A stretch of DNA of 64,000 bases from Epithemia pelagica (lineage: Eukaryota > Protista > Bacillariophyta), in contig OX337233.1 in the NCBI GenBank assembly GCA_946965045.2, positions 620,001 through 684,000 of the forward strand. Reading direction: 5' to 3'. Below are positions 1 to 64,000 of this stretch, one piece after another. The position numbers and the translations under genes are program-made. Position 1 is the stretch's first letter. Each line of letters opens with the position of its first letter. The notes beneath the pieces are model-generated. The model did not search any database. It was not told where the DNA came from and saw nothing but the letters and a program-made list of their open reading frames with translations.

Positions 1-329
1 GCTGGCCATTGGGATCGCTGTGGGAGGCCAATTCCCAGAAACTATTCCTTCCAAAATGTGGCGGTGTCTCGCTCCACGATTCGAAAAGTATAAGGCGTGA
101 CTGTTTTCTGTTCACCTCGTCCGGCGTTCTGCACGGCTCAATATGCTGTGTTCGCAGTGCCAGACGGCGCCATGCACGCCGGGCATAGCGTATGATCACT
201 CGCAGCTCAACGGCTGTACGCGTGCCGAGATGTTGCAGGCCATCACTGTGACGTGACGAATTGCGACCGGCACCGAACCGAGAGCGTAACCGAAGAGACA
301 CGGTGCGAGGATCAAAAGCGTCGGACAAT

Positions 330-640
330 GAACATGTGGGATCCCAAACGTTGGTGGATACATGAAACACACTGTGTCTCAACGAAGCTCAACGGTTCGT
401 GGAGTTACTGCGTAGGCGATTGTGAATGAGTGCTTCACGTCAAAAGTTGACGAGATGCCTAGGTAGCAATGTTGCGTTCTTCGAATGTGGGATCCAAAAA
501 ATGTAGGTGGATATTTGACACGGTTCGTGGAGACACTACGCCGGAATGAGAGCTTTGCATCAAAAGCTGATATGCCAAAGCAATGTTTCACATCACAGCA
601 GATCACTTTCTTCGACACACTCTCTTTTCTTTCCGATTAT
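330..640 (+). promoter_or_regulatory. Conserved upstream module of Kelch gene 1 (two copies of a GGGATCC(C/A)AAA...CGGTTCGTGGA...CA(T/CGT)CAAAAG module)
   Basis: Same motifs recur upstream of all four Kelch ATGs (~4868-4960, ~9235-9570, ~14110-14260); regulatory role is inferred from position only. Confidence 0.5.
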
Positions 641-649
641 CAAAGGAAG

Positions 650-2347
650 ATGCAAGAACAAGCAAGATTGTCCAATCTTGCCTTTCCTGACACCAACAAA
701 GATGAAATGCCACAATGGAAGTCCGACTCATGGCCGCCGCTTTTGGGTGGATGGCGTCGGTATCATGCATCGGTTGTTGTGAATGAAGAGAAAAAGGGAC
801 AACAGACAGTCGTTGTCATTGGAGGACAAAAAGCAGAGTTGCTCGTCACAAATTCGGTGTTGTTGATGGATTTGGAAAAGGACACGAAGCAATGGAGGGA
901 AGGTCCAAGTCTGAATCAAAATCGTGCATTTCATGCAGCAGTGGTTTGTAATGGCTCTGTGTACGCAATTGGGGGAGGCTGTAATGGTAAACGTCTGGAT
1001 TCAATCGAGCGGATTGATCTTTTGCATTTGTGGAAATCACCATGTGCTACCAACAACAAGACGCATTGGAAGAAATTGACTTGTACATTGTCCACTCCAA
1101 GAGGCGGATGTCAAGCTGCTGTAGTACATGATCGATTTGTTGTGGTCGTTGGTGGATACAATAGAGAATGCTTGTCGTCGACTGATATCATTGATACGGC
1201 AGAACAAACTCAACACACTGTGATTGCAGGCCCTTCCATGACGACTCCTCGATCTTTGAGTGGAATGGCGGTTGTCGGTCATCGTATCTTTGTCATTGGA
1301 GGGTCCAATGGAAGCTCCGATCTTAACTCCGTAGAATATTTGGATTTCATTGAAGCTTCTCAAGAGACCAATGAGGATGTGGGTTTCATCATTCCTTTAT
1401 CATCGAAATGGAAAGTGCACAAGGATCTGGTCCTTTCTGTCCCCCGAACGCAACATGCTGTTGGGAAAGTCGGGACCTCACTGATCGTGGCAGGAGGTGG
1501 TACCGTCAAAGCTTTGAAGTCGGTAGAAGTATTGGATACAAAGCGCAACGTCGTGTTCAACATACCTGATATGACCACGAGGCGGAACGGTCCTAGTCTG
1601 GTATCATTGTCTGACATGATCGCTGTCATTGGAGGGTTTCGTCAGGATACGTGTGAGACGCTCGCACTGAGTGACACACTTGAACACACCCAGGTACGGC
1701 GTTTGTTGCAGAAAGAATTGGTTGTGATATACCAAGCGACTGGAGAAATAATTGTTTCAAATATTGTTGTTCTGTTCTCTTACGACACTTTGGTGCTCTT
1801 CTTTTCAAAGACATCTCAGAACATGTATTCGTGTCGCGCTGAGCTCGACATGGAACTTGAAAAACTGAAGAGTAAGATTCAACTTGCAAATAGGGATCGT
1901 ATCAATGTCAAGGCGCTGCAAGAGGCAATTGAGGCGGAATCCTTGCTGTCTTTGTTGGAAGGTCTTCGAGATCAGGATGACAAGTTCCGCTCTGTACATG
2001 AGCTTCAAGAAACTATTGACGAACTGAAAGGGAAGCTGCAGAATATGGACAGTTTGGCGGGGTGTCTTCCAATTGCTCGCAAGATTGAAGAACTACAACG
2101 TCTTGTCGACTTGAATGGCAGTTATGGAGATGGAAAGAACGTTGCTGGTCAGAAAGCAAAGGATGAGTTTGAATTTGTATCGGTCACCGGAAACGAAACA
2201 CTACCAATGTCCGGTCATTCTACTGATGAAGACTCGAATGCTTGTTTTAACCCGGAAGAACGACTTATGAAACTGGAAGACATGATGGTTCAACTTTCTG
2301 ATCGGTTTGGTGCACTTGAGAATCTAGTGCTCTCGAAGAAGAACTAG
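650..2347 (+). CDS. Kelch-repeat protein with C-terminal coiled coil, paralog 1 (intron 1694-1810)
   Basis: Six GG-containing Kelch blades (VVVIGG, VYAIGG, VVVVGG, IFVIGG, LIVAGG, IAVIGG) with R-x-x-H/C-A signatures; ATG at 650 aligns with MQE starts of the paralogs; CAG|GTACGG donor and TTTCAAAG acceptor align with paralog introns. Confidence 0.88.
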   Translation: MQEQARLSNLAFPDTNKDEMPQWKSDSWPPLLGGWRRYHASVVVNEEKKGQQTVVVIGGQKAELLVTNSVLLMDLEKDTKQWREGPSLNQNRAFHAAVVCNGSVYAIGGGCNGKRLDSIERIDLLHLWKSPCATNNKTHWKKLTCTLSTPRGGCQAAVVHDRFVVVVGGYNRECLSSTDIIDTAEQTQHTVIAGPSMTTPRSLSGMAVVGHRIFVIGGSNGSSDLNSVEYLDFIEASQETNEDVGFIIPLSSKWKVHKDLVLSVPRTQHAVGKVGTSLIVAGGGTVKALKSVEVLDTKRNVVFNIPDMTTRRNGPSLVSLSDMIAVIGGFRQDTCETLALSDTLEHTQVRRLLQKELVVIYQATGEIIVSNIVVLFSYDTLVLFFSKTSQNMYSCRAELDMELEKLKSKIQLANRDRINVKALQEAIEAESLLSLLEGLRDQDDKFRSVHELQETIDELKGKLQNMDSLAGCLPIARKIEELQRLVDLNGSYGDGKNVAGQKAKDEFEFVSVTGNETLPMSGHSTDEDSNACFNPEERLMKLEDMMVQLSDRFGALENLVLSKKN

Positions 2348-2796
2348 AGGTCCATTTGCCATTTCGAGACGGCGGACCAGGTCCATTCTGTCATGTTTGT
2401 GATCTTAGCATTACGACCACATATTACGTCCTCCTAGTATAAAGTGATGAAATGTCCAATTCTTGCGTGTTGTTTGAAATAACGACAATGATTGCTGTGT
2501 CGTATTTACCTCAATTCCTTGAAGGGAATGGAGGTGGAGCACTATAAGATACAGGGTCGGAACTCCTCTTGTCGTTTCCGTGGGCGGATTTCGATTATAT
2601 ATGTGTGTGTTGGTGGTTCTCCGGTGGAACAATAGAGGGTGGAACAATAGAAGGTACAGCGTTCCAACAGCTCGTCTCACGTGGGCGGAATTTGATCATA
2701 AAGGTGTGTGATGGTGGTGGTTCTGTGGGGCACTATATAGAGAAAGAGAAAGACATTTGTCGTTTTCGGTGTTTGGCCGTTGGCAAGAAAGATCGT

Positions 2797-4100
2797 TTAC
2801 CACACTTTCCCCCACGGACGGCGATGCGGTGGGTCGTTGGTAGTATTGTTGTTCTTCGAAACAGGTTTTGTTGCTGTCGTCGTCGTCGTCGTTACTTTGT
2901 CGATGGTTTCATCCTGGTCCTTGCTATCGAGACGATTCGTGCCGTCGTCGTACTTTTGGTGGTGGTTGTCCGGGAAGTGGGTGCTGTTGCTGCTTCTGCT
3001 ACTGCGGGATTGTAGTGGCTCGCGGGTGGAGGCATGAGGTGTCGTTGCCACGGTCGTCGTCGTCGTCGTCGTGGGGTGACTACCACCATCCTCTTGGTTC
3101 TTTTTCTTCTCCTCCTCCTTCTCCATGGGCGAGGAGGAAAGTGATAAGGACCCAAGAATGGAGGACAGAGTTGGGTCTTGAAGAATCATGGTTTTCACGT
3201 GATTCGTGCCTTGCTCCCAATAGTCTTGCATCCACCTGGAGGGCTTTGTGCCTTGTTCTTGTTCCAATAGTTTCTTTTTTCGTTCACGATACTTGACTTA
3301 TTGTTCTGCCTTGGCTAGGGCGAGGAGCCATTGATCGCGTTCCTCGAGGGCTTGTTGTTGTTCTTCCACTTGACCGCCTCCAGTTGTGGGAATCACTACG
3401 TGCGTTGTATAATTTTGGAAGCAGAAGTACGAATGGGAGTATACTTCCACTATGATCGTCGTCGGCAAAGCGATCGCCGCCTGGTCCCACTTGTGTCGTT
3501 GTCGTCGTTGAGGATGGAGAATGAAGTGGTGGTGCCGAGGTTTGTGGGTGTTGTCGTTGTTCTTTTTCATCTTGGGCCAATCGTTCTTCCAAGGCATGAA
3601 TGCGTTGTAACGAGGCAGACAGGGAAGGAGATAGGTGGAGGGCTTCGTCGTTATTGTCGTCTAGGGTGTCGTTCTGGTTGGAATCCAGTGTGTTTGGAGA
3701 TGTCTACTTTGATTAGTGGAGGATGCATCCGATTAGGATTCGTTTGTGGTTGCCGCCGACGACGCAAGGGCTGGTGCTGCTGTTTGTTGTTGCTGTCGTC
3801 GAACCGGACGACATTCGTTGTTGTGAATCGTTCTTGCCATGTATAGTACTATACTGACGCCAATGAATTTGATGAAAGCGGTCAGAGTATCGAGTCTCCT
3901 CATGCTTGGATGATTGCTTTGGAACAACCCTACACGTACGACGAGTCATCGTGCATCCAATGGTGTCGAGGACGACGACGACCTGGTCCAGAGTGATAAG
4001 GAAAATGGATCATTGTCACGAAATGTCTGTGAATTGGATCTTCCGTCTGTCCATCTGTCAAGATACGACTCGCGTTTAGGTCGCTTGCTTCAAGGAAAGA
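2797..4100 (-). pseudogene. Decayed copy A of the partner membrane-protein gene (intact copy 16357-18504)
   Basis: Retains GGGQVEEQQQALEERDQWLLALAKAEQ, GTNHVKT, LSSILGSLSLSSSP and PHRRPWGKVW*, but has a premature TAA after AEQ, frameshifts and deletions. Confidence 0.85.
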
Positions 4101-4149
4101 TACCTTTTTTGTGTGCAAAGATGAAAGATCCAAACGAAAGCAATAAAAG

Positions 4150-4340
4150 AGATGTCATGAAGATGCGATGGTGTTTTGATTATAGTCGCCACTTTCCTGG
4201 CACCGGCTGTCGCCATATTCTTGTGTTGCGAATGGTACGGTCGTCCCCTCATGCAAGCCTGATACGACTCCGATTGAGCCTCGCTCGCATTGCAAGAATG
4301 CGTCCAACGACATCTCTCACACAACACGAAGAGTTGTAGA
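4150..4340 (+). pseudogene. Inverted fragment of the partner gene (TM region)
   Basis: + strand reads IIVATFLAPAVAIFLCCEWYGRPLMQA*YDSD*ASLALQECVQ, matching NIVATVLAPTLGIILFCEWYGRPQLEAYESDRALLELQEMVE of the intact - strand gene. Confidence 0.8.
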
Positions 4341-5078
4341 TTGTCACAAGGCCTATATTGTGTGGCGACCATGGCAACACGTTTCTTGAGGAAACCACCA
4401 TCTTTACCATCTCAGTGGTCCATATCGTTCTGTCTTGTGCGATGCGAGAATACCCAATCCTCCATCCAAGAAGAAGGCCACAGTACCCTTCTCTCCTTCC
4501 ACAAGTACTAAAACCAAGAAAATCCATCTCTGGGTGAAGCGACATCCGTTCCTTGCAAGACGCGTTGGATCGATGCATGTGCCGTTTTGGGTCGCTCCAC
4601 GATCGAACATCCATTCACGATCCATACCTCCACTGTGAAATGTTGCCTTGTGTATGACTGATCGCTCAGTGCCAGCCAGTTCGATCCATTCCACGCTGGT
4701 CCGATGCACACTTGCAACAGTTCCACGGCTGTGGTAAAGCGCGTGACGAGATGCCACACGCCATTTCAGCAAGAGAGATGAGGTGATGCTTGGCGACCAT
4801 AACCATCAAACCGATCCAACAAACACGATGCGTGGATCATTGATGAAGAGAAACGAAAGCAGCGGACAGGTGGGATCCAAAACATTGGTGCAACACATCA
4901 CTGTGTATCAAAAAACATCACCGTTCATAAATGAAGCTCCACGCTTCGTGGAGTGGCTACGAAGGCGATTTCGTTTGGGTGTTTCGTATAGAAAGCAATA
5001 ATTCACATCAAAAACCAGCTATCCACATCGCGCTTCCTTTGACCCACTTTTTCTTGGGTTGCCACATATCAAAGGATC

Positions 5079-7403
5079 ATGCAAGAAGAAGCGCGATTGT
5101 CCAATCTTGTCTTTTCTGACACGGGCAAAGATGAAACGCCGCAATGGAAGTCCAACTCATGGCCGCCGCTTTTGGGTGGATATCGTTATTTCCCTGCATC
5201 CGTTGTTGTGAATGGCGAGACAAACGAAAAAGAGACAGTCGTTGTCATTGGAGGATATACTTTAAACGGCGCCACAAATTCGGTGTTGTTGATGGATTTG
5301 GAAAAGGACACGAAGCAATGGAGGGAAGGTCCAACCCTGAAACAACCTCGTGGTGGACTTGCAGCTGTGGTTTGTAATGGCTTTGTTTACGCATTGAAAG
5401 GCTATTGTAAGGGTCGTTTTCTGAATTCAATAGAGCGGATTGATCTTGTAGATTTGTTGAAGTCACCAACTACTACCAACGACAAGAAGCAATGGACTAC
5501 ATTGAACTGTCAAGTATCCACATCAAGATGCGGATGCCAAGCTGCTGTGGTACACAATCGTTTTATTGTGGTCGTTGGTGGATACAATGGAAGTCACTTG
5601 TCGTCGACTGATATTATTGATACGGCTGAGCAAACTCAACACATTGTCGTTGCAGGCCCTCCCATGACGGTTCCTCGATTTGTCGGTGGATTGGCGGTTG
5701 TCGGTCATCGCATCTTTGTCATTGGTGGCAACGATGGAACTTCCGCTCTCAAGTCTGTTGAATATCTGGAATTCATGGAATCATTTTCTGAGACCAATGA
5801 TGACGATTTGAGTTCTGTCTTTCCTTCATCGTCAAAGTGGAAAGTTCACAAGGATCTCGTCCTCTCTGTCCCTCGCATGGAACATGCTGTTGCCAAAGTA
5901 GGGACTTGTCTGATTGTGACTGGAGGTAAACCCTTTTATTCTTCACAATCAGTAGAAGTATTAGACACAAAGCGCAACGTGGTGTTCCACATACCTGTTA
6001 TGAACCAGGAGCGGTCTGCTCATTGTGCGGTTTCATTCACGCACGGAATTGTTGTCATCGGAGGGAAGTATACGAAAACCTGTGAAACGCTCTCATTGAT
6101 TAACGTGCAGCAACTTTTCAAGGTACGGTTTTGTGTCATCGCAAAAGGGACTAAAGCAACTTTTGTTTTAAAGATTGTTGTATTGTTCTCATACGACAAT
6201 TTCGTGGTTTTTTTTTCAAAGACATTCCAGAACATGTTTTCGTGTCGTGCCAAGCTCAACATGGAAGTAGAGAAACTCAACGGTAAGATTCAACGTGCAA
6301 ATACGGATCGCAGCAATGTCAGAGTGCTGCAAGAGGCCATTGAGGCCGAATCCTTGCTGCCTTTGATGGAATGGCTTCGTGATCACGACGACAAGGTCCG
6401 CTCTATCCAGGAGCTTCACGAACTTATTAATGAAATGAAAGGAAAGTTACAGGATATGGATAGTTTGTCGGGGTGTCTTCCATTTGTTCGCAAGATTGAA
6501 GAGCTACAACGGCTTGTCGACTGGAATGAGAGTTTTGTTGATGAAAAGAAGCTTGTTGATCAGAAAGCAGATGTTGAGACTCAGTCCGGTTCGGTGAGCG
6601 GAAAGGAAGCACTACCGTTGTCGGAACGTACCACTCGTGAGCTTGTCAACTTGGATGAGAGTTTTGTTGATGAAAAGAAGCGTGTTGGTCAGAAAGCAGA
6701 GATTGAGACTGAGTCCTGTTCAGTGAGCGGAAAGGAAATACTGCCGGTGTCGGAACGTTCCACTATTGAGCTTGTCGACTCAAATGAAAGTTTCGTTGAT
6801 GAAAAGAACCTTGCTGCTCCGAAAGCAGATGTCGAGACTGAGTCCTGCTCGGTGAGCGGAAAGGAAACACTACCGGTGTCGGAACGTACCACTCTTGAGC
6901 TTGTCAACTTGGATGAGAGTTTTGTTGATGAAAAGAAGCGTGTTGGTCAGAAAGCAGATATTGAGACTGAGTCCTGTTCAGTGAGCGGAAAGGAAATACT
7001 GCCGGTGTCGGAACGTTCCACTATTGAGCTTGTCGACTCAAATGAAAGTTTCGTTGATGAAAAGAACCTTGCTGCTACGAAAGCAGATGTCGAGACTGAG
7101 TCCTGCTCGGTGAGCGGAAAGGAAACACTACCGGTGTCGGAACGTACCACTCTTGAGCTTGTCGACTTGAATGTCAGTTTTGTTGATGAAAAGAACCTTG
7201 CTGGTCGGGAAGCAGAAGATGAGTTTGAATTCGTATCGGTGACCAGGAATGAAACACCACCAGTGTCCGGCTGTTCTACTGATGAACTTTCGAATGCTTG
7301 TGATAACCCGGAAGAACGAGTTATGAAACTGGAGGACATGATGGTTCAACTTTTGGATCGGGTTGGTGTGCTTGAGAATCTTATGCTCTCAAAGAACAAC
7401 TAG
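5079..7403 (+). CDS. Kelch-repeat protein paralog 2 with expanded 43-aa repeat tail (intron 6123-6221)
   Basis: Six Kelch blades; AAG|GTACGG donor, TTCAAAG acceptor; coiled coil followed by a repeat region. Confidence 0.88.
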   Translation: MQEEARLSNLVFSDTGKDETPQWKSNSWPPLLGGYRYFPASVVVNGETNEKETVVVIGGYTLNGATNSVLLMDLEKDTKQWREGPTLKQPRGGLAAVVCNGFVYALKGYCKGRFLNSIERIDLVDLLKSPTTTNDKKQWTTLNCQVSTSRCGCQAAVVHNRFIVVVGGYNGSHLSSTDIIDTAEQTQHIVVAGPPMTVPRFVGGLAVVGHRIFVIGGNDGTSALKSVEYLEFMESFSETNDDDLSSVFPSSSKWKVHKDLVLSVPRMEHAVAKVGTCLIVTGGKPFYSSQSVEVLDTKRNVVFHIPVMNQERSAHCAVSFTHGIVVIGGKYTKTCETLSLINVQQLFKVRFCVIAKGTKATFVLKIVVLFSYDNFVVFFSKTFQNMFSCRAKLNMEVEKLNGKIQRANTDRSNVRVLQEAIEAESLLPLMEWLRDHDDKVRSIQELHELINEMKGKLQDMDSLSGCLPFVRKIEELQRLVDWNESFVDEKKLVDQKADVETQSGSVSGKEALPLSERTTRELVNLDESFVDEKKRVGQKAEIETESCSVSGKEILPVSERSTIELVDSNESFVDEKNLAAPKADVETESCSVSGKETLPVSERTTLELVNLDESFVDEKKRVGQKADIETESCSVSGKEILPVSERSTIELVDSNESFVDEKNLAATKADVETESCSVSGKETLPVSERTTLELVDLNVSFVDEKNLAGREAEDEFEFVSVTRNETPPVSGCSTDELSNACDNPEERVMKLEDMMVQLLDRVGVLENLMLSKNN
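6513..7280 (+). repeat. Coding 129-bp (43-aa) tandem repeat: five full units plus a terminal variant
   Basis: ATGAAAAG recurs at 6541, 6670, 6799, 6928, 7057 and 7186 (129-bp spacing); units 2/4 and 3/5 are nearly identical. Confidence 0.95.
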
Positions 7404-7828
7404 GTCCATTTGCCATTTCGAGACGGCGAACCAGGTCCATTCTGTCACGTTTGTGATCTTTTCGCATTCCGACCACAGATTACGCCTTCCTAGTATAAAG
7501 TGATGAAATGTCAAACTCTTGTGTGTGGTTTGAAATAACGACAATGATTGCTGTGTCGTATTTTTCTCAATTCCTTTAAGGGAATGGAGGTGAAACACTT
7601 TAAGGTACAGAGCCGGAACACCTCGTCTTCGATCATATAAATGTGTTGGTGGTCTCACGTGGAACCATATATGGTACAGCGCTGGAACACGTCGTCTCCA
7701 GTGGGCGGAATTCGATTAAAAGGTGTGTGTTGGTGTTGGTTCGCTATGAGACGCCAGAGAGAGGTATTTGTCGTTTCCCGTGTGTGAGTGTTGTGGTTCG
7801 TGGATTGACAAGAGCCAACAGAGATCGT

Positions 7829-9020
7829 TTACCACACTTTCCACCACGGACGACGATGCTGTGGGTCGTTCTTAGTATTGATGTTGTTCGAAACGGGTTT
7901 TGTTGGTGTCGTCGTCGCCGTTGGCGTGTCGTTCGCGTCGCCGTTTTTGTCCTTGTTGTCGAGACGATTCGTTGTGACGACGTCGTCCTTTGGGGGGCGG
8001 TGCTTGTCCATGAAGTGGGTGCTACTTCTGCTGCTGTTGCGGCGTTGTAGTGCTTCACGGGTAGAAGGTGGCGATGGCACGGTCGTCGTCGTAGTGGGTT
8101 GCTGCTACCATCCTCTTGGTTTTTCGCCTCCTCTTCCACAGGTGAGGAGGGAAGTGAAAAGGACGCAAGAATGGAAGACAGAGTTTTTGGGTCTTTAGGA
8201 ATCATGGTTCGTGCCTTGCTGCCACAAGTCTTGCATCTACCCGGAGGGTTGCTTGCCTTGTTCGTGTTCCAATTGTTTCTTTTTTCGTTTGTGATACTTG
8301 ACTTGTTCGGCCTTGTCCAGGGCGAGGAGCCATTGATCGCGTTCCTCGAGGGCTTGTTGTTGTTCTTCCACTTGACCGCCTCCAGTGGTGGGAATGACCA
8401 TGGGCGTATTTGTATTGGTGGTTGTATTTGAAATACTTGGAGTACTCTTGCTATGGTCATCGTCGGCAAAGAGGAGATCGCCACTCGTCATGACTTGTAT
8501 CGATGAGGATGGAGAAGTAAGTGGTGCCGAAGTTTGTCGTTGTTCTTATTTTTGATGGGCCAATCGCGTTGAAGTAAGACGGACAGAGAAGAAGATAGGT
8601 GCAGTGCACCGACGAGCGATTTGTAGTTGGGTGCGATTTTTTGTGTATCGAGAATGCGATGCCCGTTTGTATATCGACTTGATAATCTGCATCCTACGTC
8701 CTCAAAATGGGTTGACGGACCCATTGGAAGCGACTGTAAGCCGTATCCAATCTTTGTTGGACCATGCCAGCCGTTGTCCCTGTAGCATTGAATTGCACAC
8801 ATGCCGTTTTGGCTTAGACGATTACTTTGGCATAGCCGCTACACGTACAACGTGTGGTCGTTCATGTGATGGTGGCAAGGACGACGACGGCATCGTCCAG
8901 AGTGACATGGTTATCCCAAAGAAGAGAAAGGATTATTGAAACGACGACTCTGTGATGGGTCATGGTGATCAGTGCTGATGGATCTTTCGTCTGTCCATCT
9001 ATCAACCGCTTAGTCGCGTA
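7829..9020 (-). pseudogene. Decayed copy B of the partner gene with a large internal deletion
   Basis: RILDTQKIAPNYK is joined almost directly to ALHLSSSLSVLLQR, so the TM region is lost; frameshifts; ends PQHRRPWWKVW*. Confidence 0.85.
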
Positions 9021-9668
9021 GCGGTCTCTTCAAGCCAATAATGCTTCGACCTTCCACATCCGCAGTGCCAGCCGGCACCATGCACGCCGGGCATGGCGCA
9101 TGATCACTCGCAGCCCAACGGTTGTACTTGGCACTTGTACGGCTGCCAAGATGCTACCCGCCACTCACGCGACGGTTTGTGACCGACAGCGAACCGAGCA
9201 ACAGACAATGAACACACATACTCATTACTCATATGTCTGGGATCCCAAACGTTGGTGGATACATGAATCAAACGGTGGCTCAACGGTTCGTGGAGTTACT
9301 GCGTAGGCGATTTGGATCATTGCGTCACATAAAAAGAAGACAATGAACACATAATATATGTCGGGGATCCCAAACGTTGGTGGATACATGAAACAAACGG
9401 TGTCTCAATGAAGCTCAACGGTTCGTGGAGTCGGTTTTGGATTATTGCGGAAGCAATGTTTCACATCAAAAACTGAGCTCCAAATCGCTTTCTTCGATGG
9501 CACCCAAAAGGTCAACGAAGCTCCACGGTTCGTGGACCGTGATGAGAGCTTCACATCAAAAGCTGACATGAGCAATGTTTCACTTCCAAACATGATCATT
9601 TTCTTCGACACACTTTATTATTGTGTTGCCAGCTCTATCAAACGACCATGCAAGAATTCTATCAAAAG

Positions 9669-11436
9669 ATGATGCAAGAAAAAGCGAGATTATCCAATCT
9701 TGTCTTTCCTGAGACGAACTATGATCAAATGCCACAATGGAAGTCCGACACATGGCCGCCGCTTTCGGGAGGATTGCGCCGGTTTCATGCATCGGTTGTT
9801 GTGAATGGCGACAAAAAGGAAAAACAGACAGTCGTTGTTATTGGAGGACATAAAGGAAAGGGTGTCACAAATTCGGTGATGTTGATGGATTTGGAAAGGT
9901 GGCGAAAAGGTCCAAGCTTGAATCAACATCGTGGTGGACTTGCAGCAGTGGTTTGTAATGGCTCTGTGTACGCAATGGGGGGACGCTGCGATGGCCAACT
10001 TCTGGATTCAATCGAGCGGATTGATCTTTTGGATTTGTGGAAATCACCATGTGCTACCAACAACAAGACGCATTGGGAGACATTGACTTGTACATTGTCC
10101 ACTCCAAGAGACGGATGTCAAGCTGCTGTGGTACATAATCGTTTTATTGTGGTCGTCGGTGGAGATAATTACAGCTACCTGTCGTCGACTGATATTATTG
10201 ATACCACAGGACAAAATCAACACATTGTCACTCCAGGCCCTTCCATGACGGTTCCTCGATATTTGTGTGGAATGGCTGTTGTTGACCATCGCATCTTTGT
10301 CATTGGTGGGATGAAGCGAGGTTCCAAATTAAACTCTGTCGAATACCTGGACTTCAGTGAAGTTTCTCATGACAACAATGAGGATGTGAATTTCAGCTTT
10401 CCCTCATCGTTTCAATGGAAGGTCCACAAGGATCTGGTCCTTTCTATTCCTCGGTATGCACACGCTGTTGCGAAAGTCGGGACGTGTCTGATTGTGACAG
10501 GAGGTGATTCCGAGAAAACTTTGAAGTCAGTTGAAGTATTGGACACGAAGCGCAACGTGGTGTTCAACTTACCTGATTTGACCGTGGAGCGCGACGCTCA
10601 TAGTGCGGTTTCATTTTTGGACCGAATTGTGGTCATTGGAGGCTCGAAGAAGACATGTGAGTCGCTTGCATCGATTGACATGCAGGAAAACACCAAGGTA
10701 CGATCTTGTTATCACAAACAACTGGAGGAACCGCTTTCAAACATTCTCACAACCCTGTTTCTTCTCGCAGAGTCTCCAGAACAGGTATTCGTGTCGTGCT
10801 GAGCTCGACATGGAACTTGAAAAAATGAAGAGTAAGATTCAACTTGCAAACAAGGATCGCAGCAATGTCAAGGCGCTGCAAGAGGCCATTGAGGCGGAAT
10901 CCTTGCTGCCTCTGATGGAATGGCTTCGTAATCACGACGATAAGCTCCGCTCTGTACAGGAACTTCGAGCTGGTATTGACGAATTGAAAGGGAAATTGAA
11001 AGATATAGATAGTTTTATGGGGTGCCTACCAATTGCACGCAAGATTGAAAAACTACAACAGCTTGTCGACTCAAATGAAAGTTTCGTTGATGAAAAGAAC
11101 CTTGCAGCTCCGAAAGCAGATGTCGAGACTGAGTCCTGCTCGGTGAGCGGAAAGGAAACACTACCGGTGTCGGAACGTACCACTCTTGAGCTTGTCGACT
11201 TGAATGGGAGTTTTGTTGATGAAAAGAACCTTGCTGGTCAGAAAGCAAAGGATGAGTTTGAATTCGTATCGGTGACCGGAAACGAAACACTACAAGTGTC
11301 CAGTCATTCTTCTGATGAACTCTCGAATGCTTGTTATAGCCCCGAAGACCTAGTTATGAAACTGGAAGACATGATGGTTCAACTTTCTGATCGGGTTGGT
11401 GTGCTTGAGAATCTAGTCCTCTCGAAGAAGAACTAG
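9669..11436 (+). CDS. Kelch-repeat protein paralog 3 (intron 10698-10770)
   Basis: Removing the 73-nt AAG|GTACGA...TTCTCGCAG intron joins ORFs 9621-10802 and 10603-11436 in frame (ENTK-SLQNRYSCRAELDMELEK). Confidence 0.88.
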
Positions 11437-11844
11437 GTCCATTGGCCATTTCGAGACGGCGAACCAGGTCCATTCTGTCATGTTTGTGATCCTTTAGCAT
11501 TACGACCACATATAACGTCTTCCTAGTATAAAGTGATGAAATGTCCAACTCTTGTATGTGGTTTCAAATAACGACAATGATTTCTGTATCGTATTTTCCT
11601 CAATTCCTTGCAGGGAATGGAGGTGAAACACTCTAAGGTACAGAGTCTCCGTGGGCGGATTTCGATCATAGATTTGTGTGTTGGTGGTTCTATGGTGGAA
11701 CAATGGTAGGTAGAGAGTTGCAACACCTCGTCTCTCGTAGGCGGAATTCGATCATATACGTTGGTGGTGGTTCTCGGTGATCTTTATAGAGAAAGAGACA
11801 GACATTGCCGTTTCCTGTCTGTGGCCGTTAGCACCAAGGATCGT

Positions 11845-13670
11845 TTACCACACTTTCCACCACGGACGACGATGCGGTTGGTCGTTGTTAGTATTGTTGT
11901 TGTTCGAAACGGGTTTTGTTGGTGTCGTCGTCGTTGTAGTTGTTAGTTTGTCAATGTTTTCATCCTTATTGTCCTTATCGTCGAGGCGGTTCGTGCCGTC
12001 GTCGTCCTTTTGGTGGTGCTTGTCCGTGAAGTGGGTGCTGCCACTGCTACTGCTGCTGTTCGGAGGTTGTGGTGGTTCACGGGTGGAGGGAGGAAGTGAC
12101 GTTGGGACGGTCGTCGTCGTAGTAGTAGTGGGGTTGGTGCTACCATCCTCTTGGTTCGTTTTCCCTTCCTCTTCCACGGGCGAGGAGGAGAGTGATAAAG
12201 ACCCAAGAATGGAAGACAGCGATGTTTGGTCTTTAGGAATCATGGTTTTCACGTGATTCGTGCCTTGCTTCCACAAGTCTTGCATCCACCCGGAGGATTG
12301 CGTGCCTTGTTCTTGTTCCAATTGTTTCTTTTTTCGTTCGCGATACTTGACTTGTTCGGCCTTGGCCAGGGTCAGGAGCCATTGATCGCGTTCTTCGAGG
12401 GCTTGTTGTTGTTCTTCGACTTGACCGCCTCCAATGGTGGGAATTACCATGGGCGTCGTATTTGTATTGGTTGTTGTATTGGCACTCCGAATAGGAGTGC
12501 TTCGACTATGGTCATCGTCGGCAAAGGGATCGCCGCCACCGCCGGTGGGTACAATCGTCGTGGAGGATTGGACTGTTGGTAATGGTTGGTGTCGTTGTTC
12601 TTGATGAGCCAATCGTTCTTCCAAGGCTTGAATGCGTTGCAGCAAGACGGACAGGGAAGGAGATAGGTGCAGTGCGTCGTCCTTATTCTTGTCGTCGTCG
12701 TCTGGAGGTGTCGTTGCTGCTGGTGATTGGTTGGAATCCAGTGAGCTTGAAGAAGTACTAGTAGTGGTGAATGCATCCGATTGGGATTGGTTTGTGGTTG
12801 TTGTTGACGCCGCAAGGGCTGTTGATGGTTGCTGTTGAAGTTGTGCTGGTTGTTGGGAATCACCATTCTCCTCCTCATAGGGTTTTCTTCTCGCTGGTGA
12901 AACATGGGGGAGGGTCCCGCAAACAAAAAGGTGTTCTTGTTGCTCTTGTTCTTGATGCTCTTGTTCTTGTTGTGATTGGGATCAAACGAGGCTGGAATTG
13001 TGCCATGGACCATCCATTTATACAGTTCTCGACACGCCGTTTGTAATTGCTGCAAGAGGGGCAGTCCAAATCGTTCTTGACAAAACAAGTCGTGTTGTTC
13101 CAAGGCTTGTTCTTGTGTGAGTGACCCTTGTTGGACCATTTCTTGCAATTCCAGCAAGGCTCGATCCGATTCGTACGCTTCCATCAGCGGACGACCGTAC
13201 CATTCGCAAAACAAAATGATACCGGCCGTGGGTGCCAAGACCCAAGACTGTCGCGACGATATTCCAAAACCACCAATTCTCGTCCATGACGAGCGGCTTT
13301 TAATTCGGTGCCACTGCTCGAGTATCGAGAAAGCGTCAAATGGACTTGATAGTCAGCATCCCACCAATTGCAACCGACGGTAGGCCATATTTGTCCCTGT
13401 AGCATTGAATTGCGCACATTACGTAGGCTTAGACAAATACTTTGGCATTACCCTACACGTACAACGAGTCGTCATGAATGCCATGGTGGCAAGGACGACG
13501 ACGACAACGTCCAGAGGGACATGGTTATCTCAAAGAAGAAAGGATCATTGAAACGTGGGTCATGGTGATGGTGATGGATGGATTTTGGATCTTTGATGGA
13601 CGGATTGGATCTTCCGTCTGTCCATCTGTCTACCGAGCAGTCGCGTTGCGGTCGCTTCAAGGGAAGATAC
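11845..13670 (-). pseudogene. Frameshifted copy C of the partner gene
   Basis: ORFs 12444-13238 (APTAGIILFCEWYGRP...) and 11845-12645 (QRIQALEERL...RRPWWKVW) are consecutive parts of the intact protein in different frames; 5' part also broken. Confidence 0.8.
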
Positions 13671-14312
13671 CTTTGCGGAAACAACAAAGATCCAAAATCA
13701 TGTCGAAAGAAATGAGAGAGATGGGACGGTTGTGGATCAAGAGAAGAAGTGTGCGTGTCCCTGTGTTGTCGAGAGAAAAAGAGATTCCAGCACGAGAGAG
13801 AAGAGACAGTCAGAGCAGAATAGTAGCCGAAGCATGCTCAATGTTCACCCGAATCTACACGTCGCTCACGGTATAATAGTATATGGCATCCAAAAACCAA
13901 GGCTCCTCGTGTCTCATTTCCCTCGAGACGCGAAACAAAACGAACGCAGTCCACTTGGCGTCACAGAGAGTTTGCCTATGGAACAGGTGGAGATTGTGGA
14001 CGGACCCCTTGTCTCCTCTCAACTATACCTGTATATAGAGGGACAACACGCATACTCGCGTCGTTTATCTGTGCAACTTGGGAGTATGGATAGCATTGGA
14101 TACTGAACAAGTGGGATCCCAAAAATTGGGGAATTTATAACCAATCAATGTGTCAACGAAGCTCAACGGGTCGTGACATGGCTGCGCTGGCGTTCTTGAA
14201 AGAGTGTTTCTCATCAAAAGCTGACATGCCTCGCGGTTCGCATCAAAAGCTGAATTATCTACACAACTGACTTTTACACACTTTCTTGTGTTCCCAATTC
14301 TATCCAAGGACG

Positions 14313-16002
14313 ATGCAAGAACAAGCGAGATTGTCCAATCTTGTCTTTCCTGACACGAACAAAGATGAAATGCCACAATGGAAATCCGACTCATGGCCAC
14401 CGCTTTTGGGTGGATGGCGTAATTTTCATGCATCGGTTATTGTGAATGGCGAGAAAAAGGAACAACAGACAGTCGTTGTCATTGGAGGAGATACAGCAAA
14501 GGGTGTCACAAATTCGGTGTTGTTGTTGGATTTGGACAAGGACACGAAGGAGTGGAGGGTAGGTCCAAGCCTGAACAAGAAACGTCGTGGACATGCAGCA
14601 GTGGTTTGTAATGGCTCCGTTTACGCATTGGGAGGATACTGTACTGGTCGTTTTCTGAATTCGATAGAGCGGATTGATCTTGTAGATTTGCTGAAGTCAC
14701 CTAGTACTACCAACGACAAGAAGCATTGGATGACATTGGAATGTACATTGTCCGCTCAAAAAAGTGGATGTCAAGCTGCTGTAGTACATGATCGATTTGT
14801 TGTGGTCGTTGGTGGATACAATGGAGAATGCTTGTCGTCGACTGATATCATTGATACGGCAGAACAAACTCAACATACTGTGATTGCAGGCCCTTCCATG
14901 ACGACTCCTCGATCTTTGAGTGGAATGGCGGTTGTCGGTCATCGTATCTTTGTCATTGGTGGGATTAATGGAAGTTCCAGATTAAACTCTGTCGAATACT
15001 TGGACTTCATCGAAGCTTCTAAGGAGACCAATGAGGATTTGAGTTTTATCTTTCGTTCATCGTTGAAATGGAAAGTCCACAGGGATCTGGTCCTTTCTGC
15101 CCCTCGGTATTCACATGCTGTGGCAAAAGTCGGGACCTGTCTGATTGTGACTGGAGGTAGTACCGATGAAATCGTAAAGTCAGTAGAAGTATTGGACACA
15201 AAGCGCAACGTGGTGTTCAACATATCTGACATGATCGTGGAGCGGAAGACGCATAGCGTGGTTTCATTGCCAGACGGAATTGCTGTCATTGGAGGGCTTC
15301 GTGAAGAGAGCTGCGACACGCTCTCAGTGATGGACATGAGCGAACACACCAAGGTACGGTGTGGCTGTTGCAGTATGAATTGGTTTTGATATCGCAAGGG
15401 ACTTGAGAAGATGATCCCTTACGATGATTTCGTGATATGTTCTTTTTTCACAGAATCTCCAGACCAGGTATTCGTGTCGTGCTGAGCTCGACATGGAACT
15501 TAAAAAACTCAACAGCAAGATTCAACTTGCAAATAGGGACCGTAGCAATATCAAGGCGCTTCAAGAAGCCATTGAGGCGGAATCCTTGCTACCCGTCGTG
15601 GAAAATCTTCAAGATCAGGATGACAAGTTCCGCTCTGTACATGAGCTTGAAGCAGCTATTAACGAACTGAAATGGAAGCTGCAGGATATGCACAGTTTGG
15701 CAGTGTGTCTTCCAATTGCTCGCAAGATCAAAGAGCTGAAAAACCTTGTCGACTTGAATGTCAGTTTCGGTGCTGGTTCGAAAGTAGATGTTGAGGCTGA
15801 ATCCCGATCATTGACCGGAAACGAGACACTACCAGTGTCCAACTGTGCTACAGATGAACTCTCGAATGCTTGCGATGATCCCGAAGAGCGATTTATGAAA
15901 CTGGAAGATATGATGATTGAACAAAGGAACATGATGGTTCAACTTTCCGATCGGGTTGGTCAACTTTCTGATCGGGTTGGTGTGCTTGAGAAGAAGAACT
16001 AG
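14313..16002 (+). CDS. Kelch-repeat protein paralog 4 (intron 15354-15453)
   Basis: Removing the 100-nt AAG|GTACGG...TTTTCACAG intron gives EHTK-NLQTRYSCRAELDMELKK in frame; six Kelch blades. Confidence 0.88.
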
Positions 16003-16356
16003 GTCCATTCTTAGTTTGAGATGGTGAAGTAGTTGCATTCTTTTTTTTTGAGATGGAGAACCGCAGGTCCATTCTGTCATGTTTGCGATCTTTTAGCATT
16101 ACGACCACATATTACTTCTTACTAGTCCAACTCTTGTGTGTTGTTTGAAATAGCGACAATGATTGCTGTGTCATAATGTGACCTCAATTCCTTTAAGAAT
16201 AGAGGTGGATCAATATACAAAGTTTGAACACCTCGTCTCACGTGGGCGGAATTCGATCATATACGAGTGTGTTGGTGGTGGTTCTCTGGGATACTTTATA
16301 GAGACAGAGTAAGACATTGTCGTTTTCAGGGTGTGGCCGTTAGCAAAAAAGATCGT

Positions 16357-18504
16357 TTACCACACTTTCCACCACGGACGGCGATGCGGTGGGTCGTCTG
16401 TAGTATTCTTGTTGTTCAAAACGGGTTTTGTTGGTGTCGTCGTCGTCGTTGTTGTTAGTTTGTCTATGTTTTCATCCTTATTGTCCTTGTTGTCGAGACG
16501 TTTCGTGGTGTCGTCGTCCTTTTGGTGGTGCTTGTCCGTGGAGTGGGTGCTGCTACTGCTGTTGCGGGGTTGAAGTGCTTCGCGGGTGGAAGGTGGCGTT
16601 GTCACGGTCGTCGTCGTCGTCGTCGTGGTGTGGTTACTTCTACCATCCTCTTGGTTCGTTTTCCCCTCCTCTTCCATCGGCGAGGAGGAAAGTGATAAGG
16701 ACCCAAGAATGGAGGACAGTGCTGTTTGGTCAGGAAAAATAGTTTTCACGTGATTCGTGCCTTGCTTCCACAGTTCCTCCATCCAGGATGGTTCCTTGTC
16801 AGGTTGTTCTTGTTCCAATTGTTTCTTTTTTCGTTCGCGATACTTGACTTGTTCGGCCTTGGCGAGGGCGAGGAGCCATTGATCGCGTTCCTCAAGGGCT
16901 TGTTGTTGTTCTTCGACTTGACCGCCTCCAGTGGTGGGAATGACAATGGGCGTCGTAGTTTGGGGAGTAGTACTAGTACTCATACTCCTGCTATAGTCAT
17001 CGTCGGCAAAGGGATCGCTTCCACCAACGGTTGGTGCAATCGTTGTTGAGGATGGTGCTGCTGGTAATGGTTGGTGTCGTTGTTCTTGATGGGCCAATCG
17101 TTCTTCCAAGGCTTGAATGCGTTGGAGCAAGACCGACAGGGAAGGAGATAGGTGGAGTGCGTCGTCCTTATTCTTGTCGCCGTCGTCTGGAGGTGCCGTT
17201 GCTGTGGGTAGTGATTGGTTGGAATCCAGTGTCTTTGGAGATGTACTAGGACTAGTAGTAGAAGATGGATCCGATTGGGATTGGTTTGCGGTTGTTGTTG
17301 CCGCCACAAGGGCTGGTGCTGGTGGCTGTTGAAGATGTGCTGGTTGTGGATTCTTCTTCTCCGCCTCATTGGGTTCTTCTTCTCGTTGGAGAAACATGGG
17401 GGAGGGTCCCGCAAACAACAACGATGTGTTGTTGCTGCCCTTGTTCTTGTGGTGATTGGGATCCAACGAGGCTGGTATCGTGCCATGGACTATAAATTCA
17501 TAGAGTTCGCGACACGCCGTTTCCAATTGCTGCCAGAGGGGCAGTCCAAATCGTTCTTGACAAAACAAGTCGTGTTGTTCCAAGGCTTGTTCTTGTGTGA
17601 GGGAGCCTTGTTCAACCATTTCTTGCAATTCGAGCAAGGCGCGATCCGATTCGTAGGCTTCCAGTTGCGGACGACCGTACCATTCGCAAAACAAAATGAT
17701 GCCAAGCGTCGGTGCCAAGACGGTGGCGACAATATTCCAAAACCACCATCGTTCATCCATGACGAGGGGTTTGTAATTGGGTGCAATTTTTTGGGTATCG
17801 AGAATGCGTTGCCCCGTTTGCATGTCGACTTGATAGTCGGGATCCCAGGTTCGCAAAATGGATTGGCGCACCCATTGCATCCGACTGTAGGCCGTATCCA
17901 GTCCTTGTTGCACCATGCCAGATTTTTCGGTCGCACGATATTGTCCCTGTAGCATGAGATTGCGGACCCACCAGGACGAGGACGACATGGAATTGGATTG
18001 CGTCAAGCGACGCAATCGTTGGCGTGTCGTTGTAGTAGTAGTATTGGAGGTTGAAGATTGGGTCGATTTGCGTTTGCGATGTTTCTTGCTGGTCTTGGTT
18101 GCCGTCTTGCTGTTGGTGGTGACTGTGGCTTTTGCTTCCGTTGTCGTCGTCAAGTGATGTCTCTGTTGGTGTGGGAGGAATCGTTGGTCCAGTATTTTGT
18201 GTCTCGTACTAGTAATGGTCGGATTTCTTTTCAAGAAGAAGAGCCCTCCTCGCCACCCGATAACCACCAGCCGATGCGGCTGCGATGACGAGAAACAACA
18301 ACAACAAAAAGACGACGCCCCCAGTGACATTTTCTCGGAGGACTGGACTGCGTGGTCTCGTCGTGGTAGTTTTTGTATTGTGTCTTCACAAGCAACGACA
18401 ACAACAGTAACAACAACAAAGAAGAAGAAAAGGATGCTCCAAACACACACACACCAAGAGACGAGAGTTCTTTTGTCGATTGGGTTGTTATGATTTTCTG
18501 TCAT
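16357..18504 (-). CDS. Hypothetical membrane protein with a TM segment, coiled coils and a C-terminal RRPWWKVW (start codon uncertain)
   Basis: Uninterrupted 748-codon ORF; hydrophobic WWFWNIVATVLAPTLGIILFCEW; segments conserved in three decayed paralogs. Confidence 0.75.
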   Translation of the reverse strand: MTENHNNPIDKRTLVSWCVCVWSILFFFFVVVTVVVVACEDTIQKLPRRDHAVQSSEKMSLGASSFCCCCFSSSQPHRLVVIGWRGGLFFLKRNPTITSTRHKILDQRFLPHQQRHHLTTTTEAKATVTTNSKTATKTSKKHRKRKSTQSSTSNTTTTTTRQRLRRLTQSNSMSSSSWWVRNLMLQGQYRATEKSGMVQQGLDTAYSRMQWVRQSILRTWDPDYQVDMQTGQRILDTQKIAPNYKPLVMDERWWFWNIVATVLAPTLGIILFCEWYGRPQLEAYESDRALLELQEMVEQGSLTQEQALEQHDLFCQERFGLPLWQQLETACRELYEFIVHGTIPASLDPNHHKNKGSNNTSLLFAGPSPMFLQREEEPNEAEKKNPQPAHLQQPPAPALVAATTTANQSQSDPSSTTSPSTSPKTLDSNQSLPTATAPPDDGDKNKDDALHLSPSLSVLLQRIQALEERLAHQEQRHQPLPAAPSSTTIAPTVGGSDPFADDDYSRSMSTSTTPQTTTPIVIPTTGGGQVEEQQQALEERDQWLLALAKAEQVKYRERKKKQLEQEQPDKEPSWMEELWKQGTNHVKTIFPDQTALSSILGSLSLSSSPMEEEGKTNQEDGRSNHTTTTTTTTVTTPPSTREALQPRNSSSSTHSTDKHHQKDDDTTKRLDNKDNKDENIDKLTTTTTTTPTKPVLNNKNTTDDPPHRRPWWKVW

Positions 18505-19342
18505 GGTGTGATGGGCGCGATGGATGGTTTGGATCTTCCGTCTGTCAGTCGAACCATAAAATTGTGACGCGCTTAGGTCGCGGACTATGTCCAAAGAAAC
18601 CACAAGACATGTAGATATATAGAGAATTTCGTCATAGATGCCTCTTTCTTTCTAGTATGGGATGTGGACCTCTCTACTCTACTAGACAAAGGAAGAGACG
18701 TTGTGGGTGTGAGGATATCAAAGAGGGATGTGGATGAATTCGTGGCCCTCCGTGTTGGAAGCGCTATTCTGGAATATGGTCCTCGTCCCGTAGTTTTTCC
18801 CCAGAGGCAGTGCCCTCTCTCAACCGCGTATGGATTGTTCCATTGTCCGGACCACTGGTGGTTGTGGCTGTTCCATACATACATACATAGAAACATCCAT
18901 AGAAACGCACAAGAACATCATCACTATCTATTACCCGTATCTCCATTCCTCTTATTCGTTGTACCAACGAGTGGTTTGGTATTCTTGCATGGTATGCGAG
19001 TCTCTCTATCCAACGGCAAACACGCAAAGGAGAGAGACTGCCACACATGACACAAACAACAACCACCAAGCGGGGACTTGGAACGAGAAGCAAGGACAAT
19101 CCTCCTGTGGGTGTACCGCGCGTACTACTACGAATCTATAGAGTATTTTCGAAATGACAATCTATTATAAACAATGGGCGTACCGTTGTGTCTCCCATAG
19201 AGAGAGGCTGGGAGTGTTGGTACCACCACCGGTATAGTATTCCAGCCATGGATATGATGTGTCGTTCCCGCATATTGGGACCAGGACAACAACGACATGG
19301 ACTGTCGTTTCGTTCGTTCGTTCATTTCCTCGGAGTTTTCCC

Positions 19343-20419
19343 TTACTTGCCGTGTCCCAATTTCCCATACATGTACGACATGGCGGCACCGACCAGAAAG
19401 CTGCCCGACACGGCATTGCCGACCGTGACGGGCAATAAATTGTGCAATACCGCCGTTTCCACCGAAATATCCGTCGTACTCAACAAACCAGCCGGCAACA
19501 AGAACATGTTGGCCACGCTGTGTTCAAAGCCAATGCTGACAAAGGTACTGACGGGCAACCAAATGCTCAAGTATTTGCCGCCCATGTCCTTGGCTTGCAG
19601 ACTCAAAAAGACGGCCAAACAGACGAGCCAATTGCAAAACAAGGCCTTGACCAAGACGGGACCCAAGGCGGCACTCGTCTTGGTTTCCAACACGTGGGCC
19701 GCCAAGATACCGGCGCCGCCGTCCAAGACCCCAGCGTATTTGCAGGCCAAGGCAAACGTCAGACATCCGAGCAAATTGCCACACCACGACAAACCCAAGG
19801 ATCGCATCAGTTGCGGCAACGTCATTTTGCCTTCGCACAGGGCCGCCATGTTGCTGGCGGTATTGCCGGTATACAATTGACCGCCACATTGCAAGGTCAA
19901 GAGCAAATTGACGGGAAAGAGTGCGCCAAACAAGAATTTTTGCAAGCCCGGTGCTTCCAGGCCGAGTTCGGGACAATTGCCGGCCACGGCCAAACTCAAC
20001 ATGGCCCCCATGCCGACATAGGCACCGCCCAAAATGGACGAAAACATGGTTTTGGACAGACTGGCCTGTGCATTCAATTCGCCCTTGTGCACCAATTCGT
20101 GATAGGCTTGGACTGGCGTCAGCACATTGCTCACTTGGGAAAAGTCTACATTGGCGGCCGCCGGAACCGAAGCCGACAGCATGACTTGCTGTTGCTGTTG
20201 TTGCTGCTCTAGTGACATGGCAGGCACTGTCGCCGCCGTCATGACCTCAAAGGGATCCATCAAGGTACTGCTGGTGCCTCCCGATGGCGTTGTGGCAATG
20301 TTGGAAACCGCCGGTGGGTTGACTGTCGTCATGGTCTTGGGAGATGCTTGAAAGGCATGACTGGAGGATGCCGCCACAACAAAGAGCAAGGAAACGGTGG
20401 TTCGTTGAGAGGGTCGCAT
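19343..20419 (-). CDS. Formate/nitrite transporter (FNT family, NAR1-like), probably plastid-targeted
   Basis: FNT motifs ILGGAYVG, LFPVNL, GGQLYTGN, WCGNLLG, KALFCNWLVCLAV, GFEHSVANMF, LLPVTVGNAVSG; signal peptide followed by SHA|F resembles the diatom ASAF motif. Confidence 0.93.
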   Translation of the reverse strand: MRPSQRTTVSLLFVVAASSSHAFQASPKTMTTVNPPAVSNIATTPSGGTSSTLMDPFEVMTAATVPAMSLEQQQQQQQVMLSASVPAAANVDFSQVSNVLTPVQAYHELVHKGELNAQASLSKTMFSSILGGAYVGMGAMLSLAVAGNCPELGLEAPGLQKFLFGALFPVNLLLTLQCGGQLYTGNTASNMAALCEGKMTLPQLMRSLGLSWCGNLLGCLTFALACKYAGVLDGGAGILAAHVLETKTSAALGPVLVKALFCNWLVCLAVFLSLQAKDMGGKYLSIWLPVSTFVSIGFEHSVANMFLLPAGLLSTTDISVETAVLHNLLPVTVGNAVSGSFLVGAAMSYMYGKLGHGK

Positions 20420-21302
20420 GATGTATATAGATAGTATTTGGTTGTTTGATCGATATAAAGAACGATGAGTGGTGGTTTTATGTTCTTTCTAGAGGTCAAA
20501 GCCAACGGCAGCAGCTGAGATCTGATGCAGCACTGTTGGATGTTTGGTGGATGTGGATCATGCTGAGGACAACTCGCTCGTCGAGAGAAGATGATTCAGA
20601 GGGTTTGTTGCGTGGTGATAGTTCGTAGATTTAGAGTGTGTGATGGACGACGTCGCCGTTCTCGCTTGGGGGTTCCGAATTGTAGGCGGTACTCTGGAGA
20701 CTGTGGAGATTCCGTATCGGATGGTCTCTCTGTGTGTATGGCGAGTATGAGTAATGAGTACCATGATGATCTGATGAGGGATCTGAGCAAAAGGATTCCA
20801 TGGAATGCATCGGCGTTTTTGTGAAGAATCTACGTCAAACGGCGCTGAGCTGGTTTGCTCAGCTGGCGCGCTTCCGCGACTCTATTTGGTCGCCTTTTTA
20901 AGCGACTCTATCGTATTGGTCGCGTCTCGTAGATCGTCGCGTATATAGTGCGTGCCACCCGGTGAACGGCGCCCATCCCCGAAACACACACACAATGACA
21001 AACAGAGACAACGGATCGTTGTCCTCTCCTGTCCTCGCTTCTAGATATAGTCGTTGTCCTCTTGTCCCATCCTTCCAGAGTTTGGCTACTTGGTAAGTAA
21101 ATGTCCATGATTGATGGAATAGTGAGTGTGACAAACCACAAAGAATAATCGAGGATCGAGAAGAAAGGTGTGTGTTTGGTTCCAACGGCGGCCGCAACCC
21201 GTAGAACGCATCTGTACTGGACTGTACTTCTTCTTGTTCTTCTTCTCGACGCGGCCCAATCCTCCAAGACGAACCAACAAGAAGAAGAACAAGAGCACCA
21301 CC

Positions 21303-23228
21303 ATGAGACGACCAAATACGAGTACCAACCGCCACCAACTGCAGAGTCCATCACACCAGGCCTCGACGACTCCCACTACTTCCATCAGCAGCAGTACCCC
21401 TCATTCTTCTTCTGCTTGTCGAGGAACGGCGTCTCGTCGGTCTCCATTGGTCCTCCTCCAATGCATGGCCGTCGTCCTGCTATTTGGTACCACCCTGTCG
21501 GTCCTCCTCTTGGCCTGGCATGTACCAACGACAACAACAATCACGACAATCCATAAAACTGACAATCCTACTACTACCACAAAACAACCACCACCCTTTT
21601 ACGACAATGGGACCACACGACGAACGTTGACCCACCAACGACTGCCACTAGGACACTCCAACAACCACAACACGACTACGGCGACCACCACCACCACAAG
21701 CACACACCTGCCCATTGTTTTGCCCGTGTGGATGCAAGAGTATATTGCCTGGCATCAAGCCATGCGTCGGCACTTTCCCGGTAAATTATTGTGGGAGCAT
21801 CCCAACGCTCCGCCCTTGTTGATTCGCACCTGTTTGGGCTTGTGTGGCGGCTGGCACGATCGAGTGGGACAATTACCGACCGACTTGTATCTGGCCCATC
21901 AATTGCAACGCGTCTACCTCATTCATTGGCATCGACCCGTACCCCTCGAACACTTTGTGCAACCACCGTCCCCTGCCACCAATCCATGGGCCTTGGATTG
22001 GCGCGTTCCACCCGAGATTCCCGGATATTTTCCCATTCCCCCCAAAGATCGCTTGACGCGCGTCGAATTGCGCGTGGTGCGATCGACCGTGCCCGACTTG
22101 TTTGAGGGATCTCCCTCGGATCATCCCACGGACGAGTTTTGGTACAAGGATGTTCCACAAGCCTTGGAGCGGGCCAAAACTGGCGCCCATGCCCACCATC
22201 ATGTCTTGCGACATCGCGTCTTGGGACATTTGCATCCGCACATTTTGGAGGAATGGTTGCGACAGGAACAACAGAAACGACTCCAAGAGTCGTCGTGGAG
22301 CAATGCCACGTGGCGCGCCATGGTAGCCGACGACTCGTATTGGAAGGTCCATGCCGCACCCTGGTTTGGCAATCTGTTTCATGCCCTCTTTCAACCGTCG
22401 GACGCCGTTCAAGCCGAATTGAATCGGGTCCAACGCGACGAATTGGGCGTATCGTCGTCCACACCCACCATGTCGTCCATGTGGGATGGCGTCCATTGTC
22501 GGGTCCGACATCCCAAGGCCACGGCCACCTTGGTCCAAGGCATTCATCCCAATCATCCCGCCGACAAGTCCGGCTTGCCCTGGAAGGGTCCCACCAAGGA
22601 CTTTGCCATTGCCCTTGCCACTCATGCTCTCAAGTGTGCCGTGTGGTTGCGCGACCAACAACAACCACAATCCCAACCATCCAGACAATCCCAAGAACAA
22701 TCGCTTCGACCCATTTATTTCTTTTCCGATTCCAATGATTTGGTGGCCTATTTTCAAGACTTGCAACAAAAGCACATCCACAACGACAAGAATGGTCGAC
22801 CTGTGCCCGCTGCGGCTACCGCCGCGGAACGAGCGGCCCACGACTTGTTTCAATCCTCGTCATCCACAAGGATTCACCTCTTGATGCGCAACATTTCGCA
22901 GGTGGAAAATGCCCATTTGGATCGTCAAAAGGGACGACCACCGGCGGCCTATTTTGGAACCATTGTCGATTTTTACTTGGCATTGAAAGCGGAATGTGTC
23001 ACGTTTGGCATTGGCTATTATGCCGCCTTTGCCGCCCAAGTGTCGGGCAGCCACTGTACCGTGCAATACCAACGCGACGCCTGGACCAGTCCCGGAATGA
23101 CCCATCAACCACACCAACCACAAACGCCCTTTTGCCCCTTGCCACCGCCACCCTCCTTGGTGGTGGAACTCCCACCCGACGACTCCGAGTCGTCGTCGTT
23201 GCACGAGAAGGAAGAGGAGGAATTCTAA
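21303..23228 (+). CDS. Type II membrane glycosyltransferase, fucosyltransferase-like (GT-B, FUT8/NodZ/O-FucT-like)
   Basis: N-terminal TM (LVLLQCMAVVLLFGTTLSVLLLAW), Thr-rich stem, CGGWHDR, VHCRVRH, IYFFSD and VDFYLALKAECVTFG resemble fucosyltransferase motifs. Confidence 0.55.
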   Translation: MRRPNTSTNRHQLQSPSHQASTTPTTSISSSTPHSSSACRGTASRRSPLVLLQCMAVVLLFGTTLSVLLLAWHVPTTTTITTIHKTDNPTTTTKQPPPFYDNGTTRRTLTHQRLPLGHSNNHNTTTATTTTTSTHLPIVLPVWMQEYIAWHQAMRRHFPGKLLWEHPNAPPLLIRTCLGLCGGWHDRVGQLPTDLYLAHQLQRVYLIHWHRPVPLEHFVQPPSPATNPWALDWRVPPEIPGYFPIPPKDRLTRVELRVVRSTVPDLFEGSPSDHPTDEFWYKDVPQALERAKTGAHAHHHVLRHRVLGHLHPHILEEWLRQEQQKRLQESSWSNATWRAMVADDSYWKVHAAPWFGNLFHALFQPSDAVQAELNRVQRDELGVSSSTPTMSSMWDGVHCRVRHPKATATLVQGIHPNHPADKSGLPWKGPTKDFAIALATHALKCAVWLRDQQQPQSQPSRQSQEQSLRPIYFFSDSNDLVAYFQDLQQKHIHNDKNGRPVPAAATAAERAAHDLFQSSSSTRIHLLMRNISQVENAHLDRQKGRPPAAYFGTIVDFYLALKAECVTFGIGYYAAFAAQVSGSHCTVQYQRDAWTSPGMTHQPHQPQTPFCPLPPPPSLVVELPPDDSESSSLHEKEEEEF

Positions 23229-23717
23229 TCGCTAATGGGTCACCACCAAACTCCCTGGTGGTGATGGTCGTCGTCGTCGTACAGAGGAACCCATTCCAGG
23301 CCGTGCTTCTCTCATTGTGTCATGGGTCACACATCATCTTTGGTAGTGGTACAGCAACACACGCCACCAAGTAGTGGTGGGTAAATGTACTACCTATTCT
23401 ATCGAGACATTCAACCGCACACCATCACTCTGTCCCAAACGCACACACAAGGCTGGGATTGTGCCCAGGGATCGGATGCAGAGCGCTCCTACCGTCTCGC
23501 ATCTTCTATAGCATGGGAACACAGGAACCAAAAAAGGAGCTTGAAAATGTATAAGTTGCTACTATAGTGTATAATAATACGAAACGATCCGAACGCGCGG
23601 ATCCATTCTTGATACTTTTCGTGATAATGCCAGCGAAAGGGAATGAGACAAGAGATTGAACCTCGCCCCAACCCCTCTACGACTGCACTACTAGAAAAGT
23701 CATGCATGTGTCTCTCA

Positions 23718-26700
23718 TCATGACACGGGGTCCGATTTTCGTCGTCCAAAAAAGCCACTTCGTCCACTTCGAGGGGACGGTGTGGCAATGGGAACTGGTG
23801 GGGCCGAGGTTGGCATGGGTGGTGGAGGTGGTGGAGGAGGCTCCATGGACGCGGCTCGGGCCTTTTCCAATTTGGCTTCCAAGTTTTGAATTCGTTTGGA
23901 CTGTTCGGCCACCTTGAGTTGCAGAGCCGCAATCTTTTCTTGAGCTGCCGCCAGTTCGTTTTCGGTCGCAATACTGTTGACGCCACCTGGTGTGCTCTTT
24001 TCCAATCGATCCTTCAATTCGGTATTCTCCTCTTGCAGTGTGGAATTCCGCCATTTTAGTTTCTCCATACGATCCTTAATCTCTTGAATCTTGATTTCCA
24101 TGGCCAAATCATGGGCATTTCGGTGTTGATCTTCCGAACTTGTTTGACTTTCCAACGACTCGATTGTTTCTTGGAGCTTTTGGACCTGAGAGGTGTGGGC
24201 AACTTCCTTGTCGTGTAACTCCTGTCTAAGAGTGTTCAATTCTCGTTCTTGTCCAGCCGCTGTTGCCGTCAAGGCGACCAATTCTTGTTGCATATCTTCA
24301 ATCTCCTCTCGTCGTCCAGCCGTCGCATTCACCATGGATCCTTGCAAATGGTCCATTTCGGTACGCATATTTTCAATCAACTGCTGTGATGCTTGTACTG
24401 TATGCTCCAGCTGGAGGATATGGGTATCTCGTTGTTGGATTTCCGACTGTGCGTGTCCCTCCAACTCTTTGATTTGGTTCTCAAGTGTAGTTATTTGAGT
24501 CGATGACTCCTCTTCCACCTTGGCGCCGCCCTCTTTGGCTGCCTGCAATTCCGTTCGAAGCTTATCGACCAAGACATCCTTGTCCAAGGTCAAGAGGGAC
24601 AATTTTCGTTCGTAATTGTCAATAATGGTCCGTTCCGATACTTCTCGGTCTTCATCGGCCTGTTCCAACTTGGCCTTGAATTCTTGAATGATTTCCTCGT
24701 CCTTTCGGAGTTGATCAATCGTCTTTTGAGCTTCGTCCAACTGTTGCGTCAAGTGCTCCACTTCGGCCATGAGTTCTTCCTTTTCTTCTTCAAATCGCGC
24801 ATGCTCGTGCTCTGTTCGTTCCGCGGCCATGCGTTCCAGTTCGCGAATTGTATTCTTGGCCTCGTCCAAGGCTGTCGACTGATTGGCCAAATTCCGTTGC
24901 AACGAGTCAATTTCATCGCGCAGTTCGAGTTCGTCGCCACTCATGGATTTGTTGTCCGCAAGTGCATGCTTCAAATCCTGAATCATACGGTCTCGTTCGA
25001 CAATTTCCATTTGCAAATTCTCCAACCGTTCCTGTTGAAGTTTGACATGTTCTTCTCCTGGTTGTGCCGAGGATGCCGCAACTCCCTCCATGGGCTGTCC
25101 TGGCAATTGGCTCTTGAGGCGATCCAATTCTTGTTGCAACTCTCGAACACGATTGCTGGCATGGTCCGCCACTTCTTGTGCCTTGGCCGTTTCGCGTTGG
25201 GCATGCGTCAATTGATCGGCGGCCATTCCGGCATCGTGTGCGGTTCGTCTCAAAATACGCAGCTCCTTCATTTGTTCCGCATTGGCCTCTCGCAACTCAT
25301 CCAATTCCGCCTCCAAACTGTAGACCCGCTGCATGGCATCCGAGTCTTGTGAACTCGCACTTGGTTGCGAGTGCTGAGCTTCCGAGGATGTTGCCCCTTG
25401 AGATTGTTGTTGTTGTTGTTGAAGCGACTCGGTGAGTTCATGCACTTTGAGTTCCAGTGCCGTCATGGCTTCTTCGGCTTGAATGGCTCGATCCAAAGCA
25501 GATTGTGCGGCCCGACGCTGCGATTCAGCTTCTTGCTCCACATTGCCCAATCGACCTTCCTTTTCGGCCAATTTGCGTTTGAGCTTTTCAATTTCTTCAT
25601 CTTGTTCAATGACTTGTCCGGCAAACATTTCGGTTTCTTGCCGCAATTCTTCCAATTCCATCTCATCGGCCGACTGGGATCGATTAATGGCCGCAGCTGC
25701 CTGTTGTTGCTGTTCCTCGAGTTGTCGTTTCAAATCCGCAATGCATTCTTCTTGCTCGACCGATTGTCGGGCCAGTTTGGCAATGGCATCGTCTCGGTCC
25801 TTGAGTTGTTGCACGGGAACAATGCTACTGTTCCCGCCCATGCTTTGACCACCCACAGTGCTGGCGTCGTCTCCGTCACCACTTGTATTATTCGCGTTGT
25901 TGGCCGATCGGACTTCATTCATGCGTTGCCGCAATCGTCCATTTTCCAATTTGGCATGATGCAATTGTCGTTTCAGTCGAAAGACTTCATTGGACAATCG
26001 CGTTTCCGTTTCCTTGTAGGCATCCAAGGACGATTTGAGTTTGCCCAAATCTTCGCCCTTGGCCAAAATGACATCGACACCTTCTTCCGTCGTCCCATGC
26101 GAGGCCTTGGACAAGCGCGCCTGCAACAAATCCATTTCAATTTGCATGGACGCAATTTGTTGTTCCATGGTCACCGAGGATTTGACCAGGGCCGAAATGG
26201 TTGTGTCACGATCCTGCAACTTTTCCTTGAGTTCATTGGTATCGCGTTCCTTGTCGGCATGAGCCGCCGTACACAATTCCTTGAGTGTGGCTTCCGATTG
26301 GGCCAATTCGGCCACGACAATGCGCAAGGACTCGAGTTCTTCTTGTTGCTTTTCCTGTTCTTCCTTGGATGGCAGGTATTGAGAATCAACGACCGCCAAG
26401 GCATTTTCCTTGTTGGACTTTTCTTCTTCTGGTTGTTGTCGTGATGGTTGAGGGTTGTCAAAGGGTTCTTCTTGATCCATGGACGCTTGCAATTGTTGCT
26501 GTTGTTGTTGCTTTTGCTGTTCCAGTGACACAACTTGTTGTTCGAGGTAGGTGGCTCGATCTTGCCAATCATGAATTTGTTGTTCCAAGGCTTGCTTGTT
26601 TTGTTGCAGCGATTGAATTTGCACTTGACAGTCTTGGACTTCTTGCGCATGATCCAAATCCAAGGAAGCCAATCGTCGATTGGCCTCGGTCCATCGTTGT

Positions 26701-28856
26701 TGGGTATCAACCAAGTCTTGTTCCACGGCAATCAATTGGTCCTGCAATTCGGCCGTTTGGTGTTCCTTTTCCGTCGCCAATTGATCCAATTGCGCTTGCA
26801 AGGTTTCCAATTGAACTTGTTTCGAGGCCAAGAGATCATCGGCGTCTTGGTCTTGGTCATCGCCGGCCAAACCTCGTCTCCGAGTCGCTGGTTGTGCTTG
26901 TGCGGCATGATGCGTTTCGTCCAGTTGTTCCTGCAAGTGTGCCACTTGCTCGGCCAATTCATCGCGTTCTTCCGACACTTGGAGAATGCGGGTTTCCAAT
27001 TCGGCCACAATGGCTTCTTTTTGCGTGAGTTGGGCATTCCACTCGTGTCGTCCTTGCTCCAAGTCCTGTTGCAATTCTTGGACTTCGATCTGCAATTGCT
27101 GAATCTCGTGTTGATGATGATGATGTTGTTGATGCTGTTGTTGTTGTTGCGACAAGGACCCTCGTTTGAGAGTGGGAGGTCCCAATTCATCTTCTTCGTC
27201 TTCGTCTTCGTCATTGTCAGTATCGTTGGCTTGTTCCTTTTCGTGGCTCGCCGCCTTTTCGAGAGCAGCCGCTGCATCGGCTTCGGCTTGCGCCGCTCGT
27301 TCTCGTGCCGCTACGGTTTCGGCGTTTGCTTGCGCCGCGCGTTCTTGTGCCGCTACGGTTTCGGCTTGCGCTTGCTCTGCTCGTTCTTGCGCCACTACGA
27401 CTTGGGTTTGCGCGTGTTGCAATTGCTCTTGCACTTGATTCAATTCCTCTTGGAGTCGTGTCAGTTCTTGTTTATCGGTCTCCTCCTCCTCTTTTTGTTG
27501 TTCTTGCTGTTGTTGCAATTCTTGTTGGACCGTTTGCACTTGACTGCGCAATTGTCGAATTTCATCTTCTTGAGCATCGTTCAAGACGCGCAAATCATCC
27601 GCTTCTTCCTTGTACCACACTTCTTGGGCCGCCGCTTGTCGTTGCACCTCGTGACACTTGGTTTCGGCCGCCGTCAATTCGCGACTGTATTGCAACACCT
27701 TTTGACGCAATTCGGCAATGGTCGCCTCATCCTTGTCGGTACGCTGGCCACGAACGGTTGTCGTGGCCGTCAACGTGTCCCCATTCTCGTCTTGCTGTGA
27801 TTGTGCTTGTTGTTGTTGTTTGGCAACGGTCAACGCTTGTTGCAATTCACTCACTTGAGTTTCCAAGGCGTCCACCTCTTGTTCGTGTTTGGATTGCGAG
27901 TGCAAGGCCTTGGTTTGCAATTCCGCCAAGGCTTGTTCCGTCCGAACCAAGGCTTGTTGCGTATGCTGCAAGACATCCTTGTTGGTGTTGGTAGAAGTGT
28001 TGTTGTTGTGACCATTGGACGGTGGATCCTGTTGCTGTTGCTGACTTGTGGTGGTGCTTTGTTGCAGGCGTTGATTTTCCGCTTGCAAGGCCTGGACTTG
28101 AGCTTGCAATTCGTTGAGTGTCTCCGACGAAGGAGTGCCACTCGTCTCGGTGGGTTGTGAATTGTCCTTGGTATTGTTGTTGCCATTATTGGAGGATGCC
28201 GCCAGCAATTGCGATTTCAAATCGGAAATGGCATGTCGATGAAAGGCCGATTCTTCCTTGAGCCGCGCCATCCAATCGTCTTGTTCGCGGAGTTTTTGGG
28301 CCGCCAATTTGCGCTTGTGTTCCGATTTTTGCAGCTGACGGGACGTTTCCTTGCACGTTTCTTGGTATTGTTGCAACTTGGTTTCAAACTGCCGCGTCGA
28401 TTCGTTCAATTGATTCATAAAGTCGGCTTCCAAGGCCGCCGTCCGGGCCGTTAACCGGGCATTGGATTGCCGCAATTCGCGAATCATTTGCGGGGCCGTT
28501 TTTTGACTCGATCCATGCAAACTCCCATTGTCATTGTGAATGCTGCGATCGACCGAATCTTGGGACGGCAGTCGCAAAATTTCGGGAAATGCATTGTCGT
28601 TGTTGTTGTTGTTGGAGGACGACAAGAAGCTGCCCCGGGCCGGAGAATTAGGTGCCGACGAGGTACTAATGGATCGGGGAATGGGACCACCGCCACCACC
28701 CCCACCGCCACCCGTGCCGCCGCCACCGCCGACACTGGCACTGCTGCTGCCACCACCGCCATGGACCGGTGTACTGGGACGCGGTGCCATGCCGGAAATG
28801 ACATCCAAGGTTCCCTCCAACCAACTGCGCGTCGACGACGACGACGAGGCGGCCAT
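23718..28856 (-). CDS. Very large coiled-coil protein (1712 aa; golgin/centrosomal/myosin-tail-like architecture)
   Basis: Single long ORF rich in E/Q/L heptads, Gly/Ser-rich N-terminus, Pro-rich C-terminus; no catalytic motif recognised. Confidence 0.85.
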   Translation of the reverse strand: MAASSSSSTRSWLEGTLDVISGMAPRPSTPVHGGGGSSSASVGGGGGTGGGGGGGGGPIPRSISTSSAPNSPARGSFLSSSNNNNNDNAFPEILRLPSQDSVDRSIHNDNGSLHGSSQKTAPQMIRELRQSNARLTARTAALEADFMNQLNESTRQFETKLQQYQETCKETSRQLQKSEHKRKLAAQKLREQDDWMARLKEESAFHRHAISDLKSQLLAASSNNGNNNTKDNSQPTETSGTPSSETLNELQAQVQALQAENQRLQQSTTTSQQQQQDPPSNGHNNNTSTNTNKDVLQHTQQALVRTEQALAELQTKALHSQSKHEQEVDALETQVSELQQALTVAKQQQQAQSQQDENGDTLTATTTVRGQRTDKDEATIAELRQKVLQYSRELTAAETKCHEVQRQAAAQEVWYKEEADDLRVLNDAQEDEIRQLRSQVQTVQQELQQQQEQQKEEEETDKQELTRLQEELNQVQEQLQHAQTQVVVAQERAEQAQAETVAAQERAAQANAETVAARERAAQAEADAAAALEKAASHEKEQANDTDNDEDEDEEDELGPPTLKRGSLSQQQQQHQQHHHHQHEIQQLQIEVQELQQDLEQGRHEWNAQLTQKEAIVAELETRILQVSEERDELAEQVAHLQEQLDETHHAAQAQPATRRRGLAGDDQDQDADDLLASKQVQLETLQAQLDQLATEKEHQTAELQDQLIAVEQDLVDTQQRWTEANRRLASLDLDHAQEVQDCQVQIQSLQQNKQALEQQIHDWQDRATYLEQQVVSLEQQKQQQQQQLQASMDQEEPFDNPQPSRQQPEEEKSNKENALAVVDSQYLPSKEEQEKQQEELESLRIVVAELAQSEATLKELCTAAHADKERDTNELKEKLQDRDTTISALVKSSVTMEQQIASMQIEMDLLQARLSKASHGTTEEGVDVILAKGEDLGKLKSSLDAYKETETRLSNEVFRLKRQLHHAKLENGRLRQRMNEVRSANNANNTSGDGDDASTVGGQSMGGNSSIVPVQQLKDRDDAIAKLARQSVEQEECIADLKRQLEEQQQQAAAAINRSQSADEMELEELRQETEMFAGQVIEQDEEIEKLKRKLAEKEGRLGNVEQEAESQRRAAQSALDRAIQAEEAMTALELKVHELTESLQQQQQQSQGATSSEAQHSQPSASSQDSDAMQRVYSLEAELDELREANAEQMKELRILRRTAHDAGMAADQLTHAQRETAKAQEVADHASNRVRELQQELDRLKSQLPGQPMEGVAASSAQPGEEHVKLQQERLENLQMEIVERDRMIQDLKHALADNKSMSGDELELRDEIDSLQRNLANQSTALDEAKNTIRELERMAAERTEHEHARFEEEKEELMAEVEHLTQQLDEAQKTIDQLRKDEEIIQEFKAKLEQADEDREVSERTIIDNYERKLSLLTLDKDVLVDKLRTELQAAKEGGAKVEEESSTQITTLENQIKELEGHAQSEIQQRDTHILQLEHTVQASQQLIENMRTEMDHLQGSMVNATAGRREEIEDMQQELVALTATAAGQERELNTLRQELHDKEVAHTSQVQKLQETIESLESQTSSEDQHRNAHDLAMEIKIQEIKDRMEKLKWRNSTLQEENTELKDRLEKSTPGGVNSIATENELAAAQEKIAALQLKVAEQSKRIQNLEAKLEKARAASMEPPPPPPPPMPTSAPPVPIATPSPRSGRSGFFGRRKSDPVS

Positions 28857-29635
28857 GATTGGACGTTGTGTTTGCTATTGCGTTTGTTGCGTTGTGATCA
28901 ATCAATCCAGGAATCAATGACTCAATCAATCCGAAGTTGTGTGTCCATAGAAATACACACTTGTTGTTGTTGTTGTCGTATCGCAAAAAGAGAAAAGAAA
29001 AGAGAGAGAGCTTTTGAATATAGATCGTTCTCTCCTCCTCCTCTCGTTACTCTAGGTGATTTGCCTGATTGGGGGTCTACTCTAGGACGACTGCCACAAG
29101 AGAAGCACCAGAATGGTCTTGGAATGGTCTTGGTTGGAGATGGAGTGTTGCGGCGGTCGTCTTTTGTTGTGTTGTGGTGGATCGTGTGGGAATGCGAGAG
29201 TCGGATGGCTCTTGGCATGAGTGGCTCGACAAAAATGCCTGGTAGTGTACGTGGAGTCGGCATGTGCTTCCGCATCCATTGTCAAACTCGAGCGCGCTGA
29301 CTGACCTACACCAAGAAACAGAACCTTACTATACTTTCATAGAAGAGATAGGGAGTGGAGATGTTCGGTACACGAACGGCAGGCGCGCAGTGCCTTTTTT
29401 TGGGAGCCGCAGACACACACGACCGATCCCACCGCGATTCTCTAGCTCAAGGAGAGGCTCGTTCGGATCGGATCTCCCATCGGATGCACCACCACACCAA
29501 CGACGACAACAACACACACACACTAGTAGGATGCAGAACAACACCTGCAACATCCAGTCAAGACTCGCCGTCCGGATCCTCGCTTTCTCTCCTGTCTGTG
29601 TACGCATAGAGTAATACTACTCCTATATTATAGTA

Positions 29636-30049
29636 TCACAGGAACCCGAGACACGATCCCAATAAGCGCCAGACGACAAAACCACCAAACACACAACCCA
29701 AAACAGGCAAAAAAACGAGCACCGTCATCCGTGGCAAGATGTGAACCTCTGTTCCCCCAAAGCCATTCGATGTGGGTGAATGGATTCTGCACATGCCAGT
29801 AGTGTGTCGCCAAAACCTTTTTGTGTTCCATGTGGGTGCGTTTTGGGCCGTGGCTGGAGTGTCGGACGTGTGGGCTTCCAATAAATACCATGGCGATATT
29901 ACTATTCGCTCGTGCCAAACTTGGGAGGATCTTGGGATGATCCAAGAGGAGTGACCCAATGAGCAACGATCGAGACGATAACCAATGACGACGACTTGAG
30001 GTGGTGTGTACAGGCGGGAGTCATTTGGACACGACAAAGGCTCTGTCAT
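29636..30049 (-). CDS. Possible 137-aa protein with a C-terminal TM segment
   Basis: ORF ends in hydrophobic MTVLVFLPVLGCVFGGFVVWRLLGSCLGFL; no family recognised. Confidence 0.35.
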   Translation of the reverse strand: MTEPLSCPNDSRLYTPPQVVVIGYRLDRCSLGHSSWIIPRSSQVWHERIVISPWYLLEAHTSDTPATAQNAPTWNTKRFWRHTTGMCRIHSPTSNGFGGTEVHILPRMTVLVFLPVLGCVFGGFVVWRLLGSCLGFL

Positions 30050-30325
30050 TGTGCTTGTCTGGCGGCGCGCGCAACGACAAGAGAGCCAACAATGATACAC
30101 TCCATTCTCACACCACCACCACCACAAAAACAGACGACAGTCCGTGGACCTCTTGTTGCCCCAGAAACCATGACAGATGCTTGTGGTGTTTCCAAGCGTA
30201 CGAGAGAGATTCGAGGAGAGAAGCAATCCTGCGTTTGACGATCCAATCTTATATTCTAGGTAGTATAATAGATTCTTCTATTCTAGGTAGTATAATAGAT
30301 ACTAGCTAGTGTCTATTCTACCCCG

Positions 30326-30357
30326 GTCCTCATATGAGGACAAATCCTCATATGAGG
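30326..30357. repeat. Left subterminal palindromes GTCCTCATATGAGGAC and TCCTCATATGAGG
   Basis: Read directly from the sequence; mirrored at the right end. Confidence 0.9.
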
Positions 30358-30552
30358 CCACTTTTCAACGTAGCATGTCAAATCATTCATGTACTCCTAA
30401 GAGTGGTTTTATTACAGATTCGTAATCTCCATACTTTAAAACATATCTCATAATATTCTCATGCTTTAATAATGATGAGTAGTGAAGATAATGTGTGAAA
30501 AGAAAAGACTACCCGCGTTGTGTGCGCATTAGAAAAAAATTTCCATGTCACA

Positions 30553-32838
30553 ATGGCGCCTCCAGATCCACGCCGTACACCCAATTCCATTGTTTTGGCC
30601 AAGGCCATGCATGTGACATCTCTTGCAGAGTGTTCCAGAAGGTATGGAAGCAATGCAAAGACGAAAAGGCTGTTTGGGAAGGTGGTTGAAGCTTCCATCC
30701 AACGGGGCCCCAATGGAAGGTCCACAACAATGGTGACTGTGAACTTCTATATGGGAAGTTTGGAGGTGATCAAGCAGAAGACACTCAACCTGAGGAGTGT
30801 CATTACTCCCAGTGATGAAGAGCTGCTAGCCTATGCCCGTTTCAGGCATCAGCATGAGAGAAATCAACCCCCACAAGCTTCGACGACTGCAGAGGGAAAT
30901 TCCGCGGCCACAACGGCAACCAACACCAATACGGGTCAAGCTGCGTCATCTGAGCCTCCTGCACCACAGCAGGCCATCCAGGGGACACAGACAGCAACAG
31001 GGAACCAGGAGAGTGCAGTGGGAGAGTCAAACAATCCACCAGATTGTGAGTGTCAAGTCCATGATGTGAAATGGCATAAGGGCACTTCGTCATCTCCATT
31101 GAATTGCAATTCGATGGGACGTGTTTCTCCAAGGGATTGGACTTTCAGGACACCTATTGGAGAGAGAATTACTCCAGGAAGTGATAGACAGGGCTTGCTA
31201 TCCAGATTGGACTACTTCCTGATGACATTCCCTCCGCGGCAGTTTGACTTGATGCACAGGCTCACAAATGGGCAGCTTGCAAAAATTGAGAGACCTTCAA
31301 TGACTAAAGGAGAATTACTCAAGTTCTTTGGCATTACTATATTGATAACCCGCCATGAATTCACCTCAAGGGCAAACTTATGGTCAAGTACAGCAACAAG
31401 TCGGTACGGAGTGGCACCTGCCTTCGGTAAGACTGGTATGTCAAGAAAGCGTTTTGATGACATCTTTAGATGTCTCCGCTTCTCTGAGCAACCAGAATCA
31501 CGCCCTTCCTCAATGAGATCAGAGACATACAGGTGGAAGCTTGTGGATGACTTCATTGAAAACTTCAATCAGCATCGTGCTTCGCACTTCCAACCTTGCG
31601 AACGCATCTGTGTTGACGAATCAATGATCCGTTGGTATGGTCTGGGTGGCCACTGGATAAACATTGGTCTACCACAGTATGTGGCAATTGACAGGAAGCC
31701 TGAGAATGGATGCGAGATCCAAAACTCTGCTTGCGGTGGATCTGGGATATTTTGTCGTCTCAAGCTTGTCAAGACTGCCGAAGAAGATGGATTGAATCAT
31801 GAGGAGGACGATGACACAACACTCCTCATGAATCATGGGACAGCTGTCCTCAGAGAATTAGTGGAACCATGGGCTCATTCACAGCGTGTTGTCTGTGCCG
31901 ACTCCTACTTTGCTTCTGTGAATACGGCAGAGGAGATGGCAAAGATGGGACTCCGATTTATCGGAGTTGTGAAGACTGCAACTCGCAAGTATCCAATGGC
32001 GTACCTGTCAAACGTTGAACTACTTTCTCGTGGGGATCGCAGTGGTCTCATAAGGAAAGATGCAGATGAACAAGCCACCATGATGGCTTTTGTGTGGATG
32101 GATAGGGAACGGCGCTATTTTGTTGCAAATACATCTTCTCTTGCGGAAGGAGAGCCGTACACACGAACAAGGTGGCGCCAAATTTCAGATGAGGCAGATG
32201 CAGAGCCAGAGCGTGTGGAATTGACAGTGGCACAGCCCCAAGCATGTGAGATCTATTACAAGACATGTGGACTAATAGATCAGCATAACAGGTGCCGACA
32301 AGACACTCTCAAAATGGAAATCAAAGTGGAAACGAAGCGATGGTGGGTACGTGTGGGGCTTGGAGTGTTCGCAATGTGTGTGGTGGACTCTTGGCTTTTG
32401 TATTCTGGGGCAACCCTGACAAAGGAAAAGCAACAAGACTATTATGCACTGCTTGCAGAGGAATTAATAGACAACACATTCGACAGAAGTGGAGTCCCTT
32501 GTTCTGCAAGAAGAAGAGGACGAGTGAGTGACGGAACAGATAATGCCGAAAGCCCATCAGATCTCATCAATCCACGCAGTGGACAAGCAAGGGCAGGCAT
32601 TGACATCCATCTGAGCCCAACCAAGAGAAGGAGGAAGGTTGGTGGAGTTGCAACAAACCAATGTGCACAAGGAAAATGTAGAGTATGTCGAAAGAAAACA
32701 AAGTATATCTGTTCACAGTGTGAAGACAGTGAAACTCCCTCCGACAGAAATTGTTGGATTTGCCATACAGAAACTGGCCGGATGTGCTTTCCAACACACG
32801 TAGCATCTTGCCACATTAACATAGAACATGATGGTTGA
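30553..32838 (+). CDS. piggyBac-family (DDD, DDE_Tnp_1_7/PGBD-like) transposase
   Basis: CVDESM, CADSYFAS and IDQHNRCRQ catalytic motifs; C-terminal Cys-rich domain CRVC...CSQC...C...C...H; ORF uninterrupted. Confidence 0.92.
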   Translation: MAPPDPRRTPNSIVLAKAMHVTSLAECSRRYGSNAKTKRLFGKVVEASIQRGPNGRSTTMVTVNFYMGSLEVIKQKTLNLRSVITPSDEELLAYARFRHQHERNQPPQASTTAEGNSAATTATNTNTGQAASSEPPAPQQAIQGTQTATGNQESAVGESNNPPDCECQVHDVKWHKGTSSSPLNCNSMGRVSPRDWTFRTPIGERITPGSDRQGLLSRLDYFLMTFPPRQFDLMHRLTNGQLAKIERPSMTKGELLKFFGITILITRHEFTSRANLWSSTATSRYGVAPAFGKTGMSRKRFDDIFRCLRFSEQPESRPSSMRSETYRWKLVDDFIENFNQHRASHFQPCERICVDESMIRWYGLGGHWINIGLPQYVAIDRKPENGCEIQNSACGGSGIFCRLKLVKTAEEDGLNHEEDDDTTLLMNHGTAVLRELVEPWAHSQRVVCADSYFASVNTAEEMAKMGLRFIGVVKTATRKYPMAYLSNVELLSRGDRSGLIRKDADEQATMMAFVWMDRERRYFVANTSSLAEGEPYTRTRWRQISDEADAEPERVELTVAQPQACEIYYKTCGLIDQHNRCRQDTLKMEIKVETKRWWVRVGLGVFAMCVVDSWLLYSGATLTKEKQQDYYALLAEELIDNTFDRSGVPCSARRRGRVSDGTDNAESPSDLINPRSGQARAGIDIHLSPTKRRRKVGGVATNQCAQGKCRVCRKKTKYICSQCEDSETPSDRNCWICHTETGRMCFPTHVASCHINIEHDG

Positions 32839-32974
32839 TTGTGGTCTAATACTTTTCATTTTTAGTTGTTCATTTTTATGGTCAAACGGCAGATTCCCAT
32901 GGTCGGGGTACATTTTTTGTTCCTTGGTTCGTACAAAAGATACTGGGGGCTACGTATGCATGTTATTCGTAGAA

Positions 32975-33016
32975 TTGTCCTCATATGAGGACAACCGCTG
33001 TCCTCATATGAGGACA
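32975..33016. repeat. Right subterminal palindromes TTGTCCTCATATGAGGACAA and TGTCCTCATATGAGGACA
   Basis: Perfect 20-bp and 18-bp palindromes. Confidence 0.9.
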
Positions 33017-33091
33017 AATCGGGGTAGAATAGACACTAGAGCCTCTGGTTGCCTCCGGAACCCAGTGAAGATCCAACCAGACATGTTCTTG

Positions 33092-33202
33092 CAAAATACG
33101 CGTAGGGGTGTGACTCGAAAATATAAAATTGTGACTATCTCATGCCTCAAGCTTAGAGGCCTTACTATCGCTAATTTTGCTCAATAGGCTAGCCATATTT
33201 TG
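33092..33202 (-). repeat. 3' LTR of element 1
   Basis: Preceded on the sense strand by the purine tract GAAGAACTGTGAGGGGAC (PPT). Confidence 0.93.
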
Positions 33203-33338
33203 GTCCCCTCACAGTTCTTCGTCTCGTAATGAAGTAACTGTGCCAATCTTCTCTTGTCCCATCTAGACCTGCTTAAAGCCCTTTCATCTTTTAGGTGCAG
33301 GACGTACCCAGACCCAACAGAGGTTGGCGGGAAACGCA

Positions 33339-36300
33339 CTAATATAGGATCATTGATGCTAACCGTGTTGTCTCTGTACCTGTTTGAATCTTAGTAAGAA
33401 TGTCAGCAAGGTTAGTCTTCGACGGTTCAAAAGCAACACGACACATGCCCGATGCAACATTCTCACGAACAAAATGATATGCGATTGAATTTGACTTCTT
33501 TTTCAGTGTTGATTCAGGGACCGACGTATTCAGTACCACAGACATGTTATTAACCCGTATATGCGCATGTCCATCCAGAGGTACGCCCATCATCCTTAAC
33601 TTATATCGAAGTCCTTTTACCATTTCAATGCCCACTTTGAGAGCCATGAATTCTGACCCAAATGTCGATGTTTCGACGCTGGTCTGTTTCTTACTGTACC
33701 AAGTTACAGGAGCTCGATTCAGATAGATTAAAACTCCAGTTCTTGAACGTCTGGTGATCAAATCCCCAGCATGATCAGAGTCGACGAAGACCGTCATCTG
33801 GACTGGATTACCCAATGGTTCTGGAGCGTCTGCTGGAATGTCCTCTTTGGCGTCTGGATAAAAACCTACCCAATCAGCAGTCAATTCTTCTCCGTGCTGA
33901 ATATATGAAGGGTCTAATACCAGTCTCGAACGGTCATGTAAGTTCAGATAAGCGAAGACATGAAGCATCGCATGAACATGACCTTCTCTTGCTCCTGCTA
34001 AGAAAGCCGCCAACATTGAAACCTCCGCAGTAATGTCGATCCTTCCCAGCTCGACCAACCATCTGAGAACACCAATCTGCTGTTGGAAAGACGATTGCCA
34101 ATCAGCATTGCAATATGGGCTCGTATCCAATTCTGGACGGTATCCTGTTGGTAGCACGCTTGGGGCTCGAGTCTTAAGACTCAAGTTTCTTTCATCCATC
34201 CAAACCTTGACATTCCGTATGGCTTCTGTTGCGTATCGCTTTGAACTTAGCGCCCAACATCTTTTAGACACGTCATTGTCAATGTCGAAAGTTTCTACTT
34301 GGTTCCCCAGATAGATCTTGGGTATTCCGATCGAATCCGGTTTCAATAAATAATGTTGGTCGATCATATTCAAGATCTCTTGTGCCTTCTGAGAGATGAC
34401 AAGGACGTCATCTATATAGATGAACACAAGTTCATAGTACTTCGATCCATCGTCCTTTGTAGAGGCCCGAAGATATACATCGGGATCTGCTCGGCACGGT
34501 CGAAACCCTAACGACTCTTGCAAAGTCGTGGAAAGGTGTTCTCTCCATGCGAAGGCACTCGTTTTAAGGCCATATAGTGCCTTAGTGATTATCGCGTACC
34601 TCCCTTCATTTTCTTTTCCAAATTCTAAGCCACATTTGGTGCACACTCTTTCGTGGCAAGGAGCGTTCAAATATGCTCCAGCGATATCAGCCGCAAGGAT
34701 ATCGATTCCATTCAGTGCTGCAAGTAAGAATCCGATTCTCACGCTCTCCCTGCTGACTACACTGGCATAGGTAGGCGTTTCTGGCTCTTGGGTACGGTGT
34801 CCCCCTGCTACATACCTCGCCTTCCTGGTAAAATCCATCTTTATGTCAAACACAATATGACATGGGATGACTTGATGGCCAGGTGGATGCGGCGCACCTT
34901 CTTCCAAAATCTTGACTGCAGGAAAGATCTTAGACATTTCGAGTTGAAGGGCTTTAGCCCAGAAGTCTGTTCCTGTTTCTTTATCGATTTACAACGCCCG
35001 TTCTACGGTCTTAGGAAGCTCAATACCGTACTTTTGCCATTTTCGCATGTACCTTGTGCTTGAGACGGCCTTGATTAGTCTTGCACGCCTCTTGAGAGTG
35101 AAATCGACCCACCAATTGAAAGCCGGTTCTTTGTCAAGCAAATTAGCCACTGCATATTCGGCTACTTCTAAAGGATACGATTCCTTCAGGTCCTTGAGCA
35201 TCTCCCACGACGTGGAACCATCTTTCCACAATATACAAAGCTGCCAACCCCTCGTCGTCTTTTTCTTATGTTCTCTCCCATTATGAAAGAACGTACCCTC
35301 TGAGATTGGTATGGCAGTTGCATCTTTTCGGTGATCCATGATCTGATCGATGAGTTTGTATTTGTTTCCCTCATCGTCTAACTGCTCGTAAATGTTCTCG
35401 GCAATCAGGTTTGCCGCATAAGACTCGACGTGGCCATCATGGAACTCTACTTCGTACAACGACGTATCCAGATACGGATTTGAAGATGACCGACCAATTG
35501 GATTACCGTCTGCATCTCTTTTCCGACGTATAACTTGACCTGGTCTCTTTGAGTCCCCTAAAGGGAGCATCACCTTGGCCGAGATTAATTTGTCGTATGC
35601 ATCCACCTTGTAATCGTCGGCCTCTGGAACTCTCGTGTCTTCTTTCTCATCGTCTTCATATGCTTCGAAGAAAGGAGTATCATTTCCTTCTTCTGCGGGA
35701 TCATCTCCTTCCTCTGGGTCAAGACCTTCGAATCGGTTCCCCAGAGCTTCCTTTAGGTCAGTATCAAACTGTTCACGTTGTGCAGTAAACGACGGATCAT
35801 GGGACTTTTCAACTGACAGGGGCCACACGGAAGTGCGATGGACAATCTTCCCTTTTCGTGTCAGTATTTTCGAACTCATTGCTTGACCAACCGATTTACT
35901 TGGTCCTAGCCACCTTCCGAGTTCCCTGTTCTCGAACCCGGGATTGGAATACCAGACCGGGTCATACCATCTGTGTTCAACTAGATGGGATATGTCTGGT
36001 GTATCACTGGTCAACGTTTTTATAGGTGGACCTTCATCAAACGGTTCAGTCGCAGAAACTGTATGGGATCGTCTCTCAGCTACCAGTTGCAAACAATGAT
36101 CCCACAATACAGCAGGGGCGTTTGTCCTTCTCATTTCCCTTCTATAAGCCCTCTTCAGTTCGCGGATGTTCGCTTCGGCTAGATTTTGGTTTGGTGTCCA
36201 AGCCTCTATGGGCTTAATACGACAACCAAACTTTTGGGCAGTCTTCTTGAATTTCCCACTCGTCAATTCTGGAGCATTATCTGGGACTACGCTATTGAAG

Positions 36301-37337
36301 ATCCCGTAGTCGTTAAAGACCTTCTCTAGAGCCGTGTGAGCATCCTTCTTGCGTTCCAACGGATAAAATTGAACCCAGCCAAACTCGGTCGCAAAAATTT
36401 GACCACAAGTATTTTGGCTCAAAGATTTTGTATCCGAAAACAGAGTATCTGTGTATACATCTGCCCGAAGCCTTCTATGCTTAAGCTGGTAAGCCGTATG
36501 CTTGAGCCTTTTACTTCCGACGCCTTGGGAAAAATCTCTTACTCCAAGTTGCGTTGTTGCCTTGAAAGTCCTTTCCGCAACTGACAAACCGATTCCCCAT
36601 CTCGAAGCTAATCCAATGGGATCTATTGTCCCCTTTCTCTTATGGCTCGTTTCGGCTACGGTTCTTGAGTTTACTCTCACCATCTTGGTCATTCTGTTGC
36701 TCAACGACCTCGAACCTTTTGTTCTGACCATGTCTTGACAAACGTCCTGTCTGAGCCTTCTCTCATCGACATCTTCTTCAGTCGAGTCATTCGGGGCCCA
36801 TTCTGGATTATCGTTGGTCATCTCAATCCTGTTCGCTGGGTCAATATTCGCTATCTCCACCCAAGACGGTTTCCTTACAGTGAAGCCACTGATTACTCCT
36901 TTCAACTCCAGAGGGATTGTCAGTGTATTTCCATTGTCGTCGTTATTGGGAACAACCAATGAATGTGATTCACTTGTCCTTTGCTCTTGCTTGATAAACT
37001 TGAGGGGCACATCATTGACGATGATACCAGCCTCTCTCATCTGATTTGGATTCAATAGGCTCTTCTCCATCATCGGAAGATGGAGCGCTTGGTGAAAGTA
37101 CAACAGGTAAGTCTCTCCTGTCTCGGGTTCATCATATGCCAACACGCCTGTGATTACGGGAGTTTCCTTTAATTTCCCAAGCTGTGTTGAAAACCCACTC
37201 ACTTCTGCCTTGTCTGTCTCATATAAAACGAGGCAATCCTTACCGAGACAACAAGTGTCAGCGTGACTGTCTAATTCGCACATAGACGTCCTAACGCTAA
37301 TGTCCCTGGAGAGTACATCTATCTCGCGGACATCTCG
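33339..37337 (-). pseudogene. pol: pol of element 1 (protease-integrase-RT-RNase H) with an in-frame TAA at 34989-34991
   Basis: ELDSHADTC protease; TDT/PDNA/LAE integrase; DIAGAYL, LYGLK and YIDD RT; DSDHAG/GSEF RNase H. ERAL*IDKETG is continuous in one frame; RNase H xDN motif reads VNN. Confidence 0.9.
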
Positions 37338-38831
37338 TCACACGGTTTCTTTCCTGCCTTTCTTTCTCTGGCTCATTATGGCGCCAATACCGAGTTCCTT
37401 GTCGTTCTCACTGGAATCGCCAGTTGTCTCTGATTTCTCATCGGTAGTCGTCGTCGTGCTTCCATCAACACCTTTTCTCTTGTTCTTACCGTTCTTAAAA
37501 TGAACAGCAGCAGCAGACCTTTTCTTTGTACTGCTGTTAACAGCGTCCCTTGCTTCTCGGACCATTTGCTGTTGTTCCTTTGTGAGTTTTATCCACTTTC
37601 TAAAGGGATAATATTTGTTGGGGTCAAAACCGTTTGATTGGTTACTCCCATTCTTCTTGTTTCCACCTTTTCCATTCTTGTTATGCTGGATAGATGAGAT
37701 TCGGGCCTTCCTTGTTGAAGCACTGTACGAGACCTTGCTGTCAAGAATCTCTGCCAAATAATTGGAAGCAACTTCAAAGTTTGCCCTGAGTGAAGGTGTA
37801 GCGAGTATGGTGTTCTTCGCGCTTTCAAGCCTTGGATCAGATACACCCAACAATAAAACTCTAACCTTCCTTTCATTACTGACCATCTCGCCAGTTGATT
37901 CGAGGTCCGTAAAGGCCCTCTGGAGCGATTCAATGTACCTCTCATATGTGTAGTTTCGTTTTGACCCGTCATAATAGGCCGATTCCAACACTTGGTCTGC
38001 TTTTGCCCTCAGTCTTGTTTGAAAGGCGTCACCAAAGTAATGACTCTTTAAGGCAATATAAGCACCTCTTCCGTCTCGACTGCGGCTAAAGGCTTGAACC
38101 CAGCCCCATCCAGGGCCATCATGGGTTATGTGGCGTATGACATCCCAAACTGCCTCTTTGTCAGCCACCGCGGTTGCTCCAGTTAGTGGCGCACGCCTGA
38201 TTAGTTCTCTCAAGTACGTTGGTGCTCCGATTCCTGGGTCCAAGTTAACCGGAGGAGCAGTTGGCATCGAGCGGGTATACGCTGCCAAAGGGATCATAGT
38301 AACTCCTCTTTTCCTCTCAAGGTAGTTGTCTAAATCTTCGAGAACGACTTGTATGTTCTCAACATTTGTGAGTTTCTCGGGAAGTTCAATCTCATTATCA
38401 TACTCATCATCCGCTTCTTTAAGACGGTAGAGTCCTTGGATTTGAGCCAATGTTGCCGTTGCCGCACTAAACTCGCGATCGACCTTATTGAGATACTGGA
38501 CGTAGTACCCAAGCATCTTCAAGCGCTTTTCCAAAACATGCCCGACCAATACTCCTGGGTTCGTAATGGTAATTGGGACTCCAGGAACTGGATTAGCAGC
38601 GTCATAGTCCGGATTAGGAACAGTTCCACCGGGTTTCCTGGCATTAGCGCAAATTTCAGCGATATCGTCTTCCTTCAGACCATTAAAATCGCCAATCGAA
38701 ACAAGGCCTTGTGCATTGAGAGCGTTACGAACTTCTTGTTGACCAATGAGAAGGGTATTCTCAAGGTAGCCATTAAGCTGAGTGAGCAGTTCTTGAGCGG
38801 TTGGAGGAGCGGGAGCAACGGGTTCGGCCAT
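37338..38831 (-). CDS. gag: gag of element 1
   Basis: 497-aa ORF upstream of and in frame with pol; basic C-terminal tail. Confidence 0.85.
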   Translation of the reverse strand: MAEPVAPAPPTAQELLTQLNGYLENTLLIGQQEVRNALNAQGLVSIGDFNGLKEDDIAEICANARKPGGTVPNPDYDAANPVPGVPITITNPGVLVGHVLEKRLKMLGYYVQYLNKVDREFSAATATLAQIQGLYRLKEADDEYDNEIELPEKLTNVENIQVVLEDLDNYLERKRGVTMIPLAAYTRSMPTAPPVNLDPGIGAPTYLRELIRRAPLTGATAVADKEAVWDVIRHITHDGPGWGWVQAFSRSRDGRGAYIALKSHYFGDAFQTRLRAKADQVLESAYYDGSKRNYTYERYIESLQRAFTDLESTGEMVSNERKVRVLLLGVSDPRLESAKNTILATPSLRANFEVASNYLAEILDSKVSYSASTRKARISSIQHNKNGKGGNKKNGSNQSNGFDPNKYYPFRKWIKLTKEQQQMVREARDAVNSSTKKRSAAAVHFKNGKNKRKGVDGSTTTTTDEKSETTGDSSENDKELGIGAIMSQRKKGRKETV

Positions 38832-39255
38832 GGTTTACTTCTTTTATCTGCGTGTAGACGGATCAATTGGGACTTTCTTGTACTCGGAAGTGAGCATTTT
38901 CTTTCAGTCACACGGTCCGGTTCTTCACTCATTTCGGGCGATTCAAAAGGTAGAAAGCGTGCACAGCTGCATCGTCGGCTCATGTTTCATTTATGAAATA
39001 ATCATGACCGCATAGCAGGCTTTGTCTTGTCAACGGCCAAGACCGGCGCGTCCGCCATTGCCCCAGATGTGCGCACTCGCAGACCACATCTGTTAGCTAG
39101 TCCGGTCCAAACCCCGTTGCAGGCCGGATATTCAACGAGACTAGCTGTACGACGTCATTAGTCGACCTTTGGGCGGATCTATATCATCGATCCAGATATT
39201 TCTCGACCTTCCCAGGCCATTGTGCCATAGCTTTTACCATAATCGCAGAGTTTCT

Positions 39256-39269
39256 TGGGTCTGATAAAC
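39256..39269 (-). other. Primer-binding site complementary to a tRNA anticodon arm (TGGGT-CTGATAA-AC; Ile-type)
   Basis: Abuts the 5' LTR; + strand has a 5-nt stem strand, a CT-GAT-AA loop and the start of the complementary 3' stem. Confidence 0.65.
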
Positions 39270-39380
39270 CAAAATACGCGTAGGGGTTTGACTCGAAAAT
39301 ATAAAATTGTGACTATCTCATGCCTCAAGCTTAGAGGCCTTACTATCGCTAATTTCGCTCAATAGGCTAGCCATATTTTG
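39270..39380 (-). repeat. 5' LTR of element 1
   Basis: 109/111 identical to 33092-33202. Confidence 0.93.
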
Positions 39381-39797
39381 CTTGTTCCAAGAGTGTTTCT
39401 ACGAATGAATGGGTCCTACTCCTACTCCGAGTAGGGGCAGTGGGCATGTCCTAGGTAGGTAGGGTAGAGCTGCGCGACTGCGTCCACAGAGAAAACCGCA
39501 TGCAGATGCAGTCGTTGGGCGCACTGCAGAATCCACACAGTTCGGGCGACTCGGAAACCTTTCGCAACTGCACCGCCGAATACACCTTATCGTAATCTAG
39601 AAGAATCATGGGATCCATATATTATATAATGTACGTAGTTTTGGGATCAATGCGCTAGGATTTGAAAGAGCACCCCCCCCCCAAAAAAACCAACGCTTCG
39701 TTGCCTCATTTTTTCGGCCAGTGTCGCTCGATTTTGTTCACCCGCGCTTTGATTGGTTGTGCTTGCTATTCAATCGTCGAGTAATAGCAATAGTATT

Positions 39798-42058
39798 ATG
39801 CAACAGGAGGACCAGGACAGTGCGGAGGATGAGGACATGGAATGGGACGAAACGGAAATGGAAGAGCTCCTGCAAGACTTGGAGAATCTATCCGTGGAAG
39901 AAGAAGACGAACAAGAAGAAGAAGAAGAAGACGAAGACGAAGAGGAACACGACGAACCTCTCCCCTGGACTCATTCCACCACGCTCTGGCATCATGATAA
40001 TTTTGCAGCAGCCGCATCGCCGCCTCCCTTTTGGAATCCCACCTATTCGAATGGACGACGCATTGCCGTGCGCGTCGTGTCGCCGCACCAGGCTCCCACC
40101 GATCCTCCCGAAACCATTCCTCGCGTCTTGGTGCAATGGCCCTTGGAACTCTGTCAACGCGCCTATGCTCCCATTCATGCCGTCCAACCCAAATCCACCT
40201 TGTTTGGACAAGTGCAACTCTATTCCGTCTTGAAGAAAAAGAAACAAAACACACCACCAGGCAACGACAAGAACGACAATCACTTGTTTGAACTCACGGA
40301 CCAGCTCGTTGCCATTAAAGTTCATTTGTGGAGTCTCATTCAACGTCATTGTGGTCAACAACAACAACAACAGGAATCACCACGCATGACGGAACATCCC
40401 TTGCACGAATTGGCCGCGCTCCAACTGGTCCATGCCTACCAACAACAACAACAACAACGACGAGAACAAAGACAACGACGACGAGAACAAGGCCAAAACC
40501 ATCCTCACCAACCACAACCACATCAGCAACAACAACATCATGTCTTGGCCTGTCACGATGCCATTTTTGATCAAGACTCGGAAACGCTCAATGTCATTCT
40601 GCCCTATTGTACACAGGGAGACATGCTGGATTTGATTCGACAACGCTATCTTGAGCTGCAATTGCAATGGCAACACCCAAAACCACCACCAACACTACCT
40701 GCACCACAACCCGAACCACGGCCCTTGGGATTTCCCGAAGGTCATGCCCGACATTGGTTTCGACAAGTCATTGCGGGTCTCATGGGTACGTGTGTGTGTG
40801 TTCTCTCGTATGTGTGTCTTGTCGTGTATTTGTCGTGTATTTGTTGGTCGCTGTCACTGGCCTTGTGGCCGATTCGCTCTCACAGTATGATGCCTTTGTT
40901 TCTGCCATATGACATGTCCTATTACGGCTCGTTTGGATTTGCCGGTCTTGTTGTTTTGGGTGTTAAAAAAACAGAATTGCGCAATTTGGGATTGTGTCAT
41001 CGTGATTTGTCACCCGAAAATGTAGGTACCAACCATTCGAATTTGCAAAACAAGAGGCGTCCTGACTTGTTCTCACTCTTACCCACACGGCGCTCCTGGT
41101 TTTCGTTCATGCTCTCTTTGGGTTGTGTGTGTTTGTCATGGTGGTGGTTCCTGATCATCATTAGGTCATGATGAATGACAATCATGCATTGGTGATTGAT
41201 TTGGGACTCTGTTCCCGAGTCCCCTACCAGGAAGAAATGGAAGCAGCAGCACGACAATCACAAGCACAACCAATCTGGATGGAGGAAGATGATTCTGAAG
41301 ACGACGACGATGACAGTAGTCGAAGTTCCAACGACGAGAACGACACCTTTGTTCCATCCTTTGTCACGACACCCGATCCCGCCCTTTTGCGACAATTGCA
41401 ACATTCGACCCATCGACCCTATTGGCACCGTCGCTTGACCCTACCGAATGGTGTTTGTGGCAAACTACCGTACATGGCACCGGAAATTTATCAACAAAGC
41501 ATTCGTCCCGTCCCCTGGGATGGCGAAGCCGGCGATGTCTGGTCGGCCGGTGTCCTCTTGTTTTGTCTCTTGACGGGACAGAGATCCTACCATGTTCCCT
41601 TGCCCCTGGATCCCATGTTTCGAGCCATGACGCAACAGTTACCACGGTTGATGCGACACGACATGGGCCTCGTCCATGTTTCGGACGAGGTGGTGCACTT
41701 GCTGCAACACATGTTACAAGTCAATCCCTCGCAACGATTCACCTTGCAACAAGTATGGACGCATGACTGGATGACGACCGCCACAGCGACAGCAGCAGCA
41801 CAACCACACCACCAGCAGCTGCAGCAGGATGATCTGGCATTACGAGACGAACATCAATTGCAACAAGACTTGGCCGCGGCAGGTCCGGTTTCAGAGGGGA
41901 TACCAGTGTTGCAGTCGGGACCGGAACATGGACGCATTATTCTCGTGGAACCCATTATTCTCGTGGAACCAGCACCACCACCCGTTGCAGCAGCCGCTGC
42001 GGCGGCTGCAGCCGCCAATAATGAAGAAGATGATGAAGAAGAAGAAGATTATCGATGA
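39798..42058 (+). CDS. Ser/Thr protein kinase (CAMK-like); introns 40786-40974 and 41022-41164
   Basis: VAIK, alphaC E, HRDLSPEN, IDLG, GKLPYMAPE, DVWSAG and RFTLQQV; splicing restores frame (GLM-ELRNLG; SPEN-VMMNDN). Confidence 0.88.
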
Positions 42059-43543
42059 CACCACACAGATTGCGTCAGATTGCCGGCATTTGGCCTTTTT
42101 CTCATGTTGGACTCACCTTCCCTCTTGGATTGGATGCGTGTGTTCTTGTCCCGCCGTCCCAGCTAGGGAATAAAAGTGTTGGAATGAACAAGACGCCATG
42201 TTTCCATTGCCTCCCTCGGCGAATCTACGCAAGCGACTTGCTTGGAGGATCATGAATCAGTGAATAGGTAGGAGGGGTAGACTATTTGCTGGAAAACCTC
42301 AGTCGACTACCCCCCAATATCAGATGTCCAATGTCCACGGAAGCTATTCTTAGTAGTTCTTTGCTGGTCATAGAGAAAAGTACAGATTAGTAAGTACTAA
42401 GTGGTAGTTGCTGTCACCATGAGATTTATTGTTCACCGTATTTATGGTAGGGACATTTTCTCGATGAAACTGGCACTTTGCACTTTGCAAGTTTCCGTTC
42501 GGAGCTCTTCCGACCAATACAATGCGATTGATCTTTGATCTTTGGTTGGAAGTTGGAACTTTGGAACTTTGGCAGTCTCCCCGACTCCCTAGCTAGTCTA
42601 CGATTAGAGCTGGTGGGAACAACGCTATGGTAACTCGTGGTGCTACTCGGTTTTTAGTATGGTCCATCAAATCTCCAGCGATGATATCCTTTTGTATCTT
42701 TAAGATTCATATGTGTGTGATTCCTTCATTTACTTCTTTATTGCTAGAGAGTATATATGAATCCCGAGACGAATCCCGAGAGTTATCGATAATTCTCATG
42801 GATGAGTCACCCTTCCCTGGACAGTTGCCACTGTTGTTCAAGTTGGTAGGGCTCGTTGCTCAAAGTATCAAACGGAATTGTAGAGTTCGGTACCAAGGCC
42901 ACATCTTCATCCTCCGCCCAAGGAATTTTTGGCGGCTGTTGAAATTTTTGGGGCAACGTGGTCTCGTCGGTTGAGCCATCCCAAACGACTCGGTCCTGGA
43001 AATTGGAAATATCTTGTCGGGAAGAGGGTGTTCAACAAAAGGTATGTACTCGTAGAGGTCGGTATGGAAGAGCAATGCCGCAAGTTTCAAAATTTTTGTC
43101 CATCGGGTATCGGGTGCCACTGGATAGAATCCTTTTTTTGAAACACCATGTGCATCGTTTGAACACTCTTTTACCTCCCTGACGAAATAGGACCATGTCG
43201 CCCGTTCGTTTGTACCTACATGATATACAAATTATCAATCTTTGTTTCATTGGAGTAGTCTAGTTGGAATTACTAAAAGTATAGGTCCTTTCTCGCGTGA
43301 TATAATATATCGTAGATAGCTTTCAAACAGAACCAAAGAGTGTGAGAATAGGACAGGTTTTAAAAAAGAATGAATCAATCAAGAACTGGAACCCACAAGG
43401 CATGCATTGCGTTGTGGTTTCTGGATATTTCTTGTTGGTTTTGGTGGAGTAGTAATAGCAGGTGTGTGTGGACTGGGTGGAAAAACCACACAAGAAGTAA
43501 TCGTATAGTGTAGCGGTTGAAACAACAACAACAACAAGGCCTG

Positions 43544-44068
43544 TTACTGGCGCTTGTCACGGCTGCCGGTCGAAGGATGGCGGCGCGAGTGGTGATGAGA
43601 ATTGCGGCGGCTGGGGACAAAGGGACCCGACACTCGTTCTTGGAGAGCAGCGGTTGCCAAAGAGGGGCTTCGAGAAGATCTTGATCGAGATGGTTGTTCT
43701 TCTGAAGGCCTTGCTGTCACACTGTCTTGTTCTTCTTCGTCTTGTTCTTCCAGGGTGTCATCCCAGGAAGACACTCGGAGGGCTTCTTCCAAAATGGACA
43801 AGAGACCGGTTCGAGTGAGTGGAGCAGAAGGATGACCAGCAGGCAATCCATTGTGGCTGCTACCTTGCGTCCAGAACAAGGAGGAAGGAGACAACAACGC
43901 ATTGTTCTGGTTCGTGGATTCCAGAGGTGAGGAGGGGGGATACTGCTGCAACAGACTGTTCAAGTTCATGCGATCCAACTGCCTCTGTTGCTCTTGTTGT
44001 TGATGCTGATCATGACGAAACAAGAGAGCATCACTGGATCCAACGGCGGCAACCTTGGGGACTGTCAT
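43544..44068 (-). CDS. Small hypothetical protein, disordered, with an LLSILEEAL helix
   Basis: 174-codon ORF, Q/S/E-rich composition; no domain recognised. Confidence 0.5.
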   Translation of the reverse strand: MTVPKVAAVGSSDALLFRHDQHQQQEQQRQLDRMNLNSLLQQYPPSSPLESTNQNNALLSPSSLFWTQGSSHNGLPAGHPSAPLTRTGLLSILEEALRVSSWDDTLEEQDEEEQDSVTARPSEEQPSRSRSSRSPSLATAALQERVSGPFVPSRRNSHHHSRRHPSTGSRDKRQ

Positions 44069-45464
44069 TGTTGTCTTGTTGTCGTAATCTTTCTCGTAGT
44101 GGGATTGTGAGACAAGATGCCGTATCTTACCGGCTCAGCTCAAAAACTGTTTCCTTGCCCTCACACCAGTTGCTGGTTGGCCGGCTCAAAAAGTATGACT
44201 ATAGAAAAGAATCAGGATGCCTGCAGCCCGGGATGCTCGTGATGTCCCAAGGCATTCTTCCAAAAATCCTTGGAGAAGAAACGAATGGTTTCGGAGCATG
44301 TACAGTATTAGATACGAGTATTGACACTCTCTGGTCCTGTACACGCCCAGATGTCGCGTCGGGCCTACCAGCCGTTGATCGTGAGCGAAGACACCGAACG
44401 AGACGGTGACCAGTGACCAGTGACCAGTGACATTTTTCGACGACGGCCTCTCGTCGTGTCGCACCGACAGCTGCAACCGGTTGGGGTGATTGGCAAACCC
44501 GGACCCTGTGAAGTTTCTCAGAAACTGCACTCGAGATTCAACGTTGGGACTTAAGAATCTCCCACAATGAGTAGCAGCGCTCAGCTCAGCGCAAAAGGCA
44601 ATAGGCAATAGGACAAAGGACTTGCCGCCGGGTGATAGAAACAAGGAGTATCCTGACAAAACATTCGTTTCCGTCTGACTGCATGACTGCCGAGATTCAC
44701 AGTACTCCAAGACCATGATTTGAACACCCAAAAACATCATGACTGTCCCAGAAAACATGACGATTGACGATGGCTCAATCAGTTGCAATGACTATCGTAG
44801 ATGGTAGGCCAGATCTGGCCTGAGATATACGGCACACGCCAAAAGCCAAAGTCTCGTTGCCCTACTTGTAGGTCCAGACAAAATGTCGAGTGTGGTGACT
44901 GCGCCATCTGCCCATCTCTCTTGATTGGGTGTTTACAACAAATCCGAATTTCGTTGACATGCCTCCGTCAATTGGATCTTCATCTTCGTCTCTACGGGTA
45001 GACAGTCATGGTGGTCAAGTCTCGTGAAAGCTTGTGTCCAAGCGGATTCCAATCTCTACCCGCCAATCATTATTGTAGGGAAAGATTCTCTGAACCCCAT
45101 TCCCCAACTTGTGTGGCCAGTTGCATCGCCATTCCTCGCAGCTAACCTTAGAGAGGAGTACCAGCTCCCCCTGGATTACCTCTCTAGAGAGTCTCAAGAC
45201 ACATTAGCCGAGCAGCTACCTACCTAGCTAAATTGAGACAGGAAGGCTTCTCTACTTTCTACCCAAGGTTGCTCCTACTACTCCTAGATGGTTTCATCCA
45301 AGGTGATTCGAGTTACGCCTACTACTTCCTTTCTAGTTGTCGAACATGTATCCTGAGAAAACGCATTACCTATAGTATAGTTTCAAGACTGTTGCCGGCT
45401 CTACTATGCATGTTCCTTGTCGTCTCGGAAACACATCCTCTCGCTAGTTCCCATTCACGACTTG

Positions 45465-48197
45465 TTAGTGGTGTTTGGTTTGAAAAAAGTCGGTATGAGC
45501 CACAATGCCAAAGGACAACACATCAGCATCGGCATCCACACGATTGTAGTAGAACGAGTCGTCCTTGTGGTCGGGAGAGACTGGACGTGGGGTTCTCATG
45601 CGGCTCGTAATAGTTGTGGCGTGACATGTGTAGGGAATGTTGTTGTTGTTGTTGCCATGGCCCGAGGAACGGTCCCCGCGACTCGAGGCGTGTGGGTCCA
45701 GGATGCCGTGCGAACCACGAGGACGACAATTGGTTCGAATTGGTGGAATGAGCTCGTCCTCTTCCTCGTCCTCTGGACATTGATAGTTGGTTCGAATCGG
45801 TAGCAGTACAAGTTCGTCGTCGTCCTCCTCCTCGGGTTCGATGCGATGCCAGACGGGTGCCTCCTCCCGGATGGAGTCGTCACAATGGGGTTGAATAATG
45901 GGTGCTACTAGAAGGAGCTCATTGTCATGCTCCGGTCCAGATCCATTCGACGACACGGGTTCCATTGCTGTTGGTTCCGTCACAGTCTCGTATGGCAGGT
46001 TGGTTTTGGTATTGTTGTTGGTGGCGCATTCGACAGGAGTGTCCAAGGATCCCACGGTAGACGCTTTACGGAGAAAGGACGGTGGATGGGTAGGGGAGGA
46101 CTCGCGACTGTTGTGGTGCGACGATTCAAAGGCCGATCGACGAAATAGACCGCGCCAAAACCCAACCGATTGTTGTTGACTGGGTTCACTGTTGGGTGGC
46201 GATACACCGGATTGTTGTTGTTGTAGTGGCGGCGAGTCGTTGGGAGGATTGGAGGAGGATGCGAGAGGGGATTGGGGGGAGGGAGGTACCATGACCTCGA
46301 GGTAATCAATGGCTTGGTTGTGCGATGCATCCACACTCGTGTTCTTGTTGGTCGGGGAGGAGGGCAGGGAGGGTTGTGCCACATCCATGCGCTTGGTAGG
46401 ACATGGACTGTGGGTGGTTCGGGTTGGATTCGCCTCGTGGTCCAGGACAGTATAATGCCGTTGACGCATGACCATTAACCGTTCCAAGTGTTGCTTGAAT
46501 CCTACTCCTTCGGGTGGACTTGTCGTCGTAGTATCTGGAGACATGGTCCATGTACTACAATCGACAGTGTGGTCCATCCGGTTCATTGTCATCATCCACA
46601 AGGTCGAGGAGGAACTAGTACTCGATGTGTCCGAGTTGTCCTCTGGTTCTTGTTGCTGTGGTTGTTCTTGTTGTGGAGGGTGATGCGGAGCAGGGTCCAA
46701 TGCGCGGTCCGTCCCAAACAAGGGCAGGCCAAAGTCGCCGTCGGAACTGGCGGGTTCCTCCTCGTCCGACGAAACAATGCCATCGAGTTGCAACAGAGAC
46801 GAGGCCAAATATCCCGCATCGCGACGGATTCCCGCCGTTTGCAAGAGACTGGGTCCACTCATACCAGTCGTCGCCGCTGTCGTTCCCCCAAGTGGTTCCT
46901 CATTCTTACTCGAATACAAGGGAAAGGAGGAGGAACCGTCGTCGTGACGACGTGGAAAATCCAAATAGGGCACTTCGATGGCGGGAGTCATGTGGTTCTC
47001 CATGTTGTTGTTGTTGTCGTCGTCATCATCATTGTTACATGATTCCTTATCCTTGCTATTGTCACGCGGTACCATATCGGGTTCATCCTCCTCCTCGTTG
47101 TGTTGGTGGATGGGAAGCACGGTTTCGTATTGTTCTCCCTCCTCCACGGTATACAGCTGAATGGAAGGTTCATGTTGTTTGGTTGTGGATTCACCACAAG
47201 TCGTGTGCAACAAGCGTTCCACCACGTGACATTTTTCTTGTTCCAAGGCCAAGGCGAGTTGCAATTCTCGTTTGGTGTGTTGCAACCAGTTCCATTGGTC
47301 GGCACGTTCTTGGAGAAAGTGTTGCATGCCAGTAGAGGAGGACGACGCGGCATGGTCCGCCGTCACCCGGTCCATGGGTGTCCTTTGTGCGGCGGTCGCC
47401 GAGACTAGTCGTAGTAGCGACTCGCAAGACTGGGGAGGAGCAACGTGTTGGAACAGTGGTGTCCCCGGAGGACTTGTCGCATGGGCCAGGGCCATGGTGT
47501 GGATGGTGGCCACGGACGGGGAAATGTAACCGTGTGCGCATGATTCCGAACCAGCTGCTGCTGCAGCAGTATCCGCAAAGGAACCGGTCGATACTGGACT
47601 CGGTGGTGTGGCGACCAACAGCCGGGACGACGAAGAGGACCAGTGACTCGTATTGTGGTGATCATTGTCGTTGGTGTGGTGGACCGTTGTTTCGGGAGAG
47701 GTGGTGAGAAGGGACATGGGTGATTCCGAGGTACACGATGACGACGAGGTGGATCTTGTCGAGGCAGACATGGATTGGGGAGGTGGAGGAGGCGGAGAGT
47801 GGGGCGGTGGTGGTAAACTCAATCGAAACAAGTCTTGTTCCGTGACAGGACCAGCTGGTGGTGGTGGCTGCTCTTCGTCGTCGTGCATGAGATTGAGCTG
47901 GGAATCCACGAGTCGAGAGGCGTGGTGTTGGCACTCGTCTTGTACCGCTTTGCGGATTAAACAAGAGGAGACGGTCACGGATTCCTCATCGTCATCATCC
48001 TCGTTCGTCGTTTGTTTTAATATTGTTGACAGAGACACCTGCCCCGGCTTCTTCTCGGATTTTTCCGGCACCACCTCATAGCCTTCATGGTCTTCGGTGG
48101 GTACTTTGTTGGGAGTCGTCACCTCCTTTGTCGTTGTCGTCGTCTTGGAGGACGACGAGGACGACGAAAACCAAGCCGCAAACACCATTCTGCTCAC
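45465..48197 (-). CDS. Large low-complexity S/T/P/E-rich hypothetical protein with a short coiled coil
   Basis: 910-aa uninterrupted ORF; helical segment QHFLQERADQWNWLQHTKRELQLALALEQEK. Confidence 0.7.
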   Translation of the reverse strand: MSRMVFAAWFSSSSSSSKTTTTTKEVTTPNKVPTEDHEGYEVVPEKSEKKPGQVSLSTILKQTTNEDDDDEESVTVSSCLIRKAVQDECQHHASRLVDSQLNLMHDDEEQPPPPAGPVTEQDLFRLSLPPPPHSPPPPPPQSMSASTRSTSSSSCTSESPMSLLTTSPETTVHHTNDNDHHNTSHWSSSSSRLLVATPPSPVSTGSFADTAAAAAGSESCAHGYISPSVATIHTMALAHATSPPGTPLFQHVAPPQSCESLLRLVSATAAQRTPMDRVTADHAASSSSTGMQHFLQERADQWNWLQHTKRELQLALALEQEKCHVVERLLHTTCGESTTKQHEPSIQLYTVEEGEQYETVLPIHQHNEEEDEPDMVPRDNSKDKESCNNDDDDDNNNNMENHMTPAIEVPYLDFPRRHDDGSSSFPLYSSKNEEPLGGTTAATTGMSGPSLLQTAGIRRDAGYLASSLLQLDGIVSSDEEEPASSDGDFGLPLFGTDRALDPAPHHPPQQEQPQQQEPEDNSDTSSTSSSSTLWMMTMNRMDHTVDCSTWTMSPDTTTTSPPEGVGFKQHLERLMVMRQRHYTVLDHEANPTRTTHSPCPTKRMDVAQPSLPSSPTNKNTSVDASHNQAIDYLEVMVPPSPQSPLASSSNPPNDSPPLQQQQSGVSPPNSEPSQQQSVGFWRGLFRRSAFESSHHNSRESSPTHPPSFLRKASTVGSLDTPVECATNNNTKTNLPYETVTEPTAMEPVSSNGSGPEHDNELLLVAPIIQPHCDDSIREEAPVWHRIEPEEEDDDELVLLPIRTNYQCPEDEEEDELIPPIRTNCRPRGSHGILDPHASSRGDRSSGHGNNNNNIPYTCHATTITSRMRTPRPVSPDHKDDSFYYNRVDADADVLSFGIVAHTDFFQTKHH

Positions 48198-49917
48198 TCA
48201 CACACACCAGAGTTTTGGGACGTGCCGTCTTGTTGTTCACGGGGAAAGTGTCCACCCACTGTGTGAATTGGATTCGTGTTGTAACTATCTATACCGTTTC
48301 TCTCTTTTTTGGATCTCGTTATGCCAAGAAAAAGAACGACACGACGAATGCGCCGATTCGAAATTCACGTCATGCCATTTTTGTTTTAAAATTGGTTTGG
48401 ACCTGCCGAGTTTGTGTGGCGAATTCCTTTTCTTCGGAGATCCCCCGGCGCGAAAAAGGTGCATGTTGCTATGCGCGCGCGACATGACTTTGGGTAATTC
48501 CTGTGAAATTCTTCCCGGGAATTTTCTTTCCCATAAGTACATGTCACGCGATCCAGTCAGGCAAAACTAGTCTCATAATATTATGATTTGGACTCTCCGC
48601 CCATTACTCTCTATCTTACCTCGGTCCTATGGGAGGAACCCCGGCCAGAGTCTCACCCAGGATGATAACAATGATTACCTAGGTAGGATGCCAACGAACC
48701 AAGTATACCGTGGTTGTACAAAACGGCCATTCTCCCTTCGTTCCCTTGGAAACGAACTAGGTACACCGTGAGATAGACTCCTCTCTGGTATAGTCGATAC
48801 ACTCCAATCTGTACTCGGAAGGAGGAGGAGGCGGCGGCATTTGTCCAAACTGGAATTCCAGTGCGAGATTACCCCTACATCCACGAGAGAGATCGAGAGA
48901 GAGAGAGAGAGAGAGTAGGTTTGGATGTTTCATGAGATGGTTCTTTTTGTGGACTGCTTCATTCCTGGTGACCACCAAGTATTCCGGATGATCGGCCAAG
49001 ACATGTTAGGTTTGAGAGCAAGGTTGTTGCACATGAGCAAATATCGCCAGGTTGGACGAGGACACTGTTGGCGACATTGCACAAACGTTGTGGTTTCCAC
49101 AAGTCGTCCTCACAACACTTGTGGGTGGTACCATTCCAGAACTCGCAGAGTATACAATTGAGGAGCCATCAGAAAAGCATTGAATCGAATCACTCGGGTG
49201 TCACAAAGTGGTACATATATACAATGGCAAGGAAGTGACGAGATGCTTCCTCCAAAATCCATCCTTCCGGATGATATAGTGAGGTTTTCGATCGTCTTGA
49301 CAAGTCTTTTGGATAGTAAAGGACAACAGACGTTTCTTCCCTTTGGAGTCTCTGTATCACTCGCAATCTGCATGCTTTTCAATGGGATATCCTACTAATC
49401 ATAATTTCATTACAGTCCTACGGTTCGTTTGTGATTGGTGGTGCATACTCAACAACACTCTCCCCCAGTCTGCCAAGTAGTAGAACCGGGGGGAAATGGT
49501 GTGGGGGTACAGGCCACAAGGCACGTGTGGGTACAGTTCCGTCGTCCCTGTGGACAGAACGCCAAAGGAACAAATGGACCCACACATGCCGTGCTTTCAA
49601 ATAGAGAACTCTCTTCTTCTGGTTTCATTTCATGTTTCTGGTTTCATTTCTGTTTCTGGTCTTTCTCATGTTCATTTTTTCTTTTGGTTCTTTCTCAATG
49701 GTGGATGGTATCTTCTTCTCGTTGTGTGGTGCAAATGGTTCATTGTCTTGTGTTTCTCTTTCTGGTAGTATTCGTTTGTTATCGTTCGTGTTTCTTCTTC
49801 TTCTTCTTCTACTCAAATATCATCATCATCCAACTTGTGTGTTTCTAGTCTTGGAAAGACGAGGCCCCCCTGTTTTGTTGTTGTTGTTTTGTGTGTTTCT
49901 GGATTCTCGCGCGCGAC

Positions 49918-51715
49918 TCATTGTCCTCCTGCAGCACCCTCGGTGTTGCTATTGGATCGTCGGCCTCCACCGCCTCGGCCCCCTCCGCCCCGACGGAATC
50001 GATGATTGTGACTATTGGGGGGACGGGTCAAGACGACACGACGCATTTGAAAGCCATTGGCTTCAAAGGCTTCGCGGGGATCCGGTTTGTCGGCACCCCA
50101 CAAGGTGGCAGCCGTTTCGTTGGGTTGGACCGGACCGACATTTTCTATACCAAAAACACGTCAAGAGACAAACACCGTGAGAGAGTGAGGAGAGAATTCG
50201 GGTTCTCCCTTGTCCGTGACACACATAAAGACGACTACTACTTCTACTAGAACACGTACCATCCAAGAGGGAAAAGGAGGGAAGCAATTGGGTGGCATCG
50301 TAGGGTTTCCAGGCCACGGCATCCCCATCGGCACTGCATTTCAAGGCGCGGAGCCAGGTAAAGGTAACGAGGGCACCCGAGGGATCGCACACGTACGTGC
50401 CTTCACCGACAATGGCCGTTTGCAAACAAATGCCGGCATAGCCACCCTGTCCCAATTTGATGCGGGCATGGGGCGCCAAGGCCACATCAATCGTGGTACG
50501 ATTGCCCAAGACAATGCCCTTGTTGGAAATTTGCGTCCGCAAGTCTTCACTAAAGTGCGAATGAAAGGGCGGTTCTCGCGGTGTACTACTGTTGTTGTTA
50601 CTTGTGGCTCCTCCTTCGCCGGCGGTACCTTCACCTTCGGCACTACTATTGGTTCGTCGATTGCCTCCATTGGTGCGTCGATTGTTGTTGCCGCCGCCGG
50701 GTCCACCGCGCGACGAACGACCCCGTCCTCGTCCCCCATTCTTGGCATCTGTTGGGGCACTGCCTCCTTCGGGTTCGGCGGCCGCCGCAGCCGCATCGTC
50801 AGCGGCATCACCCTCGCCCGACGTTGGTCGATTGCGTCGAGGTTGACGAGGCGGCGGCACAATGGGACTTCCATCCCGATTGGTCACATTGACCGCCTTG
50901 AGACGACCGGAATCGGCTTCTTTTTCCACATCAAATTTCACTTCGGAATCGTCCTGGAAACAATGAGCGAACGAACCAAACAAACAACACAGAGGTGAGT
51001 ACTTCTAGCCTGGAGAAAGCACAGTGTTGCTGTTGCTGTTTCATGGGGCATCACAGAACGACACAATCCACGAACGACGCCACACAATTTACAATCGAGC
51101 CATGGTCAACACGAAACCAAGCAGGCCGTTGCATCGAGCACAATTTAACGGTACTGCTTCCAGAAACCAAAGAAATTGTAGTTTCTTGGTCGCTTCCAAC
51201 TTGATAGGCAGATATATTTCTTCCTTATTCCATTACGAAGATTTCTTTTTTTCTCCTTTCCCCATTGCTTCATTCATCCACACACAAGAGCAATTTGGCA
51301 GGTCTTGATTTGTCGCTTGTCGTCGAAACGATTTGGAAGGTATAAACACCATGTTCCTTGGTATCTTTCCTTGATTCGTTCTTGACAAATTATACAGTCT
51401 CTTGCCTTGGCCGACGAAATGCGTTCCGGAATGGTTCTCACGCTCCCAGGGCCCACCGCAACACACTCACAGACATTTACTTCTCTCATGCGCGCGAGAC
51501 AAACACACACACGCATGACGACACGTGTTATGACTCACCGCCAAGGTTCGAAATTGTCCATTGGTGACAATGCCCGTTTGATGGACAAAAATTTCTTCCG
51601 TCAAGGTCGAATTCATGGGTGTCAAGAATCCAAAGCCTTTGCGATTGGAAAACCACTTGACCGTCCCTTCCACACTGGTCATGTGAATCGTATTAGTATT
51701 GTTGGAATCGGTCAT
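49918..51715 (-). CDS. Cold-shock-domain RNA-binding protein with RGG tracts; exons 51715-51539, 50953-50260, 50144-49918
   Basis: GTVKWFSNRKGFGFL (RNP1), IFVHQT (RNP2); splicing gives FRTLA-DDSEVKFDV...AVNVT; GT-AG introns with a TACTCAC branch-like site. Confidence 0.9.
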
Positions 51716-52683
51716 GATCGCAAAAAATGACTAAAGATGATTACCAACCAAAAGTCCAAAACAATGTAGATTGAGGAACAAGGGTGCCGGTAGAGACGAG
51801 ACTGGAGCAAACAAGGGCACAAAAGTAAGACAACAGGAACCAGAGAGAGCTTGTGTTGGCAGCAGCAGCAACAACAGCAACCACAAACGACTCACTTCTT
51901 GAAAGAACGCCACCAGAAGGAAAAAAAGATCTTTCGCCGAAGAAAAGAGGTGTGCGGGGAAACAATGCTGCCACCACACCACGCCGTGTTGTGCTGCGTG
52001 GGCGTATGTTCGGGTTTGCTCAATGGTTGGATGAGAGCGTGACAAAAGCAGTCCCGGTTCTGGCCCCGAACCAGGGTTTTGAATTCCGAATTGAGATTTT
52101 TTCTAATTCCCAAAATTGGGAAGAAATTTAAGCGAAATTCCGTTATTTCCGCCTATTTCACCGTCCATGAAATCCCAAATACACAATTTTAGTTCATTTT
52201 GACAGTTACCACAAGGAAATTTCCTATTTTCCCTCCATTTTCCCCACCCCTCCCCTCACAATTCCCAATTCCCAATTTCATTTCAAGTACTGTCTTCGAC
52301 AATTCTGAATTTCCATTCATTTCCTCCCCACGTATTTCCAAATTCCCAATTTCATTCCATTTCGCCATTCCCTGCAATACGTATTCTCTATTTCAATTCA
52401 ATTCACATTTCCCTAGCATAGAATTCTATATTTCCTCGTATGTCTTGTATTGCCGATCCCAACCATACAAAATCTCATAGTGACAAGATACATCGTCTCC
52501 TCGTATATCAGCAACCAACCAGCACCTCCTTGGTCATTGACCCACAGCAAGAAACATCCCTGATCCTTTCATCTTTCCCCTCATGCTAGGACGCACATGT
52601 CTTCATGCTTGTATCCTGGTTATTCGATCCATCAAAACAATCCTCAAAGCCCAGTTTCTCTATCGACTTTGTCTGATTCCACC

Positions 52684-53645
52684 ATGTCAAACAGCAACAC
52701 AAACAACTCGTCCCAGTCACCTCCTTCTTCCCAAAACAACGCAAACAATTTGACCCAAGTAACCCAAGCCGACTCAAACAACAATCAAAATGTTGCTACA
52801 GTTCAAAATGAAGGATCTTCCTCTACCGTTGATGGTGTTGATGACAGTGACTTAGCTGATCCGGTTGCAAAGGAAGTACAAGAATTGTTCAAGAAAGAAA
52901 AATCCTATGTCAAATTCCGAGACCCACCAAAGAAACATTTCAAGAATCTCAACTCCTATTGGGGGAAAGTTGATCATCTTGATTTCACCCACCTTGTTAA
53001 ACAACGACAGAAAATCCCATCACAAGAACTTGTTCCATACGAGGGCCTGATCAGATGCTTTGACATGATAAGACAAGCCTCCCGTGAAGATCAGGAAGCG
53101 CCGAAATCGACATGGGGATCAATCTGTAAACGTCTGGTTGTATGTCCCATTTGCTTCAAGGACCCAAACGCCTCCTTCTTACAGTCCACTCTTCTCTGTG
53201 GCACCCAGCCAAAAGGTGTGTCATCCAACGTTGGACAACACCGACGAGACTTTCATCCAAAGCTCGTCGAAAAGGAAGAGGAAGAAGGCATTCAACACCC
53301 GACGAATGTGGAAAGCAGCCAGTCGCTCATGACATCATACAAAGGGGCGACCATGCTATCCAAAGAAGAGGCCCGATCCAAATTTAAGGAAGCAATCTAC
53401 AGGTTTGTCAATGACAACGGCCTTCCTACATCGACCGTAGAGAAGGAAAGCTTTCGGCAGCTGCTACAATTTGCCATACTGCAGGGCCCAAAATTATCCA
53501 AGAATGACGCAGTAATGAGCAATAAGGCCATTACGAAAATGCGACTTACTTCCTATAATTCGTTCATGCGGACCATTGCCATGTTGGGTAGAAACATTCA
53601 GAATGCGTACAAGGCACTCTGCGGAAAGGCAATTCCCTTTGGAAC
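52684..53645 (+). pseudogene. hAT transposase, N-terminal part (BED-like zinc finger)
   Basis: VCPICF...SSNVGQHRRDFHP; frame continues across the TSD into 62001+. Confidence 0.8.
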
Positions 53646-54428
53646 TGTTAGAATTCTCACCGTCTATGGTGGTTAGATTCTACATCTCATCGATTCCCCA
53701 TGTCACATAGCCTCGTGCTATTGCATCATGCCCTCTAGCTTCGAGCTATGTTTCCTAGCTTCGCGCTATATCGACCTATATTTCTTCGCAAATCATGAAA
53801 AGTGAGAATAGATTGACGAACTCACTCTCAAGACTAAACTGGGTCGTGCGGTATTACAACGGACGTAAATTTGGCCGTTGCTCGGACATTATACTAACGC
53901 CCTAAGCGTACGCGCCCGAAATCATCGAGCGCGCCCAAGCGACATCCGAGCGCTGTCGGCATCTATCCGACCCAACGGTCTAAGTATCCCAAGCACGACA
54001 CACGATCACGCGAGACCATATTTCCATTCCCACAATCTCCAAATTGTCAACAAGCTGCGCGCCATGAAAACAACTATGCCAACCCAAAGCAAGAGCTGTT
54101 GACCCTGTATATGTTATCCGCCCACATATACATGTCATATACATCACATGAATCAACTCCAACTATTCCAAACCTGTTGCCGCCAAGAACCTATGACACA
54201 TGACCCTTGGCAGGACCGAACATTTCACGTAGACCTATCGTAGTAATCAACACACAATCTAACAATATCACCATTTATCACATCCTCTTTTGTGTCCCGA
54301 CTATACTTTTGATAGACTTCGACTTGCTTGCTTCTCTGACCCTGAGAAGCTTGTATCGGTTGGTGACCTACCTGATTGTCTGCTCTACCGAGCATCAATG
54401 TCCCTACGATTCAGAAAGAATTGTATCA
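53646..54428 (+). repeat. 5' LTR of element 2
   Basis: TGTTAG...TATCA, matches 61213-61995. Confidence 0.97.
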
Positions 54429-54442
54429 GATTAACAGTCTCA
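54429..54442 (+). other. Primer-binding site complementary to a tRNA-Asn(GUU) anticodon arm
   Basis: Reverse complement is TGAGA-CTGTTAA-TC: stem strand, CT-GTT-AA loop, start of the 3' stem. Confidence 0.7.
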
Positions 54443-54464
54443 AAGCTTATTTCCTTGTGGTTTC

Positions 54465-55244
54465 ATGGATACTAACGAGCTTATCACTCCTGTACGACAG
54501 ATCTATCGAGCCAAACTGCATCCCGGGCAGCCCGATACCCTGGTGCAGCAGGAGCTGGTGCCGACGCCGAAGGCAGCCAACACATCGGTCAACATCTCCG
54601 TCGACAGTTCCAACAGCAACCTATTCGAGACTCCAACCCAGCCTCACGCTCCGATCCCTGCGCCGTTGCTTCGGCCCCCGAGTCCGCCTCGTCGGCTCGT
54701 CCCTTCTCAATCCCGTCGTACCACCTGGTTGATTGCTGATCATATCAAGTACTTCCGTCAACCAACTTGTTCGACCTTCGATCCTGAGATCATCCGTGGG
54801 GAGACCCAGATCGAACGCCAGTTCCAATCGGTGACCCACATCGTCGACCAAGAAGACATTGACCGTCTGAACGACCAACTTCATCGTTCTCCGAGGCGTC
54901 GCCTCATCTTGGCCGCCCTCTCGGGCAACCCCATCCGTACTGTCCACCTCCGCTTCCTAACCTTCGAGCGCCCAACTGGATACTACAATACCATCCACGT
55001 CGTGAACGCGACGACTTGCCCTCTGCCTCCTAACGTTGTACGCCTAGATAACTACGTTGCCTACATCCACGAGGTCCATACCATCGAGGACCATCGTGCA
55101 ACTATCTTCCCTTTGCGTGCCGAGGTCGAGAACCACCTGGCTGAAGGTGATACCCCTTCTTCTGTTGCTTGTGCTGCCCCATCTGAGCCTGGAAACGACT
55201 CTGATTATTCGAAAGAGAGTGGAGATTCGGAGACCGAAGCTTAA
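54465..55244 (+). CDS. Extra 259-aa ORF upstream of gag inside element 2
   Basis: Sense-strand ORF between PBS and gag; Pro-rich N-terminus, globular-looking middle, acidic tail; no family recognised. Confidence 0.6.
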   Translation: MDTNELITPVRQIYRAKLHPGQPDTLVQQELVPTPKAANTSVNISVDSSNSNLFETPTQPHAPIPAPLLRPPSPPRRLVPSQSRRTTWLIADHIKYFRQPTCSTFDPEIIRGETQIERQFQSVTHIVDQEDIDRLNDQLHRSPRRRLILAALSGNPIRTVHLRFLTFERPTGYYNTIHVVNATTCPLPPNVVRLDNYVAYIHEVHTIEDHRATIFPLRAEVENHLAEGDTPSSVACAAPSEPGNDSDYSKESGDSETEA

Positions 55245-55564
55245 TTACTCATAGTTAACTCCCGTCCTCTCAAAACCTTTCCAAGACTTAAACTCAACGC
55301 ACATCCGGGTACCCTTGGTCGCACAACACGCCACACATTCCCGTCAAATCGCGAAAATTCGGCGAAAATTTGTTGAAACTCGGCGAAAATTTGTCGAAAT
55401 CAACGGAAATTTCCAGGAGTCGCACATCACAACACACATCTGGGTATCACATACGTGGTACATACGTGGCACACGTGGTACATCCGGGTTCACATCACAT
55501 CACACATTAAATAAACCACATCACACCGCACATTAAATAAACATCGAACCAACCAAATAACACC

Positions 55565-58500
55565 ATGGATCCTCAATCACCCAAGACACCTACGACTCCT
55601 AAGGGAGAAGATAACCAAGACAATGTCTCAGACACAGACCTATTCGACCACATCATATTTACTGTCTGCCAATTCTTTACCAAAGAAAGGGCCGACTACT
55701 TAATGAAGTGGATGAAATACCATGGTTTTGAGAACATTACCCATGTTATCTCGTATATGCAAACTAATACCGAGGAATCCATGAAGGAACTGACACAGTA
55801 CAAGGTCAACAAACAGACACATGATCTACAAGGCCCCACAAGACAGCAGATCAAGCTCTTGGCTTATTGGGCCATATACAAGACCAATGAAATTCAAGAC
55901 GAGCTATCCAATAGCGACTGGATGAACCTAACGAGGAAAGAGTTCAACACTTGGAGGATCAACACAGATTTCTCTAAGGGACCACCTAGTCAAGTCCCAG
56001 TCTCGCCAATGAAGTCACCGTCATCTGTGAAATCTGTCAGCACAGTTACTGCCGCATCCCAATCTCAACAAGACCTTACAGCATTCAGAAAGGGAACTAA
56101 GCGCGACGCAACTGCATATGAGGTATTCAAGGATGAACGATACTACGATTCATTCTGGCGTGTATTCAAGACTACAGCTAAGGCTCAAGGCCTATCCAAC
56201 GTTCTGAATTTCAAATACACACCACCCCATGATGATGAGTATGCCGAAGAACTTTTTCAAGAGCAACAAGTATTTCTTTACTCTGTTCTTGTCCGTAGCA
56301 TTCAGACTGACCAAGGTCGAGCCTATGTACGTGAACATGAACATGATGAAGATGCGCGTGCCGTATTGCAGAAGTTACATTCTTTGCATACCGAATCCGA
56401 CCTAGCAAAGCGAGAGGTCCTCCGTTTAACCAACTACATTTCCAATCTACGTCTTGACGACACATGGCGCGGAACAACACGTCAATTTCTTCTACACTTT
56501 CAAGAGCAGCTACGTTTGCTAGACAATCTAGTGACATTGTCTGATCGCATCCCTGATCATACCAGGATGACCTTCCTCATGCAAGCTGTAGAAAAGGTAC
56601 CTGATCTCCGCCGAGTCAAGATCTTGGATAATGTGGTGAACACCAAATCCGGTGCAAAATCCCTTTGCTATCAATCATACTTCCGTCTCCTTCTAGACGC
56701 AGCTTATGACCATGATCAAGCACCCCAGTCATCTGTTCATAGTCGCCGTCGACATGTCAAACAACATGAATCACTATATGGCCAAGATACAGATGCTGAC
56801 ATAACCTCACAAGATGATATGGAGTATCATGTCCACAACACCACAGCGACATCTGAATCTCCATCCTCTTCGTCCAAGGTTAGTCTACCGCGTGACCTAT
56901 GGTTCAAACTTTCTGAAGAAGATCGCAAGTTGATCATTGAGTATAACAAGATGATTCAAGCACCTTCATCAACAACACCGAGGAAAGTGCAAACACATGC
57001 CCTCGACATTGATCCGGAACCTGATCCTGACCCCAACCAAGTTGCATCTGATGACGACTCACCTGGCGTAGTCCCTGAGCATCCAGATGATTCAGATCCG
57101 GTTACACAATTTATCAACCAAGCCATGACGACTGATATCAATCACCCGGCAACTGACCTGACTAGTGTTCTTTCTAATGCCAAGTCCAAGACGAGCAAGA
57201 AGGTTACTTTCAAAACCAACATGCATAAACAAGCAGGACATGTTCCACGCTATCTGTTTTCCAGGAAATCTACTTTACCAGGAAATCAATTGATTGACCG
57301 TGGTGCTAATGGAGGACTTGCTGGTTCTGACATGCGCATCCTTTCTAAGACTGGCCGCCATATCACTATTGTGGGTATTGATAACCATGAACTTACTGGA
57401 CTTCCTGTCGTCACATGTGCCGCAAAGTTTGAGACCAATGACGGACCTATTGTCGGCATCTTCAATGAATATGCTTATTATGGAAAGGGCTTATCTATCC
57501 ATGCTCCTGGTCAATTCGAGCATTTCGGACTTGCTGTTGATGAACGATCTGTTAAAGTTGATGGTAAACAACGCATCACTACACTTGATGGTCGTGCCAT
57601 ACCCCTTCACATCAAGGATGGGTTAGCCTACATCCACTCTTTGGGTATCCCCAGCAACGATGACATGGATACCTTACCTCAGATCATCTTCACGTCACCC
57701 GACACATGGGATCCTGGTGTTCTGGACCATTCGTATTCTCCCACACCCTCTGACAATGATCCTGATTGGAAACACGTCAAGACTGATGGTAGTATGTCGA
57801 ACCATCCATATGACAACTATGGGGAGTACACTGATCGTGTTGTTTGTAACCTCAATCTCCTTTTGGATCTCCCATACGATCATGGACCTGACGACGCACC
57901 CTTCTTTTCTATCTATGCTGACGCAGAAGGTAATGATCCTACACTTCATGCCTCTGTCCACCGTCGTTACCAGGAAGCGTATGACTGGAAGAAGTTCCGT
58001 CCATTCTTTGGTTGGCAATATGAAGATGTTATTGCCGATACGTTCAAGCACACTACACGTAATGGTAGCATTACTTTTGACCACGACACCCTCAAGAAAC
58101 ATTTCAAGGCTCGCAATTTGCTACTGACTCGGTTTTCTCCGACACCCCTGCTGTTGACCATGGCGGTAAAGTCGCACAAATCTTTGTTGGTCGAGATACT
58201 CTGGTTACTGATATCTATGGGATCAAGTCAACCAAACAGTTTATCAATACACTTCAGGATAACATCCGGTTTCGTGGTGCCATGGAGACTCTTATCAGTG
58301 ATGGTGGTTCATCTCTCATCTCTCAAAAGGTCAAAGACATTCTTCGCACTTTGCTTATTGGGGAGTATCGATCTGAACCTTATCATCAACACCAGAATAA
58401 GGCTGAAAACCGTTACCAGACCGTTAAACGTATGACCAACGCTCTCATGAATGCCACTGGTTGCCCTGCCAACACCTGGCTTCTTTGCCTTGAGTATGTC

Positions 58501-61218
58501 TGTGACTTATTGAACCATACGTCATCACCCACCCATTCCGGTCGCACTCCTCTTGAGGCTCTCTCCGGACGCCCACCCGACATTACTCATCTCTTGTTCT
58601 TTCCTTTCTGGGATGAGGTTTACTACCGTGTCGACCCCGCTGAACCCAATTCTGGTTCATATCCATCTTCTTCTGATGAGAAACTTGGCCACTGGGTTGG
58701 TTTTGCTCACAACGTTGGTGATTCTTTTACTTGGAAGATTCTCACCCAGGATAACCAGATCATCTACCGTTCTGCCGTTCGCCGTGTTGAATCCACTACA
58801 CCTAACCTACGTGTGGATCGACCTTCAGGGGAGGATTCGTCTGAGAAGGATGACAATGATAAGCAAGCTGACACTGTCTTCATTCGCAGTGATAGTGAAG
58901 ATCCATCCAAACCAATGCCCACGATCGATTTTGACGACATGATAGGACGCACATTCCTATGCGACACAGAAGAAAATGGGGAGCGACACCGTGCACGTGT
59001 CATCAAACGAGTCATTGATCTTAATGAAGAAGCAACGAAACAGGAAGAACGTGTCAAGTACATCTACCGAAAGACAAATTCTGATGTTGATGAGATGATA
59101 TCCTATAATCAACTCATGGAGTATATCGAACGAGATAACCAAGCTCAAACCTCTGGAGATAATCTTTTCAGGTTCAGGGATGTCATTGCCCATCAAGGCC
59201 CACTGAACACAACTGATCCAGATTACAAGGGGAGCAAATATAATTTGCTTGTTGATTGGGAAACTGGGGAGACTACCTATGAACCTTTATCACTCATCGC
59301 CAATGATGATCCGATCACTGTAGCAATTTATGGAAAGAAACATGGTTTACTCAACGAACCTGGATGGAAGCATTTGAAACGTTATGTCAAAACAAGCAAA
59401 CCTCTCATTCGAGCAGCCAAACAGTCAAGGATTAAACAAGTTCACCATTCCGTCAAGTATAAGTTTGGATTTCAAGTACCACGCAATTATGAGGAAGCTG
59501 TCGCTCTTGATAAACAACATGGCAACACAAAGTGGCAGGATGCAACAGAATTAGAATTGTCACAGATCCAGTCCTACAAGACATTCAAGGATTTTGGGAA
59601 AGCCATCTTCATTAAAGGGAAAGTATCCAATGCACCTGAAGGATATCATAAGATACGTGTACATCTTGTCTTTGACGTAAAACATGATGGACGACATAAA
59701 GCAAGACTTGTCGCAGATGGACATCTCACAAAAGAACCTGTTGAGACAATCTATTCAGAAGTTGTTTCCATTCGCAACCTCCGCATTGCCTTATTCCTGG
59801 GTACTTTGAATGACTTGGAAATATGGGGAGCAGATATTGGAAATGCATATCTGGAAGCCTTGACAGGGGAGAAAATTTTCATTGTCGCAGGACCTGAATT
59901 CAAGGAATTAGAAGGTCACATCCTGATTATATACAAGGCACTTTATGGATTGAAGTCATCAGGCGCACGCTGGCATGATGTCTTATTCGATGTTTTGACA
60001 GACATGGGATTTTCACCAAGCAAAGCAGATCCGGATATCTGGATGAGGAAAGCACCTGGAGAAGACTGTTACGAATACATTGCCGTATACGTTGATGACT
60101 TAGCCATTATTTCTACTGATCCTGGGAATATCTGCAAGATCCTGAAGGAGAAATACAACTTCAAACTCAAAGGAGATGGACCTATTGATTTCCATTTGGG
60201 ATGTTGTTACACCAAGGATTCTGATGGAACATTAGTAGCAGATCCAAGACGCTACATTGGTAAGATGATGGACACTTTCGAACGAATCTTCAAGGAGAAA
60301 CCCAAGAAAGCCAAAACACCTCTTATTGGTGGAGACCATCCTGAATTGGATGATTCTGAGCTCCTTGATGAAGAAGGTACTAGCCATTTCCAAACTCTGA
60401 TTGGACAACTCCAATGGGTGATCACTATTGGTCGTTTCGACGTCTTCACCGCTACAATGACGCTATCACGCTTTCGTGCTGCTCCGAGGAAAGGACATCT
60501 TGATAGAGCCAAGCGTATCTATGGATACCTTGCACATCTCCCAGAAGGCGCAATCAGATTTAGGATTGGAGAGCCTGATTATTCAAGTCTTCCTACCCAA
60601 GAATTTGATTGGACTCGCACTGTCTATTCGAATGCAAGTGAACGTATTCCTGAAGACTGCCCAACACCTCTTGGCCGCTATGTTACCACAACTCATTATG
60701 TTGATGCCAATCTCATGCATGACATAGTCACTGGTAAATCCGTCACTGCTGTTCTACATTTGTTGAACGGAACACCTATTGACTGGTACAGCAAGAGACA
60801 GAGCACGGTGGAAACTGCTACCTATGGATCCGAGTTTGTGGCTGCAAGGACAGCAATAGATCAGATTACAGAATTACGACATTCTCTCCGCTACCTTGGA
60901 GTACCTATCCGAGAGCGAAGTTACATGTACGGAGATAACAGATCTGTTGTGCTCAATGCAACCGTTCCTCATTCCATACTATCCAAGAGACACCATCTTC
61001 TGTCATACCACCGAGTTCGTGAAGCCATCGCAGCAAAGTATGTTGCATTCTACTGGAAAGATGGAAAGACCAACCCTGCCGATATCCTTAGCAAACATTG
61101 GGATTTCGTATCTATTTGGCCCATGCTCAAGCCATTGTTGTTTTGGAAAGGAGAAGTTCAAGATCTCAACAAATCCAATGATGACAAGGCTGAAACGACG
61201 AGTTGTGGGGAGTGTTAG
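55565..61218 (+). pseudogene. gag-pol of element 2 with a frameshift at ~58117 in the integrase N-terminus
   Basis: LIDRGANGG protease; -1 frame after KARN continues ATDSVFSDTP...ISDGG...AENRY (integrase); DIGNAYL, LYGLKSSG, YVDD (RT); YVDAN/GSEF/GDN (RNase H). Confidence 0.9.
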
Positions 61219-61995
61219 AATTCTCACCGTCTATGGTGGTTAGATTCTACATCTCATCGATTCCCCATGTCACATAGCCTCGTGCTATCGCATCATGCCC
61301 TCTAGCTTCGAGCTATGTTTCCTAGCTTCGCGCTATATCGACCTATATTTCTTCGCAAATCATGAAAAGTGAGAATAGATTGACGAACTCACTCTCAAGA
61401 CTAAACTGGGTCGTGCGGTATTACAACGGACGTAAATTTGGCCGTTGCTCGGACATTATACTAACGCCCTAAGCGTACGCGCCCGAAATCATCGAGCGCG
61501 CCCAAGCGACATCCGAGCGCTGTCGGCATCTATCCGACCCAACGGTCTAAGTATCCCAAGCACGACACACGATCACGCGAGACCATATTTCCATTCCCAC
61601 AATCTCCAAATTGTCAACAAGCTGCGCGCCATGAAAACAACTATGCCAACCCAAAGCAAGAGCTGTTGACCCTGTATATGTTATCCGCCCACATATACAT
61701 GTCATATACATCACATGAATCAACTCCAACTATTCCAAACCTGTTGCCGCCAAGAACCTATGACACATGACCCTTGGCAGGACCGAACATTTCACGTAGA
61801 CCTATCGTAGTAATCAACACACAATCTAACAATATCACCATTTATCACATCCTCTTTTGTGTCCCGACTATCCTTCTGATAGACTTCGACTTGCTTGCTT
61901 CTCTGACCCTGAGAAGCTTGTATCGGTTGGTGACCTACCTGATTGTCTGCTCTACCGAGCATCAATGTCCCTACGATTCAGAAAGAATTGTATCA
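61213..61995 (+). repeat. 3' LTR of element 2
   Basis: Matches 53646-54428. Confidence 0.97.
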
Positions 61996-62000
61996 GGAAC

Positions 62001-64000
62001 AATTTGCCATGATATATGGCAAGGGCACAGGAAAGATATCCTGGGAATATGCATTTTCCTGGTCGACCCAAGGAACTGTGCAATGTACAGGATCCCTCTG
62101 GGATTGTGTGAAGTAGCTGGGCATTCTGCGGCCGCTGTCGCAAAGCACACCCTGGATATACTCGGATCGGTTGGTTTCACACAACGGGATTTGTCTTCGT
62201 CAGTGAACGATAATACGAATGCTGCTGTTTTAGCAGGAAAATATATCGTCGGTAATCAGACCGGCGGGAAATGTGACATGCACCGTGCTGAGTTGATCCT
62301 GAAACACGGAACTGGTATTGCTGTGCGGCGCCGTGGTGGCTCAATTCAGGACGAGTTCCCTGACTTTGTCAAAGTCTACAAGGCCGCTCTCAAACTTGTG
62401 GCATTGGTAATGAACAAGCGTACCAAAAAGTTCGAGGAAATTCGCCAATATGCAGCAAAGCACAACATGGTCGCAATCGAATTACCCATTCCAAATTCTA
62501 CCCGTGTCAATGGTTGTGTGATCATGTTCCACGGTCTGTTGAGAATGAAGTTTGTTTTTGATTCTTACTACGCAAAGGAATCTCCTGACAATGAGTTTAA
62601 GCGTGGTTATCTAACAAAGCAACAGTGGCAAGCAATTGCCGAATTTGAAGCAATACTGGCTCCTCTAAGGCATTGTGCCATGACTCTACAATCAGATGAC
62701 CCATCATCATCTGCCGGTTCCTTGTTGGAGATTTTTGGATGCAAACATGGTATTGAATGCCATAAGAAAGAAGGTGTTCGAGTGCTTACTGTCAATCCAT
62801 CGGATGACAACCTGGATTTCCAACGATGGGATGCAAAGCCAACCATAGAGAAGCTCAAGGGAAAGCGAAACAAGATCCAGTATGCAAATCTACTTGCCTC
62901 TTCCAAAGTCTTAATCAATCGCCTACTAAGGGAGTTCCGAACATACATGATGGCCGGCGACGACGTCCATGCAGAGAATGCGATTTGCGGACACCCCTTC
63001 CTATGCGCAATGGCACCCAGTGTTCTACAGTCAATTTCTATTTACAACGCCAACGATGTTGAGAGGTTGAAGAAGAATTTTGTTACCGACATGGTGACAA
63101 AATTCTATGTTCCAAAGAGATCTGGGCAGCCAACAACCCAGTCTAACGTTGCAAGAGCGGTGGCAGAGGGTGAAAGCCATCCTGAATCAGAGTCAGATTC
63201 GGATGATGACAGTGTTGTTGGTATGTTTAGTATCTTTAAGAAGCATAACCAAACACAGGAGTTGGCTGCCACGGTACTGCAAACCTATCAAGCGGGACAG
63301 AATCCTACCCCTGCCCCTGCTACACCAGTCACTGACAAGGATAACTTGTACACCGAATGTGAGAAAGAATTCAACAGCTACAAAGACTTCTGCAATCGAA
63401 TGATTGCCAAGAATTGGGAGAAGTTGATCCGGGAATATCCAACGCCTTTGTTCTCAGAAGAAGAGCCCAAATGGACCCCAGCCGAGAAAAAGAAGTTCGT
63501 GAAAGCATGCAACTCAACCGAGTTCAATAGGGTGAGCAAGTATTTTGATGTTCTTAAATGGTGGTCCGTGAACAAGGGCAATTTCAGCAAAGTCTTCCCG
63601 AGTGCGGTAATCTGGTTGTCAAAGCCGTCCACAAATGCATTCCAGGAGAGGATTTTTTCTTCTTCTTCCTGGTTTGACAGCAACCGGCTAATGCGTCGTC
63701 AGAGCAAGAAGCACTTTGAGGTCCGAACAATGGAACTGGTCACGCGCAAGGTGAGAGAGGAAATCAAGAAAAATGAAGAACTATTAGAGGGGAACCAGTG
63801 GAATCCCATTACAGTCGATGACAATGAGAATGAGCAGGAAGAAGAACCCGCGTCGGTCCCCACTGATCAACAAACAAGTGCTGCTGCTGGGGCTGTGGAC
63901 AATGTAGCTCGTACCAATAATCAACAAACAAACAACGCTATTGCCATCGCTCCCATTGAGGAGGGTACTGCGGATGATGATGAGGTGGCAGTGGTGGAAG
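62001..64000 (+). pseudogene. hAT transposase catalytic core and dimerisation domain (open to window end; missing from the ORF track)
   Basis: Manual translation without stops: ICHDIW (D1), VNDNTN (D2), CDMH (CxxH), DVLKWW...FPSAVIWLSKPSTNAFQERIFS (hAT C-terminal domain with catalytic E). Confidence 0.9.

Follow-up and report, generated by a model that had tools for sequence, protein, structure and literature searches.

A Ty1/Copia-type retrotransposon family of the diatom Epithemia pelagica with CA...TG termini and 4-bp target-site duplications, likely part of a large CoDi3/CoDi4-like clade

The window analysed here, a stretch of 64,000 nucleotides of the Epithemia pelagica genome (GCA_946965045.2, contig OX337233.1, positions 620,001 to 684,000), carries on its minus strand an LTR retrotransposon whose parts are the following (positions are those of the window; TSD, target-site duplication; PBS, primer-binding site):

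33092-39380, minus: whole element, LTR to LTR, 6289 bp, in Ty1/Copia order
33088..33091, no strand: TSD copy adjoining the 3' LTR, CTTG on the plus strand, CAAG in the element sense
33092..33202, minus: 3' LTR, 111 nt, sense reading CAAAATATGG...CGCGTATTTTG
33203..33210, minus: PPT GAGGGGAC, flush against the 3' LTR
33339..34937, minus: second piece of pol (RT and RNase H), Pfam RVT_2 at about 34305-34886
34989..34991, minus: in-frame TAA in the IN/RT boundary region, splitting pol of the window copy
34992..37283, minus: first piece of pol, with a protease-like motif (LDSHADTC), a three-domain integrase and a chromo-like region
about 35139-35351, minus: chromo-like region, within the first pol piece
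about 35724-36620, minus: three-domain integrase, without HHCC
36447-36449, 36279-36281 and 36174-36176, minus: catalytic D279, D335 and E370 of the integrase triad, respectively
37338..37340, minus: one in-frame TGA separating gag from pol, followed by C (TGA-C), kept in relatives
37341..38831, minus: gag ORF, 497 aa
39256..39269, minus: PBS GTTTATCAGACCCA, flush against the 5' LTR, complement of tRNA-Ile(AAU) positions 27-40
39270..39380, minus: 5' LTR, 111 nt
39381..39384, no strand: TSD copy adjoining the 5' LTR, CTTG on the plus strand

The two LTRs of the window copy are identical at 109 of 111 positions, with two differing bases, and their identity is confined to the segment CAAAATA...TATTTTG, the termini of which form a perfect 7-nt terminal inverted repeat. 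An earlier note on this DNA had described 111-bp LTRs with CA...TG termini and a 7-bp terminal inverted repeat, a PPT and a PBS abutting the LTR ends, and a CTTG duplication on both flanks. This description was recovered entirely: the repeats at 33092-33202 and 39270-39380 agree, GAGGGGAC adjoins the 3' LTR and GTTTATCAGACCCA the 5' LTR on the minus strand, and CTTG is read at 33088-33091 and again at 39381-39384.

The two pieces of pol share strand and frame, the first one (34992-37283) containing the protease-like motif and a D,D35E integrase, and the second one (33339-34937) an RVT_2 domain detected with an E-value of 3.3e-18 (66.6 bits for a cut-off of 31.6). The order PR-IN-RT-RNase H, with the integrase upstream of RT, and the presence of RVT_2 assign the element, as judged from its sequence, to the Ty1/Copia superfamily (Pseudoviridae). 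The Copia gene order and the very short LTRs pointed out in the earlier note are confirmed, and they are common to a clade. Two traits typical of Ty1/Copia, which do not define it, TG...CA ends and a 5-bp TSD, are absent, with CA...TG ends and a 4-bp TSD in 11 out of 11 complete copies of the family. The TAA at 34989..34991 is private to the window copy, P0001 (98% identical) being open at this place over a frame of 1314 aa; since this codon falls between the integrase and RT, the window copy is defective. The in-frame TGA between gag and pol is conserved among relatives and is likely a readthrough site. The 497-aa gag product has no Pfam match, no CCHC knuckle was seen in it, and its 52 relatives include none that is named. 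The relatives of pol number more than 2000 and are mostly unnamed metagenome proteins; among the matches listed, the named homologs come only from diatoms (Mayamaea, Fragilaria and Cylindrotheca), with no protein of Phaeodactylum or Thalassiosira.

The earlier note had proposed to search for the LTR in the genome and to align independent insertions. This gave 27 LTR matches in E. pelagica, including 11 complete pairs, and all 11 complete copies share the CA...TG ends with a perfect 4-bp TSD directly adjoining them (CAAG, TTGA, AAAT, GTTG, AAAC, AAAC, CTTT, GGCG, ATGC, CGGA and ATAC), for an expected random 4-mer match of 1/256 per copy. The LTR pairs of these copies are 98-100% identical, six of them being strictly identical. 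The family of LTR retrotransposons to which the window element belongs is young, multi-copy and recently active.

The integrase core displays the complete D,D35E triad (D279, D335 and E370). Pfam rve alone remains below threshold for this region (E 0.011); a profile of the region searched against the PDB matches retroviral integrase cores only (PFV, HTLV and MMTV), and the AF2 model of the integrase (pLDDT 77.5) compared to the PDB with Foldseek retrieves the PFV, RSV and HIV integrases with E-values between 1e-9 and 1e-10 across about 280 columns. Upstream of the core, a 29-sequence consensus presents no conserved H/C of an HHCC zinc-binding N-terminal domain, and the AF2 model places a short helical unit where this domain would sit. 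The integrase is of retroviral D,D35E type, very divergent and devoid of the HHCC finger. C-terminal to it, the chromo-like region (AF2 model, pLDDT 84) has no Pfam match, and it is matched best in the PDB, always weakly with E-values of at least 0.025, by chromo and chromoshadow domains: Swi6 (TMt 0.76, rmsd 2.8), Rhino, CHD1/4 and cpSRP43. The conserved CA-3' joining end is not kept, the 3' ends being TG or CG in this family and in many sister families, and CA, TA or GA in other relatives of the clade.

Complementarity of the PBS extends over positions 27-40 in the tRNA-Ile(IAU) anticodon arm, with a C opposite A34 (inosine), and the nuclear tRNA-Ile(AAT) genes of the genome carry the arm TGGGT-CTAATAA-ACCCA. 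In L066 and L068 it co-varies with other tRNA-Ile stems, its start always facing position 40. The PBS is internal to the tRNA and does not correspond to the 3' CCA end, and no conserved TGG is seen at its start across relatives. This match to positions 27-40 points to half-tRNA priming; from the complementarity we infer both the half-primer and the pairing through inosine. Counting the last G of the LTR as part of the PBS was rejected, as the tRNA stem of L068 puts a G opposite and its LTR is still G-ended.

A 4-bp TSD was also retrieved in seven related families, including elements of Mayamaea and Fragilaria:

L029: ends CA-TG, TSD TTTG
L030: ends CG-CG, TSD GCGG
L028 (Mayamaea): ends CA-TG, TSD ACCA, with adjacent 169-bp satellite units as empty sites
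L065 (Fragilaria): ends TG-GA, TSD AAGT
L068: ends CG-CG, TSD ATCT
L069: ends TG-CA, TSD AGAC
L070: ends CA-CG, TSD AGGT

For the Fragilaria element, an alternative parse as TG...TG with a 5-bp TSD is also possible. The LTRs of the clade members examined measure 110-330 nt, and the PPT GAGGGGAC is flush with the 3' LTR in the members examined, the tract being found in L029, L030, L065, L066, L068 and L070. In each member examined, a PBS complementary to tRNA-Ile positions 27-40 adjoins the 5' LTR, and the TSD is of 4 bp. Over the clade, the LTR ends follow the pattern 5'-YR...YR-3', with T or C as first base and A or G as last (CA-TG, CG-CG, CG-TG, CA-CG, TG-CA and TG-GA), and the TG-CA and TG-GA members are nested among the C...G members in the integrase tree. 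The E. pelagica genome contains at least 12 LTR families sharing the PBS and having C(A/G)...(T/C)G ends. At about 250 sites of this genome, the base preceding the PBS is A in about 162 cases (mostly CA), G in about 90 and T in one, the A-ended elements being known from pattern listings and L069. The metagenome contig L066/L067 has one LTR in each period of a tandem or circularly permuted arrangement and is uninformative on cDNA end junctions. The earlier note had deduced an integrase joining TG-3' ends with a 4-bp stagger. The non-CA ends and the 4-bp TSD are real, heritable and clade-wide; a strict reversal of TG/CA is rejected as too narrow a description, because CG-CG, CG-TG, CA-CG, TG-CA or TG-GA ends occur in relatives that share the PPT, PBS and 4-bp TSD.

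The clade most resembles the diatom elements CoDi3/CoDi4, a placement made by size, LTR length, TSD and host, not by a tree. For CoDi3/CoDi4 of Phaeodactylum and Thalassiosira, Tables S10-S11 of Filloramo et al. 2021 (PMC8147415) give 4-bp TSDs, LTRs of 112-300 nt and the LTR ends TATA, TTCG, TACA and TGCA; the element Blackbeard is recorded with a TSD TTCC and a 163-bp LTR (PMC2806351, 2009). As far as these tables and records extend, CoDi3/CoDi4 and the window clade have in common the diatom host, separate gag and pol ORFs, a size of 6.3-7.2 kb, within the 6.3-7.5 kb expected of CoDi3/CoDi4, LTRs as short as 112-163 nt, consistent 4-bp TSDs and signs of recent activity, and several CoDi families likewise lack TG/CA ends. 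Neither CA...TG nor CG...CG nor mixed C/G ends appear among those tabulated there for Phaeodactylum or Thalassiosira, and the available parts of PMC2806351 and PMC8147415 make no mention for CoDi of the putative tRNA-Ile half-primer PBS, the GAGGGGAC PPT or the gag/pol UGA. The possibly undescribed Copia lineage evoked in the earlier note is doubtful because 4-bp TSDs, LTRs of 112-300 nt and TATA, TTCG or TACA ends are already tabulated; with such TSDs and odd ends on record, CA...TG appears as a new end state on an already described type of element. It is unlikely that the C...G-ended elements constitute a Copia lineage apart from the CoDi groups, whose integrase would have truly changed its end specificity. 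Such a separation would agree with the absence of CA-TG or CG-CG ends from the published tables available, with the barely detectable rve domain, and with the scarcity of gag relatives and the anonymity of most pol relatives. Against it stand the nesting of TG-CA and TG-GA members among the C...G ones, with the PPT, PBS and TSD shared, and the characteristics of CoDi4, which in the tables also combines 4-bp TSDs, LTRs down to 112 nt, a length of 6.5-6.8 kb and variable ends.

We consider it likely that this Ty1/Copia-type family, organized as gag-UGA-PR-IN-RT-RH, belongs to a large CoDi3/CoDi4-like diatom clade and relies on half-tRNA priming, blunt cDNA and a G-joining integrase acting with a 4-bp stagger. 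Reverse transcription would be primed, in a hemivirus-like manner, by the 5' half of a tRNA-Ile cut after nucleotide 40. The linear cDNA would probably be blunt, with the same ends as the integrated element, as in Ty1, since both the PPT and the PBS adjoin the LTRs. The D,D35E integrase without HHCC would then join the terminal 3'-purine OH, a G in the window family, to target phosphates 4 bp apart, and seems to read A/T-rich subterminal bases (CRAGAAA...TTTYG) instead of a fixed CA.

The inner junctions often read GGGG-AC/C...G/GT-TTATC (slashes at the LTR limits), which would also suit two extra cDNA bases trimmed by the integrase. The cDNA ends would in this case be 5'-AC-C...G-GT-3', with GT cut off each 3' end and the context G^GT replacing the retroviral CA^NN. 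The AC closing GAGGGGAC and the GT opening the PBS, which are reverse complements of each other, occur inside the junctions of the window family, L029, L030 and the Fragilaria element, and they correspond to the dinucleotides that HIV-1 loses from its ACTG...CAGT ends. We nevertheless hold this 3' processing to be rather improbable: the symmetry is broken in L068 (AC vs GC), in the Mayamaea element (AG vs GT) and in L066, the PPT and PBS flush with the LTRs form a Ty1-like blunt arrangement, and the G/T following the LTR is already constrained by the primer, because it is complementary to tRNA positions 40/39. As for the odd ends being an artefact, due to an eroded or recombinant copy or to misplaced LTR boundaries masking TG...CA and a 5-bp TSD, nothing was found in its favour and it is refuted by the identical parse of the 11 copies and seven further families and by the intact satellite units around the Mayamaea insertion, which as empty sites show exactly ACCA duplicated.

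A broader proposal can be offered only tentatively: throughout a widespread diatom Copia clade, the integrase may have dropped both the near-universal CA-3' requirement and HHCC, accepting any 5'-YR...YR-3' end, G as readily as A, with a fixed 4-bp stagger, and the C...G state may be ancestral. Few features of retroviral and LTR-retrotransposon integration are as conserved as the CA-3' cDNA end. If the proposal were true, LTR finders demanding TG/CA or a few T-initial motifs would miss about one third of the clade elements or misplace their boundaries. G-3' ends concern about 90 of the roughly 250 tRNA-Ile-primed elements of the E. pelagica genome, which pipelines restricted to TG/CA would probably overlook or delimit wrongly, biasing diatom transposable element counts and insertion dating. 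Closely related integrases act on A-3' ends in some members and on G-3' ends in others while primer, PPT and the 4-bp stagger stay the same, so that the clade also represents a convenient comparative system for the integrase residues reading the ends.

Within the window, a second element (53646-61996), bounded by TG...CA ends, with a 784-nt LTR and GGAAC as its 5-bp TSD, is canonical as the earlier note had stated; as an internal control it is not unrelated, as its pol is 30% identical to that of the window family over about 1000 residues. Among known systems, Drosophila copia and yeast Ty5 carry TG...CA termini and make TSDs of 5 bp. Like these hemivirus-type Pseudoviridae, which a short tRNA segment primes (ICTV, PMC8515867), the window family has a PBS pairing with an internal part of the tRNA, the anticodon arm. 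The likeness extends to the putative primer, whose end would fall within the 3' side of the anticodon stem; unlike in hemiviruses, it would be tRNA-Ile(IAU), with a C opposite the inosine, instead of the initiator Met tRNA. With yeast Ty1, the family shares a PBS and a PPT flush with the LTRs and cDNA ends that probably do not need 3' processing. Ty1 differs from it in having CA-3' ends, 5-bp TSDs, an integrase with an HHCC N-terminus and a pol expressed through +1 frameshifting. The gypsy element makes 4-bp TSDs. The integrases of the gypsy/ZAM errantiviruses and of plant non-canonical LTR retrotransposons act, like those of the window clade, on non-TG...CA ends, which are AGTTA...TAATT/TAACT in the ZAM clade (PMC3601003; PMC5659011). 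Unlike the window clade, errantiviruses belong to the Ty3/gypsy superfamily and the plant families are Copia elements keeping T at the first base; a 5' C combined with a 3' G is reported for neither of them.

The Copia-type element of the window is bounded by two direct repeats with CA...TG ends, each adjoined by a short duplication:

33092-33202 and 39270-39380, minus-strand element: direct repeats (LTRs), 111 nt each
33088-33091 and 39381-39384, both flanks: target-site duplication (TSD) CAAG (CTTG on the plus strand)

The LTRs read CAAAATATGG...CGCGTATTTTG in sense and match each other at 109 of their 111 positions, with GAACTGTGAGGGGAC directly 5' of the 3' LTR and GTTTATCAGACCCAAG directly 3' of the 5' LTR on the sense strand. 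All the features described in the earlier note (111-nt repeats, CA...TG ends, adjoining polypurine tract (PPT) and primer-binding site (PBS), CTTG flanks) are present. A search of the same genome (60.5 Mb, 23 contigs) with the LTR, as that note had proposed, returned 27 matches forming 11 complete pairs, and CAAAATA...TATTTTG ends with a perfect adjoining 4-bp TSD were found in 11/11, which rules out a damaged single copy as the cause of the odd ends. Identical ends are kept in sub-families with LTRs of 121-122 nt and in others just 84-86% identical to the window LTR. The LTR pairs of the family are 98-100% identical, six of the 11 fully so, pointing to its recent transposition. A near-perfect 22-nt inverted repeat (GAATTGTCCTCATATGAGGACA / TGTCCTCATATGAGGACAAATC; window 32972-33020), about 70 nt outside the 3' LTR, lies at the edge of a neighbouring piggyBac-like element.

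More than 2000 relatives of the pol protein were found, mostly metagenome proteins of 1300-1400 aa; the named ones among the matches listed are diatoms only (Mayamaea, Fragilaria and Cylindrotheca). Seven related elements were compared at the DNA level.

Ends, LTR length and TSD of the seven related elements
L029, public assembly (likely same species): CA-TG, 133 nt, TTTG
L030, public assembly (likely same species): CG-CG, 194 nt, GCGG
L028, Mayamaea pseudoterrestris: CA-TG, 217 nt, ACCA
L065, Fragilaria crotonensis: TG-GA, 252 nt, AAGT
L068, public assembly: CG-CG, 111 nt, ATCT
L069, public assembly (likely same species): TG-CA, 174 nt, AGAC
L070, public assembly: CA-CG, 331 nt, AGGT

Together with the 11 window-family copies, a 4-bp TSD is present in 18/18 elements, the Fragilaria element also allowing a TG-TG parse with a 5-bp TSD. 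In Mayamaea the element lies within an extended run of 169-bp satellite units (BROI01000010.1, L028 1-1857 and 9387-13894), and the adjacent units, taken as empty sites, establish that exactly ACCA was duplicated; this location may hint at heterochromatin targeting. A further 29 PBS loci of the same genome comprise at least 12 LTR families, with 5' ends CAAGAAA or CGAGAAA and 3' ends TTTG, TTCG or CTTG by copy-to-copy comparison, including non-palindromic combinations such as CG...TG. When the last base is left unfixed, the base preceding the PBS in this genome is A (about 162), G (about 90), T (1) or C (0), most of the A-preceded sites following ...CA and some following ...TA or ...GA. From these counts and the varied end pairs of the relatives, the clade ends are best described as 5'-YR...YR-3'. 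The CA...TG termini, previously presented as a reversal of the usual TG/CA, are thus real but not a special reversal, being one state among CG-CG, CG-TG, CA-CG, TG-CA and TG-GA. In a midpoint-rooted tree of the integrase (IN) region (9 sequences), the members with T...A ends fall in a single subclade, nested among those with C...G ends.

Ordered blocks are common to LTRs of different families (related loci L031-L060; window 33092-33202), namely CRAGAAAnGG(T)CGCG, TAGCGA, the palindrome CCTCTAGGTTAGAGG, TAATAGTCACTCTTTT and CATGACCG, and could be the signals for promoter, initiator and terminator function, compressed into about 110 nt. About 60 nt upstream of the LTR start are identical in L031 and L033, two copies of a single family (G000:C1, near 402 kb and 532 kb), which suggests segmental duplication or another repeat as the insertion site. 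The sequence of two contigs from sediment and other metagenomes (L066, L067) repeats about every 6394 nt, in tandem or circularly permuted form, with a single LTR in each period; this could come from a tandem array, from a 1-LTR circle or from wrap-around in the assembly.

The PBS is complementary to tRNA-Ile positions 27-40 and places a C against A34, as would be expected with inosine at that position. The corresponding anticodon arm, TGGGT-CTAATAA-ACCCA, occurs in two nuclear tRNA-Ile(AAT) genes, and the reverse complement of the PBS plus the last LTR base has about 90 genomic occurrences vs 6 for the control. A tRNA-Ile PBS directly follows the 5' LTR in 7/7 relatives, and the PPT GAGGGGAC precedes the 3' LTR in six of them, Mayamaea having AAGGGGAG. 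The PBS of relatives from other sources co-varies with a different tRNA-Ile stem (GCTTATCAGGCGTGG in L068, GTTATCAGCACCA in L066), both still starting opposite position 40. By its complementarity, the window-family PBS has the half-tRNA arrangement of hemivirus-like priming (PMC8515867).

What the sequences show is a PPT and a PBS that adjoin the LTRs, a first PBS base pairing with tRNA position 40, and a TSD of 4 bp. Minus-strand synthesis would be primed by the 5' half of tRNA-Ile and, because this primer would end at nucleotide 40, the last base of the LTR would be the end of U5; the first base of the LTR would be set by plus-strand priming after GAGGGGAC. The cDNA would be blunt, as is that of Ty1, and the integrase would join the purine at its 3' termini with a stagger of 4 bp. 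Trimming of two extra bases (AC...GT) from the cDNA ends by the integrase is compatible with the junctions of several families but not with those of L068, L066 and Mayamaea L028, and is unlikely compared with direct joining of blunt ends.

Three ORFs, all in one frame, and two in-frame stops were delineated in the window element:

37341-38831, minus: gag ORF, 497 aa
37338-37340, minus: in-frame TGA between gag and pol
34992-37283, minus: first pol piece, 764 aa, beginning with a protease-like LDSHADTC motif
34989-34991, minus: in-frame TAA between IN and RT, private to this copy
33339-34937, minus: second pol piece, 532 aa, RVT_2 match at 3e-18

A Pfam search with the gag returned no match. 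The first pol piece also holds YTD...PDNAPE...NLAE, the D,D35E triad (D279, D335, E370), which with the protease motif and the RVT_2 match of the second piece indicates the order PR-IN-RT-RH (RH, RNase H), that of Copia. P0001, a 98%-identical pol protein (1314 aa, public assembly), is open across the site of the TAA, and owing to this private stop the window copy is probably non-autonomous, even though its LTRs are 98% identical. A single in-frame TGA, mostly followed by C, splits gag and pol in the window copy, L029 (4965), L030 (4824), L066 (1834) and L068 (3956), and in L066 and L028 the called pol ATG comes downstream of the protease motif; pol is therefore most likely made by conserved UGA readthrough, a mode of Gag-Pol expression unusual among Copia-type elements.

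Pfam rve is barely detectable on the window-family pol (E 0.011). A profile of 29 homologs matched in the PDB solely the retroviral catalytic cores of PFV, HTLV/STLV and MMTV (E about 1e-3), and the integrase AlphaFold model (pLDDT 77.5) matches PFV, RSV, HIV and MMTV intasome integrases over ~280 columns (E 1e-9 to 1e-10). The consensus of the 29 homologs upstream of the core contains no conserved His or Cys, and in the model a short helical unit stands in place of the usual HHCC finger. Between IN and RT, a conserved region (window about 35139-35351; P0001 residues about 645-715; model pLDDT 84), also present in element 2, the second LTR retrotransposon of the window, had no match in a Pfam search; its best PDB matches are chromo/chromoshadow domains (Swi6, Rhino, CHD1/4, cpSRP43), all weak (E >= 0.025), which makes it a possible chromatin-targeting module of this Copia-order pol.

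Element 2 is canonical, as the earlier note had stated:

53646-61996: element 2, 8351 bp, LTR 784 nt (TGTTAG...GTATCA), TG...CA ends, 5-bp TSD GGAAC

Its pol, split by a frame change near 58282-58435, is 30% identical to the window-family pol over about 1000 residues. The sequence after its 5' LTR (GATTAACAGTCTC) looks by eye complementary to the tRNA-Asn(GUU) anticodon arm; if this holds, element 2 looks like another half-tRNA-primed element.

The integrase clade does have a non-CA end and a stagger of 4 bp, as first interpreted, but 4-bp TSDs, short LTRs and non-canonical ends are already recorded for the diatom groups CoDi3/4. Maumus et al. 2009 (PMC2806351) give LTRs of 153-844 bp for CoDi groups, an absence of TG/CA ends in CoDi3.2, 4.2 and 4.3, and an LTR of 163 bp with TSD TTCC for Blackbeard. 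Tables S10-S11 of Filloramo et al. 2021 (PMC8147415) list 4-bp TSDs at every CoDi3 and nearly every CoDi4 locus, CoDi4 LTRs of 112-300 nt, CoDi3/CoDi4 end motifs TGCA, TATA, TTCG, TACA or TGTA, and mostly 5-bp TSDs with TGCA ends in CoDi1, 2, 5 and 6. The apparently new features are the C...G terminal state and how often it occurs, a 5'-YR...YR-3' rule for the ends, their connection with the tRNA-Ile half-primer and GAGGGGAC PPT, and an integrase without HHCC. On structure, not on phylogeny, the window clade most resembles CoDi3/4, and the window element and element 2 mirror the published contrast between CoDi3/4 and CoDi1/2.
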